A stretch of 64,000 nt of DNA, taken from the IMG/VR virus record IMGVR_UViG_3300027891_000004, positions 64,001 through 128,000 of that record; one strand, given 5' to 3'. The DNA is from a virus. Lineage: Duplodnaviria > Caudoviricetes. The first letter of the stretch is position 1. Each line of letters opens with the position of its first letter. The translations under genes were made by a program, and so were the position numbers. This document shows positions 1 to 64,000 of this stretch, one piece after another. A model generated the notes under the pieces. The model had not been told where the DNA came from. It saw only the letters and a list, made by a program, of their open reading frames with translations, and did no database searches.

Positions 1-3000
1 AGGCGTTAATTCAGGCGTTTGTTCCTGTTGCCCCTGTTGTCCTTGCGTCTGCTGTTGCGGCGGCTGTTGTGGGACATTCGGGGTATTCGCCCATTGCTGC
101 ACGTCCTCGCGGGCGGCCAATTCGCGCAGTTTTTCAACACGTTTATCGCCCGTCAAACCTCTGACTGCATCGTTAAATTCACTTATTTTCCCCTCTTTTT
201 GGAAAAATGCTTGAAGGCTGCTCTCCAACTTTTGGCTACCTGCAGTAAACCCTTCCATTATTTCCCTTGCCAACGCTCTCTTGTCGTCGTCCGTAAGCTC
301 TGCCTTGACCTTTTTCTCTGCCTCTGCTTCGGACATACCCTTGCCCATAAGGTCTTTTTTCTGCTGCTCCAAACTAGCGATAAACGCCTGATCGCGGCCA
401 CCTCCTAAAGACGCCGATTGTGCTAGTGTTTTTTTCATTTGTTCCCAGCCCATATTTTCTATGGGTTTTGCCCACGTCGTAGGATCGGTCAGCGCGGCCG
501 CTGCTTTCGCCTGTGCTTCTTCCATCTGCTTCCGGTATTCGACTTCTTTCTTGATATACTCCAACTGCATAGCGAACCGGATCGCCATCATTTGAAGTTC
601 CAATTGGTGTTTCATCTCAACCATTTTCATTTCAAATTGGGCTTGATCTTCGTTCTGCTGTTGTTGGAGCGCGTGTTTTTCCTTCATCGCGGCATCGTCT
701 TCCTGATTCTTTTCGGCGGTGTCCAACGTGGCCTGTCTCTCTTCCATTTTCGTGACAATCCGGTCGAATTTTTCGGCGATTTCAATAAGCTGCAAATCAC
801 GCTGAATGTCGAACGGGGATTTGCCGTATGTGTCCATCGTTACGATTTGACGGTCCAGAACGCGGTCGAGCGTCCGTTGGAACAAATCGCGTTCTCGTTT
901 CCGGTTCGCCAACACGGTCTCGAATGTTCGTATTTCGTTGTTCTTTCGCAACTTGTTGTACTCCACGGCCATATCGACCATTTTCTGGTGCAAATCAAGC
1001 GCGATCTTTTGTTCCAGATCGAACCGGGCCTTTTGGTACTCGGCTTCATGCTCAACGCGGGCCTCGAACATTGATTTTTCCGCTTCCAACCGTACCTCCA
1101 TTTCTCTTTTGGCATCTTCTCCCTGTAGAGCGGCGATACGCATCTGCGAGGCTTCGTACGCGACGAATTCCCGCTTCTGTCTACCGGCCCACTGCGAACC
1201 TCCGGACATATCTTTCCAATCGCCTGCCGACGCCGCGGCTTGCTTGGCCAAATCATGCAATTTATTACGGAATTCTTTCTCTGTGTTAATTTCGAGTTCG
1301 ATGCGCGCCTTTTTGGCGGCCTGCAGCTCTTTTTCTTTATCCGCCAATTCATTGGTCATTCTTATTTCTTCATTTTTCCATTTGTCAAATTCATCAAAAG
1401 CCTTCTTTTGATTTTCACGCGCCTTTTCAACTTGTGCTCGCACTTCCACGTACCGTTTGGCTATCCGTTCCTCGGTTTCCACGTACACGTTTCCTTTTTC
1501 ATCTGCGTACGTATACTTATTCCCTTGTTTAACGGCCCGTTTTTTCACGCCCTCAACGCCGCCCTCCCACACAGCTACAAGTTTCGCATCCATCGAGTTT
1601 GCAAGTTTATCAAACTCATTTTTGAACCTTTCATTCATTTGTTCTACACGTTCTTTAAACGAATCGGGGATTTCCCAATCTCCCGCGAGAATTACGTCAA
1701 GCGCGCCTTCATAGCTTTTGAACAACTCCTCGAATTTTGTCTTGACGGATTCCGCTATTTGATTGTCCCAGTTTTCCAAATCCGACTGTAACTTAGCTGC
1801 CTTTGCCTGGTCAATACCGGGCATCCCAAGAAAACCATGCCCCCAACTTCTTACGGACGCGCTTACCTCGTTGCTATACGTGTGGCCCTGCCCCGAGCGC
1901 AATTTGGGCAACAGATCGCCCTTCAAACTGGCGACGGCCAGACCAACAGCGCCACCGGCTACGGCTCCGATGGCCCCGCCAATAACCGCACCGAGGGGCC
2001 CTGCAGAAAGGCCAACGGCGGCTCCCAATTTAGCGGCAAAAGCAGAACTTGCGACTGCGGCAGTCAAACCTGTGGCAGTGGCCGTAATAATACCTGCCCC
2101 AGCGCCGATCCCCACAGCTCCGGGCATAATACCCGAATCTCCGTGCAACCCCTCACGCCGTGCCGCCTGTTGCTGCTTCCAATGCTCCATTTGTTTTTCA
2201 AACCTTTCGCGTACCTGCTGCACGCCTTTCTGCTTAACCTGGGCATCTTCCTGCGATTTTTTACGACGCTCATCAATATCAAGCAGCCGACGTTGGGCAG
2301 CCAAATCTGCCGCCGTCATCGTGAGGCTATCGGCGGCCATTTTCTCACGATTCCTTGCCCTCAATTTTTCCATATTGAACTCGGCCTGCATAGCGGCCAG
2401 CCGCAGTTGCGATTCTTGTTGGACCGCCAGTATACGCATTTCAGAAAGCTGTTTATTGAGCAGCATTTCTCTTTTATACGCCTCGTTTCTACGCTTTTCC
2501 CATAACGACCAAAAAGACGCGATTCCAGCCGCGATTAGCCCTACCCCCACCAAAATGCCTGTAGTGGCGGCAGAACCGCCAATTTTAGCAAACCGGCCGC
2601 CGCCCGACTCTGCCAGGGCTACATTGGCTGCATTTTGCGTCCCTACTCGTTGCGCTCCCGTCTGGAAAGCGTCCTTCGCCGCCTGCGGAGCCTTAGACTG
2701 CGCGAGCACGCTATCCGTATATTTTTTTATATCTTTAGTGTACAAATCCCCCACGATTTTCGTCAAATCGCCGCCCCTCTCGGCAACGATCTTTTTCCCC
2801 TGCGCAAGCGCCGACTGCATTGCCTTTTCGGACGCCGCCTTAAATTGGGTCATATTCACGCCAGCATCTTTGGCAAGCCCGGCAAGACCTGCTATGCCTT
2901 TCTTAGCGTTTCCAAACGCGAGAATGGTATCCAAAGATTTACCGGCGTTCGTCATGGTAGTCATAACGTTCTTCATACCCATCAGGCCCGCGCTTGCCTG

Positions 3001-4794
3001 ATCGACAATTTTTAGAAAACCATCGGGAATAGGAACGCCGAACGCTCGCATATCGCGCATCGTTTGGTTCACCTTGCCCAACGCGCCGTGCAGACGTTCG
3101 ATAGAGCCAACGGCGGATTTGAATTTAGTGATTTCCGTATGCAGTTTTTGGAAATCGCCCCGGATCGAAACGGCCTGTTGCCCCAACTCCTTTTGCTTCT
3201 GGATCAGCGCATCGAACTGTTTGACCTCCTCCGGCGTAATAATGCCCAAAGATTCCTTCTGTTCCATCTTCTTGATTTCATCCCCTATATCTTTGGCTTT
3301 TTCCCTTACCTCATCCATTGAAGACGACAATTCAACGAACTTTTCCTGCATAGCGATAACGGTAGCCGGGTCCAACGTCCGGGAAGGATCGATACCCGCT
3401 ATAGCGCCATCAACTTCCCCCAAAGCATCCGCAACGCCGTCCAACTGACTCTGTATACCATCCGTATCCAACGACAAACGAAGATCGCCGCTGGTTAGCG
3501 CATCAATCTGTTCTTTCGTCATTTTCGCGCCGGTGCCCAATTGCCGGGTAACATCGAGTATTTCCAACAGCGAGGTAGGGGGCGCACCGTCTGATTTAGA
3601 GATAGCCTGTATAGTGGCAATCGCGTCGCCCATATCGAACGCGATGTCGCGGGCCACCCGTTGCGATTCCTCGCCGACCTCAACAATATGCTTTTTCAAA
3701 TTCTCGTATACACCTGCAGTATCAATATCGGAGACGGACACGCCCGCCTTGTTTGCGCTCTCCTCAAACTTAGCCATCGCCGCGTTGACAGTATCAATTC
3801 CCGCCTTCCCATTCTGAAAATCGGCCAGCGCAGCGTTAAGCATCTGGAACGCCGTCGATACCTGTTTGCCACTTTTGGGGATCGCCTTAATCGCCTCGTC
3901 CATTTTCCCGGCTTCGGCGGCGTACTGAGTAAATTCGGACACGGGCAATTTCATGCCGCCGAGTTCTTCCAGTTTCTTCCGGTACTTTTCAACTTTTTCA
4001 ATGTCCGCGTCGCTAACAAGAGCACCCGTCGATTGGATGTCTTTGAACGATTGTTGCAATTGTGGCGGGAGTTCCAATTTTTCCAATTTGCCGCCGATAG
4101 TTTCGACGTACTTGGCGAACGTTTGGGTGGATATACTACCCTGATCTAATTTCTCTTTTGCCCCGTCCAAGATGGTCAGCAGGCGTTCGGCTTCCGCCTT
4201 ATCGCCGAAATCCAATTCAAAACCCTGCAAAGCGTCTTTTGCCGTCTTGAACTTTTGCTCGAATTCAGTCAAATTAGACTTGGCGTTCGAGAGCATCTTT
4301 TCAATCTCGGCGTCGGCCTCTTTCAACTTCTCCGTCAGCCCGCTGGAAGAGATCGCCGTGTTCATACGGCTAAACAACGAACTGACAAGCGTAGTCATCG
4401 ATTCGGCGACTTTTCCGGCCTGCTCCGTCATACCGTTATTCATAAGGAGCATGAACTGTTCGATCTGGCCCTTAATCGCGCCGGTATCCGTCTTGAACTG
4501 CATCGAGAGCGCAGGCTGCGATTTGAGTATCTTGTCGAACATGTTCATCGCCTTCGTAGCAAACGCGGCCAGTTCGCGTTCGTCTACCTTAGAATCCTTC
4601 GTGAAAAGCTGCAACGATTCCTTTTCATTAAAGAATTTCTGGACCTGCGCCACTGTCCTTTTCAAGTCTTTATCGTCCGTAGAGAAACCTACCTTGATAT
4701 TAGAGGCGGCGGTGGCGAGCGCGTTTGTTAGCTGTTTAACCGCGTCTTGAAAAAGCAACTTAACCTGCACATCTACTTCGGGCGTCTTTGGCAT
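1..4794 (-). CDS. Tail tape measure protein, 5' part (runs off the window, about 1600 aa or more)
   Basis: Not in the ORF track. ATG at 4794 gives MPKTPEVDVQVKLLFQDAVKQL, and the frame is still open at base 1 (checked at the ends; the middle is inferred from the long antisense shadow ORFs). Ala/Lys/Glu-rich helical sequence with Gly/Ala/Ile hydrophobic stretches around 2000-2600; near a tail chaperone-like gene. Confidence 0.85.
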   Translation of the reverse strand, partial: MPKTPEVDVQVKLLFQDAVKQLTNALATAASNIKVGFSTDDKDLKRTVAQVQKFFNEKESLQLFTKDSKVDERELAAFATKAMNMFDKILKSQPALSMQFKTDTGAIKGQIEQFMLLMNNGMTEQAGKVAESMTTLVSSLFSRMNTAISSSGLTEKLKEADAEIEKMLSNAKSNLTEFEQKFKTAKDALQGFELDFGDKAEAERLLTILDGAKEKLDQGSISTQTFAKYVETIGGKLEKLELPPQLQQSFKDIQSTGALVSDADIEKVEKYRKKLEELGGMKLPVSEFTQYAAEAGKMDEAIKAIPKSGKQVSTAFQMLNAALADFQNGKAGIDTVNAAMAKFEESANKAGVSVSDIDTAGVYENLKKHIVEVGEESQRVARDIAFDMGDAIATIQAISKSDGAPPTSLLEILDVTRQLGTGAKMTKEQIDALTSGDLRLSLDTDGIQSQLDGVADALGEVDGAIAGIDPSRTLDPATVIAMQEKFVELSSSMDEVREKAKDIGDEIKKMEQKESLGIITPEEVKQFDALIQKQKELGQQAVSIRGDFQKLHTEITKFKSAVGSIERLHGALGKVNQTMRDMRAFGVPIPDGFLKIVDQASAGLMGMKNVMTTMTNAGKSLDTILAFGNAKKGIAGLAGLAKDAGVNMTQFKAASEKAMQSALAQGKKIVAERGGDLTKIVGDLYTKDIKKYTDSVLAQSKAPQAAKDAFQTGAQRVGTQNAANVALAESGGGRFAKIGGSAATTGILVGVGLIAAGIASFWSLWEKRRNEAYKREMLLNKQLSEMRILAVQQESQLRLAAMQAEFNMEKLRARNREKMAADSLTMTAADLAAQRRLLDIDERRKKSQEDAQVKQKGVQQVRERFEKQMEHWKQQQAARREGLHGDSGIMPGAVGIGAGAGIITATATGLTAAVASSAFAAKLGAAVGLSAGPLGAVIGGAIGAVAGGAVGLAVASLKGDLLPKLRSGQGHTYSNEVSASVRSWGHGFLGMPGIDQAKAAKLQSDLENWDNQIAESVKTKFEELFKSYEGALDVILAGDWEIPDSFKERVEQMNERFKNEFDKLANSMDAKLVAVWEGGVEGVKKRAVKQGNKYTYADEKGNVYVETEERIAKRYVEVRAQVEKARENQKKAFDEFDKWKNEEIRMTNELADKEKELQAAKKARIELEINTEKEFRNKLHDLAKQAAASAGDWKDMSGGSQWAGRQKREFVAYEASQMRIAALQGEDAKREMEVRLEAEKSMFEARVEHEAEYQKARFDLEQKIALDLHQKMVDMAVEYNKLRKNNEIRTFETVLANRKRERDLFQRTLDRVLDRQIVTMDTYGKSPFDIQRDLQLIEIAEKFDRIVTKMEERQATLDTAEKNQEDDAAMKEKHALQQQQNEDQAQFEMKMVEMKHQLELQMMAIRFAMQLEYIKKEVEYRKQMEEAQAKAAAALTDPTTWAKPIENMGWEQMKKTLAQSASLGGGRDQAFIASLEQQKKDLMGKGMSEAEAEKKVKAELTDDDKRALAREIMEGFTAGSQKLESSLQAFFQKEGKISEFNDAVRGLTGDKRVEKLRELAAREDVQQWANTPNVPQQPPQQQTQGQQGQQEQTPELTP

Positions 4795-5030
4795 CGTAAT
4801 TCAAAGCGTAAGGGGGCGCTCACCTTCCCAAAACAATCAAGAGTTTTCCGAAAATGCGGAAAACATAAATTTGCATGTAGTATAGCCTAAAACCCTCAAA
4901 AAACAACCACCGGAATTACCAAATATACGGTTTATACGACCACGACGTTTCATTCTTACAATTCGTTTTAAAACAGACGATACAACGCGGTGTCTGCCCG
5001 TTTTAATCAAGCGTACAAAATAATAGAAAC

Positions 5031-6197
5031 ATGCCCACGCAAAAGAAACAAAAAATGACGCCAGAAAACGATTTCCGTGAAATACTCCAAGAGACATTCC
5101 AAAAAATTGCACACGCGGCCACAGAAAATGAAAAACACTTAAAAAAACAAGAGACCAACAGCAGCATGACCGAGACGGAAACGATCTCTATACTGATCGA
5201 GCCGCTTATTACCATACTGGGGTACGACAAGAACGATCTTCGGGAAATCAGACAAGAATACACAGCAAAAAAGCAAACAACAAAAGGGAACAAAAGAGTA
5301 GACATTGCGATTCTCCAACGGCAGGATGGGAAAGCAATAATGGTCTGGGAATGCAAGGCAAGAAGAGTGCCGCTCGGCAACTCAGGGGTTTCGCAGCTTA
5401 GGGGATACTTTAAAACTCATAGGGCTGCCATTGGCGTTCTTACAAACGGCATCCACTACCAGTTCTACACAAACATCGACAACCCCGAAAGTAACGAAAT
5501 GGACAACGAACCTTTTCTGGAATACAACACAGGCAATAGTCTACCTCCCAATCAACTTGATGTTTTTGAGTACCTTAGAAAAGACAAGTTTAATCTGAAA
5601 CAAATACACGAAATAGGAAAAGAACAAAAGGACATCAACAGGATCAAACGGGTACTATACAGCCTTTTTTTGGAAACAGGCCCAGACGAATTTTACCAAA
5701 TAACAGCGGCAATGGCCAAACTCGGGAAAGGACTCGCCGAATCAAAACAGATTATCAAATCCGCCTTCATACGCATGGTAGAAGACGGCGTAATCCCAGC
5801 CGAAAGCACAGGAATTTTATACAAGGAAAAATTCGACGAATGGAAAACCAGTTTGTCAGAAACGACCGTGAAACTTTTTGAAAAATTAGAAAAGTACGTG
5901 TTAAGTCTCGAAAATGTCAAAACAAACCTTTCAAGTGCGTACAAAAGCTACGCGGCCCGCAAACAATTCATGCAAATGATGTACTGCGGCGGAAGAAAGA
6001 AACTAAGAATTCTACTGCTGGGATTGAACGTAGAAGAAATGGGAAAAGCCAAAAAATCATTGGAAAACACAGAGATACAATATCACGGCAAAGAACTTAG
6101 ACTCTTTATAGAGAACGAGGACAATTTGGAGAGAGCCAAACCGATTATTGAAAGAGCATACGAAAAAGCATACGAAAAAACGACAAAAAGAAAATAG
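5031..6197 (+). CDS. Solitary type I restriction enzyme R N-terminal (HsdR_N, PD-(D/E)xK) nuclease with DUF5655-like C-terminus; likely start 5055
   Basis: Motifs ETISILIEPLITILGYD, RVDIAI...WECK, QLRGYF, GVLTNGIHYQFY, MDNEPFL; C-terminal LFEKLEKYVLSL...AKPIIERAYE. A-rich and opposite in strand to its neighbours. Confidence 0.8.
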   Translation: MPTQKKQKMTPENDFREILQETFQKIAHAATENEKHLKKQETNSSMTETETISILIEPLITILGYDKNDLREIRQEYTAKKQTTKGNKRVDIAILQRQDGKAIMVWECKARRVPLGNSGVSQLRGYFKTHRAAIGVLTNGIHYQFYTNIDNPESNEMDNEPFLEYNTGNSLPPNQLDVFEYLRKDKFNLKQIHEIGKEQKDINRIKRVLYSLFLETGPDEFYQITAAMAKLGKGLAESKQIIKSAFIRMVEDGVIPAESTGILYKEKFDEWKTSLSETTVKLFEKLEKYVLSLENVKTNLSSAYKSYAARKQFMQMMYCGGRKKLRILLLGLNVEEMGKAKKSLENTEIQYHGKELRLFIENEDNLERAKPIIERAYEKAYEKTTKRK

Positions 6198-6203
6198 CGC
6201 CAA

Positions 6204-6231
6204 CAATTCCCGGCCACGTGGCCGGGAATTG
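6204..6231. repeat. Perfect 28-bp palindrome, variant of the dispersed CCGCCACGTGGCGG family; probable bidirectional terminator
   Basis: CAATTCCCGGCCACGTGGCCGGGAATTG between convergent stop codons. Confidence 0.8.
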
Positions 6232-6250
6232 CAATTTCTGCTCGTTTCTC

Positions 6251-6925
6251 TTAGCCGTCGAGCGAGGCAATAAAATCTTTAATTTCGTTGACCTTCGCCT
6301 CAAACGCATCCCGGTACTTTGGGTCTACTTTCACGTCCGGGCGGTTCATGTGCATCCGCCCTATAGTGATCCATTGTTGTATCCCTTCGATATTTTGCTT
6401 AAACGACGCATCCATTTTATTCAAAAAGCGTTCTTTTTCCGCCAACTTATCTCCCCATTTGGAAGGATCGGATTTCGCAAAATCGCCCAAAAACTTTTTT
6501 GAAGTAGCGTCAATATCTTTCCACTTCAAATCCGAACGCAAATCTCGCAAATCCCTTGTCATCACATCTAAAACAGAGCCAGGAGTACGCGGCCCAGTCA
6601 ACGTGCTCATATCCGTATACCCGCTGCTCGGATCGTATACGTACTTGATTTCGTTGAACGCGGCCTGGCTCGACCCGGCCGGACGCGATTGCCCGCCGGT
6701 GTTACGCTCGAAAACGCTAAGATCGGCCACCCCGTCGCTACTGTAGTATTCCCTATCGCTCATATCATCCTCATCTTCTTTAACTTCATAAGTGTCGGCT
6801 ACGAGTGCCCTATAGTTCTTCCAATCTTCCCACGTAACGCCGTTCCACAAGGCAACAAGGAAAAAGTAGCCCAGAATCAAAACTGGCGTTAGCACAACAC
6901 CGATTATAACAAAAGGTATAAACAT
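6251..6925 (-). CDS. Leader-family protein with internal leader behind an N-terminal hydrophobic segment (alternative start 6763)
   Basis: Internal VADLSVFERNTGG...SQAAFN matches the family leader. Confidence 0.6.
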   Translation of the reverse strand: MFIPFVIIGVVLTPVLILGYFFLVALWNGVTWEDWKNYRALVADTYEVKEDEDDMSDREYYSSDGVADLSVFERNTGGQSRPAGSSQAAFNEIKYVYDPSSGYTDMSTLTGPRTPGSVLDVMTRDLRDLRSDLKWKDIDATSKKFLGDFAKSDPSKWGDKLAEKERFLNKMDASFKQNIEGIQQWITIGRMHMNRPDVKVDPKYRDAFEAKVNEIKDFIASLDG

Positions 6926-6982
6926 AGCAACATAGTCGGGTGAAAAAGTGTGGGAAAAACGGAAAATAGTCGCCGCTAAAGG

Positions 6983-7633
6983 TTAAATCGAAGCCGGAGA
7001 TTCATTGATTTTTTTGAGTTCTTCGACGCTCTGTTCCATCCGGTCCAAAGCGTTCATTGCTTCTTGGGCCATCGCGGACGAGCCGCCAGCCACTTTTTCT
7101 TTAATGTCTTCTCGCAACAGGTCGGCCATTACTTCGTCGGGTTCGCCGTCCGCGTTTACCGGGGTATTGATTTCTACAATTTTTTCGATGAGCGTATCTA
7201 CATCGGGCTGTATCTCGCCTGTATTGGTAAGCGAGAGCATCTTTCCTAGCAGGTCCATACCTTCCACGTTCACAAAACCTTCGGGGAACAGCATATCACG
7301 GAATTGCTCGAACGTGAACGGCGGATTTTGGATCATCTGATACATCAGACGGGACATCCCGTAGGCACTCCCAAAAAGGATGTCACGCCCGTCCCCGTAT
7401 TGGAACGTTAGTTTTGCACAATAGGCCAGCGCCGCCATAAGCAACTCCTGCTTTTCAACCGCGTTCATACCGTCGGTAGCGAGCGTTACGTTCTTCATAT
7501 ACTGTTGCCGTACCCAAACGTCGAGTTCTTCGTAATCCTTCGCCGTTATATGCTTGAGGATAACGGGGGTCCCGTTCGGCAATGTGAACGGATGTGCAAC
7601 GGTACGCGGGTCAACTTGTTTTTCTTCTGACAT
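6983..7633 (-). CDS. Putative tail assembly chaperone (paralog of 12815..13576)
   Basis: Upstream of the tape measure. Aligns with 12815 (DYEELDVWVRQQY/DLIDFNTWLKYKY; LTFQYGDG/FDFQVGIG; LFPEG/FFPNG). Confidence 0.5.
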   Translation of the reverse strand: MSEEKQVDPRTVAHPFTLPNGTPVILKHITAKDYEELDVWVRQQYMKNVTLATDGMNAVEKQELLMAALAYCAKLTFQYGDGRDILFGSAYGMSRLMYQMIQNPPFTFEQFRDMLFPEGFVNVEGMDLLGKMLSLTNTGEIQPDVDTLIEKIVEINTPVNADGEPDEVMADLLREDIKEKVAGGSSAMAQEAMNALDRMEQSVEELKKINESPASI

Positions 7634-7692
7634 CGTGATAGTTATTGCTAAGGGCTATCGGGGCGACGGTTCCAAATATGGCTGCCATCCTC

Positions 7693-8058
7693 TTAATCTT
7701 TTCCTAAACTGTCATTATCATCCTGGATAATATCGGTTTTAATGTTGTGGATTGCCGTTCTGCCTTCCGGAGCGCATCGAGAACTGAACGCCTGTACAAT
7801 TTCTAAGCGAATGTAGCGGTATGGGCACATCTGTTCCGCTTCAAGTTCCGGCGGCATCAAAACATTTTCAACGTTGAATGCGGCTATGCGGTCGTTGTGT
7901 TTCACAAAATTGCGTATCGTTACCTGCAATTCGTCGATAACCAATTTGTCGCCCCGGACAAACATTTCAACAAACTCATCTATTGACCGGACATCCCAAA
8001 TCGTACAACCGGGTAGCGTCCAACCTCTGGGCGGCCTTATTGTTATTTTAATTTTCAT
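7693..8058 (-). CDS. Hypothetical protein, partner of leader gene 8055
   Basis: 4-bp ATGA overlap with the upstream leader gene. Confidence 0.6.
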   Translation of the reverse strand: MKIKITIRPPRGWTLPGCTIWDVRSIDEFVEMFVRGDKLVIDELQVTIRNFVKHNDRIAAFNVENVLMPPELEAEQMCPYRYIRLEIVQAFSSRCAPEGRTAIHNIKTDIIQDDNDSLGKD

Positions 8059-8462
8059 TGTGATCCGCCATATTTTTCTTTAAAATAATCATCGTATTGG
8101 ACAATATCTGATATTGTATAAACGCCCAATTCCATTAGCTCTTTTTTTCTATCTGCGTAATCATCTTTCCGTTTATCAATCATCGACATCATCGCCTTAT
8201 TAAGGTGCTGTTGAATTCTATCGCCGTCAGTTGGCATCCTTAAACGCCGCGATTCTTCGATAACTTCCTCTTCTAGCCCTAGAATAATATCTTTTTGTTT
8301 TTCCGCATCCCATTCGTTCCACGGTTGTGGTTTGCCTATAAACTCAGCATTATCAACCGTTGCGCCTTCGGTCGTGTTTTCCTCTTGAAACGCTGACATA
8401 TTGCCGCTACCACCGGCTTTGCCCGTTTCAAGCAATTCATTGAAACTACTCGCTACTCTCAT
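8055..8462 (-). CDS. Leader-family protein (MRVxxSFNELL subtype)
   Basis: MRVASSFNELLETGKAGGSGNMSAFQ; 22/26 identical to the 8870 leader, unrelated cargo. Confidence 0.8.
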   Translation of the reverse strand: MRVASSFNELLETGKAGGSGNMSAFQEENTTEGATVDNAEFIGKPQPWNEWDAEKQKDIILGLEEEVIEESRRLRMPTDGDRIQQHLNKAMMSMIDKRKDDYADRKKELMELGVYTISDIVQYDDYFKEKYGGSQ

Positions 8463-8533
8463 TTTATGTTTCATTCAAAAAAGTAACAAACGCAAACATC
8501 CGTAGTATGCCTGTTCCTATTATTTATCTGTTG

Positions 8534-8851
8534 CTAAGGGTTATCGGGGCGACGGTTCCAAATATGGCTCACGTACTGCAACACGTTTTTAATCGAAACT
8601 TCATTATCTGCAGCACAATCGTGGTATGTCCGTAACAAACAAGGAAAACAAGCAACGTGGAAGTAATGGGGGTCTGCGTTAGACGGCGTATAGCTGTAAA
8701 CAACATACACATCTGTTTTTCCGCATTTAGGACATGGCAGCAATTCGCTCTCTGTCTGTCGGATTAAACGCTTTAATTCATAAGCATCCTCCAAATCGTC
8801 CAAAGAGTATCGCAATTTTTCAGGAATATTTTGTTTTATTGTCGTTTTCAT
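8534..8851 (-). CDS. Lar-like (restriction alleviation) zinc-finger protein
   Basis: LLPCPKCG...VACFPC...WNRRP, the Lar_restr_allev family signature. Confidence 0.7.
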   Translation of the reverse strand: MKTTIKQNIPEKLRYSLDDLEDAYELKRLIRQTESELLPCPKCGKTDVYVVYSYTPSNADPHYFHVACFPCLLRTYHDCAADNEVSIKNVLQYVSHIWNRRPDNP

Positions 8852-8869
8852 GTTTTTCTAACAACAGTG

Positions 8870-9199
8870 CTATTCAAACCAGCCGTGCCCGTATTTCCAT
8901 TTGCCAAAACCATGCGTATTCTTAAATTGATCCGCCTGTTCTCTTGTAATTGACCGATAGCCTTCAAGAAAAAACGGATTGCCTTCAGAACCCGGTTCTG
9001 TTACAACAATGTCATACCCATCTCTATCCTGCGCAATATACAGCGAAATATCATAAAAAGATACGGGAGATAAATCCTCAACGGGCTTTTCTCCGGTCGG
9101 CATATTCTCCACTGAAACAGATTGAAACGCTGACATATTGCAGCTGCCACCGGCATTGCCCGTTTCAAGCAATTCATTGAAACTACCCACTACTCGCAT
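8870..9199 (-). CDS. Leader-family protein (MRV subtype), cargo type A
   Basis: Leader ...MSAFQSVSVEN; cargo homologous to 18525 (FKNTHGFGKW vs FKNTHKFDKW). Confidence 0.8.
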   Translation of the reverse strand: MRVVGSFNELLETGNAGGSCNMSAFQSVSVENMPTGEKPVEDLSPVSFYDISLYIAQDRDGYDIVVTEPGSEGNPFFLEGYRSITREQADQFKNTHGFGKWKYGHGWFE

Positions 9200-9255
9200 A
9201 ATATGTCCCTTTCAAAAAGAGTAACAAACGCAAACGTCTACGGTATGCCGGATTT

Positions 9256-10365
9256 TCATTCATTTCCCGCCTTGAAATTATACAACGGTTTTATTATTTT
9301 GACAACTTCCATCGTATCGCGGCTGTTCTCGATAATCTCGTTCATCGGCTTGTACGCCTGCGGTGCCTCGTCAATAGTCGCCCGGTTCACGGTGGACGAA
9401 CAGATTCCTTTCATCGATTTCTCGTATTCGATTAGCGTGATCTTTTCCTTCGCCTCTTTGCGGCTCATTACACGCCCGGCACCGTGCGGAGCCGAAAAGT
9501 TCCAATTGGCGTTCCCCTTCCCTACGCAAAGGAGGCTACCGTCCCGCATATTCATAGGCACCAATATACAGTCGCCGCTTCGGGCCGATACCGCACCTTT
9601 TCGTAAGATCATCGCATCCAAATCAATGTAATTGTGTACGACGGAAAACGTATCGACGATCTTGAACTTCGCCTGTTTTGATATGTCGCGGGCAATGGCC
9701 CGTCGGTTTAAGTCGGCGTATTGTTGGACGATGCCCATATCATGTAAATAATCGGACATCGGGGAGCCTTCCAAGTAGGCCAGTGCCCTATCGTCGCCTT
9801 CCTTTGTCCGACCCAACGTGTCGGCGGCCACGTTCTGATAATAGTCGCAAACCTGTTTGCCCAGATTGCGACTTCCGGAATGGACAATCAAATAGAGCTG
9901 TCCGTCATCGTCTTGCCCCAATTCAATAAAATGGTTCCCTCCGCCGAGCGTGCCCATTGAATGGGACGCACGGTGTAAATCGACGTGTTTTACGCATTTC
10001 AATTCAAATAAATCAATATCCTCGTTGAAATGATGCGGATCGTGTCGGGTGTTAAAACCAGCGGGTATGTTTTTTATAATCGCCTTGTCGAGTTGGTTTG
10101 GATCGACCCGTTTCTCCTTTATCAACGCGACGAACATCCCGCAACAACCGTCCGTCCCCACTAAATTGGGGACAATCTTATCCGTAATCGTCATGGTCAT
10201 TCCGACCGTACCGACCTGCCCGCTGTGGACATCGGGCATTACGCGGATTTGGCTTCCTTCGACAAATGGCTGGTTCAGGATATGCCGAATCTGCGCAATT
10301 GCGCCGGGTTCGGTGGTATCCGTGAATATCTTTGCCGTATTGTATGTTCCTTGTAATTCAATCAT
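9256..10365 (-). CDS. rtcB: RtcB-family RNA 3'-phosphate/5'-OH ligase
   Basis: MPDVHSG, VGTDGCCGM, GTLGGGNHFIE, VHSGSRNLG, HNYID, RKGA, SAPHGAGRVMSR, DEAPQAYK. Confidence 0.95.
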   Translation of the reverse strand: MIELQGTYNTAKIFTDTTEPGAIAQIRHILNQPFVEGSQIRVMPDVHSGQVGTVGMTMTITDKIVPNLVGTDGCCGMFVALIKEKRVDPNQLDKAIIKNIPAGFNTRHDPHHFNEDIDLFELKCVKHVDLHRASHSMGTLGGGNHFIELGQDDDGQLYLIVHSGSRNLGKQVCDYYQNVAADTLGRTKEGDDRALAYLEGSPMSDYLHDMGIVQQYADLNRRAIARDISKQAKFKIVDTFSVVHNYIDLDAMILRKGAVSARSGDCILVPMNMRDGSLLCVGKGNANWNFSAPHGAGRVMSRKEAKEKITLIEYEKSMKGICSSTVNRATIDEAPQAYKPMNEIIENSRDTMEVVKIIKPLYNFKAGNE

Positions 10366-10552
10366 TGTTTTTCATTCTGTGCTTGTCGCCTTTCGGTTTT
10401 GGGACGCTCTTGTTCGGTTCCGTTTTGTTCGTTTATCCTCATGCGTGCCTGCACCGCCACATCGTGGCGAATGTCCGGTCCGCTTTTTGACCTTTATAAT
10501 GAGTATGCAAGTTTTCTTCTTCTTCTTTTTCATTTTTATTTTTTTTTCAAAA

Positions 10553-10625
10553 TAGGCGATGCAGGGATCGAACCTGCGACCTACGGATTATGAGTCCGCA
10601 GCTCTAACCGCTGAGCTAATCGCCT
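10553..10625 (-). tRNA. tRNA with CAT anticodon (Ile2 or elongator Met; not initiator), CCA not encoded
   Basis: Minus strand AGGCGATTAGCTCAGCGGTTAGAGCTGCGGACTCATAATCCGTAGGTCGCAGGTTCGATCCCTGCATCGCCTA forms a full cloverleaf with a paired 1:72. Confidence 0.95.
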
Positions 10626-10748
10626 TTTTCCAGTTGCTTCTTTGCTTGTTGTCGTTCGCGTTTCTTCTGCGGACGGTAAACAGACTGTCTCGTTTCTTTT
10701 GACCAACGCTTTTTCCAGTACGATTTAGTAGCGTCATTTCCGTATGGC

Positions 10749-11126
10749 CTAATTTTTGTTCGTAATCTCATTCTTCGCTATCTCGAATTTTTTGAAGTCT
10801 TGCGCGTCAAACAACAATTCCAAGTCCCACCAATAAAATTCAAAAACATACCCGCATTCAAACCGTGATGTTTGCGCCTTATAGTATTCCACATTTTGAA
10901 TGTTTTGTTGATTGGCGTTTTGAAAAAACGGGCAGTAAGAACGCGGTATCCGGTAAGTTGCAAATGATGTACTTATAACAAAATCAGTATCCGTTACTGA
11001 ATGTACTTTTATCAAGGCATTTCGACGGTTGTTTTTCCCTCTGATTTTTTTTCTCGACGGGAAAAGCCTGTCGGGGGCGTTTTTAATCCGCTTCTTTATG
11101 CGCGTTATCTTTCGTCGATTGTTCAT
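10749..11126 (-). CDS. DUF2442-like protein (putative antitoxin)
   Basis: YRIPRSYCPFFQNANQQNIQNVE...FYWWDLELLF resembles the DUF2442 pattern P-x-x-W-F-P-x-L-x-x-A...I-H-W-P-D-L-D. Confidence 0.5.
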   Translation of the reverse strand: MNNRRKITRIKKRIKNAPDRLFPSRKKIRGKNNRRNALIKVHSVTDTDFVISTSFATYRIPRSYCPFFQNANQQNIQNVEYYKAQTSRFECGYVFEFYWWDLELLFDAQDFKKFEIAKNEITNKN

Positions 11127-11131
11127 TTTTA

Positions 11132-11263
11132 CTAAACTAAAGGAAGGGAATGATCTGGGTTGTTTTCGTTCCAATTTTCAATGTATTTATTCGGGTTATT
11201 CGCCATGTCCATTTGAACCGCCTTAATGATGTCTTTATCCACTCTTGTGGGTTCCATCAACAT
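11132..11263 (-). pseudogene. Possible truncated DUF4160 C-terminal remnant
   Basis: Hand translation MLMEPTRVDKDIIKAVQMDMANNPNKYIENWNENNPDHSLPLV resembles the end of 14949 and lies directly upstream of the DUF2442-like gene. Confidence 0.3.
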
Positions 11264-11404
11264 GCGGCTACTTAAAAGCAATCGAGTTAATCATCTTTTA
11301 CGTGCCTGGGATTCGCGGTCCGCCAACGGTCAGCCGCCTTTTCGTACTTTTTAACAAATTTTCGTCAAAACGCAACCGATCAAAACTGCCCGACGCAACA
11401 AAAC

Positions 11405-11420
11405 CCCGCCACGTGGCGGG
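11405..11420. repeat. Dispersed palindrome copy
   Basis: CCCGCCACGTGGCGGG just after the stop of 11425. Confidence 0.9.
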
Positions 11421-11424
11421 ATCG

Positions 11425-11862
11425 TTACGCCCAATAGGTCAAACTTGTTCCAGGTATCCGTCGCAGGTCCCAATTTTTCGTCGGCCGATCAAACAAATCT
11501 TCGACCTTGTTACATTGCGGGCAGGAATCGTCTTCGCAGGGCCAGCAATGCCCGCAAATCTCACAATGGTTATGCAGACATTCCGGGCATGTCAGCCATT
11601 CGTCTTCCGGTTCAAAAGCATATCTACAATTTTTGCACATCATTTTAACGTCGATACACTCGGACGTATGCGGCTTTGGTTTTTCGGCAACTATTACAAT
11701 CATGTCGATTCTCCTTTTATTATTTTGATTTCTTTTCGTATATTCATTGTTTGAAACAATCGGCACAGAGCAGGTAAGGGGGTCGGGGCAACTACAAAGA
11801 CCGGGCAGGGCTTCGCACCAGGCGCACCGGTAAGTATCATCGCATCGAACATATCTAGGCAT
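11425..11862 (-). CDS. Cys-rich zinc-finger protein
   Basis: Multiple CxxC pairs; AAGGAG RBS before MPRY (11862) and before MIVI (11703). Confidence 0.55.
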   Translation of the reverse strand: MPRYVRCDDTYRCAWCEALPGLCSCPDPLTCSVPIVSNNEYTKRNQNNKRRIDMIVIVAEKPKPHTSECIDVKMMCKNCRYAFEPEDEWLTCPECLHNHCEICGHCWPCEDDSCPQCNKVEDLFDRPTKNWDLRRIPGTSLTYWA

Positions 11863-11887
11863 CTGCGTCTCCTTTCTGGTTTTGTAT

Positions 11888-12103
11888 TTATGCAAACAAT
11901 TTCACGCGGGGAACGCAAACAACGCGGCCTTCCGGGCCTGGGACGATCCTCAATTTATCCTTCGATACCCACCCAAATCCGCGTATGTAAATATGAAGGG
12001 TCGTCATATCGTCGATAACGCTAAACGTATCAAACGGTATGTGATTCTTTGTTTTTTCGGTTATGAGTATCTCTTTCCCGATTTCAAACGTTTCTCTTTT
12101 CAT
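11888..12103 (-). CDS. Small hypothetical protein
   Basis: AGGAG RBS before MKRETFEIG. Confidence 0.5.
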   Translation of the reverse strand: MKRETFEIGKEILITEKTKNHIPFDTFSVIDDMTTLHIYIRGFGWVSKDKLRIVPGPEGRVVCVPRVKLFA

Positions 12104-12143
12104 TTCTATTTCTCCTATTTGAAAATGTGCGGTGTAACAACGT

Positions 12144-12374
12144 TCAGTTAAAAACAATAACATCCCATTCCGACGTATTGTATTTATTGGCCTTCTTTTC
12201 AAGCCGGATAACGCCGTCTTCAACAAGTTGCGAAATATGCGTTTTGAACTGGCGCCGCGTCCAACCGAAGTAAGCCATACCCAAGAGGTAAACGTCGTAT
12301 TCAAACAGGGCGAATCCGCCGTTTGAAAGATGTTCGCAAGCCTTTACGAACTGCGTCAAAAGTGTGTTTTGCAT
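12144..12374 (-). CDS. Small hypothetical protein (possible winged helix)
   Basis: AGGAG RBS; ISQLVEDGVIRL. Confidence 0.5.
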   Translation of the reverse strand: MQNTLLTQFVKACEHLSNGGFALFEYDVYLLGMAYFGWTRRQFKTHISQLVEDGVIRLEKKANKYNTSEWDVIVFN

Positions 12375-12444
12375 CGTCCCGATCTCCTATTGAAAAAGGT
12401 CTTGAACTTGCGGGGATCGTTCCCCGCACCTGTTTTTCAATAGA

Positions 12445-12463
12445 TTCGTAGAGCAAGTTTTCA
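12445..12463. promoter_or_regulatory. Repeated 19-bp upstream element, copy 1 of 3 (others 38724..38742 and 54236..54254)
   Basis: Identical TTCGTAGAGCAAGTTTTCA upstream of three minus-strand genes. Confidence 0.7.
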
Positions 12464-12494
12464 GGCAACTATGCAAAACATTACAAAGAAGTTT

Positions 12495-12734
12495 TTAATC
12501 AATAAGCAACTTTATCTTATCAGCAACTTCCTTTCCGTAATGTTCGGCCAACAGCGAATACATTGAATGCCCGGCTTCCTCATAGTTACCGTGTTGTTCA
12601 TGTAGCCATTTATCGAACTTGTACGGGTCTAAAAACGGTCTGCCCGTCAGCCACGAGAGCATACCGTCAAGGAAATTGCATATTTGCATATCGAACGTAT
12701 CCCTAAAAAATTTGATCGCTTCCTGGTGAGACAT
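12495..12734 (-). CDS. Hypothetical phage protein
   Basis: Clean ORF in the gene-dense minus-strand run. Confidence 0.6.
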   Translation of the reverse strand: MSHQEAIKFFRDTFDMQICNFLDGMLSWLTGRPFLDPYKFDKWLHEQHGNYEEAGHSMYSLLAEHYGKEVADKIKLLID

Positions 12735-12814
12735 ACGCCAATTCCCGTTCTAAAAAAAATACAAGTTAAATCAAAAAAAAACTTCCAACTAAGTATGCCG
12801 GATTATAACGCGAA

Positions 12815-13576
12815 TCAATTTGTTTTTTCTTTTTCGGCGTTCTTTTCGGCAAGCCACGCGAAGTATTCATCGGGGCTACTGAACTGTATTTGGCCTGCCT
12901 TCGGGGTGGGGAGCGGGGCCGAGTTTGCGTCTTTCCTGGTCTTGTTCGCCAGCTTATTCAATTCTTCAAGATGCGCTATTTCTTCGGGCAACAAGCGTAG
13001 CATCCAATGTATTTGATAACTCGTCAAATCAAGAATTTGGTCAACCGTCCAACCGTACTTTTCGGCCAACCCTTTGAAGATACGGGCCACGTTTTCGTCA
13101 GGAGTCGATTCGACACGCGGACTATCACTCTCAGGCTGCGGCGGATCGGGCGGGAGCGGGCAAAAAGTAGCTTGTTGCATCTCCGCGAGGAGCAACCGCG
13201 AGGTTTCGGAGATGCCGTTCGGAAAAAACAGCTTTTTTAGCTTTGCATCGGCCCACGCTGGTGCGTCGCGGATAAGCAACTTAATAAAACGAACCAAATA
13301 ATCAATATGAGAATATAAAAACTCATGGCCGATACCTACTTGGAAATCAAAGTCTTCGATTTTATTCAACGCAAGATCAACAAACTCGGCACGTTCGCTT
13401 TCGGGCACCAACTTAATCTGATCGTCAAACTGTTTGGCATACTTGTATTTAAGCCACGTATTGAAATCAATAAGATCGCGTTGTCGCAAAGGGTATACCC
13501 ATAGCGTATGCCGGTCCAATTCGTAGGGGACCGGCGATTGCGACATAGCCGATTTGTGCGTGTACGGTAAGATCAT
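12815..13576 (-). CDS. Putative tail assembly chaperone with C-terminal extension
   Basis: Paralog of 6983; C-terminal LAEKYGWTVDQILDLTSYQI resembles the gpT-like part of tail chaperones. Confidence 0.55.
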   Translation of the reverse strand: MILPYTHKSAMSQSPVPYELDRHTLWVYPLRQRDLIDFNTWLKYKYAKQFDDQIKLVPESERAEFVDLALNKIEDFDFQVGIGHEFLYSHIDYLVRFIKLLIRDAPAWADAKLKKLFFPNGISETSRLLLAEMQQATFCPLPPDPPQPESDSPRVESTPDENVARIFKGLAEKYGWTVDQILDLTSYQIHWMLRLLPEEIAHLEELNKLANKTRKDANSAPLPTPKAGQIQFSSPDEYFAWLAEKNAEKEKTN

Positions 13577-13639
13577 GTGAATTGAAAACGATTCATTTAC
13601 CGTATGTATGCCAGAACGCGCCAGAAATTCAAGAACAAA

Positions 13640-14089
13640 TTAGCATCTTCGCCGGGGGAAACGCGCCGGGACCGCCTGCAGGGTAGGGACAAACGATTGT
13701 CGGCCCTGCAATGCCAATTCCGTATCCGCCATGCGCTGGGCAAGGCAGTTATTCGGATCGAGCAGCATCGCCTGCTGCCCGTGCAAAGAACCTCGAAGGA
13801 ACGCATCGGTAGTCATAGCATACGCCTCGCTGGCCGCGCCGACCGATTTTGAGGTAACAACGCCGGTAGATACCTGGAACTGGTGCGCCGCTAGATAAAG
13901 CGTAATCGCCTCGATCTGCTCAGGCGTATAATTTGCCATACACCCGTTCAAAATACTTGTCTGGACCATAAGCGACGCGGTTTTGATAGCCATATCCAAC
14001 GTCGCGTCGGCGGTCGGCGGTATGTTCGGGTACACCTCCCGTACTTTTCCGTGCGTTGTGTAGGGCGGGGTCATGTCTTTCGGTGCCAT
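13640..14089 (-). CDS. Head-tail adaptor (DUF4054-like)
   Basis: LYLAAH...SKSVGAASEAY...SLHGQQAMLLDP. Confidence 0.7.
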   Translation of the reverse strand: MAPKDMTPPYTTHGKVREVYPNIPPTADATLDMAIKTASLMVQTSILNGCMANYTPEQIEAITLYLAAHQFQVSTGVVTSKSVGAASEAYAMTTDAFLRGSLHGQQAMLLDPNNCLAQRMADTELALQGRQSFVPTLQAVPARFPRRRC

Positions 14090-14119
14090 TGCTGCTATAT
14101 TGTATGATTGGTTATTGTC

Positions 14120-14482
14120 CTATTTTTTCCGTTTCAATGCCTCGCGCACTTGGCTATCCTGTTCGTCGGCGATTTCGTAGGCAACGGTATCGTTCGCGTT
14201 GTGCGCATCCCGCAGCTGAATCCTAAAAAAATTGACGAGTTTATTCAAATCATCAACGCTATAGGCGGCGTACTCTTTGATGTTTTGTTCTCTTTCGCTT
14301 ACCAATTTCTTCAGGTCCTCGGAACCGACGGCACCCTGAAAACTAAGCGTCCAGTCCAATTTTCCTTTTGGTTCCCGCATCGAGGGTAGCGGACCAACCG
14401 GGACGGGCATCGCCGCGTTAAATGAGGCATTAGCGCATTGTTGCAAATGCTCAAACTGTGATATGTCTGCCAATTTTTTCAT
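14120..14482 (-). CDS. Leader-family protein
   Basis: MKKLADISQFEHLQQCANASFN. Confidence 0.8.
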   Translation of the reverse strand: MKKLADISQFEHLQQCANASFNAAMPVPVGPLPSMREPKGKLDWTLSFQGAVGSEDLKKLVSEREQNIKEYAAYSVDDLNKLVNFFRIQLRDAHNANDTVAYEIADEQDSQVREALKRKK

Positions 14483-14512
14483 TGTGATTCCACTAAAAAT
14501 TACGCACGTCCG

Positions 14513-14947
14513 TCATATAACAAATGAATCTTGGCTGTCGTTCCAATGCCGCCTATCAATATAATTTACGGATAATTCCAAACCTGCGATAGTACAAACA
14601 AAGTGGTGTCCGCAATGATCCGTATGCGTATCCCAATGATAACCAAGCGATATTAAATCATCAACCAGGGCCATTTCAAATTCCAACAATTTGTGTTTTG
14701 GTCGTCGCCATAGTTTAGAAAGTAGCACAAAACCTGGATTTCCACGTCGTCCCAACGCGGCATAGTATAGCCCTTTAGTTAGCCAACATATAGGATTTAA
14801 TTTGTTCAAAACATACGGCAATTTGAAATTGAATTCTAAACCGTAGTCTAAAACCACAAATCGAAAAAACAAACCTAAAAACGCCAACTTAATTGCGACG
14901 TTAATCACGCTATGCCTACTGTACCACCATTCTTTTAAACTGTCCAT
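14513..14947 (-). CDS. Hypothetical protein, partner of 14949
   Basis: MDSLKEWW starts 1 bp after the stop of the leader-DUF4160 gene; AT-rich. Confidence 0.55.
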   Translation of the reverse strand: MDSLKEWWYSRHSVINVAIKLAFLGLFFRFVVLDYGLEFNFKLPYVLNKLNPICWLTKGLYYAALGRRGNPGFVLLSKLWRRPKHKLLEFEMALVDDLISLGYHWDTHTDHCGHHFVCTIAGLELSVNYIDRRHWNDSQDSFVI

Positions 14948-14948
14948 T

Positions 14949-15386
14949 CTAATCCTCTCGTAACAGCTGTTGCCTTGCCTGCTCATCTTGCCAATCTTTT
15001 ACAAAACCATTTCTGTTCTTTTTAATGTGTTTTTTGATGTCGCTTACAATAGGGGCAGGTATGCCATTATTTTCGGCCAACTCGACAACGGCCTGACCAT
15101 TGTATTCAAGCCAAAATTTTGCTTTTCCTTCCGGCGTATAGACGTGAACGTGCATAGGTTCTGTTCTGCCGCCATGCTGTTCTTCGTCAACGTAAACAGA
15201 AAATGAAAAACCACGAAATGGCGGCGTATTCTTTGATTTGGGCGACATATTGCCGACAACGGCACTTTGAAATGCACCTGACAACTTGGAAACTGCCGCA
15301 CCATCATTAAACATGGACATTTCGCTTCGAGGCATATCCCAGTTCCCCAACGATTCAAACATTGATATATCAGCCAACCTTTCCAT
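14949..15386 (-). CDS. Leader-family protein carrying a DUF4160 domain
   Basis: Leader MERLADISMFESL...MSMFN...AFQSAVVGN, then MSP...FRGFSFSVYVDEEQH...EPMHVHV...AKFWL...KDW. Confidence 0.8.
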   Translation of the reverse strand: MERLADISMFESLGNWDMPRSEMSMFNDGAAVSKLSGAFQSAVVGNMSPKSKNTPPFRGFSFSVYVDEEQHGGRTEPMHVHVYTPEGKAKFWLEYNGQAVVELAENNGIPAPIVSDIKKHIKKNRNGFVKDWQDEQARQQLLRED

Positions 15387-15418
15387 TATTCTATCTTTCT
15401 TCGTGATTCGGCGAGTTG

Positions 15419-15802
15419 TTACTCTTGGAGATACCTACGATTCCATGATTCGCATATACGTCTTAGAGATTCTTTGAAATCTTCTTCATCGTCTTCCGCA
15501 TACCATGTTACTGTTTGCATACCGCATTCTGGATTGCTGCAACTAGCGTATAATCCATGAGGATTTATTGTAAATTCCACGCCGTAAGTGCCATCTTCTT
15601 TTTTCACGCTTCGTCCACCATTTTTTCCGGGATAAAAGGCGTATTCAATACGAGGCTTTTCCTGCCCACAATTTGCGCACGGTAACAATGAAACCTCAAA
15701 CGGTTCTATTAACGCTAGAATTTCGGCTTCATTTTCCAACATGCAGGCATAAAAACAAGCGGCAGAACCGGGCTTGAATTCTGGGGTCAATTTACTATTC
15801 AC
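15419..15802 (-). CDS. Lar-like zinc-finger protein
   Basis: LLPCANCG...CSNPECG...WNRRY; paralog of 18108 and 8534. Confidence 0.7.
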   Translation of the reverse strand: MNSKLTPEFKPGSAACFYACMLENEAEILALIEPFEVSLLPCANCGQEKPRIEYAFYPGKNGGRSVKKEDGTYGVEFTINPHGLYASCSNPECGMQTVTWYAEDDEEDFKESLRRICESWNRRYLQE

Positions 15803-16199
15803 AGCTCACCTCTTCATTTTCAAATTTTACCAAACCTTCTATACTGTCGCCCCAAGTAGAACCGGAACGAACGCGGTTTATGTATTGTAACGCCTCTGCC
15901 CGGTCCGTAAAAGGCGATCCTTGTACAACAAATGAATCTTCCATCGGGTTATCTGGGTTTGTCGCAATTATATCCAAACCTTTGCCTTCCGGATTTTTTC
16001 GTAACGAAAATTTATACTGTTTTCCGGTCATCTTGCTTTTAGGCTTACTAAAATTTGGCGACATACTATCTACGATGGCATCTTGAAAAATCTCCGACAG
16101 GCGAGCAACCGCACCACTATTAAACATGGACATTTCGCTTCGAGGCATATCCTCGCTCCCCAACGATTCAAACATTGATATATCTGCCAACTTTTCCAT
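15795..16199 (-). CDS. Leader-family protein, divergent cargo type A
   Basis: Leader 24/27 identical to 14949; cargo YKFSL...GLDIIATNP resembles 8870 and 18525. Confidence 0.8.
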   Translation of the reverse strand: MEKLADISMFESLGSEDMPRSEMSMFNSGAVARLSEIFQDAIVDSMSPNFSKPKSKMTGKQYKFSLRKNPEGKGLDIIATNPDNPMEDSFVVQGSPFTDRAEALQYINRVRSGSTWGDSIEGLVKFENEEVSCE

Positions 16200-16237
16200 A
16201 GCAGTATGCAAAAAAAGAAAAAATACTGATCAAAATT

Positions 16238-16768
16238 TTATTTCAATCCGGCCCGCACATTGTTGTCCATATCTTCAATATCGTTTTTGAATGTTTCGTA
16301 TGCCGCATCGAGGTCTTTGTCGCCGTTCTGCAATTGATCGAAAATTCTGTATTGTTTATCCGCCTCTTGCGACAACTTGGTATGCGAGTGCAAAAACGTA
16401 CCCAACGAATCCAACATCCCCTGCTCGCCCTGGGCTACTTTTGCCAGTGTCTGTATCTCTTTTTTCGGTATACTGGGAAACTGTTTGACGACTGATTTAA
16501 GCGTCCGTTTACCCCCGTTCAATTCACGCAGGGCCGAATAGACCTTTTTGAATTCGGGTCCCGTCACGCCCCGGCTCTCAAACTGTCCCATAAACGCCTC
16601 TTTTTGCGCCCGGAAATCATCGCCCGCCTGTGCCGCCTCGTAATGGAACGGCTTTACTTTTTCAACGAACCCGTCCGATAATTGCGAGTTGAAACACGAC
16701 ATGGGCGACATCATGCGTTGATTCGCGTGTGCCTGCAACGATTCAAATTGTGAAATATCTGCCTGCAT
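16238..16768 (-). CDS. Leader-family protein
   Basis: MQADISQFESLQAHANQRMMSPMSCFN. Confidence 0.8.
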   Translation of the reverse strand: MQADISQFESLQAHANQRMMSPMSCFNSQLSDGFVEKVKPFHYEAAQAGDDFRAQKEAFMGQFESRGVTGPEFKKVYSALRELNGGKRTLKSVVKQFPSIPKKEIQTLAKVAQGEQGMLDSLGTFLHSHTKLSQEADKQYRIFDQLQNGDKDLDAAYETFKNDIEDMDNNVRAGLK

Positions 16769-16772
16769 TGTC

Positions 16773-17291
16773 TTACTTTTGTTGTGCGTAGTATTGCATC
16801 GCTTCCTCTTTGGTAGCGAATTTTGGCATTTCTTTTTTCGGTTGCGCCGTCCCGCCGGGCAATTCTACGGGTTTGAAAGCGTCGCCGCCCAACAGGTACG
16901 TATTGCCCAAAAACGACTTGGCTATCGCCGCCTGTTTTTTCATCAAGCGGTCATGCGCTTTCGGATCGTCTTTAACCTGTTCGCCTTCCTGTCGTATCTC
17001 GCGGCTAACTTCGCCGACCCCGGCTTTCATAGTATCGACCGCGTTATCGATTTCCGGGCGGATCGATTTGTATGTTTGCTGCGCCTGCCGCACTTCCTGC
17101 TCGTTTCGGGAATGCCAAATATCCTGCTGCGTTTCGTAGACTCCGCGCAAACCGCCTTTCAATATCTCATAGGCGCGGTCCATCGATTGGAGCGTCTGGT
17201 CCAATTCGGGCGAATTGAAGCATGACATAGCAGATACCCCGCCACGTGGCGGGGTATCCAATAATTCGTTAAATGAATTTACAACTCGCAT
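16773..17291 (-). CDS. Leader-family protein (MRV subtype); start revised from 17483
   Basis: MRVVNSFNELLDTPPRGGVSAMSCFN. Confidence 0.8.
   Translation of the reverse strand: MRVVNSFNELLDTPPRGGVSAMSCFNSPELDQTLQSMDRAYEILKGGLRGVYETQQDIWHSRNEQEVRQAQQTYKSIRPEIDNAVDTMKAGVGEVSREIRQEGEQVKDDPKAHDRLMKKQAAIAKSFLGNTYLLGGDAFKPVELPGGTAQPKKEMPKFATKEEAMQYYAQQK
17233..17258. repeat. Dispersed palindrome copy inside a leader coding region
   Basis: Perfect 26-bp GATACCCCGCCACGTGGCGGGGTATC encoding DTPPRGGVS. Confidence 0.9.
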
Positions 17292-17293
17292 GG

Positions 17294-17641
17294 TTATCTT
17301 TGGGCTATTGCCTGTTCTATCCGATCCAAACGAGTATTTGTATCGCTTTGCAACCGGAGTAGTTTTGCATCTACGTTTGCAAAACCGTTCTTTGTGGTGA
17401 TTTCCAAATTGTCCATTCGGCTTTCTAATTTTCCAAACCGTTCGTCTATTTTTCCAAATCGCTCGTCCACCTGCTTCCTCCACTCAACCAATGGAAGATT
17501 ACTCTGTATAGGCGTAGCTGAACTTATGGGACTTATGCCACTCGGCGCATTTTGCACAGGATTAAACGCCCCCAAACCGGAAACAGGGGCACCCACGGCT
17601 CCCAACGATTCAAACATACCAATATCAGCGAGCTTTTCCAT
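17294..17641 (-). CDS. Leader-family protein, coiled-coil cargo type B
   Basis: MEKLADIGMFESLG...LGAFNPVQN; DNLEITTKNGFANVDAK. Confidence 0.8.
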   Translation of the reverse strand: MEKLADIGMFESLGAVGAPVSGLGAFNPVQNAPSGISPISSATPIQSNLPLVEWRKQVDERFGKIDERFGKLESRMDNLEITTKNGFANVDAKLLRLQSDTNTRLDRIEQAIAQR

Positions 17642-17646
17642 GTTTA

Positions 17647-18069
17647 TCACTTTCGTAAAAGTTGTTCCCGGTACGCTTGGTAGCTTTCGGGCGTTAGGTT
17701 CAGGTAACGGAGCATTTCCTGCGAAGGCGTCTCCGTTTTTCTAATCGCATCCTGTACTTGCAACATCCCCTTTTCGCGTGAGGCTCGTTCGGCGCCCCAA
17801 TCGTCATACGGATCATCCTGCCGGTCCCCGGCGGCGTCGCCCGTAGCGAAATCGGGGTAGACCCGCTTGATCGTTTTGGCTACATCGCGTGGGTGCATCC
17901 GACCCCCGTCGTCCAAATAAGAGAGCATATCGGGCAGGGTAGTGCCCTGGAACGCGGCGTTTACGCTCACGGCGCGCAGGCTACGGTCATCAAACGTAAA
18001 CATAGCGGGTATGCCAAATGCCGCGTTCTGTTGCGTCTGTAGCTGCGAAAATAGTGGGATACTGTCCAT
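17647..18069 (-). CDS. Leader-family protein (MDSIPLFSQL subtype)
   Basis: First 41 aa identical to 18525, then unrelated. Confidence 0.8.
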   Translation of the reverse strand: MDSIPLFSQLQTQQNAAFGIPAMFTFDDRSLRAVSVNAAFQGTTLPDMLSYLDDGGRMHPRDVAKTIKRVYPDFATGDAAGDRQDDPYDDWGAERASREKGMLQVQDAIRKTETPSQEMLRYLNLTPESYQAYREQLLRK

Positions 18070-18107
18070 TTCAATTTATAGGCGTTGACGTTACTACAAC
18101 AGTATGA

Positions 18108-18506
18108 CTACTTACCTGTCCTTTTATTCCATGCGCTGCAGACGCGCCTTAACGCTTCTACAAAATCGTCTTCGGTATCTTCGGCATTCCACACTCTTGT
18201 TTGGATTCGGCAATCTTCAATATCTGAGGGCGGATCAGTAGCAGCATTTCGGCAACACACAACATACAACTCATGCGGGCATTCCTTCATGGGGATTTCG
18301 CCGTTTGGTTGCAGCTGAGTTGGGAACATATTACCGGGGCGGTACATGTAATGTACATGCGGACGATCATTTCCGCAATGCGCACAGGGCAGCAAGGTGG
18401 CATCAGCCTCGTTAATGAGGGTAGCTATTTCGGACTCGTTTTCAAGCTCGTACAAAAAACAACGAGTACGGCCATCACAATTGCCTGTTTTTAGTTTTGT
18501 ATTCAT
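18108..18506 (-). CDS. Lar-like zinc-finger protein
   Basis: LLPCAHCG...WNKRT. Confidence 0.7.
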   Translation of the reverse strand: MNTKLKTGNCDGRTRCFLYELENESEIATLINEADATLLPCAHCGNDRPHVHYMYRPGNMFPTQLQPNGEIPMKECPHELYVVCCRNAATDPPSDIEDCRIQTRVWNAEDTEDDFVEALRRVCSAWNKRTGK

Positions 18507-18524
18507 TATTGCACCTCATAAAAG

Positions 18525-18887
18525 CTAAAATAAGTACCCCCACTTATCAAACTTATGCGTATTTTTGAACGCGATTGCTTCTTGAGCCGTTATATTATCC
18601 ATATCTTCGATATACGCTGTTTGTTTGCCGCCATCGGGGTCTGAAACGGCAATCCCACACCTGTCCGTTCCTTGAACAGGGTGTAGCGAAAAAACGTAAT
18701 GTCTGTCTGGACGCAATTCTGATAAAGAGATTAAGCCGCTCGGAAAGTTTTCTACGGAAACGTCTTGGAACGCGGCGTTTACGCTCACGGCGCGCAGGCT
18801 ACGGTCATCAAACGTAAACATAGCGGGTATGCCAAATGCCGCGTTCTGCTGCGTCTGCAACTGCGAAAAAAGAGGGATAGAATCCAT
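18525..18887 (-). CDS. Leader-family protein (MDSIP subtype), cargo type A
   Basis: ...VNAAFQDVSVEN; cargo homologous to 8870. Confidence 0.8.
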   Translation of the reverse strand: MDSIPLFSQLQTQQNAAFGIPAMFTFDDRSLRAVSVNAAFQDVSVENFPSGLISLSELRPDRHYVFSLHPVQGTDRCGIAVSDPDGGKQTAYIEDMDNITAQEAIAFKNTHKFDKWGYLF

Positions 18888-18898
18888 ACTGATTTCCT

Positions 18899-19258
18899 TT
18901 ACAATCGTCTCAAAATGCCCTTGCGAACTGCGTCGTTTATTTTACTCTTTACTTCACGTTCCAATTGGGCCATACTGATTTCATCGTCTGGCCGACGCGC
19001 CTTCACGCCTTCCAATTTGAACCGCATCTTTTCGCCCACCCGGTTCATCACAAGTGTGCCGATAGTGCGTCGTAGATTCTCCTGTGTCGCGAGCGGTATT
19101 TTACGATTCTGTCGTTCTCTGGGGTCTCGCCGGTCCGTAACGCCCTTCTTGCGAAGTTCGGCAAGCACTTCATTTTTTACAAACTGCTCTACTTTATTCG
19201 TTACTCGTTGTCGGACCGCCTTGTGTATAGCGGCTTCTATCGTCTTTTGTAGACTCAT
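18899..19258 (-). CDS. Possible HK97 gp10-like neck/tail completion protein
   Basis: Basic; IPLATQENLRRTIG resembles PVDTGNLRRSI. Confidence 0.35.
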   Translation of the reverse strand: MSLQKTIEAAIHKAVRQRVTNKVEQFVKNEVLAELRKKGVTDRRDPRERQNRKIPLATQENLRRTIGTLVMNRVGEKMRFKLEGVKARRPDDEISMAQLEREVKSKINDAVRKGILRRL

Positions 19259-19260
19259 AG

Positions 19261-19605
19261 CTATCTTTGCATAAGAGCTTGTTTGATACTTGCCACATCC
19301 TGCTCCAAACGATCAAATCGCGTATTTGTGTCGTTATGCAACCGTTCTATTTTTGCGTCTACGTTTGCGAAACCGTTCTTTGTAGCAATTTCCAAATTAT
19401 CAATTCGGGCTTCAAGGCCATCGACCCGCTTGCTCAAATTCTGGCCCCATTGTGGCATAGGAAGGTTACCCTGGACGGACGCGGGGGAACCGACGGGGTT
19501 CACGCCCGGCGCGTTCTCAATCGTATTGAACGCGCCCAAATTCGACAATCCGACGTTTCCGGTTCCAAGCGATTCAAACATCCCAATATCTGCGAGTTTT
19601 TCCAT
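19261..19605 (-). CDS. Leader-family protein, coiled-coil cargo type B
   Basis: MEKLADIGMFESLG...LGAFNTIEN; DNLEIATKNGFANVDAK. Confidence 0.8.
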   Translation of the reverse strand: MEKLADIGMFESLGTGNVGLSNLGAFNTIENAPGVNPVGSPASVQGNLPMPQWGQNLSKRVDGLEARIDNLEIATKNGFANVDAKIERLHNDTNTRFDRLEQDVASIKQALMQR

Positions 19606-19634
19606 AATTATCACTTCCGTAAAAGTTGTATTTG

Positions 19635-20027
19635 CTATTGTGGCAATTCGTCGGGCGAGCCGCTACCAAAACTAGGCGAGCCGATAAGGGCTGGCGGGCC
19701 GCCTGAGGGGACGCTCGGCGTGTCTGAGGACTGGTCATTCCCCATACCGCCTTTTTGCAGGTCGGCCACGGCGGTCCGCGTACCACGCATACCAGCATCC
19801 AATCTATTATTCAACTCGTCAAGAACCCCCTCAAGTTTCGCTTGTTCGGCCTCGGCCTCGGCGTCCGCCCGGAGCCTGCGAAGCGAATCAATTTGCGTCA
19901 TCCAACTTTCGACGCTTGTTTTAATATCCTCAACAGTCGCGTTAAACACGGACATGGGCGACATCATGCGCCGGTTCGCGCTCGATTGGAGATTCTCAAA
20001 CATTGAAATATCGGCAAGTTTTTCCAT
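19635..20027 (-). CDS. Leader-family protein
   Basis: MEKLADISMFENLQSSANRRMMSPMSVFN. Confidence 0.8.
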   Translation of the reverse strand: MEKLADISMFENLQSSANRRMMSPMSVFNATVEDIKTSVESWMTQIDSLRRLRADAEAEAEQAKLEGVLDELNNRLDAGMRGTRTAVADLQKGGMGNDQSSDTPSVPSGGPPALIGSPSFGSGSPDELPQ

Positions 20028-20039
20028 AGTAAATCCTCA

Positions 20040-20261
20040 TTAAATATCAATGATTTCGTTGACCGCCTCCGCGGCGGTCTTCAAATTAAACTGCGCATTC
20101 GCAATATCGACGGCGGACGGCGGATGACGACGTGCTTCAAGCTGCAACAAATACAACTCATGTCGCAAATCGTCCCGCTTCTTCTCCAAACGCCACAGGG
20201 CAGCTTCAACTTCTTTGAGCCCCTGCTCCACGGCGTATATTCGATCTGAAATAGACATTAT
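20040..20261 (-). CDS. Small coiled-coil protein, downstream partner of 20266
   Basis: MSISDRIYAVEQ starts 4 bp after the 20266 stop. Confidence 0.5.
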   Translation of the reverse strand: MMSISDRIYAVEQGLKEVEAALWRLEKKRDDLRHELYLLQLEARRHPPSAVDIANAQFNLKTAAEAVNEIIDI

Positions 20262-20265
20262 CGGT

Positions 20266-21060
20266 TCAATAGTCGCTGGCCGCCTCGAACCTGGCCTTTT
20301 CTTTTTCAAACTTAGCTTGATATTCTGCTAACTCTTGCCTCGCTTTTTCAATATATTCGGATTCAGAAACAGGGTCTTTTGAATAGGGAAACCGCCGCTC
20401 CAACTGCGCTAATTTCATCTCAGCCTGTTCAAACCGATCTTGGGCATCAAACATCCAACGTCGTAATGCTGGCGTGTTTTGGGAATCTTCCCATTTCTTT
20501 ATCTCGTCAAATTTTGGGATTGTGCGCTTTATATCGTCAAGCTGCTCTTTAATGACAGATGGGCGTTCGTCATAGTCACGTTCGTTTCCTTTTTCATCGT
20601 ATTTATCGGGGTTTCCCGTGGCAATCCTTTTCGCCCGCTCCAATTTGTCGCTTTCGCTTTCTGTTATTTGCCGCTGCGGTCGATCATCCTCTATCGGCAA
20701 CTTTTTTTGGACCGGCTGTTGGTCAATTTCGGCCAACAATTGCTGAGCTTTCGCCTGCGTGTCTTTGCCGACACGACGGCGGGTAGTTGCGACAGCATCA
20801 AAAAACTGACGAGCGACTTCTCTATCTCGTTCGTCCCAGCTACCAATTACGTCCGCCAACGTATCCGGCAACTCCAATTGGTTTTGGTCCAACGGACCAC
20901 TTTCATCTCTTAGCTCGTTTAATTTTTCTTGATAATATGCGGCACGGGCGCCGTTAAACGTATGTTTGTAGTTAAACACGCTCATCTGCGACATGCCCAT
21001 CGCGTTGTGTGCGCCGGATTGAAGGTTCTCAAACACAGAAAGGTCTGCTAGTTTTTGCAT
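20266..21060 (-). CDS. Leader-family protein, long helical cargo
   Basis: MQKLADLSVFENLQSGAHNAMGMSQMSVFN. Confidence 0.8.
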   Translation of the reverse strand: MQKLADLSVFENLQSGAHNAMGMSQMSVFNYKHTFNGARAAYYQEKLNELRDESGPLDQNQLELPDTLADVIGSWDERDREVARQFFDAVATTRRRVGKDTQAKAQQLLAEIDQQPVQKKLPIEDDRPQRQITESESDKLERAKRIATGNPDKYDEKGNERDYDERPSVIKEQLDDIKRTIPKFDEIKKWEDSQNTPALRRWMFDAQDRFEQAEMKLAQLERRFPYSKDPVSESEYIEKARQELAEYQAKFEKEKARFEAASDY

Positions 21061-21183
21061 GGAAAATTCTGCTATTAAAGTTGTGTGTTGTTTTGTTCCG
21101 CCTTATAGGACGACGAAACATGTTTCCTAACTGAAACAAAAAACAAAAGGTTCGTAATGCAAGTTTCCGGGCAAAAAACTGCG

Positions 21184-22878
21184 TTAAGCCGCCATTTTGA
21201 ATTCATCGCCATCTTCTTCCAAACGCGACGCTTCGTCGGCGACGATAAGTTTCTTCAATTCCGGCGACATGTCCAACAAAAACGGGTACCGGGACGCCAG
21301 CGAATGGAGCTGCGCAAGGTAGACACGTTTCATATCGTCCGACGATTCGCCCAGGTACATCGCCATAGCGTTCCGCGTCTCGGCGAATACCTCGTTCATC
21401 GCCTTCGTAAACGCGGTATCTACGCTTTTTCCGCTTATCGCGTCCGCCCCGTCATCGGTAGTTGACTGGGCGATCCGCGTAGCATCGGGCAACGAATCGG
21501 CTTTGGAATCCCCGTACTTTTTAATATGGGACAACACGGCGGCCTGCGCCGCCTTCAATTCCACGTCAAGGTTTTCCAACTCACGCAAGTCGGCGGGATC
21601 GAGCGGTTTCTTAGCCTTGAGCAATTTTGCGTTCTTTTCCTCCAACTCCGCGATCCGTGTCCGAATGTCTACTGCAATAGCACGCAACCGCTTGCGCTCC
21701 GCATTCTTTTTTTCAACCTCTTCACTATCGAACGAACCCTTCGGTCGCCCGGTCGAGGCCGACTCCCACAACCCGTCCTCAGTCTGCCGGAACTTAAACC
21801 CGCCACGCGCGTCGTTCAGAAGGTTCAGAATCAACGCCTCATTGAATGAGGTAACGAGTACCTGTGCCGCGTTTCTTAATTTCTTAACCGTACTTACGAA
21901 CAGGTCTTCACCCTCTTCCAAATCGTCGGAGGCCACGATTTCGGGGTTATCCTGCATCTCCTCACGAGCGGGCACCTCCTCAAGAACAATTTCGGGCGTG
22001 TCCGGCATAGCTTCGGACAAACTTGCCACTTTCGCGGGACCTGTCGGCGGCTCAATTGTGATTTTGTAACCCTCGGCTGTTGTAAACGATTGCACGCCGG
22101 GCATGACCGGGCCCGCGCCCATTGATTCCAAAGGCGGCGCGACGGCTACTTTTATTTCTGTATGCGCCGTGCCGTGCGCATTCGCGTTTTTCGCATCGGT
22201 GTGTCCCTGTTCTTCTCTAAAAAGTCGTGTAGATTCCATAACCGGCGACCCCGCAAGATAATCATTGTTGATGTACGTAGTAATGATATTCAACGTTTCT
22301 CCCGCTTTCATTTCTTTTCGTTCGTTAATGAGCAACCCGGCCCCATCCGATAGGCTACAAGCGCCCTGTTTACGGGGCAGGATAGCGAGATGGTCGGCCC
22401 GGATGTTGATGATACGCCCGATATACGGTTCGCTATTCCATACGCCCTCATCCATGATGAGTTCGGAGAACAGACCGGTCGATATTTCCATCGGGAGCCG
22501 GTGTTTGATATGCTCAAGCAGGGTAGGGCACTTCTCCTCGGCCTTGCGTCTATCGATCCACGCTTCGGCCTTGAGCTTACCGTCCACAAAATGCGTATTC
22601 ATAATCATCCCGACCGCCTGCCGCTTGTAGACTTCGAGATCGGTCGCCGTATCGCCCCGGAACGGATGTTCGATTACGACGGGCTTGAAATTCCACATTT
22701 TGGGCGTTTTTGCCAACTCTTCGGTATCGTAATAAACGGGCCCCTGCGAGCCGGTATGGACCCCTTCGAGGATCATCGTCATCGGGGCGACGACGTATTC
22801 ACGGTCGTCAAGCGTTTCGTACCGAACCGTCGGGTCGATAGTTACGTTCCAAATGGTTTCTATTTTGTTGCGTGGCAT
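21184..22878 (-). CDS. Prohead protease (DUF2213-like) with long C-terminal extension
   Basis: YVVAPMTMILEGVH, WNFKPVVIEHP, LKAEAWID, EISTGL, DHLAILP...GACS..DGAG. Confidence 0.85.
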   Translation of the reverse strand: MPRNKIETIWNVTIDPTVRYETLDDREYVVAPMTMILEGVHTGSQGPVYYDTEELAKTPKMWNFKPVVIEHPFRGDTATDLEVYKRQAVGMIMNTHFVDGKLKAEAWIDRRKAEEKCPTLLEHIKHRLPMEISTGLFSELIMDEGVWNSEPYIGRIINIRADHLAILPRKQGACSLSDGAGLLINERKEMKAGETLNIITTYINNDYLAGSPVMESTRLFREEQGHTDAKNANAHGTAHTEIKVAVAPPLESMGAGPVMPGVQSFTTAEGYKITIEPPTGPAKVASLSEAMPDTPEIVLEEVPAREEMQDNPEIVASDDLEEGEDLFVSTVKKLRNAAQVLVTSFNEALILNLLNDARGGFKFRQTEDGLWESASTGRPKGSFDSEEVEKKNAERKRLRAIAVDIRTRIAELEEKNAKLLKAKKPLDPADLRELENLDVELKAAQAAVLSHIKKYGDSKADSLPDATRIAQSTTDDGADAISGKSVDTAFTKAMNEVFAETRNAMAMYLGESSDDMKRVYLAQLHSLASRYPFLLDMSPELKKLIVADEASRLEEDGDEFKMAA

Positions 22879-22881
22879 AGT

Positions 22882-23232
22882 CTATTCAGTTTCTTGTTCG
22901 GGCACGCCGGGCGGGTAAAGCACATTGGTTTTAGCGATAAAATACGCGCGGACAAACGGGATAGCATCCAAAGTATGTATCGCAAACGACGAGCATATAC
23001 TTACCAACCCGCCGTATAGAAACAACGAGACAAGGCAGGGCCACCCGAAAGATGCCGTCGTTAGGCAAAAGTACAAAACGCCGACCCAGAACCCGACGCA
23101 CATCGGACATTGCGCCCCGTACCGCAAACCATCGGTCGGGAGCGAATCCCGCAGCGACTGAAGTATCGCCGAACGGGTAAGTATATTAACCAAACCGACA
23201 AGCGATATAAGTTCAAGTATTGCTATGTTCAT
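22882..23232 (-). CDS. DUF1360-like membrane protein (possible holin-like)
   Basis: CPMCVGFWVG motif and about 3 hydrophobic segments. Confidence 0.55.
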   Translation of the reverse strand: MNIAILELISLVGLVNILTRSAILQSLRDSLPTDGLRYGAQCPMCVGFWVGVLYFCLTTASFGWPCLVSLFLYGGLVSICSSFAIHTLDAIPFVRAYFIAKTNVLYPPGVPEQETE

Positions 23233-23325
23233 TTTCGTTATAAAAGAAGGGGCGACGGCAGAACCGCCGCCCCAACCACCTTTTTCCCAAACCTTCTCTT
23301 GCGCGGGCAAGAACTCCCGCACCCG

Positions 23326-23380
23326 TAGTATACCAAATTTTCAGCTACCGTGTAAAAAACGCGCACTAGAGAATTTTTTT
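23326..23380 (-). promoter_or_regulatory. Repeated promoter, copy 1 (TTTACA-N18-TATACT plus conserved upstream box)
   Basis: Shares TGTAAAAAACGCGCACTAGAGAATTTTTTT and TAGTATACCA with 33676..33730 and 37362..37417. Confidence 0.75.
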
Positions 23381-23466
23381 AGCACATTTACCAAAAATAT
23401 GCCAAAATACACAAGAACAACCATCGAAGTTTACCAAAAATGCGCCGCTTTTACACGGAACGAATT

Positions 23467-23482
23467 TTTATGATATAATGCG
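23467..23482 (+). promoter_or_regulatory. Extended -10 promoter (TG-A-TATAAT), identical 16-mer at 62844..62859
   Basis: TTTATGATATAATGCG upstream of both plus-strand type C leader genes. Confidence 0.7.
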
Positions 23483-23521
23483 AAGGAATCGAATTTCTAC
23501 TTCTTTCACGGAGACAATAAA

Positions 23522-24055
23522 ATGTTTGCTGATATATCCGTTTTTGAGAATTTACAGCGGGGCGCACACAGCGCTATGGGTCTGTCACATATCGCCGTTT
23601 TCAACGGGTTCGTTGACGACGAGGCGAAGCGAAGAGCCGAATGGTGCGACGCCGAAATCGGTAAAATGAAACAAGAAATAACTGAAATACGCGATGAGCT
23701 GCTAAAAGCGCACAATAGCTACAATTTTCAACAGTATTTAATGGAACGTGGCGAAAGCGATAAATCACGAAAGGAAGAGTTGACAAGAAAAATAGAATAC
23801 CTTGACGAACGAAACAAGCAACTACAGGCGACGGACACAGATGGAAAATTTGTTACCGTATGTGCAGGAATTGAATCGTGCCTTGAGGACTTTCAAACAC
23901 AAATTAGCAGGGCAATAGACAACCCGGCGCGACCAATACCACCAAAAAGACCACCAGGACAATTACCAAAACGCCCTCCTCAAGGATTTCATAATTCTAC
24001 GCATGGCACGCCACTCTGTTTAGGGCTCTCCGTGTTTAATAAACCTTCCGAATAG
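23522..24055 (+). CDS. Leader-family protein, cargo type C
   Basis: MFADISVFENLQRGAHSAMGLSHIAVFN; DTDGKFVTVCAGIE matches DPDGRFAVPCFAIE of 34203 and the equivalent in 62904. Confidence 0.8.
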   Translation: MFADISVFENLQRGAHSAMGLSHIAVFNGFVDDEAKRRAEWCDAEIGKMKQEITEIRDELLKAHNSYNFQQYLMERGESDKSRKEELTRKIEYLDERNKQLQATDTDGKFVTVCAGIESCLEDFQTQISRAIDNPARPIPPKRPPGQLPKRPPQGFHNSTHGTPLCLGLSVFNKPSE

Positions 24056-24333
24056 GCTATACGGTGCATGGAAAAAAATACGCGGCACATACTATCCGAG
24101 TAGCAATTTAATAACTGCTCAGGGGAGAACCACGGATAAAATTCTGAAGCCTCGGCTCTAAAAATATAATTGATAAGCATATCTACCCTATACCCGTTAT
24201 GTATGTCAAGACGCACATTTTCACAATCCAAATCTTCCTGTAGCGCCTTTTTCCATTTGTACCGTTGCTCGGCCCTAGAACGTGGGCCAACCTTTGGAAT
24301 CTCAGCCAATACCTTATCCAGTTGTGAACCCAT
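23989..24333 (-). CDS. Convergent partner of type C leader gene
   Basis: AEQRYKWKKALQEDL...FFSMHRIAYSEGLL; paralog of 33896 and 63460. Confidence 0.75.
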   Translation of the reverse strand: MGSQLDKVLAEIPKVGPRSRAEQRYKWKKALQEDLDCENVRLDIHNGYRVDMLINYIFRAEASEFYPWFSPEQLLNCYSDSMCRVFFSMHRIAYSEGLLNTESPKQSGVPCVEL

Positions 24334-24426
24334 GATACTGCCACGCCTTTCCTGCTTTGAACAATAGCCACAATATGCCAAAAACAAACGAAAAGATCAA
24401 GACGTTCTGAAAACGAAACAGCCGCG

Positions 24427-24446
24427 ATCCCGCCACGTGGCGGGAT
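24427..24446. repeat. Dispersed palindrome copy
   Basis: ATCCCGCCACGTGGCGGGAT after the IbrB stop. Confidence 0.9.
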
Positions 24447-24461
24447 TCTCAACGGGAAGCA

Positions 24462-25016
24462 TCATTTATCTGCGACCGCCTGCGAGTAATCGCGGTCCGC
24501 GAACAGTTCGGCAAGACCCGAAATCTGCGACAACCGCAGTACCTCGTCCGGCTCCATGCCCAACTCACGGCCGATCTTTTTATCCGACCAGTTCCGACGC
24601 TTCAACTCAACCACAATATCGCTCATAGAAGACACCAGATGAACGCCGCGTGCGCGGTTATGCCGTATGGTCGCCGCGATACGATCACAGCGATCCGTGC
24701 GCGATTCGTTGATAACAACAACCGGTAGATGCGATAGTTTCAATTTGTCTTTGCCGATAATATGACGATGGAAACCGTCCACTACCTCAAACAAATCGCC
24801 ATTAAAAAACGTTACGATAGGCTGCGTGAAACCGTCCGCCCTGATCGATAGTTCAAGAAGTTTCAATTCGGGCGTAGCGACCTTATTGGGGTTGTAGTCG
24901 TTCGCAACGACCAACTCGGAGGGCACCCAATAGACCTTTGAAACGGGGTGCTCGCCTGCCCACGCGGGCGCGTGTTCATACGCCGAAAAATCGCGTGTAT
25001 CACCTACAGCCCCCAT
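24462..25016 (-). CDS. ibrB: IbrB-like ParB/Srx-domain protein
   Basis: ANDYNPNKVATPELKLLELSIRADGFTQPIV, VVDGFHR, ATIRHNRARGVH, ELGMEPDEVLRL. Confidence 0.85.
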   Translation of the reverse strand: MGAVGDTRDFSAYEHAPAWAGEHPVSKVYWVPSELVVANDYNPNKVATPELKLLELSIRADGFTQPIVTFFNGDLFEVVDGFHRHIIGKDKLKLSHLPVVVINESRTDRCDRIAATIRHNRARGVHLVSSMSDIVVELKRRNWSDKKIGRELGMEPDEVLRLSQISGLAELFADRDYSQAVADK

Positions 25017-26191
25017 GCGGCCCTCCGCTTTTTCATTAAAATTTTGTACTTTTCGTAGGCGTCCGATTTCGTGGGCGAAAACGAAAGCCCCTTGCACCAA
25101 TAGTCGTTCCGCAACAGCGCCCGGCATATCCGACGCCAGCTGGGTTTACGATCCGAAACGGCATTTTCTTGTTTAAGCGGCAACTCATCGGGTATCTCCG
25201 CGTACCCGCGATCTCGCCACCATTTCAAAAACACAGCAATTTTGTTCTCGTAATGTTCGCAAAGATGGCCCGGCATGGAATCGAGCAGCAACCGTGCGAA
25301 CGCCTGCCACGTGATGCCCGCCGGTTTGGAAACCTTTATATTACCCAATATATTGCCCGACGTTTGCGAATAGAGCGAGCCCGCGTTCGCACCGTTTACG
25401 CGGGCAACGACGCGGGCCCATGTCTCCGGCTCGATCCGGTGGAACAGCCACAAACCTTTCCGCTGATCGTCGCCGTAAGGCTGACAAATCCGCATCTGAT
25501 GTATCGAAAGGCCCGCCTTGTGCATCAGATCGTACAACAGGTTATAGGGCAGCCGCGTCTTACCGAAAAAAGTCCATATATCTTCCGTTTTCCAATCGAA
25601 GATCGGGTACGCATTGTAGACGCCGCCCGGCATACGGGTCGTCCACGCCTTATTTGCGAACCGTTCTTTGCTCTCGCTCCAAATGGTACGCCGCCGGTTC
25701 AAACTCTCCGCCATCCGGATACCGACAAGGCAACACGTAGAAACGCCGCCACCGTACCATACGCCAAACTGCGGCACAAACTCTTCAAACTCCATCCCGT
25801 ACCGGAAAAAGGGGAAGTCGGCACCCGTCTTCACTGGATAATTGGGCAACGGGCGTACCCAATCTTTTTCACGACCCGGCTCCCAACAAATCCAACGCGG
25901 CTCAAACTGTGAAACGGCGTTACGCAAAAGGATAGGAAGCGTACACCAAAAAGGCTCGATATGCTCCGCGTACAAAGAAAACAGCTCGGAAACATGCGCA
26001 ATCGTATGCGCGTACTGGGCCTCCAAATCAATAAAGAACAAGCCGACTTTTCGACCGCGACGGGCCGCTTCTGCCAACGCAAGATGCGTCATCACCGACG
26101 AATCCTTCCCGCCCGAGAAAGATACGCAAACGCGGTCAAAACTATCGAAGCAAAACGCGATCCGCTCTTGGGCGGCTTCAAGCACATTCAT
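25004..26191 (-). CDS. ibrA: IbrA-like PAPS-reductase/PP-loop protein (DUF3440)
   Basis: VSFSGGKDSS, GIRMAESLNR, YPIFDWKTEDIW, MRICQPYGDDQR, PSWRRIC..LLRNDYWCKGLSF. Confidence 0.9.
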   Translation of the reverse strand: MNVLEAAQERIAFCFDSFDRVCVSFSGGKDSSVMTHLALAEAARRGRKVGLFFIDLEAQYAHTIAHVSELFSLYAEHIEPFWCTLPILLRNAVSQFEPRWICWEPGREKDWVRPLPNYPVKTGADFPFFRYGMEFEEFVPQFGVWYGGGVSTCCLVGIRMAESLNRRRTIWSESKERFANKAWTTRMPGGVYNAYPIFDWKTEDIWTFFGKTRLPYNLLYDLMHKAGLSIHQMRICQPYGDDQRKGLWLFHRIEPETWARVVARVNGANAGSLYSQTSGNILGNIKVSKPAGITWQAFARLLLDSMPGHLCEHYENKIAVFLKWWRDRGYAEIPDELPLKQENAVSDRKPSWRRICRALLRNDYWCKGLSFSPTKSDAYEKYKILMKKRRAAWGL

Positions 26192-27729
26192 TTTACAATG
26201 CGGTACAACAGCGGGTCAAATTCGGTGTGTTTCTTCTGTATACGCAAAATATCGTCATCTTCAATCCAAACGGCGGCGTTGAGTTTCTTTTTTGCAGCCG
26301 TCATCCCGTTTTTATCATGCGGGTTCGATCCCGGCTTCACCTCGTACAACGTGCCAGTCCGCTCGTCAAGGAAATCGGGGAACCAACGGCGGCAAACGCC
26401 ATCATCGGTAACGTAGCCGATAAAAACATTGTCCGACCGGTAAAGCCGCTTCAAATGCGGGTTATCGTAATGGAAAAGCAACTCCCACGACGAATCGTAA
26501 TGAACGCCGTCGCGGACGTACTTCGCCGAACACAGCGGGCATTTCGTCTTACTATAGTATAGCTGGCTAGGCTTCACTGTCCAGATTTGGTTATGCCGCC
26601 CGCACAAAAAAGTAGTACGGCGCGTAAAACCGTCCCATTCTCCGTGCAACGAAATCTGCACATCATAGCCCGCCAGCCACTCCAAAAACGCCTCTTTCGG
26701 CCACGGGACCAACCCGGCGCATTTCGGGCATCCGTTGGGTTTGCAACCTTTTTTGCCGATAATAACGCTTCTTGCAGACGTTGTCCATTCGTATCCGTCT
26801 ATTCGGCACCTAAACCGTGCGGGCTTCCTTAAAAACTGAAAATCGCCGACCAGCTCTATATTGGGGTTCACGACGGCCAGTTTCGCCACAAACATCTCTT
26901 CCGTCCAACGCTCTTGACGCGAACAACGCGGACAGCATTTATCACGCGGTCTCGCGGCCACAAAATTACACGGCTTAGCCGACCATCGACCATCCGCCCC
27001 GTACCCGCACACGTTGCACCGAACGGCAATCCGAGTCGTTATATTGACAAACGGGGACATACGGACGATATGCGGGAAACGTTTCGCCATCAGCGCATCA
27101 AACGATTCCTGCGTGTACCGCTCCCGTTTGGAACAACGCGGGCACCCAAACCCATTCAAAACATCGGCAAGATGCGGATGCCATTCATAGCCACAGCCAT
27201 CTACCAAACAACGAAAATGCGTTTTTTCTTTTTTCTTTGTGAAACCGCCGACCATCTCCAACAAACGACCCTGTTCTCGGAGCTGCGCATTCACTTTCTC
27301 AGGCCCCCAATCGTCGCCGAGCATCGTAGCCACCCGCTTCTTTGAACGGCGGGCCGACTCCTCCTTGTCTTTCAACAGATGGGCTACGCCGTACCGCTTC
27401 AAATGGGTAGCTCGGGACGACTCGACAACCGCAGAAACGTCTTTTTCAACGCCCAACTCTAACAACCTCATCCCAACCGCACGACGACAACAGCCATAAA
27501 ATTCGGCAATCTCCTCTTGCGTCTTATTCTCCACCAAATAAAGACGACACAACTCCTCTTTCGTCGCCTGCGCTACCCGGGACGACTCTTTTTTTATGCC
27601 GTATTTCCTGCAATAATTATTGACTGTCTGCAAGCTACACCCAAGACGCCTCGCAACCTCTTCCTTCACAAGGTCCTGGACAATGTATAAATCAACCAGC
27701 TGCTCTTTAGAAAAACCTAACGATCTCAT
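26188..27729 (-). CDS. HTH plus multi-zinc-ribbon protein with C-terminal PD-(D/E)xK nuclease (homing endonuclease-like)
   Basis: Two N-terminal HTHs, four C-x-x-(C/D/H)...W...CPxC repeats, YDSSWE...WFPDF...YEVKP. Confidence 0.7.
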   Translation of the reverse strand: MRSLGFSKEQLVDLYIVQDLVKEEVARRLGCSLQTVNNYCRKYGIKKESSRVAQATKEELCRLYLVENKTQEEIAEFYGCCRRAVGMRLLELGVEKDVSAVVESSRATHLKRYGVAHLLKDKEESARRSKKRVATMLGDDWGPEKVNAQLREQGRLLEMVGGFTKKKEKTHFRCLVDGCGYEWHPHLADVLNGFGCPRCSKRERYTQESFDALMAKRFPHIVRMSPFVNITTRIAVRCNVCGYGADGRWSAKPCNFVAARPRDKCCPRCSRQERWTEEMFVAKLAVVNPNIELVGDFQFLRKPARFRCRIDGYEWTTSARSVIIGKKGCKPNGCPKCAGLVPWPKEAFLEWLAGYDVQISLHGEWDGFTRRTTFLCGRHNQIWTVKPSQLYYSKTKCPLCSAKYVRDGVHYDSSWELLFHYDNPHLKRLYRSDNVFIGYVTDDGVCRRWFPDFLDERTGTLYEVKPGSNPHDKNGMTAAKKKLNAAVWIEDDDILRIQKKHTEFDPLLYRIVK

Positions 27730-27810
27730 AACGATTACATCTCAAAGAAAAACAAAATCGGAGCGCAGACCAAGTATGCCAGAAAGACAAAAGAAATCAA
27801 GAAAGACAAA

Positions 27811-27841
27811 AGAAAGGGGGCTGACAATCCGTCAGCCCCCT
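27811..27841 (-). terminator. Rho-independent terminator after the major capsid gene
   Basis: GGGGGCTGAC-AATCC-GTCAGCCCCC hairpin followed on the minus strand by a T-rich tract. Confidence 0.75.
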
Positions 27842-27872
27842 CAAACTCAGCATAACGTTTCGAGGATTATGC

Positions 27873-29024
27873 CTAAATAACGGGCTTCGGCGCAGACAAT
27901 CTCGCGTGCAAGATACCTGCCCTTCCGTAAAAGTCCGATTTAAGACGAGGCAACAAAATGCAGATTACCTTGAAGTGGATTTCAAATCCTCCTTCTGTTT
28001 GCCACTGGACGGTGGTGATATCCATACCGGTAACGGCTTGGATGGTATTCTGGTCGAGTTCGATCATGACGAAAGTTCCGTAGGGTAGGAACTCGGAGCA
28101 ATTGATCGACTTGATTTCTTTGATCTTTTCCAACCGTTCTCGGAGCGTAATAGTGCTCGTTTGCCCGGCGGTATGATCGTTATAATCATCGTCGAGGATT
28201 TGGTCAAAATCGGGGCTATGGTAGATAGCGAACGGTCCGTAGTGCCGGATGTCGTGCAGGTTCCGTCGAGCGTCGAGGATTTGCCTGTAGAGGATAGCTG
28301 GCGACCAATCGGGATCGCGTGATCCATCGACCCTTGCCCAGTTGGTAAAGACTTTTGTAAGTCTTTGCGGGTAGTTGCACACGCCGTAGACGTTTCCGCC
28401 TCCGAACTGGAAATCGGGTTCGACGCCGAGCGCGAGTCTTTCGACTTTTTCGGCGACCATCCGGGACGCCATACCTGCGGTGGTTACGTCGATGGGCATA
28501 TTGGAGTTCCGGGAGACGGCGATTTGCCGTGCGCTGAAGCTGAAATCCTTGTGGATGATCGGCAACGGCATCTGATCCATGTCGTACATGGGCCGGTCCG
28601 CGTCCCCTTTGCGAAGCCCGTCCATACTGACGGTTGCGCCGGTGATATTGGATTGCCGTTCGTACTGCCACACGGTTTTCCCTAGCGCGTTTGGCAGGTT
28701 GACGTTAAGCCCGGCGGCTCGTAGGTCGTTGAAGAACCGGAGTCGTGGCATTGCTGCGGCGACGACGGTTTCGTCGATCATAACCCAGTCATCCTTTCGG
28801 AGCGTAGCTGCGTTTGTGGTCTGCACGTTTTTGAGAACGGGCTTCCCGTCTTTCCAACCGATTTGTTGCGAGATGAGCGAGGTATGCCCGTCATCGTGCA
28901 GGAACGGTCGGATGCAGCGGGGGTCGAAGTTGTAGGTAAGCAACCGGGTGGCAACGTCGCCGGACCCGCCGATTAGACTTGCGCCGTTCGTAATAGAAAC
29001 GGGCATCGCGTTCAGATTTTGCAT
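27873..29024 (-). CDS. Major capsid protein (HK97 fold, linocin/encapsulin-like family)
   Basis: NAATLRKDDW..IDETVV, PLPIIHKDFSFSARQI, YGPFAIY, ITTVQWQTEGG...FKV, GILH; 383 aa with AAGGA RBS and terminator. Confidence 0.9.
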   Translation of the reverse strand: MQNLNAMPVSITNGASLIGGSGDVATRLLTYNFDPRCIRPFLHDDGHTSLISQQIGWKDGKPVLKNVQTTNAATLRKDDWVMIDETVVAAAMPRLRFFNDLRAAGLNVNLPNALGKTVWQYERQSNITGATVSMDGLRKGDADRPMYDMDQMPLPIIHKDFSFSARQIAVSRNSNMPIDVTTAGMASRMVAEKVERLALGVEPDFQFGGGNVYGVCNYPQRLTKVFTNWARVDGSRDPDWSPAILYRQILDARRNLHDIRHYGPFAIYHSPDFDQILDDDYNDHTAGQTSTITLRERLEKIKEIKSINCSEFLPYGTFVMIELDQNTIQAVTGMDITTVQWQTEGGFEIHFKVICILLPRLKSDFYGRAGILHARLSAPKPVI

Positions 29025-29205
29025 TGTTTATTCCTTTCGTAAAAGGAGTTATTGGCACCCGTACAAGATGCCCGTTTTTTCTATTCCGCACCCGGAAACA
29101 TAGGGTTGGCGTGCGCCAACAGCGTATTAGTGAAACAGGTCTTGATTCCCCGTTAAAACTTTTGTAAAATGGGTTGGTTATTACCCTTAAACTTTTTTCA
29201 AACTA

Positions 29206-29424
29206 GTGGCAATGTACGAAACGATTATTTGCGAGCAGGCCAAAAAAATACTAGAGTATATGGCTCTTGAATCATTAGTGGTTTATTGTTGTGGTCATCC
29301 TGACAGGCTGTACACGGAACTACGTCATTTGGACAACTTGTCGGGTTGCAACCGTCATATTGACGATTACGACATCCCGCAATTGATCGCGGCGTTCAAA
29401 CGAACGGTACGTTCAAGTGCGTAA
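29206..29424 (+). CDS. Small hypothetical protein convergent with 29367
   Basis: ORF only; overlapping convergent arrangement like other cassettes. Confidence 0.35.
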   Translation: MAMYETIICEQAKKILEYMALESLVVYCCGHPDRLYTELRHLDNLSGCNRHIDDYDIPQLIAAFKRTVRSSA

Positions 29425-29621
29425 CTGGCCTGATCGTTGTACAAATCCAATGTTTGTTTGAATTCTTGTTGCAACCTTTCGGCTGCTTGGTACAATTCTT
29501 CGTGGGACAATTCTTTCCCTTTTAGGTCGTCGATTTTCTGTTTGTAATCGTCGAGGAGCGGGATCATCTCGCCCGCGTAATACGGTTGTACGTATTCAAA
29601 AACTGGAGTAGTTGCGGGCAT
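29367..29621 (-). CDS. Small helical hypothetical protein
   Basis: ORF with plausible composition. Confidence 0.5.
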   Translation of the reverse strand: MPATTPVFEYVQPYYAGEMIPLLDDYKQKIDDLKGKELSHEELYQAAERLQQEFKQTLDLYNDQASYALERTVRLNAAINCGMS

Positions 29622-29751
29622 GGGTTTGTTTTCTTGTCGTATACACCAGTTTTTGCGGCATATTTGATAGTAGCCTTTTCCTGCCTGTTTCCCGATTCGA
29701 TTTTTGGTAGAATCAAACGTTGTTTTATTGATTTTCTATTTTGTTTTTCCG

Positions 29752-30117
29752 ATGCGTCCTAAAATACACGAGGCGATGTTTCCCGAAAAAAAACCGGAAA
29801 GGACCGGTCCACGCCGGACACAATCGGAAATCGAGTTTTATAGGCAGCGGCACATGCCCGACAGTATCAAACGCGATATTTCGCATATTGGTTTGATTGA
29901 CAAAGCATTAGTTGATATTAAGCAGGGGACATTCGAGTACCCTGAAAAAAAGTTGTTCGACGACCGCTACAAAACAATTGATTATCTATTTGGACAACTA
30001 TTGGATTTCGATTCTGAACCGCATGGCCATCCCGAATTCGCAGACTACATGGAGTACCTTGAAACGCCCGGATGGACTCCTTACCGACGCCCAAAAAGGA
30101 AACGCAACAAAAAGTGA
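29752..30117 (+). CDS. Convergent partner of leader gene 30119
   Basis: Stop abuts the stop of 30119; GGCATATT motif upstream. Confidence 0.55.
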   Translation: MRPKIHEAMFPEKKPERTGPRRTQSEIEFYRQRHMPDSIKRDISHIGLIDKALVDIKQGTFEYPEKKLFDDRYKTIDYLFGQLLDFDSEPHGHPEFADYMEYLETPGWTPYRRPKRKRNKK

Positions 30118-30118
30118 A

Positions 30119-30550
30119 CTATTCTTGTATTTCTCTTTTTTTATGGCCTTTTGATTTTTCTTTAGCACCGTACCAAAGTGGCGGTCCGTATGTTAGCGCA
30201 TCTTCAAACGTATCCTCATAGCCCATTTTGTTGCCATCCAAATCTCTTCCCAACGCGATGCGCCCGAGTGCTTCTCCTTGTTTTTGTATATTTCTTTCTA
30301 CGCCTTCCTCTATTTTCTTTTGCAATTCTGCGTTTACATCCTGTGCTTTCGCAAGCAATTTGGTTCTTTCTTTTTGGCTTGTTTCTCTATTAGCCGCCTC
30401 GGACAAACCTTCATATTTTCGTTCTAAAGGCTGTTCGCTTTGCGACCCGAAATTATCTGCGAACACGCTCATGGGCGACCGCGTGGCCATTTGTTGGTTA
30501 GCTGTCGCCTGTAAATTTTCAAAAACTGAAATATCTGCGAGTTTTTGCAT
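30119..30550 (-). CDS. Leader-family protein
   Basis: MQKLADISVFENLQATANQQMATRSPMSVFADN. Confidence 0.8.
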   Translation of the reverse strand: MQKLADISVFENLQATANQQMATRSPMSVFADNFGSQSEQPLERKYEGLSEAANRETSQKERTKLLAKAQDVNAELQKKIEEGVERNIQKQGEALGRIALGRDLDGNKMGYEDTFEDALTYGPPLWYGAKEKSKGHKKREIQE

Positions 30551-30562
30551 CGTTTATTTCGA

Positions 30563-30970
30563 TCAAATCTGGCATTGGATCACGACCCTTTCGGACATGA
30601 AATCTGGCGGGTACTGTTTCTGTTCCCAACCGAGTTCTGCTATTGTCGATTGTGATACGATCCGTTTTGCGTTTTTCAACAAATTCGGATTTGCCTTTTC
30701 ATCGGGCGTTAGCCCCTGTAGCGTCTCTTCGGTTCCCAGCATCACGAAACTCCCGACGACGAGCACGCGGTCGGGGAACACCGTGTTTTGTTTTGCGTTT
30801 GTTTGTACGGTGTCGTCTTTTTGTATCTCTTCGGTTACGGTATCCCACCGGCATTTGATAACGACCGGTTCGGTGAATATATCCTCGAACTGTTCGTCAA
30901 CGCCGGTAAGTTTCCAATAGATACAATCGTCGGTCAGTGTAAGGTAATAAACAAACATCACAATCAACAA
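30563..30970 (-). CDS. Head closure / head-tail joining protein
   Basis: CIYW...D...FTEPVVIKCRWD pattern typical of stopper proteins. Confidence 0.6.
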   Translation of the reverse strand: MLIVMFVYYLTLTDDCIYWKLTGVDEQFEDIFTEPVVIKCRWDTVTEEIQKDDTVQTNAKQNTVFPDRVLVVGSFVMLGTEETLQGLTPDEKANPNLLKNAKRIVSQSTIAELGWEQKQYPPDFMSERVVIQCQI

Positions 30971-30993
30971 CTGCGCCGCTACTTTCTAATTCC

Positions 30994-31266
30994 CTACTTG
31001 AAATACAAATGGTCCTTACGGCTATCTTCGGACACGGTGTACAACCCGTTATCCTCGATCAATTCGTCTTGTCTCTTGGCCAGCGCGTTATAGTCGGGCC
31101 ACCGGGTCGATTCTCGCAACGCGCCCGAAACGGCGTCCAGTTCGCATAAACTACACGAATCGCCCTTGTTTGCGTTGTATACATCCTGGAAGGAACTCAT
31201 GGCATTTACACTGGTCCCTCCCACGAACGTATCGAAAAAATTAGTAATTGGTTGTCTATCGTTCAT
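30994..31266 (-). CDS. Divergent leader-family protein
   Basis: ITNFFDTFVGGTSVNAMSSFQDVYN. Confidence 0.55.
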   Translation of the reverse strand: MNDRQPITNFFDTFVGGTSVNAMSSFQDVYNANKGDSCSLCELDAVSGALRESTRWPDYNALAKRQDELIEDNGLYTVSEDSRKDHLYFK

Positions 31267-31277
31267 GGCTTTACTTG

Positions 31278-32690
31278 TTAGGTCCAGTTAATCATTGCCG
31301 GGTCCAGGTTAAGGAAATCAATCGCGTCCACTTCTGTCCACGTTTGTGGAGAACCCGGTGTGAATTTCCCTCCGGGGTAGAACTGGATATACCCGTAGGT
31401 ACAGGTCCCTTCTTTGCCCGTTTCTGCACTTTTTGGGAATGCGTTGTATTCCATATTACAGGTGAAAGAGATAGGAGCGGTACTTGCCGTATCCACATTC
31501 AAACCGCCGAAAGAACCAAGAAACATTTTCTTAAACTGCCAATAGGCTTTCTGTACCTGGCACGCATAGAATACAGCCTCTCGGTAATCTTCCTCAAGAG
31601 CGTAATGCTCTCTTAATATAGGGTCGCCATCATGGGCCACTTGATCGGTTGAGGAACCGTAGCCTATTACTTTTTCAAGCGTATTAAGATTTCCGCCTTC
31701 TTTGCGTATTAAAGTACCGTGCACAATATCGCCACCGCCAATATAGATACGTGTAAAACGATCTACGCCCGGTAAATGGTTCGTTAGGAACTCATTAAAA
31801 TTACTGCCGTGTACGGTAGTTGCGATAGTGCAGTTTGTCGGCCCCACAACTCCGGATTGCCACCCGCCTGCGGCAGCCGAACACGAGTTTGCAAACGTAG
31901 CGATATCGGTAGAAAACGTGATATTTGCGGTTTGTAAACAAGTGCGAATCATCGAGTCCAGTAATGACGCCGATCCCCCCGCTTCTTCCGGCGATTTTTC
32001 GGATATAATCAACGCGCAATTCTTAGATGGCATGAGCAGATCGCACGGCGGCGTTGTCAAATCCCAAAAACCGGCACCCGGCGGGGAACCTGGAACCACG
32101 GGGTCATTGAACGTATTATCCATCGCATCTGTAGCCTCAAACGGGACCAGTTCATCCCCATCCAACTGATAATCAGATTGCCAACCCACGGACCAACTGA
32201 TAGGTGTGGTCCCTTCGTAGCTGATATTGATAGCCACGTTATTGGCAAGCGCAGCGATCCTATAGACAGTACCGAGCCTACTGCCTACCTGGCTGTTGTT
32301 AGGCCCCACGTAGCCAAAGAATCGGAACCGTTGTCCGGGCGCAATCGGCGGTAAGCCGCCCAGCCCGTTGATAGTCCCGGTCGCCGAATGTAGACCTTTT
32401 ACTTTTCCGGCGTAGCCTCGTGTATTGGACGCTTGGTACGATATGGTATTGATCGTATTTTCCAACGACCAACTGGTCATAGAAGACACCATCGTTCGCT
32501 TTATAGGACTGCCTTGACTGCTGGCGTCCACACCAGTCGGCCATGTTAAAAGCAACTCGGCACCTTTCTCCCAAAACGCGGGTTCATTAGCTATAGGTTC
32601 CCAGGGGTTAGTCTTGTCCTGGTACCCATTCGAATCAAAACGCGGCAACGCTCTTTGCACGGCTCCGTAACGACCTGAAATAACTGCCAT
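31278..32690 (-). CDS. Probable major tail (tube) protein, possibly two tube-like domains
   Basis: MAVISGRYGAV start; SWSLE...YQASNTRGY and a second ANITFST...NSCS..GGWQSGVVG; beta-rich; GGAG RBS. Confidence 0.6.
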   Translation of the reverse strand: MAVISGRYGAVQRALPRFDSNGYQDKTNPWEPIANEPAFWEKGAELLLTWPTGVDASSQGSPIKRTMVSSMTSWSLENTINTISYQASNTRGYAGKVKGLHSATGTINGLGGLPPIAPGQRFRFFGYVGPNNSQVGSRLGTVYRIAALANNVAINISYEGTTPISWSVGWQSDYQLDGDELVPFEATDAMDNTFNDPVVPGSPPGAGFWDLTTPPCDLLMPSKNCALIISEKSPEEAGGSASLLDSMIRTCLQTANITFSTDIATFANSCSAAAGGWQSGVVGPTNCTIATTVHGSNFNEFLTNHLPGVDRFTRIYIGGGDIVHGTLIRKEGGNLNTLEKVIGYGSSTDQVAHDGDPILREHYALEEDYREAVFYACQVQKAYWQFKKMFLGSFGGLNVDTASTAPISFTCNMEYNAFPKSAETGKEGTCTYGYIQFYPGGKFTPGSPQTWTEVDAIDFLNLDPAMINWT

Positions 32691-32737
32691 TTTATATTCT
32701 CCGATATTGTGTTTTTTGAAGTAGAAACGTAGCGCGT

Positions 32738-33046
32738 TTATTTCTGTTTTGCCTTATCTGCCTGACCGTCAGGTTGATCGCTCAGCGGGACGGGGTTGGT
32801 ACTTTGGGGTTCTGGCATAGGGGCAACGGGTTTCGGTTCCGTTTTAGGTTTTCTCGCCTTCAGCCACTTTTCCTTTGTGCTTTTGATGGATTCGCGTTGT
32901 TTTTCAAACAGCGGCCCAAACTCGGCCTTTAACTCCGCCGGAAGTTTATCGGGGCTTGAATACCAAACACCCCTAACGTAATAACAATCCGGAGGTAAGT
33001 TTGTGACCGGCGTTTGTTTACCTTCAAGATTAACCATTCGAGGCAT
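32738..33046 (-). CDS. Hypothetical protein
   Basis: GAGGAG RBS before MPRMVNL. Confidence 0.55.
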   Translation of the reverse strand: MPRMVNLEGKQTPVTNLPPDCYYVRGVWYSSPDKLPAELKAEFGPLFEKQRESIKSTKEKWLKARKPKTEPKPVAPMPEPQSTNPVPLSDQPDGQADKAKQK

Positions 33047-33102
33047 GATATTTGCTCCTCTGTTATAAGTTGCGTACCCGCAGCACATGTTTGTTAGTTG
33101 TT

Positions 33103-33627
33103 TTAGACGTCTTCGACCGGCAGGTCCCCGGCGGTTTCGGCTTCGCCTGCCGCCATCAAATCGCCCATAGGGGTACCGGCCAACGCCGGATCGGAAAAGT
33201 TACGGTCGGGCGGTGCGGACGCGGCTTCGGCGGCCATCTCGCGTGCCCGTTGGAACACGGCGTCGGACGCGATAACGCCTTCCAGATCGGTTTGAGCCGC
33301 TTCGGGCAGCGTAGAGAACACCTCGCGGTCAACGGAATCAAGCCCGCTCTGCTCGGTTTGTTCAACAATCTGCTGTCGCAACGTCAACAATTCGGTATCC
33401 GCCTTCTCCTTCGCTTCGAGCAAAGTGGAAAGCAGCGAAGAGGGCGCGTTTTCGCCGACGGTTTGAAGTTCCGATATAAACTTCTCGGTGAGTTCGGCGG
33501 CGCGTTTGGTACGCCCGTATTCCTGCAACAGCGGCGCGGCGTCCGAATTGAAAACGGACATGCAACTTTGACGTGCGGGCTGGCAGCCCAACGATTCAAA
33601 AAATGATATATCTGCGAGTTTCTGCAT
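33103..33627 (-). CDS. Leader-family protein, acidic helical cargo
   Basis: MQKLADISFFESLGCQPARQSCMSVFN; first gene behind repeated promoter copy 2. Confidence 0.8.
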   Translation of the reverse strand: MQKLADISFFESLGCQPARQSCMSVFNSDAAPLLQEYGRTKRAAELTEKFISELQTVGENAPSSLLSTLLEAKEKADTELLTLRQQIVEQTEQSGLDSVDREVFSTLPEAAQTDLEGVIASDAVFQRAREMAAEAASAPPDRNFSDPALAGTPMGDLMAAGEAETAGDLPVEDV

Positions 33628-33675
33628 GTTTGTTTTTTTGTAGTATGTCTTTACGGTTGTGCAAACATGGAGGCG

Positions 33676-33730
33676 TAGTATACCATATTTCAGCGAATTG
33701 TGTAAAAAACGCGCACTAGAGAATTTTTTT
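33676..33730 (-). promoter_or_regulatory. Repeated promoter, copy 2
   Basis: Same conserved boxes as 23326..23380. Confidence 0.75.
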
Positions 33731-33760
33731 TGTAAAAATCACAAATTGTGGTAGTTCGGA

Positions 33761-33780
33761 ATCCCGCCACGTGGCGGGAT
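33761..33780. repeat. Dispersed palindrome copy
   Basis: ATCCCGCCACGTGGCGGGAT between divergent genes. Confidence 0.9.
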
Positions 33781-33895
33781 CGGGGGCTAGTGAAGCCTAA
33801 TAAAATTGACGCGGGCACTTGAAATTTAACCGAAATTCCGGCATATTTAGAAGAAAGAAACGGCGATTATCCCATCACGTGTGAAAAATATAAGA

Positions 33896-34228
33896 ATGAC
33901 TACCGATTTTATAGAAACAGCGCTGAATACGAAGGCAATCTATAATTGCCACACACGCGCGGAGCAGCGTGAGATATGGCGACGAAAATTGCAAGAAGGC
34001 TTGAAAGACGAACAATGCGACGTTGGTCATTTGAAAAGTCATAACGAACGCACCGTTTTTTGGAAAGACACCATATCGCGATACAACAATTGGGAACTTA
34101 ATCAGGCAAGTCACAAAAGTGACTTAAAATTTTTATTCTTTTCGATGCACTACGTTGCCTATTTTGACGGGCTGCTTGGCGGCACGGGGATTGCAAAAGG
34201 GGCTATTGAAACGCAGACATATTACTGA
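33896..34228 (+). CDS. Convergent partner of type C leader gene 34203
   Basis: AEQREIWRRKLQEGL...FFSMHYVAYFDGLLGGTGI. Confidence 0.75.
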   Translation: MTTDFIETALNTKAIYNCHTRAEQREIWRRKLQEGLKDEQCDVGHLKSHNERTVFWKDTISRYNNWELNQASHKSDLKFLFFSMHYVAYFDGLLGGTGIAKGAIETQTYY

Positions 34229-34754
34229 GCGTTTTTCTTTCAATTGGTTCTTTTTTCATTGTGGATTTTATTTGCATCTCGAATTCATTGAGCTTGTCTT
34301 CTATAGCAAAGCAAGGAACCGCAAAACGGCCATCAGGATCGTTTCCTCGTATCTCTTTTACGCGGCCTCTAAGAGCATCGGCTCTACCCCTCATTTCACT
34401 ATTCGGCCAAAAATAATTACTCTCATGCTCTTGTAACAGTCTTTCATTGTATTTTCGCCAATAATCCTGCTTTTGGTTCTCGTCCCAACCGGCCCGTTGC
34501 GCAACCGCGTCTAATTCGGAGAACGCCGCTTTCTTTTCGGCCTCCATTTGACGGCGGGCTTTTCCGGCCTCGAAGAATAGCGCGTTTGCTTCGCGTTCTA
34601 TCTGTTTTATTTCCTGTTTTATTCTTGCGGTGCGCTCTTGTTTTTCCGCTTCGCTGTAGTCGTTGAAAACAGTCATTTCGCTTGGAATGTTCATTTGTGC
34701 GTGCGCACCACGTTGAAGCCCTTCAAAGACTCTTATGTCTGCTAATTTTTGCAT
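34203..34754 (-). CDS. Leader-family protein, cargo type C; start revised from 34823
   Basis: MQKLADIRVFEGLQRGAHAQM...MTVFN; close paralog of 62904; ends NMSAFQ. Confidence 0.85.
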   Translation of the reverse strand: MQKLADIRVFEGLQRGAHAQMNIPSEMTVFNDYSEAEKQERTARIKQEIKQIEREANALFFEAGKARRQMEAEKKAAFSELDAVAQRAGWDENQKQDYWRKYNERLLQEHESNYFWPNSEMRGRADALRGRVKEIRGNDPDGRFAVPCFAIEDKLNEFEMQIKSTMKKEPIERKTLSNMSAFQ

Positions 34755-34771
34755 GGCTTTCTCCTTTTTCG

Positions 34772-35230
34772 TTATGGCTCCGCCGGTTCTTCTACAATCA
34801 CAAAATCGTATTCGATGCTCCACACGTTGCGTCGGCCGCTTGCGTCGGTACCGTGATACTGGATATTTTGCGTCCGGGTCGCCTGCAAGACGCGGTAGAC
34901 AACCGCGTCTATTTCGGTCGTATACGTCCCGTTCGATATTTCGTCAAGGAACAGGGCGATTTCGCGGACCTTATCCGATGACTTATCATGCCCGACGCCC
35001 CTTACCAGTATTTGGAGATGCGGGTTGACCTGATAACTTGAATTGGCCTGCCACCTCCCGACACTTACGTCCTCCCGGTCAACCACGCCGACCATATTAT
35101 CGTTCGTCCCCGGTCCGTCGGGCACCCCGCCACGGACGCAGCCCCACATATCGGAGGGCGTGGCACTGCAAAAACCCTCTTGGATCAGGATATTGCGGAT
35201 AATTTTAGAACAATTGAGTAAAACAGACAT
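34772..35230 (-). CDS. Tail terminator / minor capsid-type neck protein
   Basis: PHLQILVRG...D..GRRNVWSIEY. Confidence 0.6.
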   Translation of the reverse strand: MSVLLNCSKIIRNILIQEGFCSATPSDMWGCVRGGVPDGPGTNDNMVGVVDREDVSVGRWQANSSYQVNPHLQILVRGVGHDKSSDKVREIALFLDEISNGTYTTEIDAVVYRVLQATRTQNIQYHGTDASGRRNVWSIEYDFVIVEEPAEP

Positions 35231-35314
35231 TTTGATATTGATTCAAACATTGAAAACTTTGTAAAATACGGCGCATTACTATGTGAAATAAAATCACCTA
35301 TTACTTTTAGCAAG

Positions 35315-35548
35315 ATGGACCAAAACAGACAAAGCGACCTTGAAAAACAGTTACTTGAGCAAGACTGTCGTTTTTCTGAACTGATAAAACACATGAAAAA
35401 ACCGGAGGTTATCCAAAAACTCAAAGAGTCAAAAACGTTACTCGACTTTTTCAAAACGGAAGAGGGTAAAACGTCAATAAGCATTTTAGACTGCATTACC
35501 CCGCCAGCGGAACGTAAACGTAGAAATATCTGCAAACATAATCAGTAA
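35315..35548 (+). CDS. Small protein convergent with 35542
   Basis: 7-bp stop overlap. Confidence 0.45.
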   Translation: MDQNRQSDLEKQLLEQDCRFSELIKHMKKPEVIQKLKESKTLLDFFKTEEGKTSISILDCITPPAERKRRNICKHNQ

Positions 35549-35841
35549 TCCTCGAAATAGAGTTCGCCCGCTTTTTCGGCGTAGCCCGGTATATCATCGC
35601 AATACTTGCGCTGCGTGGTCATAAACAGCTCTCGGCTTGCCTGTTCCTGCGGTTCGCTATCGTCCGTCTGGCATAGCTTATTGAACTCTATGGTCATACC
35701 CTCGGCGAGGGTATTGGTTAGCGTCGAAAGGTCGGCGAACAGTTCCGGCGGCAATTCGCCCCGGCTCTGCTGCTCAAAACCCCAGATCACGCTATTACCC
35801 AATTGGGAAAGGTCGGAAACATCATTGAAAATACTGTTCAT
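35542..35841 (-). CDS. Acidic protein with a weakly leader-like N-terminus
   Basis: MNSIFNDVSDLSQLG. Confidence 0.5.
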   Translation of the reverse strand: MNSIFNDVSDLSQLGNSVIWGFEQQSRGELPPELFADLSTLTNTLAEGMTIEFNKLCQTDDSEPQEQASRELFMTTQRKYCDDIPGYAEKAGELYFEDY

Positions 35842-36302
35842 AGTGCCATAAATTGAAAAGAGATTGGAATTGTATGACTCATTGTCTGTTTATCCCCGTC
35901 GAAATCCCACGACGCAACACCGGGAATACAAATAGCAGCCCGCTCAACTTCATCTACAGAGATAGGAATAGTCAGCCATTTGAACAGGTAAAGCAACCGC
36001 CACGCAATTTTGTTACGGAGCGAAGATCGTATATGGAACCCTTCCAAAACAACGTTATACGCCAGGACCAGTTCGCCGCCGCACGAAGATTGGCCCTCGT
36101 ATTGCGCCGATACGGGTATGACCGACAGTTTCGGTTTGTGCATTAGGGCGATAGGCGTCCCGGCGGGCACCAACCCGTCTATCGGTTCGTAATCGAACAC
36201 GACGCCCTCCAACAAAACGGACAATTGCGGATCGCCCTTTATCTTTTCGCATAGCCGAACGTAAACGTCGTTGTATAGACTATCGGTTTCTATTGGTCGC
36301 AT
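35838..36302 (-). CDS. Putative tail completion protein
   Basis: Size and alpha/beta pattern similar to tail terminators; no strong motif. Confidence 0.35.
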   Translation of the reverse strand: MRPIETDSLYNDVYVRLCEKIKGDPQLSVLLEGVVFDYEPIDGLVPAGTPIALMHKPKLSVIPVSAQYEGQSSCGGELVLAYNVVLEGFHIRSSLRNKIAWRLLYLFKWLTIPISVDEVERAAICIPGVASWDFDGDKQTMSHTIPISFQFMAL

Positions 36303-36571
36303 TGGTTATTACCGAGCAATTGTTGAAAATCATTCAAAAAACCGGTATACCGGTACCCGTACATAGATTGCGCAAAATCCCGAACGACATTTTCTACGTA
36401 CACGGTGTCCGAAGCGTTCTTAACGGCTTTGACAATATAATGGAAACTGTCTTTTCCGGGGTTGGCCTTGAAATTATGTAACGCCTTTGCTACTACGCGA
36501 TGGTCGCTTGCGAAAGCATTATCCTCGTTGAATACTCCGTTCAATTGGATCGGTTTTTTTTGTTCCCACAT
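36290..36571 (-). CDS. Hypothetical protein (weak GVFN motif near N-terminus)
   Basis: ORF coupled to its neighbours. Confidence 0.45.
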   Translation of the reverse strand: MWEQKKPIQLNGVFNEDNAFASDHRVVAKALHNFKANPGKDSFHYIVKAVKNASDTVYVENVVRDFAQSMYGYRYTGFLNDFQQLLGNNQCDQ

Positions 36572-36580
36572 AATTTTTGA

Positions 36581-37138
36581 TTAGTTCTTTTTGATGATAA
36601 CCAGTACTCGAGGTAAGACGACCAGAATGAGCTGGATGATGGAAATAATTTCGATCACGCCCATTTCGGCCTTTTCGCCCGCGTCCAGCGAGGCAACCGC
36701 CGTCCGGTCGGTGCTATCGAACGCGGGCGGCGATTCAAGCATTTGAAAATTGGGTCTTGCAAAAGGCAATATCTTACGGAGCCGCTTAATAAAGTTCGTT
36801 ATCCGGGGCCGTTGGATTTGAATGCGCCAATCATCGTGCATAATCTTCCAAGCGGCGTTGAAAATCTCGAAATCGGCCACGAACGCCTTCGCCGTCGTCC
36901 GCCATCCGTCTGCGTTGGAAGCCGCCGCGATTTCGCCAACCGATTCCAGATTGATAATGTCGAGCAGCGTTGCCTGCGCAATATACACGTCCGTGGTCGT
37001 AGTAAACCGTTCGTAATGTTCTGCATACCGGTCCGCGTCGTTGATCGTCGCCGCGATAGGGTTGCGGTACTTCCACGCAAACCCGAACGCGAGCCATACT
37101 CGCCAACCTATTTTCAAAATTTGTTTCCAAGTAGACAT
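36581..37138 (-). CDS. Membrane-associated hypothetical protein
   Basis: Amphipathic N-terminus and hydrophobic C-terminus GVIEIISIIQLILVVL. Confidence 0.55.
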   Translation of the reverse strand: MSTWKQILKIGWRVWLAFGFAWKYRNPIAATINDADRYAEHYERFTTTTDVYIAQATLLDIINLESVGEIAAASNADGWRTTAKAFVADFEIFNAAWKIMHDDWRIQIQRPRITNFIKRLRKILPFARPNFQMLESPPAFDSTDRTAVASLDAGEKAEMGVIEIISIIQLILVVLPRVLVIIKKN

Positions 37139-37207
37139 AATGTGATACTCCGCTCTTTGATTCTAAAACGATAGTTTAACATTTTACTAGCCGTTGCTCG
37201 CTTTCAA

Positions 37208-37227
37208 CCCACCCCTGAAGGGGTGGG
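37208..37227. mobile_element. IS200/IS605-type terminal hairpin remnant
   Basis: CCCACCCCTGAAGGGGTGGG followed by ATTTCCCGC; no transposase nearby. Confidence 0.5.
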
Positions 37228-37361
37228 ATTTCCCGCTCGTTTCTCTTAAGCGAAAGAACTGTAACCACGTTGCATCGCGGCAGGTGAGCAATGCGCAAGC
37301 AACGGGCTACAGTTTTGGGGTTGCCAATAAAAAAACGCCACGAAAGAAACTTCGGGACGTT

Positions 37362-37417
37362 TAGTATACCAAATTTTCATATAAGTTGTAAAAAACGCGC
37401 ACTAGAGAATTTTTTTT
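37362..37417 (-). promoter_or_regulatory. Repeated promoter, copy 3
   Basis: Same conserved boxes as 23326..23380. Confidence 0.75.
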
Positions 37418-37419
37418 TG

Positions 37420-38136
37420 TTATTTTTCAATCAAATCACAGATTTGATCTCGCACGCCAGGTTTCGCGCAGCGACGTACGAATTCGTTGTAAGCTCGGTT
37501 GTAGTAATGCGGTCCATACCCTTTCCGGATACCCATCTCCTGCTCAATTTCCTTAAATTTCAGTCGGTCCCTGATGCGTCGTGTAATAATCCATTCCGCG
37601 TAACTGTCAACGGGTTTCCTATAAAACTCGTCGGATTCACGTGGCCTATCGGGAAACAGGTATTCAATTCCAAGCCCCATCGAGTACTGCCTCGATTCGT
37701 TATACGATTCCTTTTCCTGGGCAGCTTCCGGGAAAACAATATCGCAAATTTCGCCAAACCGCTCCATCAGCCGAACCGAAAGTTGTCGGTCGCCTTCGGG
37801 CGTGTATTCAATTTGTGCTTCAAGCGATTCATGTTCATCATCATCGGCAACAAGGTCGGAAAAGCAGGACGGGTGCATCTTAAACCGTTGAGTTATCTGC
37901 TTCAAAACGAAACCTTGCGCGTAGAAACCGAACGTACCTTCTTTCCCTTTCTCGCCCGCGTTGAAACGTGTATAGGCTTCATAAAGTCCGTCCGTAATAC
38001 TTTCCTCCAAATCCTGGAAGGGCACCCCTTTGTTTAGATACTTTCGATAAAGGTGGGCGGCATTGTAATTGTAATTCGGATTGTTGTTGGGGTCAACATT
38101 TATAGTATACGACGAATAAGTAGCGGTTTGGGACAT
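37420..38136 (-). CDS. Phage sigma70-family sigma factor
   Basis: Region 2 (FQDLEESITDGLYEAYTRFN...TFGFYA) and region 4 HTH (LKFKEIEQEMGI). Confidence 0.7.
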   Translation of the reverse strand: MSQTATYSSYTINVDPNNNPNYNYNAAHLYRKYLNKGVPFQDLEESITDGLYEAYTRFNAGEKGKEGTFGFYAQGFVLKQITQRFKMHPSCFSDLVADDDEHESLEAQIEYTPEGDRQLSVRLMERFGEICDIVFPEAAQEKESYNESRQYSMGLGIEYLFPDRPRESDEFYRKPVDSYAEWIITRRIRDRLKFKEIEQEMGIRKGYGPHYYNRAYNEFVRRCAKPGVRDQICDLIEK

Positions 38137-38247
38137 TGCAAAATCCTTTCAAAAAAGCGGTTTGTAAAAAGTATGGGCAGCAGTATAAACAATTAAAAAA
38201 TAGATGCGAGTATGCCTGGGATACGTTTCAACAAATATATTGAGATT

Positions 38248-38646
38248 TTATTGCCATTCGGCAAGAAGCTCAAAATAGGCATCTTCGTTTTTATCGTTTG
38301 GTAAACATACGGCGATCTGGTTTATAAACGTAGCCAGATCACAAAAAGTATGCGACGCAGATTCCGACAACGCTCGGAGAACCTTTCGCAACCGTCGGGC
38401 GGCCCGTTCTTCCTGTTTTTCAAAAAGTGGACCTTCGGCGATCTTCGGGACGATATAATCCTCGCCATCAAATCGAACGTGCAACGCGGTCCCGTCTTCG
38501 CAAACGCGGACGACCGTATCGTAAAAATCGAATTCATCCCAACTAGGGAAATCCTTTCGTAACGTTTCAACGTTCACTTTGCGGCCTTCCCGCGACAACA
38601 GCGCGCGGATCAAAGATTCTCGTCTCTTTTCGGAATGGCTAGACAT
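38248..38646 (-). CDS. Hypothetical protein
   Basis: AGGAGG RBS before MSSHSEK; 19-bp element upstream. Confidence 0.6.
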   Translation of the reverse strand: MSSHSEKRRESLIRALLSREGRKVNVETLRKDFPSWDEFDFYDTVVRVCEDGTALHVRFDGEDYIVPKIAEGPLFEKQEERAARRLRKVLRALSESASHTFCDLATFINQIAVCLPNDKNEDAYFELLAEWQ

Positions 38647-39123
38647 GGTTTTTCCTCCTTCTTGTAAAAAATAGTCTTGAAATATCATGTAGGCCGTCTG
38701 CCTACACACAAATTCCAAATAGCTTCGTAGAGCAAGTTTTCACGATTTTTAATCGAAAAAAACGTGGACGCGCACAGCTATGAATGTCGGCAATGCGACG
38801 ACATACTTAAAGAGCAGTCGCCATCAATAATAAATTGGCAACTGTTGTGGAAAGATTCGATTTCTCAACGCCGTCATTATTTCGGCGGCGATGGCCGTTA
38901 CGACGGGAACGGCAACGGCGTTACTCGCTTGTGCTCGGATTATCGCTTGCCCATTCCAATTGTCCCGTCGGAAAGCCAAATTGTTCGGCAACAGAGGCCG
39001 CAAACGCTTCCGGCTGCGCGAGAAAAGAAACAATCCTGGATTGTGCAAAACGCATCATTCTACGAAAACAAAAAAAGGCAACCGACCATGTAGAAATCGG
39101 TTGCCGTATGAACAAAAGAAACT

Positions 39124-39996
39124 TTATTTGCAGCAGGGGCGCAGCCAACGCAGCGGGCGTATACAGCCGCCTTCACGCGCTTGGTCTGAAGCACACGTGC
39201 ACGCTTCCGGGGCCGTTGTCTCTGCGCAACCACACGCTTTCGGCACGCGAACCTTTACGCGGGCGCAAGCCTTAGGTTCGGGCGCCTCTACTGGTGCGCA
39301 CGCCTTTGGCGTTTTCACGCGGGCGCAAGCCTTAGGTTCGGGCGCCTCTACCGGTACGCACGCCTTTGGCGTCCTTACCCGTGCGCACGCCTTAGGGGCA
39401 GGCGTTTCGGCGGGTACACAAACTTTTGGCGTCCTTACCCGTGCGCACGCTTCCGGGGCGGGCGTTTCGACCCTGGCGCACGCCTTAGGCACGAAAAGTT
39501 CCTGCACAACCGGTTCGGGCGTGCAGGCCGTAGCGGGCACGCAGGCGGACGGGACGCAGGCGGAAGTGGCAACAGCAACTTCTCGCGTAACGGTCCGCGT
39601 TACCGTTTTCGTAGCACCACGAAACGTCCAATACGCCCCATCCTGCCCGACGCCGCATTTTGCGATCCGGTTAGAAAGCATAAACGCACGATGCGGGGGC
39701 GAATTCATCCACATACGAAACGCGGCATTGGCATCACAAGCACCACGCGCGATATTCTCCATGCCGGAACCGTGCCTGAACCCGGAAGTTCGCATCTTGA
39801 TACTCCACCGTTGCGAACCCGCCATAAGTTCGGGATCGATTTCAAGCGGCGACAACCCGCGTCGTTCCCGCTCCGCGTTGAGTATCTCAACAAACTTCAA
39901 CTCCTGCTCGGACGTAATGGTCAAACCGCTATCCGCCGCAAAAGCAAACGCGTAAAGAAACACAAACAACACGGCAAACATAACTGAAAACCTCAT
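39124..39996 (-). CDS. Secreted CAP/SCP-domain protein with Cys/Pro-rich repeat tail
   Basis: Signal peptide; LNAERERRGLSPL, ENIARG, WMNSPPHRAFML; PKACARV repeats. Confidence 0.85.
   Translation of the reverse strand: MRFSVMFAVLFVFLYAFAFAADSGLTITSEQELKFVEILNAERERRGLSPLEIDPELMAGSQRWSIKMRTSGFRHGSGMENIARGACDANAAFRMWMNSPPHRAFMLSNRIAKCGVGQDGAYWTFRGATKTVTRTVTREVAVATSACVPSACVPATACTPEPVVQELFVPKACARVETPAPEACARVRTPKVCVPAETPAPKACARVRTPKACVPVEAPEPKACARVKTPKACAPVEAPEPKACARVKVRVPKACGCAETTAPEACTCASDQAREGGCIRPLRWLRPCCK
39236..39490. repeat. Imperfect tandem repeat of about 60-bp units encoding PKACARV-x-TPKAC-x-P
   Basis: For example, ACGCGGGCGCAAGCCTTAGGTTCGGGCGCCTCTAC occurs twice, 60 bp apart. Confidence 0.85.
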
Positions 39997-40115
39997 ATTC
40001 TTCTCCTATACTGAGGATTAAAGACGACCGCATAACGCAGTCATCAGAAAGTGAACGCGGTCCAAGCCGACCGCTACAAAAATATATCGTTTTTATGCCG
40101 ACAAACGTGACATAA

Positions 40116-41066
40116 TCAAGAACCAAGTTCGGAAAGGTTCACGTAATACGTACCAAAAGTAAAATTGGTACACATTTTTTTTACATCCGCTTCGGACATC
40201 CAGCACCCTCGTTGTTTCAAGCCGCCAGACAACGAATCAGCGACGTAGTTTTGCAGGTGACTATTCAGAAAATAAACATAACGACGACCGGTCTTTTTCC
40301 CCTTCCGGGCCGCCACAAACGCGGTTGCATGGCTCCCTCGCGCCCAACCGCTTACCTCCCCCAGATCATCCGAATTAAGCGTAGAACTCGACGGATAAAC
40401 GCTAGAACCGACAGCGACACCAAAACCGGCCATACAGGCGGAATAGATGTAATCAAAACCGGTATCGGGCAAATAGATAACAACAGATTGCGTTTTCAAC
40501 GCATTTTTGGTCTGCTGACTGTTCGGCTTGTACTTGCGCGTATAGGCACCCACGTCATAAGGACCAAAATCGTCCGACCAGAAATTGCCGACAGTCGCGG
40601 CCCATTTGCTCATCGGGTTAAGATTCAAACCTGAACCGAAAGCAACCCTGCCATTTCCACGGGCCAGTGAATAGGTCATAGAGTTCGCGATACCTTTCGG
40701 GACCAACCCGGTCCGTCGGGCCATCGTCAACGCCGATGCGTTCAGGGAATTACGATGCGAAAAGCTAACGCAATCGCCGGTACGTTGTTGGAAAGCGTAC
40801 CCGTCAACCCAGTTGACTCCGAGCGTTTTATACAGATTCCACGGGAGATAAGAATCCCGGCCTTCGCTATCAATCAACGCCGCCATGTGAGCAATATACT
40901 TCTCCCATTCGGCGTCCCAATGCATGATTTTTATTTCGTTGTTCGTGTCCATCCAATGCGAGTTAAACGGCACCGCCACGGACATACATTCTTCAAACAA
41001 CGCCAAATCTGCTTCCGTTGTCGGCAAGGCTCCGTTTCGCATCTCATACGTGATTATATCGCTCAT
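40116..41066 (-). CDS. Papain-like (C1-type) cysteine peptidase
   Basis: QQRTGDCVSFS (oxyanion Gln, catalytic Cys), GSHAT (His), FLNSH (Asn). Confidence 0.65.
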   Translation of the reverse strand: MSDIITYEMRNGALPTTEADLALFEECMSVAVPFNSHWMDTNNEIKIMHWDAEWEKYIAHMAALIDSEGRDSYLPWNLYKTLGVNWVDGYAFQQRTGDCVSFSHRNSLNASALTMARRTGLVPKGIANSMTYSLARGNGRVAFGSGLNLNPMSKWAATVGNFWSDDFGPYDVGAYTRKYKPNSQQTKNALKTQSVVIYLPDTGFDYIYSACMAGFGVAVGSSVYPSSSTLNSDDLGEVSGWARGSHATAFVAARKGKKTGRRYVYFLNSHLQNYVADSLSGGLKQRGCWMSEADVKKMCTNFTFGTYYVNLSELGS

Positions 41067-41162
41067 TGCTTTTTCTGCTTGCTGGTTATTTGATTTTACT
41101 CACATTTTTCAAGTCAATTCGCCTGAAAAACAGCGTTTTCCTATTTGCTGGCCATTTGCTGG

Positions 41163-41537
41163 CTATTTGTTTATTCTTGCCGCGAGTTTTTCAAGCTGTT
41201 TGCTCATTTCCTTCAAATCGGGATGCCCCAACTCCTTCAACACCTGCAGACGAACAGCTTCGGGCAACAGCGACGCGAACACGGCGATAGCGTCTTCGGC
41301 TGTTGCGTGCGCATCGGCCTCAACGGAATCGCATGTCAGACGAATAGCTTCCCGAACCAACGCGGCATGTTCGGCGGACATAGAAAGCGTATCGGCAGGC
41401 CGGGTTATTTGCACGAGTCGCCCAATGTCGAACAACCCCTGCATATAGCCAAAAGCAACAAACATGATTGCGGCAATGAAAATCCAACTCAACCAATAAC
41501 GCCGAATCACATTATGTTTTTGTTCTGTACGTCTCAT
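41163..41537 (-). CDS. Membrane-anchored hypothetical protein
   Basis: N-terminal TM segment. Confidence 0.5.
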   Translation of the reverse strand: MRRTEQKHNVIRRYWLSWIFIAAIMFVAFGYMQGLFDIGRLVQITRPADTLSMSAEHAALVREAIRLTCDSVEADAHATAEDAIAVFASLLPEAVRLQVLKELGHPDLKEMSKQLEKLAARINK

Positions 41538-41543
41538 AACATA

Positions 41544-42266
41544 TTATTTGGCAAGAGAAAAACGGACGATACCAAACGGGCCACGGACGGTTCGCACGCT
41601 CGGCGAGGCCATCGCCGATGCGGAGCATTTGCCCGGTTTACTCGAAATCCCGCCATGTGGCGGGATTGTTGGCAACGCCTCGTCGGACGCAAGGGGCATA
41701 TCGGATTCCGTAACGACCGATTCCAAAAACGCCCATGTCTCCCGACACCGCTCGAAAAGGGACTTTTTTTCATGCGGCGTGCCCATTTCAAAAGCAAGCA
41801 GCGCGTTACGCAAATCCAAAACAGCCAAACTAACACGAGCAACTTCAGGAACACCTGCGTCAACGTTAGGGACAGGGGGCATTTCCCATGCAAAATCATC
41901 CAAAGACGCGGCAACCGCTCGTGGCGTCTGCGGCAGTTCCCAAAAGCGACTATCTGCCTTTTGGCCCTTCATCCATGAGACAAGGAACCAGATGACAACG
42001 GCAAGAATAACCAACTGGACAGCATTCTTCCAAACAAAAGTGAGAAGCGGCTCAAAATTTAAAGTAACCGGCTCTCTATTAGTTTGCGAAGAAAACGACA
42101 TCGATTGTACGTCCATCGACGCATTCAACTCTTGCTGCAACGCGGCGATACACTCGTTAAGCGATTTGTAAAGATCGGCAAGGTCTTTGTCAATCTGCTT
42201 TTTCTCTTCGAGCCGCTGCTTTATAGAGGCCCGTAAACCTTCAAGCGAATTTGTAGTTGTTTGCAT
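41544..42266 (-). CDS. Coiled-coil membrane protein
   Basis: N-terminal coiled coil, one TM; contains palindrome copy 41646..41667 (IPPHGGI). Confidence 0.55.
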   Translation of the reverse strand: MQTTTNSLEGLRASIKQRLEEKKQIDKDLADLYKSLNECIAALQQELNASMDVQSMSFSSQTNREPVTLNFEPLLTFVWKNAVQLVILAVVIWFLVSWMKGQKADSRFWELPQTPRAVAASLDDFAWEMPPVPNVDAGVPEVARVSLAVLDLRNALLAFEMGTPHEKKSLFERCRETWAFLESVVTESDMPLASDEALPTIPPHGGISSKPGKCSASAMASPSVRTVRGPFGIVRFSLAK

Positions 42267-42351
42267 TTTTTAGTTTCCTTATGTAGACGGAAAAACAAAC
42301 CAATGAAAGTATAGCAAATTTCAAACGGTTTGCAACACGTAACTACATAAT

Positions 42352-42558
42352 TTATTTTGACTCCAGTTCCAAACCTAGCCGACATCCTTCAAACAAAGAA
42401 TTAGAATAGTTTCCATCTCGCGTGTCCGTTTTATCCATATAGCCGAGAGAACAACAGGCCATATAGCCTCGCTCATTATGGCACTGGTAAGACCTACGAC
42501 TATAAAAAGGGCAATCGCCGCAAGTTTCTGGTTTGTCTATTTCTATAGTTACTTTCAT
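42352..42558 (-). CDS. Small Cys-rich phage protein
   Basis: KPETCGDCPF...CRL. Confidence 0.55.
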   Translation of the reverse strand: MKVTIEIDKPETCGDCPFYSRRSYQCHNERGYMACCSLGYMDKTDTRDGNYSNSLFEGCRLGLELESK

Positions 42559-42561
42559 AAT

Positions 42562-43470
42562 TTACCTCAATTCTGCAAAATAAAGTAATTCATCAATTTG
42601 TTCTTTTGTCGCGTCTGCCGGGTCAGACGCGTCCAAACAAACATTATCCGTCCTACCCGGAAAAGGACTTAACGCGCGAGCCAATTCCCGCGCTTGTTGC
42701 TGCGTACCGCGTTCGCCGTCGAAGCAGATAATCCTGCGTTGGAACTTTGCAATCTCGTCAAACTGCCCCCTTGTTATTTTCTTCCCGAACGTAGCCACCG
42801 CATTCTGTTCCACACGCATCGCATCGAAAACCCCTTCGCACACAATGATCGTATCGTAATACGATACGTACTGCGCCCCATACAAAAGCGATTTCAAAGG
42901 CCGCAACTCTCGCGACGGCGGGGCGGCAAGGTACGCTGGTAAAACGTCGTCAGCCGTCGTCCGCGTAAGCCACGAAACAACGACACCGTTCCGATCCGGT
43001 ACAGGGAAAAACAACCTTCGACGATACGCCCATTCCGGACTGGTATGTATCGCCATTACGCCCCATTTGTCTCGAACAGTAAACGGGTCCAATCCGCGTT
43101 CAACAATGTACTGACACAAATAACCGACATCAAAAAGGGGACGCACGCCACCAGGCGGGCTATACGTGCCGGTCGGTTTTTCAACGGGCACATTATAATG
43201 CGACGGGAGTTCAAGCTGCGAAATAAGGTTCCCGGTATTCTCGCCGGGAAACAGCACTCTAAATACTTGAGGAATTGATTTCCATCCGCAGTTCCAACAT
43301 GTAAAAAAACCCTTTTGTATATGCCAACCCAGCCAGTTCTTATCGCCACCGCAAAAAGGGCAGGGGAACCCCAAAAAATTGTCGGTAATATGCTTATCTC
43401 GAAGACCTTCGTCCCCCTTCCTTTTTACTGGGACGCCGCGACTCCGAAGAAAATGTTCCATTGTCGGCAT
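42562..43470 (-). CDS. DNA primase (Zn finger + TOPRIM)
   Basis: CPFCG...CWNCG, RLFFPV, VCEGVFDA, AVATFG, ICFDGE, DPAD. Confidence 0.9.
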   Translation of the reverse strand: MPTMEHFLRSRGVPVKRKGDEGLRDKHITDNFLGFPCPFCGGDKNWLGWHIQKGFFTCWNCGWKSIPQVFRVLFPGENTGNLISQLELPSHYNVPVEKPTGTYSPPGGVRPLFDVGYLCQYIVERGLDPFTVRDKWGVMAIHTSPEWAYRRRLFFPVPDRNGVVVSWLTRTTADDVLPAYLAAPPSRELRPLKSLLYGAQYVSYYDTIIVCEGVFDAMRVEQNAVATFGKKITRGQFDEIAKFQRRIICFDGERGTQQQARELARALSPFPGRTDNVCLDASDPADATKEQIDELLYFAELR

Positions 43471-43500
43471 AGGCTACTGGCTTTACTCAGCGGATGTTTT

Positions 43501-44001
43501 TCATTTATTTACAGCGGTGATTCGTCCAATTATTTTTTTGATATCCTTACGAGGGAAATTCCAAGCAACTTCGTCAGGCGGCAACGAAGAGCGATATACA
43601 GGATTTCGCAGTTTGCAATACTTTTCAACCAACTGCTTTGCCTCGTCTTCACAGGCGGCGAAAACATGAAATGTTCCTGAACGGTCGTAGCGCACCTCTA
43701 CCTCGTAGCAATATTTATCTTTGGTTCTATCTGTTCCTATTTTCATCGCTGGCAAAATGCGGTCAGACAAAGTGACATTTTTGATGACGTTACGGCGCCC
43801 GCTAACCGCAGGGAAAACCCATCCAACAATTGCGAACTGCCCGTTAAGTTTATTCTGCGGCAATGTTGTACAGGCCCTTGATTGATATTTCCAACATTTC
43901 TCAGCAACCAACTTTCGCGCTTCATCCTCATTCTTCGCGCATACAAAGAACTTACCAGGGAAGGTAAACGTGATTTCTACTTCATATTCTCTTTTTTCCA
44001 T
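43501..44001 (-). CDS. Protein of two internal repeats, downstream partner of the HigB-like gene
   Basis: YEVEITF...AKNEDEARKLVAEKC and YEVEVRY...ACEDEAKQLVEKYC. Confidence 0.6.
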   Translation of the reverse strand: MEKREYEVEITFTFPGKFFVCAKNEDEARKLVAEKCWKYQSRACTTLPQNKLNGQFAIVGWVFPAVSGRRNVIKNVTLSDRILPAMKIGTDRTKDKYCYEVEVRYDRSGTFHVFAACEDEAKQLVEKYCKLRNPVYRSSLPPDEVAWNFPRKDIKKIIGRITAVNK

Positions 44002-44489
44002 AGCAGATACTCCGGGTCATTATGGTAGTCCCAAATTTCCTGTATTTCAACCGCAGTAACCTTTGACCAATCTAAATTCCCGTTAGCATCAACGGGTGTA
44101 GGATCGTGTTTTGGCACAAAAACCAAACGCCACCCACCATGTAAAGCGCCAGCAAGTTGCCCAGCCCTATTACCCTCAAGACTATGAAAGTTACCGCTTT
44201 TGTCTCTCAGCCCCCGCAACTCCTTTTTATCCTTCAATTCTGCAAGGGTAATGGCCTTTTCTAGCCGTTGCAACTGCTTTATAAGGACTTTTCGGTTTTC
44301 TGGCACCACGCCAAATTCTGAACTTTCTGGATTACAGTGTTCAGCAACTTCTGGATTTTTATAGTGGATATCCACCATATTATCCACCGATTCGCACAGG
44401 ACGCCGCAGGCAACTTGATCGCCCCAGATATTCACGCCTTTTCCCAAATCGCTTACTGACCCACCGTATAGCCTTTCAAATTCGCTCAT
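43977..44489 (-). CDS. higB: HigB/RelE-like toxin domain with a 38-aa N-terminal extension
   Basis: RLEKAITLAEL...GNFHSLEGNRAGQLA..LHGGWRLVFVP...VTAVEIQEIWDYH; domain begins at SVDN|MVDIHY. Confidence 0.75.
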   Translation of the reverse strand: MSEFERLYGGSVSDLGKGVNIWGDQVACGVLCESVDNMVDIHYKNPEVAEHCNPESSEFGVVPENRKVLIKQLQRLEKAITLAELKDKKELRGLRDKSGNFHSLEGNRAGQLAGALHGGWRLVFVPKHDPTPVDANGNLDWSKVTAVEIQEIWDYHNDPEYLLWKKENMK

Positions 44490-44651
44490 AATTCTTTATT
44501 GCATATATTTTACAAAAAAAAACATCAAAAACAAAGGGTGCCGCGTTCTCGTTCCGGTATAATGTGCGGGGACGCCGATCAGATATGCGATTTTTTCGGA
44601 AAGAATCCATGTTTTTATTGACAACTCGTTGTCTATGATCAGCTCAAAAAG

Positions 44652-44676
44652 AAAAGCCCGCCTGTGTGGCGGGCTT
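44652..44676 (-). terminator. Terminator built from a palindrome variant
   Basis: AAGCCCGCC-TGTGT-GGCGGGCTT followed by a T-rich tract on the minus strand. Confidence 0.7.
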
Positions 44677-44687
44677 CAATGCGGCTT

Positions 44688-45212
44688 TTAGTATTCGCCG
44701 TCTTCCGTCTCCGATTCGGGCGGCGATATTTCGGCCAAGAATTGGTTCACCGCCTTTTTAGAGCCGAGCGGACCACCGGCCAAATTCGTTTTGACAAGCG
44801 CATTGGCTTCCGCCACAGCATAGGCTCCGAGCGAATCTTTGTAAACATCAACTTTCGCATCCTTAGCAAGCGGAAAGTTTCGAGATACGTTGGCGGCCGA
44901 CGCAAAATCGAACGGCATCATATCTTTCGGCGTCCCGGATGGGGTCTTGTGAACGTGTTCTTCCAAACCCGGCGGCACTTTGTTCTTATCCGGCCCGTCT
45001 TCGCCGTCTATCGGGATGTTCCCTATGTCCAGCGGCTCGCGTTGAAACTTGCCGTGAAACATCAGGTCAAGTTCATCGGGGCATAGAAACGATTCGCCTT
45101 TGGAATACTTCCGGTGCTTACCCTGATGTTCGCCTTCGATTACGCGAAACTTATAAAGGGGGCGACCGTCTTTTGTGGTGCGCGGCATCGCCGCTACTGT
45201 ACTTACAGACAT
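44688..45212 (-). CDS. Hypothetical protein, probably virion-associated
   Basis: Follows the decoration-like gene; GAGGA RBS. Confidence 0.55.
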   Translation of the reverse strand: MSVSTVAAMPRTTKDGRPLYKFRVIEGEHQGKHRKYSKGESFLCPDELDLMFHGKFQREPLDIGNIPIDGEDGPDKNKVPPGLEEHVHKTPSGTPKDMMPFDFASAANVSRNFPLAKDAKVDVYKDSLGAYAVAEANALVKTNLAGGPLGSKKAVNQFLAEISPPESETEDGEY

Positions 45213-45367
45213 TTTTATCTCCTATAGGGTTCAAATTGAAAGAGGCTCACCAACCTCGAGGGTCCGTTGCGCAACGGACAGCAAAAAGTATGAAAATCGG
45301 CAGAGCGCACATGGAAACGCTCTGCCGTGTAACTGTGGAACAGAAATCCACAGTTACAGGGGCACGG

Positions 45368-45988
45368 TTAGGCGATCCTGACCCTAAGCAGGTTCACAAG
45401 CGCACCGTTCAGGTTCGGGTCGCGCATCGGACGCTCGCTAGTGGACGTATCAACCGCGTCGAAAAAGAACGGCGGCTGGTTCGCAGGCATATCGGTTGCC
45501 GGGCAAACGAATTGTTCGATAGCATGTGCCTTAACCTCGCTCCCGCCCGCTCCGGATTCGTTAGTAACGTACATACCGTTCGGGGTTTGGATGAGGAAGA
45601 GCGGGTCGCCGTTTTTATACGATCCCTCGACGCACCGCATAAGCAACCGGTCGCCGGAATTCGGGCGGTGCAACAGCGTAACTTCGCCGGGGATGGCCTT
45701 ATGGTTGAGACCCTTGCCAACAAGTGCGTTTTCGATGACGACGAACATTTCGACGTCATCGATCTCCATATCGGTGGGCACCTGCGATTGAACGCCGACA
45801 AGGTTCTGTCGAACAACCTGGGTGCCGGGCACTCCGGGTAGTTCGGCCAACTCGGGGTCTTCATCAAACGGGACGACGGTAACAACCGCTCCGGGGAGCA
45901 CGTTGCCTTCCTCATCCTTACTCAAAATATATTCTTCGTAAAAACCGTTCGAGGGTTCAAGACGAATAGTGTTTTGGTCAACGATCAT
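45368..45988 (-). CDS. Putative capsid decoration/cement protein
   Basis: NTIRL...VLPGAVV...VVIENALVGKG...SGDRL...GDPL, C-terminal LLRVRIA; AAGGAG RBS. Confidence 0.6.
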   Translation of the reverse strand: MIVDQNTIRLEPSNGFYEEYILSKDEEGNVLPGAVVTVVPFDEDPELAELPGVPGTQVVRQNLVGVQSQVPTDMEIDDVEMFVVIENALVGKGLNHKAIPGEVTLLHRPNSGDRLLMRCVEGSYKNGDPLFLIQTPNGMYVTNESGAGGSEVKAHAIEQFVCPATDMPANQPPFFFDAVDTSTSERPMRDPNLNGALVNLLRVRIA

Positions 45989-46000
45989 TGGGTTTTCTCC

Positions 46001-46696
46001 TTAATAGTAGTTTTGGTTCATACCGTTAGATGGGTTTGTCGAAGGCAATTCTAGCGGGGCACCCATCTGATACGCACCCGAATTGAAAACTGCTCTATCC
46101 GCCATCCCGGCCCCCTCGAAATTCCATTCGTTCATAGAGACGCGAGATTTTTGGTTGGACATCAGAGACGCCCATTTCTTCAGGTCGGGCGTCGGCATCC
46201 TTCGCAGGTCGGATTCCGTCCATGCTCCGTTGCAATTGGTAACGATAACATCGATAGACTCCTGCCGCATCATATCGCGGGCCGCCTTACCTTCTCTCAA
46301 TATCGCCGCCGTCGGTGTCGTGGACGTTTCGATAAATTCCTGCACGTCCTTCTCCGTAACGGGGCCGCTTTTTGCCACGTTCGCAACGGCGACCTGCGGC
46401 AAGAAGCGGTTCAATACAGACACTTCCTCTACATCAAACTCGGTTTCCAAAGCATCGCGTAGTTTCTTTTCAATACCGACCAATTCTACGATATCCTTTT
46501 GACAATCCGACAATCCTTCCTGCAACTCGTGCAGACGTGCTTCATTATGGACAGGGACGGTTTTTGAGCCGAGACCGGAAACCATACGTTGTAACACATC
46601 TTCGGGTATCCTTGTCAAATGTTTTGCATCGTCCCCACAGAACGATGAATTCGGATCGTTAATGATCTGCTTGATTAAACTATTCTTGCTGCTCAC
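46001..46696 (-). CDS. Putative scaffold protein
   Basis: Two repeats of I-x-x-I-x-x-N...(F/W)-x-x-x-D-x-x-x; V-x-N motifs; C-terminal PLELPST. Confidence 0.5.
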   Translation of the reverse strand: MSSKNSLIKQIINDPNSSFCGDDAKHLTRIPEDVLQRMVSGLGSKTVPVHNEARLHELQEGLSDCQKDIVELVGIEKKLRDALETEFDVEEVSVLNRFLPQVAVANVAKSGPVTEKDVQEFIETSTTPTAAILREGKAARDMMRQESIDVIVTNCNGAWTESDLRRMPTPDLKKWASLMSNQKSRVSMNEWNFEGAGMADRAVFNSGAYQMGAPLELPSTNPSNGMNQNYY

Positions 46697-46702
46697 CGGA
46701 AA

Positions 46703-47791
46703 CTATTGGTTGTTAGAGGGAAACGTGGAGGGAATATCCATAGCTTCTCCGAAATCGGAGTTTTCAACGCTAATGCTGGCGGCGTTATGGACAGCTTTTT
46801 CATTCTTTGCGGTTTTGCCACGTTTGGGACCGCAGCCGCTATTGGCAACACGTCCGTTACGGACCACTTCTACCTGCGGCGAAGTAGCCGAAGACGGGGA
46901 ATTACCATCGAGTTCGGATTCTTCTTCGACAACGGGCGCATCGACGGTCGGCGGATCGGCGACTTCATTGTCTTGGACGGCAATATCGGGGCGTGGAGAA
47001 GACGGGTTAATATCCGCATTTTTCACAACCATACCGCTATCGATATTATCCACTTCGATCTCTTCCGTACCGTCGGCGTTGATGATCCGTCGGTAGTTTT
47101 TGAACCGTCGGCATTTGCCGCTTTCGTTCATCAAACCGCCGCTACTTGCGTTCTTTTTCTTCAACGCTTCCTCAACGGCGTCGTCAATAGCCTGATCGAT
47201 GGTATTCGCAATCGCGCGTGCTTTCGCGTTCCGGACCAGCGCGTCGTATTTGGCGGCCTTCTCTCGCATGTTTTTGACAGACATGGATTCCATCGTGGTC
47301 GTTTCCGTAGTTGCGTAATCTTTCGACGGCATGACAGGGGCGTATTTCACGCCGTTGGCAACCGTTTTGCGGGCGTTTTTAACCTGGGCCACCGGGACAA
47401 CTGCGCTAAGTGTACCGTCGGCGTTTTTGACGATCTTCGCATTGGCGACTCGCCGGTACTTGGCACGGGAAGCCAACACGGGAACCTCGTCAACGATAGA
47501 ACCATCGCCTTCCGTGTCGTCGATAATTTCGATAATATCGCCTTCAACGGGTTCGGCTTCGGGATCATCAACCGGCTGGACAACGACAGGATCGCCGACT
47601 TCGGCGATCTGGTCGGTTTCGTCCACGTTCAAATCATCTTCGATAGTTATATCGTCCTCGTTCTTGACGACCCTGGCTTTGGATTTGTTCTTAACGGGCT
47701 TCCGGACGGTTTTTTGGGCGTTATGAATCGCCTGCAAGTTCACATCCGTCGCGCCGAGAGATTCCAAAATCGCTTGCATACTCATTGGCAT
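46703..47791 (-). CDS. Low-complexity head protein (scaffold/internal core) rich in V-x-N motifs
   Basis: About 19 [VILFA]-x-N motifs; acidic; C-terminal AMDIPST; AGGAG RBS. Confidence 0.6.
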   Translation of the reverse strand: MPMSMQAILESLGATDVNLQAIHNAQKTVRKPVKNKSKARVVKNEDDITIEDDLNVDETDQIAEVGDPVVVQPVDDPEAEPVEGDIIEIIDDTEGDGSIVDEVPVLASRAKYRRVANAKIVKNADGTLSAVVPVAQVKNARKTVANGVKYAPVMPSKDYATTETTTMESMSVKNMREKAAKYDALVRNAKARAIANTIDQAIDDAVEEALKKKNASSGGLMNESGKCRRFKNYRRIINADGTEEIEVDNIDSGMVVKNADINPSSPRPDIAVQDNEVADPPTVDAPVVEEESELDGNSPSSATSPQVEVVRNGRVANSGCGPKRGKTAKNEKAVHNAASISVENSDFGEAMDIPSTFPSNNQ

Positions 47792-48087
47792 TGTTTTATT
47801 CTCCTTTACTTGGTGAGGTCGGCAACAGAAACGTTAGGCAACGACCGGTAAATTGACTGCAAAATGCTACGCTAAGCTCGCGTATGAAAACAGGCATAGC
47901 GCATCTTTTGTGCAAAATTCGCACCAAGTATTGTACCAGGTTTTTCGCTACTTTGGAAAAACTAAAAAAAAATTACCAAACGTTCAAAAAGCAAACTTGC
48001 TCAGGCCCCTGTTTTACCGAGTTATTACAGTTTTTTAAACGCTTAAATTTCCTCGCGCAATAGAGAATTTTTTTCGGCAAGTTTGTC

Positions 48088-48351
48088 CTATTTCTTGCGT
48101 TTTGCCTGAATTTTTCCAACTTTATCTTCTGGTTTGGCTTGTTTATTATACTTCTCTATCAACTGAACAACACGTGTAATAGATATACCATGCTCTTTTG
48201 CTATACTTTCCAAAGATTTCCCATCCTTGCGCAATTTGATAATGGTATCCAAACGTTCATCATAACGGGAGCCCTCCTGTGCGAGGGGCAACACAGGCGC
48301 CTGTAGCGGCATCAATGCCAGATTCGTATGCAAGTTCCAAATGTTTACCAT
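48088..48351 (-). CDS. Small HTH protein
   Basis: GKSLESIAKEHGISITRVVQL. Confidence 0.65.
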   Translation of the reverse strand: MVNIWNLHTNLALMPLQAPVLPLAQEGSRYDERLDTIIKLRKDGKSLESIAKEHGISITRVVQLIEKYNKQAKPEDKVGKIQAKRKK

Positions 48352-48358
48352 TTACCGT

Positions 48359-48928
48359 TCACCAGGGTTGCAAAACGTCCAACGCGCCCTCCATTTCGGC
48401 GACTGTATCCACACGAAAACCCGGCTTGTCTTTATTGTAGCCGTGTCCGACGATAATTAGTTTGTTAGATTCTGGAAATTTAGGATGATCGTCAAAGATA
48501 CGGTCGTTCTTTTCCAATATCATATTCTTGCTATTATAGCTCCCTTCTCCGACAAATATCGCGTGTGGGCTAGCAAACCGCCGGGCGAGCCACCGCATGG
48601 TTGCATCCTGCGCCGGCAGTTCTATCTGCGTCGAAAGAATATATGGGGAATCGGTAAACTGTTGCACCGACGGCACAAACACAGTATCGGGCATCTCCTC
48701 CAGCTGTGAAAAATCCTCGGTAATCAATTCGTATATCGATTTACCGGCGACGAGCGACCCCCAACTATCGTCGTCAGTGTCGTAATAGGCCACAATATCT
48801 CGCAAAACGCCGTCCACGTCAAAATACACGCGACGGTCAGGGTCTTTCAATTTTTCAACAATGTACAGCGCAAGCGCGTATATAAAATCAAGCTGCTTAC
48901 GCGTCATTATCCAGCGTTTACCAGGCAT
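48359..48928 (-). CDS. HAD-family 5'(3')-deoxyribonucleotidase-like protein
   Basis: FDVDGVLRD, K...IFDDHP, YN. Confidence 0.7.
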   Translation of the reverse strand: MPGKRWIMTRKQLDFIYALALYIVEKLKDPDRRVYFDVDGVLRDIVAYYDTDDDSWGSLVAGKSIYELITEDFSQLEEMPDTVFVPSVQQFTDSPYILSTQIELPAQDATMRWLARRFASPHAIFVGEGSYNSKNMILEKNDRIFDDHPKFPESNKLIIVGHGYNKDKPGFRVDTVAEMEGALDVLQPW

Positions 48929-48949
48929 ATACCGTTTTTCAAAACTTAC

Positions 48950-49140
48950 GCATTCCTACGCGGTCGTAGCCGATGCCGTTTGATTCCTGCTTCGTCGAGG
49001 TACTTGCGTTTTACGGTGCGAAGCAGCGTAAAACCAGCGGTAAGAACTCTCCACAGGCTGCCGCCGGTAAACTCTCGGCGGTTTGTTAGTTGTGGTAATG
49101 ATTGGTCGTGGGAGTGCCTAACAAACTCTTACCAACCATA
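48950..49140. ncRNA. Candidate structured RNA with two pseudoknots (class unknown)
   Basis: Five perfect 6-9 bp helices plus one bulged helix in about 150 intergenic nt; see finding. Confidence 0.5.
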
Positions 49141-49168
49141 ACTTTAATAAACATTTTGTTTATTAAAG

Positions 49169-49699
49169 TTAGAACAGGTATACCATTTTGAAATCAGTTG
49201 TCAACCCCACGCTCTTCTCGAACCAATCAAAAACCTTGTCGGGGTCTTTGTCACGCATAATCGACATCGACAAACAATCGCATACGAATTCTGACAAGGC
49301 ATCTTCGTCCATGCCGGTCGCGTCGATATTTGTCTTCGGGTCTTTACGGGCGAACGGTTCATCAGGGGCCAATCTGTTATCCCAATGTTCGGGGTGATGC
49401 GGATTCCGCAAAATATGCGTCCAAGTATCTGCGTCGATCCGTCTGTTGATTTCGTCAATATCTCCCGGCAACTCATCCAATGCGTGTTCGGTTTCCCGCC
49501 ACTGGAGCAGATAATAGTAGGGCAGGTCGAATTTATCTTCGTCATGCTTCGGGAAATACCGACCTATGAAAGAAGCGAGCGTATTGACGCGGGCGATATG
49601 CCGTTGCGTAAAATCCACGAAATTCCGCCTGATTTCTTCGCACAAGGGCAGGTACTCCGCGCCCCATCCAAACGCTTGGCATAATTCGTTTTTATTCAT
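49169..49699 (-). CDS. Hypothetical protein
   Basis: Coupled to the upstream gene by an ATGA overlap. Confidence 0.6.
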   Translation of the reverse strand: MNKNELCQAFGWGAEYLPLCEEIRRNFVDFTQRHIARVNTLASFIGRYFPKHDEDKFDLPYYYLLQWRETEHALDELPGDIDEINRRIDADTWTHILRNPHHPEHWDNRLAPDEPFARKDPKTNIDATGMDEDALSEFVCDCLSMSIMRDKDPDKVFDWFEKSVGLTTDFKMVYLF

Positions 49700-50181
49700 G
49701 GTACAAAAGTATATTGGCAATGGGGGCACCGACAATGACCGGGCAGGATCGGGTCGATCTTGGTCTCGAAATCGATCCCGGCAAAATGCAAGTTAGAGGC
49801 ATCAATCTGGTACTCGTTGATATAATCGAGCAACACGTTTTTATTGATTTCACCGTTTTGGTTATTCAGTTCCAAAACCTTGGCGCGCGCTTCCCGTTCG
49901 TTTTCGGCTTCGATGAAAACGGTGGGTATTTCCGGGATCGTATAGCCCCGGTCCTTCAAATCTTTCAATGCGAGGTACCGCCCGTTCCCGTCCATGAGCC
50001 AATTCCGGCCGTCGTTTTGCCATATAAAAACGGGGAACGAGAACCCTACTTTGAGGATCAGGTTGGACAAATCCATGATATCCTTCTGCCGACGGTCCTT
50101 CAGACGGTGTTGGAACGGCGTAAGTTTATCGAACGGGAGGCTATCCTGCGTTTGGCACGTGATCTGTATTTCTTTTGACAT
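49696..50181 (-). CDS. ParB/Srx-like domain protein
   Basis: GFSFPVFIW, LMDGNGR, IEAENEREA; C-terminal CPHC. Confidence 0.75.
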   Translation of the reverse strand: MSKEIQITCQTQDSLPFDKLTPFQHRLKDRRQKDIMDLSNLILKVGFSFPVFIWQNDGRNWLMDGNGRYLALKDLKDRGYTIPEIPTVFIEAENEREARAKVLELNNQNGEINKNVLLDYINEYQIDASNLHFAGIDFETKIDPILPGHCRCPHCQYTFVP

Positions 50182-50184
50182 AGA

Positions 50185-50526
50185 TTATCTTTGTTCCAAT
50201 CGTGTGATAGCCTGCTGCATTTGTCCAAGCGTTTGTTCTGTTTTCGCGAACCCGTCCGTTACTACCGTTTTTAGCGTGTCAACGTCAGAACGCAACGATT
50301 TAAGTTGACCATTGACCGAGTTCTTCCATTCGGGCGTGAACTCGTCATCCTGCGTCGCCGCGGATTTTGCGGCGGGCTGCACATTGCCGCTACTTATAGT
50401 CCCGTTAGGATTCGATGTCATATCAAACCCGTCATTCTCTATCGTATTGAACGCCCCGAGATTCGACAAACCGCCGTTTCCGGCTCCGAGCGATTCAAAC
50501 ATACCAATATCAGCCAGCTTTTCCAT
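50185..50526 (-). CDS. Leader-family protein, coiled-coil cargo type B
   Basis: MEKLADIGMFESLGAGNGGLSNLGAFNTIEN. Confidence 0.8.
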   Translation of the reverse strand: MEKLADIGMFESLGAGNGGLSNLGAFNTIENDGFDMTSNPNGTISSGNVQPAAKSAATQDDEFTPEWKNSVNGQLKSLRSDVDTLKTVVTDGFAKTEQTLGQMQQAITRLEQR

Positions 50527-50539
50527 TGTATTTTATAGG

Positions 50540-51229
50540 CTAGTGTGGTTCAAAATGAATGAACGATTTTTTACATTTCGGGCAATGGACCACCATCTCA
50601 TCGTCCGGCTCCTGATCTTCCGGTAAATCGTCGGGCGCAGGCGTTTCTGGCAGGTTTTGCGACAGCGTATGCGTCCGTTCGCCACGTTCGGATGGTTTTT
50701 CGCCCTTCGGCGGCTTCGCTTCAGGCTCGTCCATTATCGGATTGTACTCCGCCGTAGAATCAAGCACAATATCCGCCTTCAGCAACAGCCGCATCTCTTC
50801 GGTAATCGAATCCATGTCCAACGTCGGAAACTTATATTGGGACAGATCAATCAGCGGCAAATCCCGAACCAAATCTTTGAAGCCCGACACGGTATAATCG
50901 CCCGATATTGTATTGATATACACCAATTTTTCCCGCGCCTCGGCCTCGTCTTTCGCATCTATATAGACAACGGGCAACGGGGGAATTTCGTAGCCTTCGC
51001 TATGCAGTATTTGAAGCGCAAGTTGACGACCGTGCCCATCAAGGCAGGAACATACGCCGTCGGGCTGTCTCCAAATGAAAAACGGGGCGAAAAAACCATG
51101 CCTCAAGATGCTTTCGGCGATATGGTCCACGTCATACTGCTCGCGTGATTTAAAAGCACCCTGAAAAGCAACGATATTGGAAAGGGGTAGGTGATCTTTC
51201 GACCGACAAGTAATTTGTATGGTTTTCAT
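50540..51229 (-). CDS. ParB/Srx-like domain protein (paralog of 49696)
   Basis: GFFAPFFIW, LDGHGR, IDAKDEAEA; C-terminal CPKC. Confidence 0.75.
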   Translation of the reverse strand: MKTIQITCRSKDHLPLSNIVAFQGAFKSREQYDVDHIAESILRHGFFAPFFIWRQPDGVCSCLDGHGRQLALQILHSEGYEIPPLPVVYIDAKDEAEAREKLVYINTISGDYTVSGFKDLVRDLPLIDLSQYKFPTLDMDSITEEMRLLLKADIVLDSTAEYNPIMDEPEAKPPKGEKPSERGERTHTLSQNLPETPAPDDLPEDQEPDDEMVVHCPKCKKSFIHFEPH

Positions 51230-51286
51230 TGAAGATATAGGTGAAGTTGCTTTGCAAAGTATAGCAACTCGCGGCTCGTATGTCAA

Positions 51287-52372
51287 CTATGCCATGCTAA
51301 ATTTCGACTTCCATTCGGCAATAAACAAAGGAAGCGCGTTCCTAAACTCTTGATATTTAAGCAAGTCTGCAAGTTGATAAAACGTATCCTGCTCGGTTTC
51401 TTTTCTTTGCAGATCGAGCCATTTTGATAGTGCTGTATCAAACGCAGCTGACAATTCGCTTACGACCTGTTTCAAATCATGGCGTTCTGTGGTATTGCAT
51501 GGGCGAGCCGTCTCGCTAGCAGGCGATTCGACCGCGATCTCGCCACATGGCGGGATTTCACATTCGGAAGCCTCGCTAAGCATCGCGTTTATTTTGTCGA
51601 TTTCGACACCTTCGGCACCTTTGTCCACGGGTGGACAAAGGTCCTGCCTATTTTGATTTTCTTCTACGACAGAAAGATCGGGCACCGTGGGCATGTGAGT
51701 TTTACGCAAAAAAACATTGAGGATTGGCGGGTTCCCGCCAATCTTTATGACCTCGATTATTTTATTTATTGCGCCAGACATTATCCCGGCGTACTGATGC
51801 GTACGCGCGACCCAATTCATCATATTGTTTCCTGGGACTGATTCTCGATTGATAACATTCGATTCGTACAATTCAATAATCGCTTGGTACGCCTCGGCAA
51901 GAAAACCACGGGGCATAGGGGCTGGAATGCCTTGTTGCAACTGGTCGTAAACCCCCTTCGATTTTGCGTAAAACATCCAGGCATCGTAGATATTACGATC
52001 ATGCACGGTAGGCCCCACATGAAAAAAGAATCTGATAACAGCGTGGTGTATAGCAGCATAGGGCGATGACAACAGGGTAGTACGGGATATGAACGGCGCC
52101 CCGAACAACGTTTTCAAATCGCACCCAAAAGCATTCTTTCGTGGTGCTGGCGGCGGGCACTTGAACGGTATCTCCCCGCATTCACAATAGACGCCCACTT
52201 CGGTAGGCTCGGTGCCCAACATTAAATACGATTCGCGTTCTTCCGGCGTACCGCTATTGTAGTCGTCCGAAACCACGCCGATTTTATCAAAAATCTTTTC
52301 AAAATCAGCGTCGGTTAGGTGTTCCAAAGGGGTAGATTCAGTCATATTCGTAATCAAATGGAGGTCCAACAA
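51287..52372 (-). CDS. Hypothetical protein
   Basis: Long ORF; contains degenerate palindrome 51537..51556 (IPPCGEI). Confidence 0.6.
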   Translation of the reverse strand: MLDLHLITNMTESTPLEHLTDADFEKIFDKIGVVSDDYNSGTPEERESYLMLGTEPTEVGVYCECGEIPFKCPPPAPRKNAFGCDLKTLFGAPFISRTTLLSSPYAAIHHAVIRFFFHVGPTVHDRNIYDAWMFYAKSKGVYDQLQQGIPAPMPRGFLAEAYQAIIELYESNVINRESVPGNNMMNWVARTHQYAGIMSGAINKIIEVIKIGGNPPILNVFLRKTHMPTVPDLSVVEENQNRQDLCPPVDKGAEGVEIDKINAMLSEASECEIPPCGEIAVESPASETARPCNTTERHDLKQVVSELSAAFDTALSKWLDLQRKETEQDTFYQLADLLKYQEFRNALPLFIAEWKSKFSMA

Positions 52373-52380
52373 CCGGTTTC

Positions 52381-52770
52381 TTACAGTTCGTAGCCTGCTT
52401 CGGTCATCGCGGTTTCAAACGCATCATTAAACTCCAAAAAAGTATCGTCATCGAGTTCCCAGTATCCGGGACTCGCTTCCGAAGGTTCTGTTACAAATTT
52501 CAAATTACCATGCGAACCTTCAACTTCACCGAGGTACGCAGCATAACAATCGGCTATATAATCAGAAAGCCCTTCCGACCCGCCAGCTATTGAACAATAA
52601 TAGGGCCTACAATTGAAAAGGAAAATCCAACCAGATATAAAGCCGCAATTCTCATCGGGAACGGTAAACACAAAAATACGATCAACGCCGAAGGAAAAAC
52701 TACAAATAGCTTTTCCGTATTCCAAGTTATGGTTATTTTGCATGGAGGCTTCAAGTTGCTGTGGTGACAA
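52381..52770 (-). CDS. Acidic hypothetical protein
   Basis: ORF only. Confidence 0.5.
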   Translation of the reverse strand: MSPQQLEASMQNNHNLEYGKAICSFSFGVDRIFVFTVPDENCGFISGWIFLFNCRPYYCSIAGGSEGLSDYIADCYAAYLGEVEGSHGNLKFVTEPSEASPGYWELDDDTFLEFNDAFETAMTEAGYEL

Positions 52771-52911
52771 ACTACGCGATTACGTTTATACAGTATGCCA
52801 AACTAGCGCAAAAAAGCAATAAACTTATTGTGTAAACTTGTGAAATTCGTTATAATTCCGTTTTCGTTTACACTTACGCTCACGCTCACGCTCACGCCAG
52901 GGGAATTAGCT

Positions 52912-53324
52912 ATGGACCAATTCGCCGATATTTCACGATTTGAAAATTTGCAGTAAATATACGGTTTGCCAACGAAAGTAAGATGGCTGCGTTTAATGAA
53001 AATATAGCGGTAGAAAACGACATTTTCAAAAAGAACGGGATTTTCATAGACGAAAACAAATTGCCGCCAGAAGAAAAACAAGAGTGTGAACTCATCAATA
53101 AATTTGAATCGATATATTTCACTGACATAGGCCGTCTAGCAGCACTAAGGTCCAACCCCAAAACGCAAGCACAAATTGAAGATGAATTTAACGGCGTCTA
53201 CCAAGAAAACGAAATTGAAAAAGAGCTAGAAGAAACAAAAGATAATTTTCAAATCAGGCGTGAGGTAGCAAAAGAAAACTACGGCATTGAAACTATTTCA
53301 AGGTGCCCGCCGTTAAACCGCTAA
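52912..53324 (+). pseudogene. Leader-family gene with a frameshift inside the leader
   Basis: MDQFADISRFENLQ* (52912..52956) continues in another frame as VNIRFANESK-MAAFNENIAVEN. Confidence 0.65.
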
Positions 53325-53665
53325 CTTTCATTGTCAAGGATACCGTCCAGTTTGGAAAGCAATCTAATCATATAATCTATGCTGCATTTTTTATTACTCA
53401 AAACTAACGGACGCATATATGGTACGTCGAGATGAGACATACGAATAGAAAACTTTAACCCGTCAAGTTCTCGTTGCACATCCTCAGGTAAGTCCAGACG
53501 TTTATCTCCAGTGCTCTCTCTCTTTGGGGCGGCTCTATCCGTTTTTGGTTTCTTATCGTACTCTTCCATCCATTTTGCCATAGCCTCAATATCCTCTTGC
53601 GGCATTTCGATTCCTTTTTCGGTGGCAAAAGCTGCAACTGACTTTATGTAATCGTGGTGATCCAT
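53321..53665 (-). CDS. Convergent partner of 52912
   Basis: 4-bp stop overlap. Confidence 0.55.
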   Translation of the reverse strand: MDHHDYIKSVAAFATEKGIEMPQEDIEAMAKWMEEYDKKPKTDRAAPKRESTGDKRLDLPEDVQRELDGLKFSIRMSHLDVPYMRPLVLSNKKCSIDYMIRLLSKLDGILDNES

Positions 53666-53712
53666 TACTTTTTAGGTGTCTACAAAAAATGTCAATTCAG
53701 GTCGGCATTCCT

Positions 53713-53732
53713 CCCACCCCTAAAGGGGTGGG
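53713..53732. mobile_element. IS200/IS605-type terminal hairpin remnant
   Basis: Context GCATTCCTCCCACCCCTAAAGGGGTGGGCTTCCTGCC. Confidence 0.55.
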
Positions 53733-53796
53733 CTTCCTGCCTCTGGGATCGTGAAAAAGTTCCTTTTCAATACTATGCCACAAAGACAAACGAAAA

Positions 53797-54171
53797 TCAA
53801 GAGCAATTGGCGATTTTCGCCAACTGCCAGGTATATTTTAGCATAATAGGCCGGGCGACGGCCGCCTGTTTGTCGGTCAGCCGTCGGCCGTCGGTCAGCC
53901 ATTCGGCAAGACTGGAAAGGTAGGGCGCATCGAAGGCGTTAAAGCCTACGCCGTTATCTTCAACGGTCGCCTCACGATCCTTTTCTTCCCGCGTTTGGAA
54001 ATTATAGACTGCCAAAATCGCGCGTTCCAACCAACGCTGGTCGGAGATAATTTTTTCGTTGATTTCGGCCTTTGTCCACTTTTTCTGGACGACTGGGACT
54101 TCTTCCTGCTCGAATTTAAGCAGAGCGGTCGCGGGCATTTTCGGCTTGGGTCTCTTCAAAAAACAAATCAT
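53797..54171 (-). CDS. Phage hypothetical protein
   Basis: LERAILAVYNFQTREEK...NGVGFNAFDA; AAGGAGG RBS. Confidence 0.7.
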   Translation of the reverse strand: MICFLKRPKPKMPATALLKFEQEEVPVVQKKWTKAEINEKIISDQRWLERAILAVYNFQTREEKDREATVEDNGVGFNAFDAPYLSSLAEWLTDGRRLTDKQAAVARPIMLKYTWQLAKIANCS

Positions 54172-54251
54172 GGCCTTACCTCCTTAAAATAAAGTTGTTT
54201 GTGGGCAACAAACGCTACACTTATTTTTCAATGGATTCGTAGAGCAAGTTT

Positions 54252-55697
54252 TCAACAAAAAGTCAAATCCAATTTGATACTTTTTTCAAGAAGTCGTTCA
54301 AAATCAATAGACGGCGTTTGAACGCCATCCACGTCAAAATAACCACGTCGTTCATTCAAAAGGATCGCGGAAATAACGCCGTTGGTTGCAAGCCGATACG
54401 GGTAATCCCCCAACTCTTCGGGCGACAGCGGAATCGTAACGGACGACGTAGAACAAAATTCCTTCTCCCAATCTGCCCGATGCTTGTCGGCGACCATGTT
54501 CGCAACGGCCACAAACCGCATCTCTTCGGTACGCGGGTTATGGTAATCGAGCCGGACAACCGTACCGGGCAAAAGCCGAACCGAATTCCCCGACCGGGAC
54601 GCGCCCCATTCGCAGCCGAAATATGGCGGGATAGATATTCGGGATTTTGCACGTTTCAAAGAAGCGGGGACCGGCTGTAGCAAAACATGATAAGAACCGA
54701 TCTCGGCGTTCCATACTGGCAACGACACGTACCCGTTAAATGGTTTGGCAATATCGGGCGGCAACGAATCGGGCACGAGCTGTTCCGGCTGTAGTTCGGC
54801 GTCCAACTGGTTCCACACGCAAACTTCGCAGCCGCAAACGGAGTTATGGACGGGCGTAAGGGAGCCGAGTTTAAGTTTGTAGCGTCGGTCCAAGCGTTGC
54901 CGTAGTTTCTTTACCTTGAACTCCTGTTCTTTTTGCTCGGACTGCGTCTTTTTACCGCCGCCGCGTACCAAACGCCACAAGCAGCGGCAATTCGGATGGC
55001 GGGGTAACAGGGAACGCGCCTGTTCAATAGTCATACGTTTGCCTTCGAGTTCTTCGCATTTCTTGCACCGTCGGTGATCTTTGACGGTCTCTATCTGCGC
55101 TATCACCTCTTTGATATTTGCAGCTTGGTAGGCGTCTAATTTTGCTTCTGCTTCGGCTTTGGTTATTTCGTCCTGCACCGTTGTCTTGACTTTTTGTTTG
55201 TACTTATCAATCGCCTTCTCGGCGGCTTCGGTAAGCAATTCGATTTCACGCGGCGACAGGGGTTCCGACGACTCCTGCTTCTTTTTCGGGACAACGCGGT
55301 CGTATACTTTTTTCACGGCGTCCGTAACGATCTTCCCGAACCCCGTGAAAAGCCCGGCTACTTTCTTCCCGGCTGCTTTTACAAGTTCGCCGATAGCCGA
55401 GTTCTCAACGGCGATCATTTCCAATAGTTTTTCGTCGTTGTACGCCGAGTTTCTAATTTCAACGATCCCGGTCCGGTGCGATGCTCGGTACGCCTTATTG
55501 ATAACGTCTGTTATGAACTTTTCGGAATAGAACGCGGGCAGCCGTTCCTCAGCGGCGGCAAGAAAGCCCGCCACGTGGCGGGATCGGAACAGTTCCCGGA
55601 CGTTATTTTTTAACTTCGCAAAATGTATTTCGATAGCGAGGTCCGTCTCGTTGCGAAGGAAAACAATATCGGAAGGTTCGCTATGCGTGATATTCAT
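54252..55697 (-). CDS. Head morphogenesis protein (SPP1 gp7 / Mu gpF family) with C-terminal extension
   Basis: DHRRCKKC..LEG...LPRHPNCRC; contains palindrome 55567..55582. Confidence 0.8.
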   Translation of the reverse strand: MNITHSEPSDIVFLRNETDLAIEIHFAKLKNNVRELFRSRHVAGFLAAAEERLPAFYSEKFITDVINKAYRASHRTGIVEIRNSAYNDEKLLEMIAVENSAIGELVKAAGKKVAGLFTGFGKIVTDAVKKVYDRVVPKKKQESSEPLSPREIELLTEAAEKAIDKYKQKVKTTVQDEITKAEAEAKLDAYQAANIKEVIAQIETVKDHRRCKKCEELEGKRMTIEQARSLLPRHPNCRCLWRLVRGGGKKTQSEQKEQEFKVKKLRQRLDRRYKLKLGSLTPVHNSVCGCEVCVWNQLDAELQPEQLVPDSLPPDIAKPFNGYVSLPVWNAEIGSYHVLLQPVPASLKRAKSRISIPPYFGCEWGASRSGNSVRLLPGTVVRLDYHNPRTEEMRFVAVANMVADKHRADWEKEFCSTSSVTIPLSPEELGDYPYRLATNGVISAILLNERRGYFDVDGVQTPSIDFERLLEKSIKLDLTFC

Positions 55698-56422
55698 TTG
55701 TGCGTGAGGAAGAGTTCCAACAGATGCTTTGATTTGTTAATGAACCGTTGCATATTTGAAAAATGTTTCAGTAGTATCGTCGATTCTTTCTTTATCTCAT
55801 CTACTTTTTCTGGGTTTGCGAGCGCTTCGCCGAACCCGTTAAACAGTGCGTGCCAATCTTCATACAAAGTTTCGGCATTCTTAAAATAAGACAATACGTC
55901 ATTTACGGCTGTCTTGGTTCGCTTCTTTGTTTTAACGGATTCCCGGTCGCAGCTCGCACATTTTTGCAAACGGTGCAATATCAAACTTTTCAACTGCGGC
56001 AAACTATACTGCCTTTTGACGAGTTGCTTTTCAATTTCTTTGCGTATTGACGACAATTCTGGCTTGCCTAGTTTTTCCGTGATTGTGCGTAAATGCCCCC
56101 AAAGGACTGTAACGCCGTGCTTGCTTGCGGCTGCGTCTAGCCGCTCAAATTCATCAAGCGTATACAATCTCGCAACATCCAAAATAGAATAAACAAAAGA
56201 TTTGAAAACGCCTGCCAATTTCGCCACCTTGAGAATAAAAGACGCCCCATACTCAGGCACACGATCTCTTAGTTTATCCGCAAACAAAAAGTTTTCTCGA
56301 ACTTTGTGCAAAGCAGACGTGCGAGCGCACGTGTACAGAAGCCAGGCAATATCTTTTTCCAATTCGGTCGCCGAGTCCCATAGCCGTTCTCTCTTTTTAT
56401 CCTCTGAAAAAATATAATCCAT
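55694..56422 (-). CDS. Hypothetical protein
   Basis: Lies between the portal and head morphogenesis genes. Confidence 0.6.
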   Translation of the reverse strand: MDYIFSEDKKRERLWDSATELEKDIAWLLYTCARTSALHKVRENFLFADKLRDRVPEYGASFILKVAKLAGVFKSFVYSILDVARLYTLDEFERLDAAASKHGVTVLWGHLRTITEKLGKPELSSIRKEIEKQLVKRQYSLPQLKSLILHRLQKCASCDRESVKTKKRTKTAVNDVLSYFKNAETLYEDWHALFNGFGEALANPEKVDEIKKESTILLKHFSNMQRFINKSKHLLELFLTHK

Positions 56423-56425
56423 AAT

Positions 56426-57958
56426 TTAGAATCCCATGTCGCTTAAGCCTCCCGTACTCGCACCACCTGACATATTAGGCGCGAGACTGGCGGCTTCTTT
56501 TTCTGCTGCTTCTGATTTGTTCTGTTCGGCACGCCGCGTAATCGTTCTAGCTTTCGTTTCCGACATATCGCAAAATTCCATAAGAAACGTAACGGGATCA
56601 TAAAAACGATCCAAATTGGATGCGTAGAACTTTTCAAGGAACTCAATTTGCTTGGCCCTTACCTCGTATATCTCCGTCCGGGTATCTATAGACAAATCGG
56701 GCCATTCAACTGAAAAATCATTGTTAAACGGATTTGGAACAATCCCGAACGTAACAAGACGTTGGACAACTGGCTTAATAAGGAAGGGGGTCAGATACGA
56801 TTCCTGCCGTTCCATGAGTCGTTTCTTCCAAATCACGGCATCCTGCGTAGAGGCCAACTCGCCGCGTTCGGAACCCATCAAAATACGAGCCGGGCACCCA
56901 AGTCCGATAGCAATTTGGTTTATGCAAACTTCGACATGTCCGGTAGGGTCGGCGTATGAAGACGACAACTGGTTTACGGTCGCGTTCTTAAGGGCCATCC
57001 ACCGCTGGAACTGGTTCTCGAACAATTCGACCTGCCGTTGGATTTCCGGGATGTCCAATTGAACGGTGTTGAGCAGGTTATCTGTAGCCTGTATAATGTA
57101 TCCGGGGTACGCGCCTTTGTAAAACATCTCGCCTGACGAACCGAAAATCTTCATCAGATCGAGGCACGCATTGTAAACGAGCTTCAACCGGGGCACGCCG
57201 ATTATCTCCGAAATTTCACGATTATCCGCGATGTGGACCACGCGAGTCCAATGTATCTCTTGCGTGGAAAGATCGACATGCCCGCCAGAAAACTCAACAT
57301 TAGGCGATTGGGCCTGGATACGGTACATTGTCGGATGCCCGTACCTTTGGCTATTCCGACGAATTTCTGATTCTACAATATCCACCTGCGATTCCGGAAA
57401 CGCACGTAAATACCCCAATTCATATTTTACGCCATCTTCGATGGTTACGGGTTCGTTCATCGGCTTGCCATCGTTTATCCCAATAATAAGTATCCCGTAA
57501 CTACCGATCCCGGAAAGTATATCGGCCCGGCGAAGCCAGCCCCATATATTATGTTTGCTAAAAACGGCGTCAATCTCTCTTTTAAAATCGCTATCGGCTG
57601 GCGCGTTAGAATCGAGAATAGTAGGGCGAGTCTGCCAGCATTCAAGCGGGTACAACTGAACCACGCGGTGCGCGATAGGGTTCCGGTCATACATATCTTG
57701 GTAATCAAACTTAGAGATCATTTGCGGATAGCCGAACTGGCTCGCGTAATCTCTATTGAGAGGATTGGTATTTACCTCGCCGCCGAACCCGCCGCCCATA
57801 GCCATACGACGACGGAATAGCTGTTGCATAGCGTCGTTCATAACGGAAACACTTTTTGTTTCCGGTTCTTTGTTTGTACTTACGTAAGGGGCAATCTCCA
57901 ATTCGTGCGAACCTCGCCTAGTGTCCGAATCGATCCCGTGGCTTATAACGTTGTTCAT
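56426..57958 (-). CDS. Portal protein (DUF1073-like)
   Basis: FGYP, YDRNPIAHRVV..YP..CW, YGHPTMY, IHWTRVVH, PARILMGSERGELASTQD, VEWPDL. Confidence 0.9.
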   Translation of the reverse strand: MNNVISHGIDSDTRRGSHELEIAPYVSTNKEPETKSVSVMNDAMQQLFRRRMAMGGGFGGEVNTNPLNRDYASQFGYPQMISKFDYQDMYDRNPIAHRVVQLYPLECWQTRPTILDSNAPADSDFKREIDAVFSKHNIWGWLRRADILSGIGSYGILIIGINDGKPMNEPVTIEDGVKYELGYLRAFPESQVDIVESEIRRNSQRYGHPTMYRIQAQSPNVEFSGGHVDLSTQEIHWTRVVHIADNREISEIIGVPRLKLVYNACLDLMKIFGSSGEMFYKGAYPGYIIQATDNLLNTVQLDIPEIQRQVELFENQFQRWMALKNATVNQLSSSYADPTGHVEVCINQIAIGLGCPARILMGSERGELASTQDAVIWKKRLMERQESYLTPFLIKPVVQRLVTFGIVPNPFNNDFSVEWPDLSIDTRTEIYEVRAKQIEFLEKFYASNLDRFYDPVTFLMEFCDMSETKARTITRRAEQNKSEAAEKEAASLAPNMSGGASTGGLSDMGF

Positions 57959-58469
57959 TTCTTATGTCTGTTGGGCTGCGAGTATCGGGGTCTTGGACGC
58001 CTTTACGTTCGTAAATTCGAGACGCCTCATAATACAAAAGCGGGTTGTCAAAAGCAAACATGACGACAGGAAACATAGCGATCCCCTGGAACATATCATA
58101 TACAAATTCGTCGCCTGAAGTCGTTAAGTAACGAAAAAAAGTATGATAAGTATGTTTCAACGGCAAAATATGCTGTTTCGCAAACGACAAGAAATCAATA
58201 TACCTGATTTTGTCGGGAATGTAAAGATACGGAACATAAGATTCTGGTTCATACCCATCCGATAGCGTAGGAGTTCTCCTATACGTATTGTCCTCAAAAT
58301 AATTATACCACCAATTCCCTGCTTGACGGCGGAACACCACTGGTTGTCGTTGTATAGACCCGCTTCTTCTATACGGCTGGCGAAGTGAAACGCAAGTAAG
58401 CGGATGCCGATCTGCGATCTCATGCGCCTTCTCCCATGTCATGTGTTTTGTCAAAGGTATCCATGCCAT
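57918..58469 (-). CDS. Hypothetical protein
   Basis: ORF only. Confidence 0.5.
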   Translation of the reverse strand: MAWIPLTKHMTWEKAHEIADRHPLTCVSLRQPYRRSGSIQRQPVVFRRQAGNWWYNYFEDNTYRRTPTLSDGYEPESYVPYLYIPDKIRYIDFLSFAKQHILPLKHTYHTFFRYLTTSGDEFVYDMFQGIAMFPVVMFAFDNPLLYYEASRIYERKGVQDPDTRSPTDIRNEQRYKPRDRFGH

Positions 58470-58482
58470 AACTATTCAAAGT

Positions 58483-59382
58483 TCACTTGAAACATTTTAT
58501 ATAATTTCCCATAAGTAATTCCATGCTTTCGATATAATTTAGAATACCCGTTCGGCTATCTGTGATTGTCATGTCTTTCCAACAAAACCGCCCGCCGTCA
58601 ATGGGGCGAATCTTTTTCTTCGCAAGCAAAAACGAAAAAATCGCCTCAACGTTGCTGTACCCGTGATCCGCAAATATGGGGATAGGAATGGTGCGAAACT
58701 TGGGTTCTTTTGGACTTTTCAACACGGTAAGCGTCGTATCCACACCGATCTCGCGGTATTTCTTACCCACTTTTTCCGTTATACTCGACACGTACTCCGT
58801 CCTAAACAAATAATCGGCGTAAAACGGGACCGCGCTGCCCCCGGCGGCAACTTTCCGCTGTTCGGCAATCTTTTCCTGCGAACAAAACACCAAAATAGAA
58901 CCTGTCTCTCGAACCTTATCAAACGTCTCCTTCGCATTTTGATTGTTGACTTTCCAGCCATCGTCACCCTGCAGGCCATCAATCGAATCAAGGACATACA
59001 CAAAAGGGACCGGAATTTTCCGTATCCGGTCCCAAAACGTTGTATGCGTTTTGTCTTCCAAATGAACCACTCGCTTTTCAAGGACACTTCCGAACACGCG
59101 GCCTATCTTATGCCGTGCGCTCTCTGCATCATTAAGATAGAACCTATGCCGCCGAAACGAAGCATTCAAATTCGCCTCGGCAAAGAGCGTAAAAGCAAAA
59201 CAGGTCTTGCCGGAATCGGGCGGCCCGGTAATCCAAACGACGCTGCCCGCAGGAATACCGCATAGAGGTTCGCCGGACAGTGCCACGTTCAAAGTGGTAA
59301 GACCGGTAGAAAGCAAACAATGACCAAACGGGGTCTCCTTTTCGTTTGCCGATTCTTTCAACATCGCGGATACAAGATTCAT
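58483..59382 (-). CDS. RecA/UvsX-like recombinase
   Basis: LSTGLTTLNVALSG...GIP, GPPDSGKT, DAE, VLDSID, GGSAVPFYA. Confidence 0.85.
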   Translation of the reverse strand: MNLVSAMLKESANEKETPFGHCLLSTGLTTLNVALSGEPLCGIPAGSVVWITGPPDSGKTCFAFTLFAEANLNASFRRHRFYLNDAESARHKIGRVFGSVLEKRVVHLEDKTHTTFWDRIRKIPVPFVYVLDSIDGLQGDDGWKVNNQNAKETFDKVRETGSILVFCSQEKIAEQRKVAAGGSAVPFYADYLFRTEYVSSITEKVGKKYREIGVDTTLTVLKSPKEPKFRTIPIPIFADHGYSNVEAIFSFLLAKKKIRPIDGGRFCWKDMTITDSRTGILNYIESMELLMGNYIKCFK

Positions 59383-59837
59383 GTCTGTTCGTTTTGAAAA
59401 GCGTTTTTGAAGTAACTCGACAACAACACTCGCTCGCTCAGCTTTTCGCCACGTTTGTTATGGAACGCCCATTCTTTTTCTTTCGTCCAAACATAAAGGT
59501 ATTCCGTAACCAAAAAAGAGTTTCGGAGCCATTCTAAAAAATCCTGCTCAGACTCCAAATCATAAACAGACAAAGAATCGCCGCGATCACGGTGATAGGC
59601 CACTGTTGTATCTTTCGCGGGATCAACAAAAGAATGCGGAACGCCGGGCTGAGGTTCGATATACCTGCCTAACGACGACAGACATCCGAGGCACAACAAC
59701 CGGTCAATAATTTCGTCGTTTGTGTAAAAATTGAGTAGCGTATGCCCAACGCCTTTTGGGCCTCCGTCCCAATGGCTGTAGATAACCCTATACGAGCCAT
59801 CATTATTTTCCTTACTTATTAAACAACGTGTAGCCAT
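59379..59837 (-). CDS. Phage hypothetical protein (Y-x-HWDG family)
   Basis: MATRCLI...IYSHWDGGP..VG..LL..Y...AYHRDRG. Confidence 0.75.
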   Translation of the reverse strand: MATRCLISKENNDGSYRVIYSHWDGGPKGVGHTLLNFYTNDEIIDRLLCLGCLSSLGRYIEPQPGVPHSFVDPAKDTTVAYHRDRGDSLSVYDLESEQDFLEWLRNSFLVTEYLYVWTKEKEWAFHNKRGEKLSERVLLSSYFKNAFQNEQT

Positions 59838-59946
59838 AATGGTGCGAGTGTGAAAAAGGGCGAAAAATGATCCAAGCTGTTGCCACGATGGACAAGGATG
59901 GCACGGCAACTCACCGCCAGACTGGATCAGGACATTTCGGTGGTAG

Positions 59947-60159
59947 CTATCGTTTGGTCGGCGTTTGTTCTTTTTGCTTAGCCGATTCGAGCGGCCCGTA
60001 AACCTCCTGCATCGCCTCCAACAATGCGGCATTCGATTTCCGATGGTCGCCCAAACGACGGATATCGCCGGACATACCGATCTGGTACATTGTGAACTCT
60101 TGCAAATGATTCAAACAAAGGGCCATCGCCAACAGTAATTTCTTTTCTGATTCGGACAT
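59947..60159 (-). CDS. Small hypothetical protein
   Basis: ORF overlapping the tail of the phosphoesterase ORF. Confidence 0.45.
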   Translation of the reverse strand: MSESEKKLLLAMALCLNHLQEFTMYQIGMSGDIRRLGDHRKSNAALLEAMQEVYGPLESAKQKEQTPTKR

Positions 60160-60451
60160 GGTGGGAAATATGGTTACAAAATATATGCCGATTTATGTTG
60201 AAAAACAAATCATTATCCGGGAAGTATTTGGCTGGACGCAGGCTATCGTGGTTCCCCAGCGTACAAAAAATAGGCGCATTGGCGTGGTGTGCGGCGTAGG
60301 GCAAAAGGTCGCAAAAGCGGTTCAGGACCGAATGGGCCGTAATATCGCCCGCGATCAAAATAACATCGGCCTTCGCCTGCCGCGCCATACCCGACGCCTT
60401 CAGCAGGGCGACCGACGACCCGTGAATATCCGCCACACAAACGCATCTCAT
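59978..60451 (-). pseudogene. Metallophosphoesterase, apparently truncated
   Basis: DIHG, AGDI and GNHD present; later His motifs not recognisable; last third overlaps another ORF. Confidence 0.6.
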
Positions 60452-60529
60452 CCAATTTATCCCGTGTTACTCGCGTTGAAAAAGGGCGCACTCCAAAACG
60501 TTGATTGGAATGCGCCACGAAAACAAAAA

Positions 60530-61480
60530 TTACCATTCGTCGTCATCTGACTCAACAGGCGTACTGTAGGCTGACGGCGGCTCATCGTCATCCTCAGATT
60601 CGGCCATCGGCGGCTCTTCGGGTTCGACGGGCGGGCGAGTGGCGGGCTTAGACGCCGTTTTAACAATTGGGTTATATCCGTTTGCCGGATCGAACGGAGC
60701 CGGTTCTTCCTCGTCCGTTTTTTCGGGTGTTGCGTCGAACATCTTCTTGAGTTCATCGTAGGATAGAACAGTAAACGTCTTAGAAAGATCGGGCAACACG
60801 TCACACATTTCATAGGTAAGCTGGTACGGCTTACCGTCATCGCCGATACGGGTCTTGAAATCAACCTGTTCAACGGCCATATACGGATTCCTACCCGCCA
60901 ATTGTTTCTCTTTCAAAAGCACCTTTACCGTATACCCTTTCAACGGGTCAGCATAAAGATGCCAATTCTTTTCGGACGGGTCTGTTTTGTCGCGTTCTCG
61001 GACTCTCGTTTCCAACTTGCTCCCAAAGCTATAATCAGCCTGCTCCAGGATAGCGACTTTCCCTTTTAATTCGGGGTTCCCGTCGCGTGGGATCACGTAA
61101 TACAACTGCCGCTTCTGCGCCCGCAGTTTCTTCCACTGTTCCGCCTCGCCGCGTGGCAACGCGCGTGCCGCTTCACAAATGGGGCACGGCTTACCGAACT
61201 GGGCCTCCAAACAAATCACCCACGTTTCCATATTATTGTGTATATGGTACGAGAAGTGTGGCACCGCTTCCGGGCCATTCTCGGTTTCCATTATGAACGG
61301 CAAAATATCAAACTTAGCGGATGTTGCGTCTTTCGAGAAGATATACTTTTTATACCCTTCGGGCATCGTATACACGCCCTTGAATCCCCTGTTTGAGGAT
61401 TCCTGCCTTTTTTCGGCTTCCATACGGGCTTCCGCGTTTACGGGCTTGCTCCAACGTCGATTCTGTTCTTGTTTATTCAT
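60530..61480 (-). CDS. Single-stranded DNA-binding protein (T4 gp32-like)
   Basis: FDILPF, H...ICL...GKPCPICE, ADPLKG, acidic tail ESDDDEW. Confidence 0.8.
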   Translation of the reverse strand: MNKQEQNRRWSKPVNAEARMEAEKRQESSNRGFKGVYTMPEGYKKYIFSKDATSAKFDILPFIMETENGPEAVPHFSYHIHNNMETWVICLEAQFGKPCPICEAARALPRGEAEQWKKLRAQKRQLYYVIPRDGNPELKGKVAILEQADYSFGSKLETRVRERDKTDPSEKNWHLYADPLKGYTVKVLLKEKQLAGRNPYMAVEQVDFKTRIGDDGKPYQLTYEMCDVLPDLSKTFTVLSYDELKKMFDATPEKTDEEEPAPFDPANGYNPIVKTASKPATRPPVEPEEPPMAESEDDDEPPSAYSTPVESDDDEW

Positions 61481-61516
61481 TGGTATTTATTGATATAAGT
61501 TGATCTGTGTTGAAAT

Positions 61517-62041
61517 CTAATGGGATGAGGCCCTGCCGTAGTAGGCGATCAAAGCCGCCTCCGCCCGGTCGGGCATGATTATTTTTTTCCCTTTCTTGCA
61601 CGCCCGTTCAAACAGGCTGGCCGAGTCGGGAAATAACTCTTTCGCTTTACAAACGCTTTCCATTTTCTCCCTCCGTTTTTTCGGATGGTATAAATCTGGA
61701 AACGATTTGAGCCATGTACTAGGCTCAACTCCCCGGAACGGGATGTTTGCGGTTTCAAACGCACACCGGAAAACTCCGTATGATTCGTGCGTGGACATCG
61801 TGGTCTGGATATGGAACCCGCGACCGGCAAATATAGGTTTCTCACATACGCATAACGCCACCTCCTTCCGCTTAAGTTTCCAAGCGATCCAATCGTTTAC
61901 CAAACGCGGGTTCGCCGAACATTTCGACGCGCCGGTACTGTCATAAAAAACGCTGATATCGAAGACATCAAGTGAATTGTCGTCGTACAACAGCGCGACA
62001 GCACCCGATTTTCCGGGATCGATACCTACGTATACTGACAT
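61517..62041 (-). CDS. RuvC-like Holliday junction resolvase
   Basis: VGIDPGKSGAVA, CEKP, VEPSTW, DRAEAALIAYY. Confidence 0.85.
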   Translation of the reverse strand: MSVYVGIDPGKSGAVALLYDDNSLDVFDISVFYDSTGASKCSANPRLVNDWIAWKLKRKEVALCVCEKPIFAGRGFHIQTTMSTHESYGVFRCAFETANIPFRGVEPSTWLKSFPDLYHPKKRREKMESVCKAKELFPDSASLFERACKKGKKIIMPDRAEAALIAYYGRASSH

Positions 62042-62068
62042 GGTATATGCCGTTATTGAAAGAGTATT

Positions 62069-62803
62069 TTAAGAAAAAGCAGATAAATAATCGGCAATTA
62101 TTTTAGCAGGTATCCCGTAGTTTGTCAAACGTATACGCACTTCTTTTAAAAGATACTCGTTGTTTATAACGGCGGTATAAACATGCGTACGGTTCCAATC
62201 CCGCCACGCCAGAAAATGCCGGGTCACATACTCTCGCGTATCGCCAAAATACTCACGCACGCGGCGTCGGACGTTTTCAGGAATACCAGATTCGTCCCAT
62301 TTTTTCAAAAATGCTCGCAAATTAAAAAGCGACTGGCTCACGGCAGTTACCAAATCTTCCCAATCGCAAACCCAACGTTCAATCTTTAACGATTTGAGTA
62401 CCGTTTGCAGTTCTTCCTCAGGGATAGGGCGACACGTTCTTTCGTACCTGCTCTCCAAATAGGTAAAATCCTCGAGAAACGAATCGGCTGTGGTATGCGC
62501 CCAACCTTTATTAAGACGCCAGTTTTTAACATAGAAATCAAAAACCGCGTCTACCTTTTCAAGCGGGACATTCGCAGAAAAACGGTCAAAACTACGCGCC
62601 CAATCGTCAAGCATTTGCGGCGGATTTTTCGTGTCCGGCACACGGTTTACAGTGAAGCGCACAAAATCCCATAGTTTTTGTGCAAGCCGTCTTGCAGTGG
62701 CGGTGGGTTCTTTCTTTTTGTATGCAAACATGAAATTTGGTGTGATGGCTTTTGTAGGTATGCCAACTTTCGATGAAAAAACAAGGTAAACGTCAAAACG
62801 CAT
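62069..62803 (-). CDS. Hypothetical protein (possibly replication-related)
   Basis: ORF in the replication cluster. Confidence 0.5.
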   Translation of the reverse strand: MRFDVYLVFSSKVGIPTKAITPNFMFAYKKKEPTATARRLAQKLWDFVRFTVNRVPDTKNPPQMLDDWARSFDRFSANVPLEKVDAVFDFYVKNWRLNKGWAHTTADSFLEDFTYLESRYERTCRPIPEEELQTVLKSLKIERWVCDWEDLVTAVSQSLFNLRAFLKKWDESGIPENVRRRVREYFGDTREYVTRHFLAWRDWNRTHVYTAVINNEYLLKEVRIRLTNYGIPAKIIADYLSAFS

Positions 62804-62903
62804 GGAAAATTCGCTAGTGCGCCCGATTCCCAAAGTTTACGGATTTATGATATAATGCGGTGGAAGCTGTACTTCAACTGCAAACTTTAACTCGCAAGTA
62901 GAC

Positions 62904-63479
62904 ATGCAAAAGCTAGCCGATCTTCACGTTTTCGAGGGACTTCAACGCGATGCGCACGCACAAATGAATCTATCGCATTTCGCTGTTTTCAACGACTACA
63001 GCGACGCGGAAAAGCAAGAGCGTTCCGCAAGAATAAAGCAGGAGATAGAACAGATAAATCAGGAAATAGGTAAATTGGAAACTGAGGCCCCACAGGCATT
63101 GGCAAAAATGAGAGCGGGATACGATGCGGCAATGGAAGCGTTGGGGCCTATCCCGCGCGGGACAGGTTGGGACGGCGCTGAGGAACGACAGTACCGCGAT
63201 AAGATGAAACAAAAGGCACAAGAAAAACACAACGAAATATACGAATGGCCACTACGAGAAATGAGGGATAGGACTGATTCGCTACACGCGCGTATAAAAG
63301 AAATACGCGACAACGATCCAGAGGGACGGTATGCAGTTCCGTGTTTTGCGATAGAGGACAAACTCAACAAATTTGAAACTCAAATAAGAACAGCTGTTGA
63401 AGCAGACGAACGAAAGAAGATGGGTTTCAATGATTTCAAAGGATACCAAAACATGTCCGCTATGGCGGCGTTTCAATAG
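62904..63479 (+). CDS. Leader-family protein, cargo type C
   Basis: MQKLADLHVFEGLQRDAHAQMNLSHFAVFN; ends NMSAMAAFQ. Confidence 0.85.
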   Translation: MQKLADLHVFEGLQRDAHAQMNLSHFAVFNDYSDAEKQERSARIKQEIEQINQEIGKLETEAPQALAKMRAGYDAAMEALGPIPRGTGWDGAEERQYRDKMKQKAQEKHNEIYEWPLREMRDRTDSLHARIKEIRDNDPEGRYAVPCFAIEDKLNKFETQIRTAVEADERKKMGFNDFKGYQNMSAMAAFQ

Positions 63480-63783
63480 CCTCCTTTGAAATGCCTGTCC
63501 CGCCCAATAGATCATCAATATAGGCAACAAGGTGCATTTCAAAAAACATATAGCCTGTAAAATTACTATTGCGTTTCAACGCGTGTTCCCATTCATTATA
63601 CCGCGTTAAAAAATCGTCATGGGCCAACAAATACGAAATATCGCTTTTCAAGCAACGAATATCCATTTTTTCCAAGTCCAACTCTTCCTGTAGCGCTCGC
63701 CTCCATTCTTGCCGTTGTTCTTCAGGCTGGAATGGTCCCTTGTAGGGCGCGCCTCTTATTGCTCGATCTATCTGCGATTTCAT
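63460..63783 (-). CDS. Convergent partner of type C leader gene 62904
   Basis: EEQRQEWRRALQEEL...FFEMHLVAYIDDLLGGTGI. Confidence 0.75.
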   Translation of the reverse strand: MKSQIDRAIRGAPYKGPFQPEEQRQEWRRALQEELDLEKMDIRCLKSDISYLLAHDDFLTRYNEWEHALKRNSNFTGYMFFEMHLVAYIDDLLGGTGISKEAIETPP

Positions 63784-63967
63784 GGCTTATTTCTGTGATG
63801 ACTCAAACAAGTGCAAACAACATTGGATGAAAAACAATATGCCAAAAAAGCGAGAAAAAGCAACATAGTCGCCTCATTTTTATTTTCAACGGTACTTATT
63901 CTTTTTCCGTCTGTACTGACTTTCATAGGTTTCCCGCTCGTACCCGGACGTATCTTCCTTCAAAACT

Positions 63968-63981
63968 CCGCCACGTGGCGG
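63968..63981. repeat. Dispersed palindrome copy
   Basis: CCGCCACGTGGCGG. Confidence 0.85.
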
Positions 63982-64000
63982 GCTTTCTACCGGTGCCGGA

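Follow-up and report, generated by a model that had tools for sequence, protein, structure and literature searches.

Conserved Val/Ile-x-Asn motifs in two adjacent proteins of an uncultured phage are most likely cutting sites of its DUF2213 head-maturation protease

In the 168-kb genome of an uncultured phage, two adjacent minus-strand genes, P0001 and P0002, encode proteins in which valine or isoleucine repeatedly stands two positions ahead of an asparagine, and the question that this locus raises is what so short a motif is for. We analyzed a 64,000-nucleotide stretch of this genome (the window) and propose that the phage's head-maturation protease most likely cuts at the Val/Ile-x-Asn motifs. 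This reading of the sequences implies a putative asparagine-cutting variant in a protease family of which one characterized relative cuts after aspartate. An earlier note on this DNA had suggested that a DUF2213 protease cuts head proteins after hydrophobic-x-Asn, and its maturation-protease reading gains partial support here: the motif is a conserved element, its setting is head assembly, and it lies at boundaries where cuts are expected. The two genes are:

46703..47791, minus strand: P0001, 362 aa, a mostly disordered protein in which basic blocks alternate with acidic ones
46001..46696, minus strand: P0002, 231 aa, with a GTG start 6 nt past the P0001 stop

Both open reading frames are real minus-strand genes with homologs; a 381-aa antisense open reading frame was rejected as a gene, since the codon model favors the P0001 and P0002 frames. 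As a stand-in for expression the codon score was dropped, since it places the capsid gene only 182nd.

P0001 contains 17 [VI]-x-N motifs (IHN, VKN six times, VAN three times, VRN twice, IAN, IIN, VDN, VHN and VEN), and LMN and FKN bring its hydrophobic-x-Asn total to the 19 counted in the earlier note, which had given VKN as five. The 17 compare with 4.9 expected from composition (Poisson p = 1.4e-5), rank 1 of the genome's 186 proteins, and V-x-N is the strongest among 1083 residue-pair patterns scanned in P0001 (p = 6e-6). Over 14 members of the P0001 family the count is 160 versus 58.5 expected; here, as in every family count given below, the members are not phylogenetically independent. 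The six motifs listed earlier for P0002 (IIN, VHN, VLN, VAN, VTN and VFN) are all present, with an enrichment that is only marginal (6 versus 1.9 expected, p = 0.014) and loses significance on multiple-testing correction. Head proteins in general had been described as dense in the motif: enrichment is strong in P0001 and 1.58x in the other seven head proteins (p = 0.018), compared with 1.18x in leader proteins (not significant), 0.88x in large tail proteins and 1.09x in all others. Given the modest figure for the other seven, that description holds strongly for P0001 alone, the only protein that is individually significant. The large terminase, an unexpected substrate, ranks second of the 186 for the motif, and two of its sites are intein-like V-H-N↓S junctions (arrows mark observed or putative cuts throughout).

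Conservation singles out the same asparagines. Across 14 P0001 homologs that are 26-39% identical, motif Asn are the most conserved residues (0.49, versus 0.14 for non-motif Asn and 0.25 for all residues). About 11 of the 19 are conserved (N24, N44, N117, N123, N139, N174, N214, N232, N238, N317 and N336), with N44 and N117 invariant and N24 and N238 nearly so in the family alignment. All 19 motifs lie in non-acidic, mostly basic blocks. Internal duplication was rejected as the cause of the motif density, as BLAST shows no internal repeats. Predicted structures of P0001 are of low confidence (pLDDT 0.41 in the ESM Atlas model; mean 54 in the AF2 model, with 197 residues below 50), and about half of the sites fall in segments with AF2 pLDDT below 50, where they would be accessible. 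P0001 matches no Pfam or PHROG family, and DNA and protein searches of a cultured-phage collection with P0001 and its region returned no match; the P0001 family comes from an exhaustive HMMER search (15 clusters), while a word-indexed homology search gave one P0001 homolog and none for P0002. These patterns support the motif as a conserved functional element, with a composition effect excluded, and P0001 is a candidate for a prohead core protein and for a protease substrate with many sites.

The neighboring protein provides the link to head assembly. By profile comparison, P0002 is a free-standing homolog of the scaffold domain that DUF2213 proteases normally carry as a fusion: its residues 5-220 align with the C-terminal scaffold domain of canonical DUF2213 proteins over 169 columns (hhalign 98.7%, E 1.5e-16). 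Here it is not joined to the protease domain, being encoded by a separate gene about 24 kb away. The P0002 family was built from neighbor genes of P0001 homologs in their contigs, and it has three conserved motif sites, near N51, N106 and N154, in linkers between helices. In its AF2 model P0002 is an elongated, all-alpha protein (pTM 0.30) whose tail is disordered, and a fold search with this model found no significant match (best E 0.63 in the PDB and 0.033 in BFVD). 'Prohead core' proteins appear only among its weak fold matches, and ESM Atlas neighbors (a DUF2213 cluster at TM 0.38, DUF4355 and Mu-like_Pro) were used as leads only. Asn often caps helices, which might account for P0002 sites at helix ends and counts against a role in cleavage.

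P0001, judged by the same profile method, is a family separate from the scaffold domain proteins. Its sole alignment with the canonical scaffold domain is a 13-residue C-terminal tail, and it is at this extreme C terminus that P0001 best matches both scaffold families in local profile comparison (hhalign E 0.054 versus canonical scaffolds, 0.001 versus the P0002 family). The tails are:

46715..46741, minus strand: P0001 C-terminal tail, M-D-I-P-S-T-F-P-S
46028..46054, minus strand: P0002 C-terminal tail, L-E-L-P-S-T-N-P-S, the same motif as the P0001 tail

Both share a short motif with the canonical DUF2213 scaffold tail E-E-P-L-x-I-P-x-x-N-F, itself present in 48 of 63 canonical proteins; P0002 and its 7 homologs carry P-L-E-L-P-S-T, in agreement with the pattern P-L-x-[ILV]-P-x-x-x-[FW]. 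We infer that the shared tail is a docking peptide. A hydrophobic-x-N site lies 2-12 residues upstream of it in 12 of 12 clear P0001-family tails, and canonical scaffolds have an upstream x-N site in 42 of 48 cases, with a looser set of residues (V, I, L, M, F, T, A, P) at P3. Here and below, P3 is the third residue before the cut, P1 the last before it and P1' the first after it.

Sites of the same form occur at boundaries in other head proteins:

21184..22878, minus strand: DUF2213 prohead protease, 564 aa; the protease domain extends to about residue 185 and is followed by a linker and a C-terminal helical part
27873..29024, minus strand: major capsid protein of 383 aa, containing I-T-N13↓G and T-T-N71↓A; its encapsulin-like core can be aligned from residue 74 onward
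56426..57958, minus strand: portal protein, with V-M-N41↓D closing the N-terminal extension; relatives keep hydrophobic-x-N-[ASDE] there

The protease matches PF09979 over residues 48-169 (32.2 bits, gathering threshold 22, E 1.3e-7) and, at up to 2.9e-9, PHROG families annotated 'head maturation protease'. H71, S133 and H163, invariant in 63 relatives as well as in TLS gp33 and PB1 gp22, are candidate catalytic residues. Its C-terminal part has no match to the scaffold profile and lacks the canonical scaffold tail. The sites singled out earlier in the portal (SVMN), the capsid (SITN) and the protease (LLIN) exist, each at a position conserved in relatives; a second protease site, YIN, is not conserved. 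L-I-N185 ends the protease domain, and Asn follows this domain in 61 of 62 relatives; counting against the proposal, P3 is Gln or Arg, and so not hydrophobic, after 19 protease domains. In the capsid protein, N13 of the motif noted earlier is real, but the site that matters most is T-T-N71↓A, just before the core. There the propeptide/core joint reads [VILMFTA]-x-N in 64 of 65 relatives, with Ala at P1' in 56, immediately ahead of the start of the encapsulin alignment, and [VI]-x-N is 2.7x enriched in the propeptide versus 0.66x in the core. Arg occupies P3 at this joint in Brevundimonas phage MaInes and in Hardycor1, which again counts against the proposal; the Hardycor1 paper is without proteomics. 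Leaders had been said to end in F-N: 15-16 of the 19 found by HMM do end in x-F-N, with V commonest at P3, but whole leader proteins are not enriched. Across the capsid propeptide/core joint, the protease domain end, the portal N terminus, the leader/cargo joint and the region upstream of the scaffold tail, the alignments support the view that conserved hydrophobic-x-Asn, often followed by Ala, marks places where maturation cuts are expected.

Genomic context ties the pair to the head module. The relevant features are:

48054..48074, minus strand: 21-nt promoter-like element, AAAAAAATTCTCTA[GT]TGCGCG, about 280 nt upstream of P0001
45368..45988, minus strand: 206-aa decoration-like gene, which always adjoins the P0001/P0002 pair in relatives
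44688..45212, minus strand: 174-aa gene; in 5 canonical head modules its homologs come right after the capsid gene

Five copies of the element occur in the genome, four of them in the 64-kb window versus 0.18 expected; the other copies lie upstream of the protease operon, a decoration-like paralog, a leader-tagged gene and the gene at 36581-37138. A 419-aa paralog of the 206-aa gene matches phrog_766 'head decoration' (6.9e-5). P0001 is always immediately upstream of P0002, and on two distant contigs the portal gene is followed, in this order, by two ParB-like genes, P0001, P0002 and the decoration-like gene. The relatives gathered by way of the capsid protein carry portal, MuF, DUF2213 and capsid genes in canonical modules and lack P0001, P0002 and leaders, and the leader HMM detects no convincing leader on contigs with P0001 homologs. 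Scaffold homology and gene context support the assignment of P0001 and P0002 to the head-assembly machinery.

We build a model on what the sequences show: motif statistics and conservation, the homology of P0002 to scaffolds, the tail that both proteins have, synteny, and the upstream element in common with the protease operon. We propose that P0002 would be the phage's scaffolding protein, a stand-alone copy of the scaffold module that in related phages is fused to the DUF2213 protease, and P0001 an accompanying, largely disordered prohead core protein. Both would probably be co-produced with the protease from a shared type of promoter, and would probably dock inside the procapsid by a common C-terminal tail, L-[DE]-[ILV]-P-[ST]-T-x-P. 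The DUF2213 protease would most likely cut conserved [V/I/T]-x-Asn, with an aliphatic residue at P3, Asn at P1 and often Ala at P1'. Cutting would sever the tail and leave P0001 as about 12-20 peptides and P0002 as about 4 pieces, which would exit the head ahead of DNA entry. The same rule would trim the capsid propeptide, the portal N terminus and the protease's own domain end, and would free about 20-30 cargo proteins of their leader. We put the chance that this model is right as a whole, with P0002 as scaffold, P0001 as core protein and a DUF2213 protease cutting [V/I/T]-x-Asn by one rule genome-wide, at slightly better than even; docking, co-expression, cleavage and the exact scissile bond are the steps that it predicts.

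The alternative that survives best, to which we give a modest chance, is that the motif is functional but not scissile, acting as a binding or structural element while any cleavage follows another rule. R-V-K-N-A-R could contact DNA, the capsid interior or the protease, or the Asn could serve as a helix cap or in a beta-turn. The Arg/Lys-rich flanks of the P0001 sites, with R enriched at P4 and P5 and at P2' (4x), would suit such a role, as would the position of P0002 sites at helix ends and of several P0001 sites in predicted helix or hairpin turns. N174, N188 and N196 lie inside a helix (AF2 pLDDT 89), which counts against cleavage there, and N123 and N238 stand at N-A-D-G hairpin turns in the AF2 model, where a structural role of Asn is possible. 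Motif context also varies by substrate, R-V-K-N-A-R in P0001 versus S-V-F-N in leaders, a further point against the proposal. However, the same P3/P1 pattern recurs at maturation boundaries in unrelated, non-basic contexts; a DNA-binding or capping role would not predict boundary positions, and the motif is depleted in the capsid core.

It is improbable, in our judgment, that the sites are processed in some other way, with the cut shifted from Asn, made by another protease, or driven by Asn itself through a succinimide. Sequence conservation by itself does not fix a scissile bond, and Asn-mediated self-cleavage is an established mechanism, known from asparagine peptide lyases, inteins and some viral coat proteins; the intein-like terminase junctions would fit it. 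Self-cleavage nevertheless requires a folded catalytic environment, whereas P0001 is mostly disordered, and in phage TLS the conserved Asx is P1 before a small P1' residue (PMC11447400), matching N↓A here. We are similarly doubtful that P0001 is not a head protein at all, but an abundant disordered protein, acting for example on DNA, whose motifs are unrelated to the protease. Its neighbors include two ParB-like genes, a sigma-r4-like HTH gene and a primase gene, it lacks a Pfam or PHROG match, and its likeness to scaffolds spans only 13 residues; yet it always adjoins the scaffold homolog P0002, lies two genes after the portal in two lineages, has in its tail its best match to both scaffold families, and shares its upstream element with the protease operon. 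Chance or amino-acid composition is hardly credible: P0001 is rich in V, N and K and the terminase scores high too, but the composition-controlled expectation, the unbiased pattern scan and the conservation of motif Asn across 14 diverged homologs reject it.

If our cleavage model is true, one short code would underlie the removal of scaffold, the trimming of capsid and portal and the freeing of ~20-30 leader-tagged cargos, toxin-like ones included, and P0001 would be cut up into small peptides, basic and acidic. As far as the literature that we searched shows, the enzyme would be the first tailed-phage maturation protease to cut after asparagine; our searches on DUF2213 specificity and on Asn-specific prohead proteases turned up nothing direct. 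The DUF2213 family of phage head proteases is very large and hardly studied, and with a readable cut-site rule mature capsid, portal, scaffold and packaged cargo proteins would be predictable from sequence alone, in uncultured phages too. P0001 would represent a new kind of prohead component, disordered and with its proposed cut sites as its most conserved residues, and the recurrent pairing of cut site and docking tail suggests how this family's scaffolds leave the shell.

Enzymes that break the bond after Asn are well known, namely asparaginyl endopeptidases (legumain) and asparagine peptide lyases (inteins, nodavirus and reovirus coat proteins), with folds and chemistry unrelated to the DUF2213 system. 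Nothing suggests either type here: P0001 is mostly disordered and Pfam finds no peptide-lyase or intein domain in it. A closer analogy lies in the T4 gp21 rule, which has a hydrophobic P3 and a fixed P1, a layout that the predicted sites would match. T4 (gp21, acting with gp22, gp67, gp68 and internal proteins), phiKZ (gp175) and SPN3US (gp245) likewise repeat a short motif in scaffold or core proteins and propeptides, and a motif with fixed P1 and preferred P3 also closes an N-terminal targeting leader, the capsid-targeting sequence. At the sequence level the T4-type layout fits, with many sites in a core protein and a leader ending in the same motif. The SPN3US gp53 propeptide has several motif copies, of which at least three are cleaved (PMC9026906, PMC10052503). 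These systems differ in their protease family and in having Glu at P1, where we predict Asn: in place of a MEROPS S77 protease and an [LI]-x-E motif, Pfam gives DUF2213 alone and the motif ends in Asn. The multi-site substrate here also belongs to a new family, disordered and ending in a scaffold-type tail.

Within the DUF2213 family, the Pbunavirus protein (PB1, E217, Pa193) is described as 'putative scaffolding protein' gp24, uniting protease and scaffold, and in Pa193 a fragment of it remains bound to the capsid interior (PMC11456595, PMC10329688). The E217 capsid model begins at residue 66 (PMC10329688), and its 65 invisible residues resemble the 71-residue capsid propeptide that we propose; in the PB1 capsid protein the sequence M-D64↓S65-N66 is consistent with Asp at P1. 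In contrast, the PB1 scaffold end is without the P-L-x-I-P-x-x-N-F tail, and the scaffold module here is a gene apart from the protease.

The earlier note took T4 and phiKZ as the nearest precedent, but phage TLS is closer, being itself a DUF2213 system (gp33, 82.5 bits). The Edman N terminus of the TLS capsid protein gp36, ASDMGIW (PMC11447400), maps to K-N-D27↓A28, a cut after Asp and before Ala. The two systems share the family, the invariant His-Ser-His candidates and a capsid propeptide boundary at Asx then Ala. They differ in that TLS has Asp at P1 and Lys at P3, whereas the predicted sites here have an aliphatic P3 and a conserved Asn at P1, which stands in place of Asp at 64 of the 65 capsid joints and at 61 of the 62 protease domain ends; TLS also lacks any equivalent of P0001 and of the leader-tagged cargo. 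That the sole experimental DUF2213 site has Asp rather than Asn at P1 counts against the proposal. Alignment places Tyr50 and Asp162 in this lineage where TLS and PB1 have Arg and Asn, and positions 50 (Arg-to-Tyr) and 162 (Asn-to-Asp) are candidate specificity determinants, offered as a lead only. Because a DUF2213 phage cuts its capsid protein after Asp, an Asp-to-Asn switch at the cut site is plausible; that this lineage switched its P1 preference in this way, with P0001 as a dedicated disordered multi-site substrate and one code throughout, we advance tentatively, at a little under an even chance. Asp in TLS, and probably in PB1, versus Asn here, with two candidate determinant residues, would offer a compact system for the evolution of P1 specificity. 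With TLS as precedent, our proposal is better put as an Asp-to-Asn variant of the DUF2213 family rule.

P0001, a 362-aa protein of an uncultured phage, carries 17 [VI]-x-N motifs against 4.9 expected from its own composition (Poisson p = 1.4e-5), ranking first among 186 genome proteins, and 19 motifs of the broader form [VILMF]-x-N, in agreement with the earlier note's count of about 19. An unbiased scan of 1083 residue pairs at spacings 1-3 returned V-x-N as the strongest pattern in the protein (14 vs 3.2, p = 6e-6), with K-N second, and a search for internal repeats in P0001 found none. The motifs are confined to non-acidic, mostly basic blocks, and two acidic stretches, residues 45-117 (net -20) and 259-312 (net -10), have none in their interiors. 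The motif observation of the earlier note is thus confirmed. The window covers bases 64001-128000 of a source contig of 167,820 bp; nearly all genes of the window lie on the minus strand, and the head genes are spread out along the genome rather than clustered:

Head genes and associated genes in the window
56426-57958, minus strand, portal (PF06381)
54252-55697, MuF-like protein (Pfam)
46703-47791, minus strand, P0001, 362 aa
46001-46696, minus strand, P0002, 231 aa, GTG start 6 nt past the P0001 stop
27873-29024, minus strand, major capsid protein (DUF6260/encapsulin-like)
21184-22878, minus strand, DUF2213 protease, 564 aa

The P0001 and P0002 genes adjoin, their minus-strand frames are preferred by the codon model, and neither protein matches Pfam or PHROGs. 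A 381-aa plus-strand ORF (46706-47851) antisense to P0001 is most likely not a gene but a by-product of codon composition, arising because Leu codons and TCA-type Ser codons are sparse in P0001; the antisense frame is open at full length in 4 of 9 homologous genes, and the longest in some others reaches only 136-157 aa.

Beyond P0001, enrichment is uneven. P0002 contains all six motifs previously listed for it, a marginal excess over the 1.9 expected, while the remaining head proteins as a group are enriched 1.58x (p = 0.018), tail proteins stand at 0.88x and all remaining proteins at 1.09x. Second place for the motif goes to the large terminase, in part because of two intein-like V-H-N|S junctions. 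This 1046-aa protein lies outside the window (genome 148237-151377; L009:38-3178, minus strand), matches TerL families only at residues 511-815 and 956-1043, and reads P-P-G-S-G-K|C...T-L-V-H-N|S-S and ...D-V|C-D-G-D-W...F-V-V-H-N|S-G-G; it looks from these junctions as if it holds two inteins, the first within the Walker A loop.

The motif asparagines are conserved. Exhaustive HMMER searching yielded 14 clusters homologous to P0001; 13 of them, 26-39% identical to it, were aligned with P0001 (14 sequences in all). M1, N44 and N117 are invariant, and N24 and N238 are among the near-invariant residues; mean conservation is 0.49 for motif Asn, 0.14 for non-motif Asn and 0.25 for all residues, and 10 of the 13 homologues have a motif at the sole conserved "non-motif" Asn, N214. 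Across the family, whose members are not phylogenetically independent, [VI]-x-N occurs 160 times vs 58.5 expected, in the context R-R-[VIT]-[KRH]-N-A-R. Among the 8 P0002-family sequences, 6-7 retain each of the sites near N51, N106 and N154; the AF2 model of P0002 places these sites in a loop of low confidence, in a disordered segment and at one end of a long helix.

Equivalent sites recur at other expected maturation boundaries, where the relatives counted are likewise not phylogenetically independent. The capsid protein has [VILMFTA]-x-N 2-6 residues ahead of the core helix L-R-K-x-x-W in 64 of 65 distinct relatives, with Val at P3 (the third residue before the cut) in 40 and Ala at P1' (the first after it) in 56; the encapsulin alignment begins at residue 74, three residues past N71, and [VI]-x-N is enriched 2.7x in the propeptide vs 0.66x in the core. 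N-A-T is frequent at this joint, and the codon model places the capsid gene near the bottom of the genome (rank 182 of 205), which may hint that this gene is separate in origin. The N-terminal sites described in the earlier note have counterparts in relatives: a second capsid site, I-x-N-G, in 54, and in the portal V-M-N|D in this phage, T-F-N|E in close relatives and [ML]-x-N-[AS] in more distant ones. In the protease, 61 of 62 relatives have an Asn after the D-G-A-G domain end, 42 of them in the form [LVIF]-x-N. Leaders, the N-terminal segments on cargo proteins, end in x-F-N in 15-16 of 19 cases, most commonly with V, A or M at P3, and a further site, for example T-I-E-N or P-V-Q-N, is present in several, as had been noted. 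In canonical scaffolds, which are fused to the DUF2213 protease, the Asn of L-I-A-N and of I-T-A-N is among the invariant or near-invariant residues of a 15-sequence alignment.

Asparagine also caps helices, and such a structural role might account for some P0001 motifs, which lie in confident helix or at N-A-D-G turns of the structure model. Cleavage by the DUF2213 protease after hydrophobic-x-Asn, as the earlier note proposed, draws support from the motif's conservation and its placement at maturation boundaries; the marginal enrichment in P0002 and a P3 residue that is not always hydrophobic count against it. We regard cleavage at these sites as a well-motivated, partly supported but unproven hypothesis.

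P0002 is a head protein, and P0001 probably is. The P0002 family matches a profile of the C-terminal 200 residues of canonical DUF2213 proteins (98.7% probability, E 1.5e-16, 169 columns), and we therefore identify P0002 as a scaffold module that has become separate from the protease; the window protease itself shows no match to the canonical scaffold profile in its C-terminal part. The last ~24 protease residues (21187-21260, minus strand) finish K-K-L-I-V-A-D-E-A-S-R-L-E-E-D-G-D-E-F, weakly resembling the canonical scaffold start L-I-A-N-x-x-T-x-W-x-E-x-D-R-E (hhalign E 0.14), with which P0002 also begins, and this may be a trace of the protease/scaffold gene split. P0001 belongs to a distinct family, and what aligns best locally with both scaffold profiles is its extreme C-terminal tail. 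The P0001-family tail is L-D-I-P-S-T-F-P, its P0002-family counterpart is P-L-E-L-P-S-T, and canonical scaffolds have E-E-P-L-x-I-P-x-x-N-F. None of the genome's other proteins has this tail. Hydrophobic-x-N precedes it in 12 of 12 clear P0001-family tails, and an x-N site with a looser P3 set does so in 42 of 48 canonical scaffolds. Structure predictions show P0001 as mostly disordered, and P0002 as elongated and all-alpha with a disordered tail.

Gene order bears on the same question. In 80 capsid relatives from IMG/VR, whose DUF2213 proteins supplied the scaffold profile, the canonical order is portal, MuF, DUF2213, capsid protein. Two distant contigs carry, in order, portal, two ParB-like genes and homologues of P0001, P0002 and gene 45368 (206 aa, 45368-45988, minus strand), and in four others the homologous trio comes after a ParB-like gene and a sigma-r4-like HTH gene. 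For the 419-aa paralogue of gene 45368, the PHROG match is to a head-decoration family, and homologues of gene 44688 (174 aa, 44688-45212, minus strand) come after the capsid gene in canonical modules. Two paralogous ParB-like genes (49696-50181 and 50540-51286, minus strand) lie between the portal and the P0001/P0002 pair, a placement kept in distant relatives (contigs L004, L013, L001 and L011).

The genome has five copies of a 21-nt element, AAAAAAATTCTCTA[GT]TGCGCG, located upstream of P0001, the protease operon, the decoration-like paralogue, a leader-tagged gene and gene 36581-37138:

Copies of the 21-nt element
48054-48074, minus strand
37395-37415, minus strand
33709-33729, minus strand
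23359-23379, minus strand
genome ~25696-25716, fifth copy

T-rich -35-like and TATACT-like -10 boxes follow four of the five copies, that of P0001 having diverged, and the element is a candidate promoter class common to all five genes or operons.

In the mechanism we propose, P0001 and P0002 are produced along with the protease and would enter the procapsid by docking their common tail to the shell; we infer this entry and all later steps. The protease would then cut both after [V/I/T]-x-N, parting tail from body in each. Cuts at the ~11 conserved sites would yield 12 pieces of P0001, two acidic ones 73 and 79 residues long plus ten that are short and mostly basic, and cuts at all 19 sites would yield 20; P0002 would give about four. 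The same protease would remove the capsid propeptide of 71 residues, shorten the portal, release itself from its own C-terminal part and detach the leaders from their cargos. To the earlier note, our analysis adds the motif statistics and family conservation of P0001, the identification of P0002 as a detached scaffold module, the recurring pairing of cut site and docking tail, the upstream element in common, and an experimental anchor in phage TLS with two candidate specificity residues.

No paper devoted to DUF2213 specificity turned up in our literature search. TLS gp33 is a DUF2213 protein (82.5 bits), and Edman sequencing published for the TLS capsid protein gave the N-terminus ASDMGIW (PMC11447400), which starts at A28. 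This puts the cut at K-N-D27|A28 and makes the family's sole experimental site one with Asp at P1 (the last residue before the cut) and Ala at P1'. The text of the TLS paper infers removal of 45 residues, which disagrees with the 27 given by its Edman read as mapped here (capsid gene examined at L096:1088-1390). The PB1 capsid protein reads A-M-D64|S65-N66, and the capsid model of E217, a different phage, starts at residue 66, the first 65 being invisible (PMC10329688). Across an alignment of two Asp-type enzymes (TLS and PB1) and 63 of the lineage studied here, H71, S133 and H163 are invariant. Tyr50 (0.98) and Asp162 (1.00) are conserved in the lineage, and the Asp-type pair has Arg and Asn there; with two Asp-type sequences only, these candidate specificity residues are no more than a lead. 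Asn and Asp are the same in shape, and whereas TLS has Asp then Ala at its capsid cut, the lineage studied here conserves Asn then Ala.
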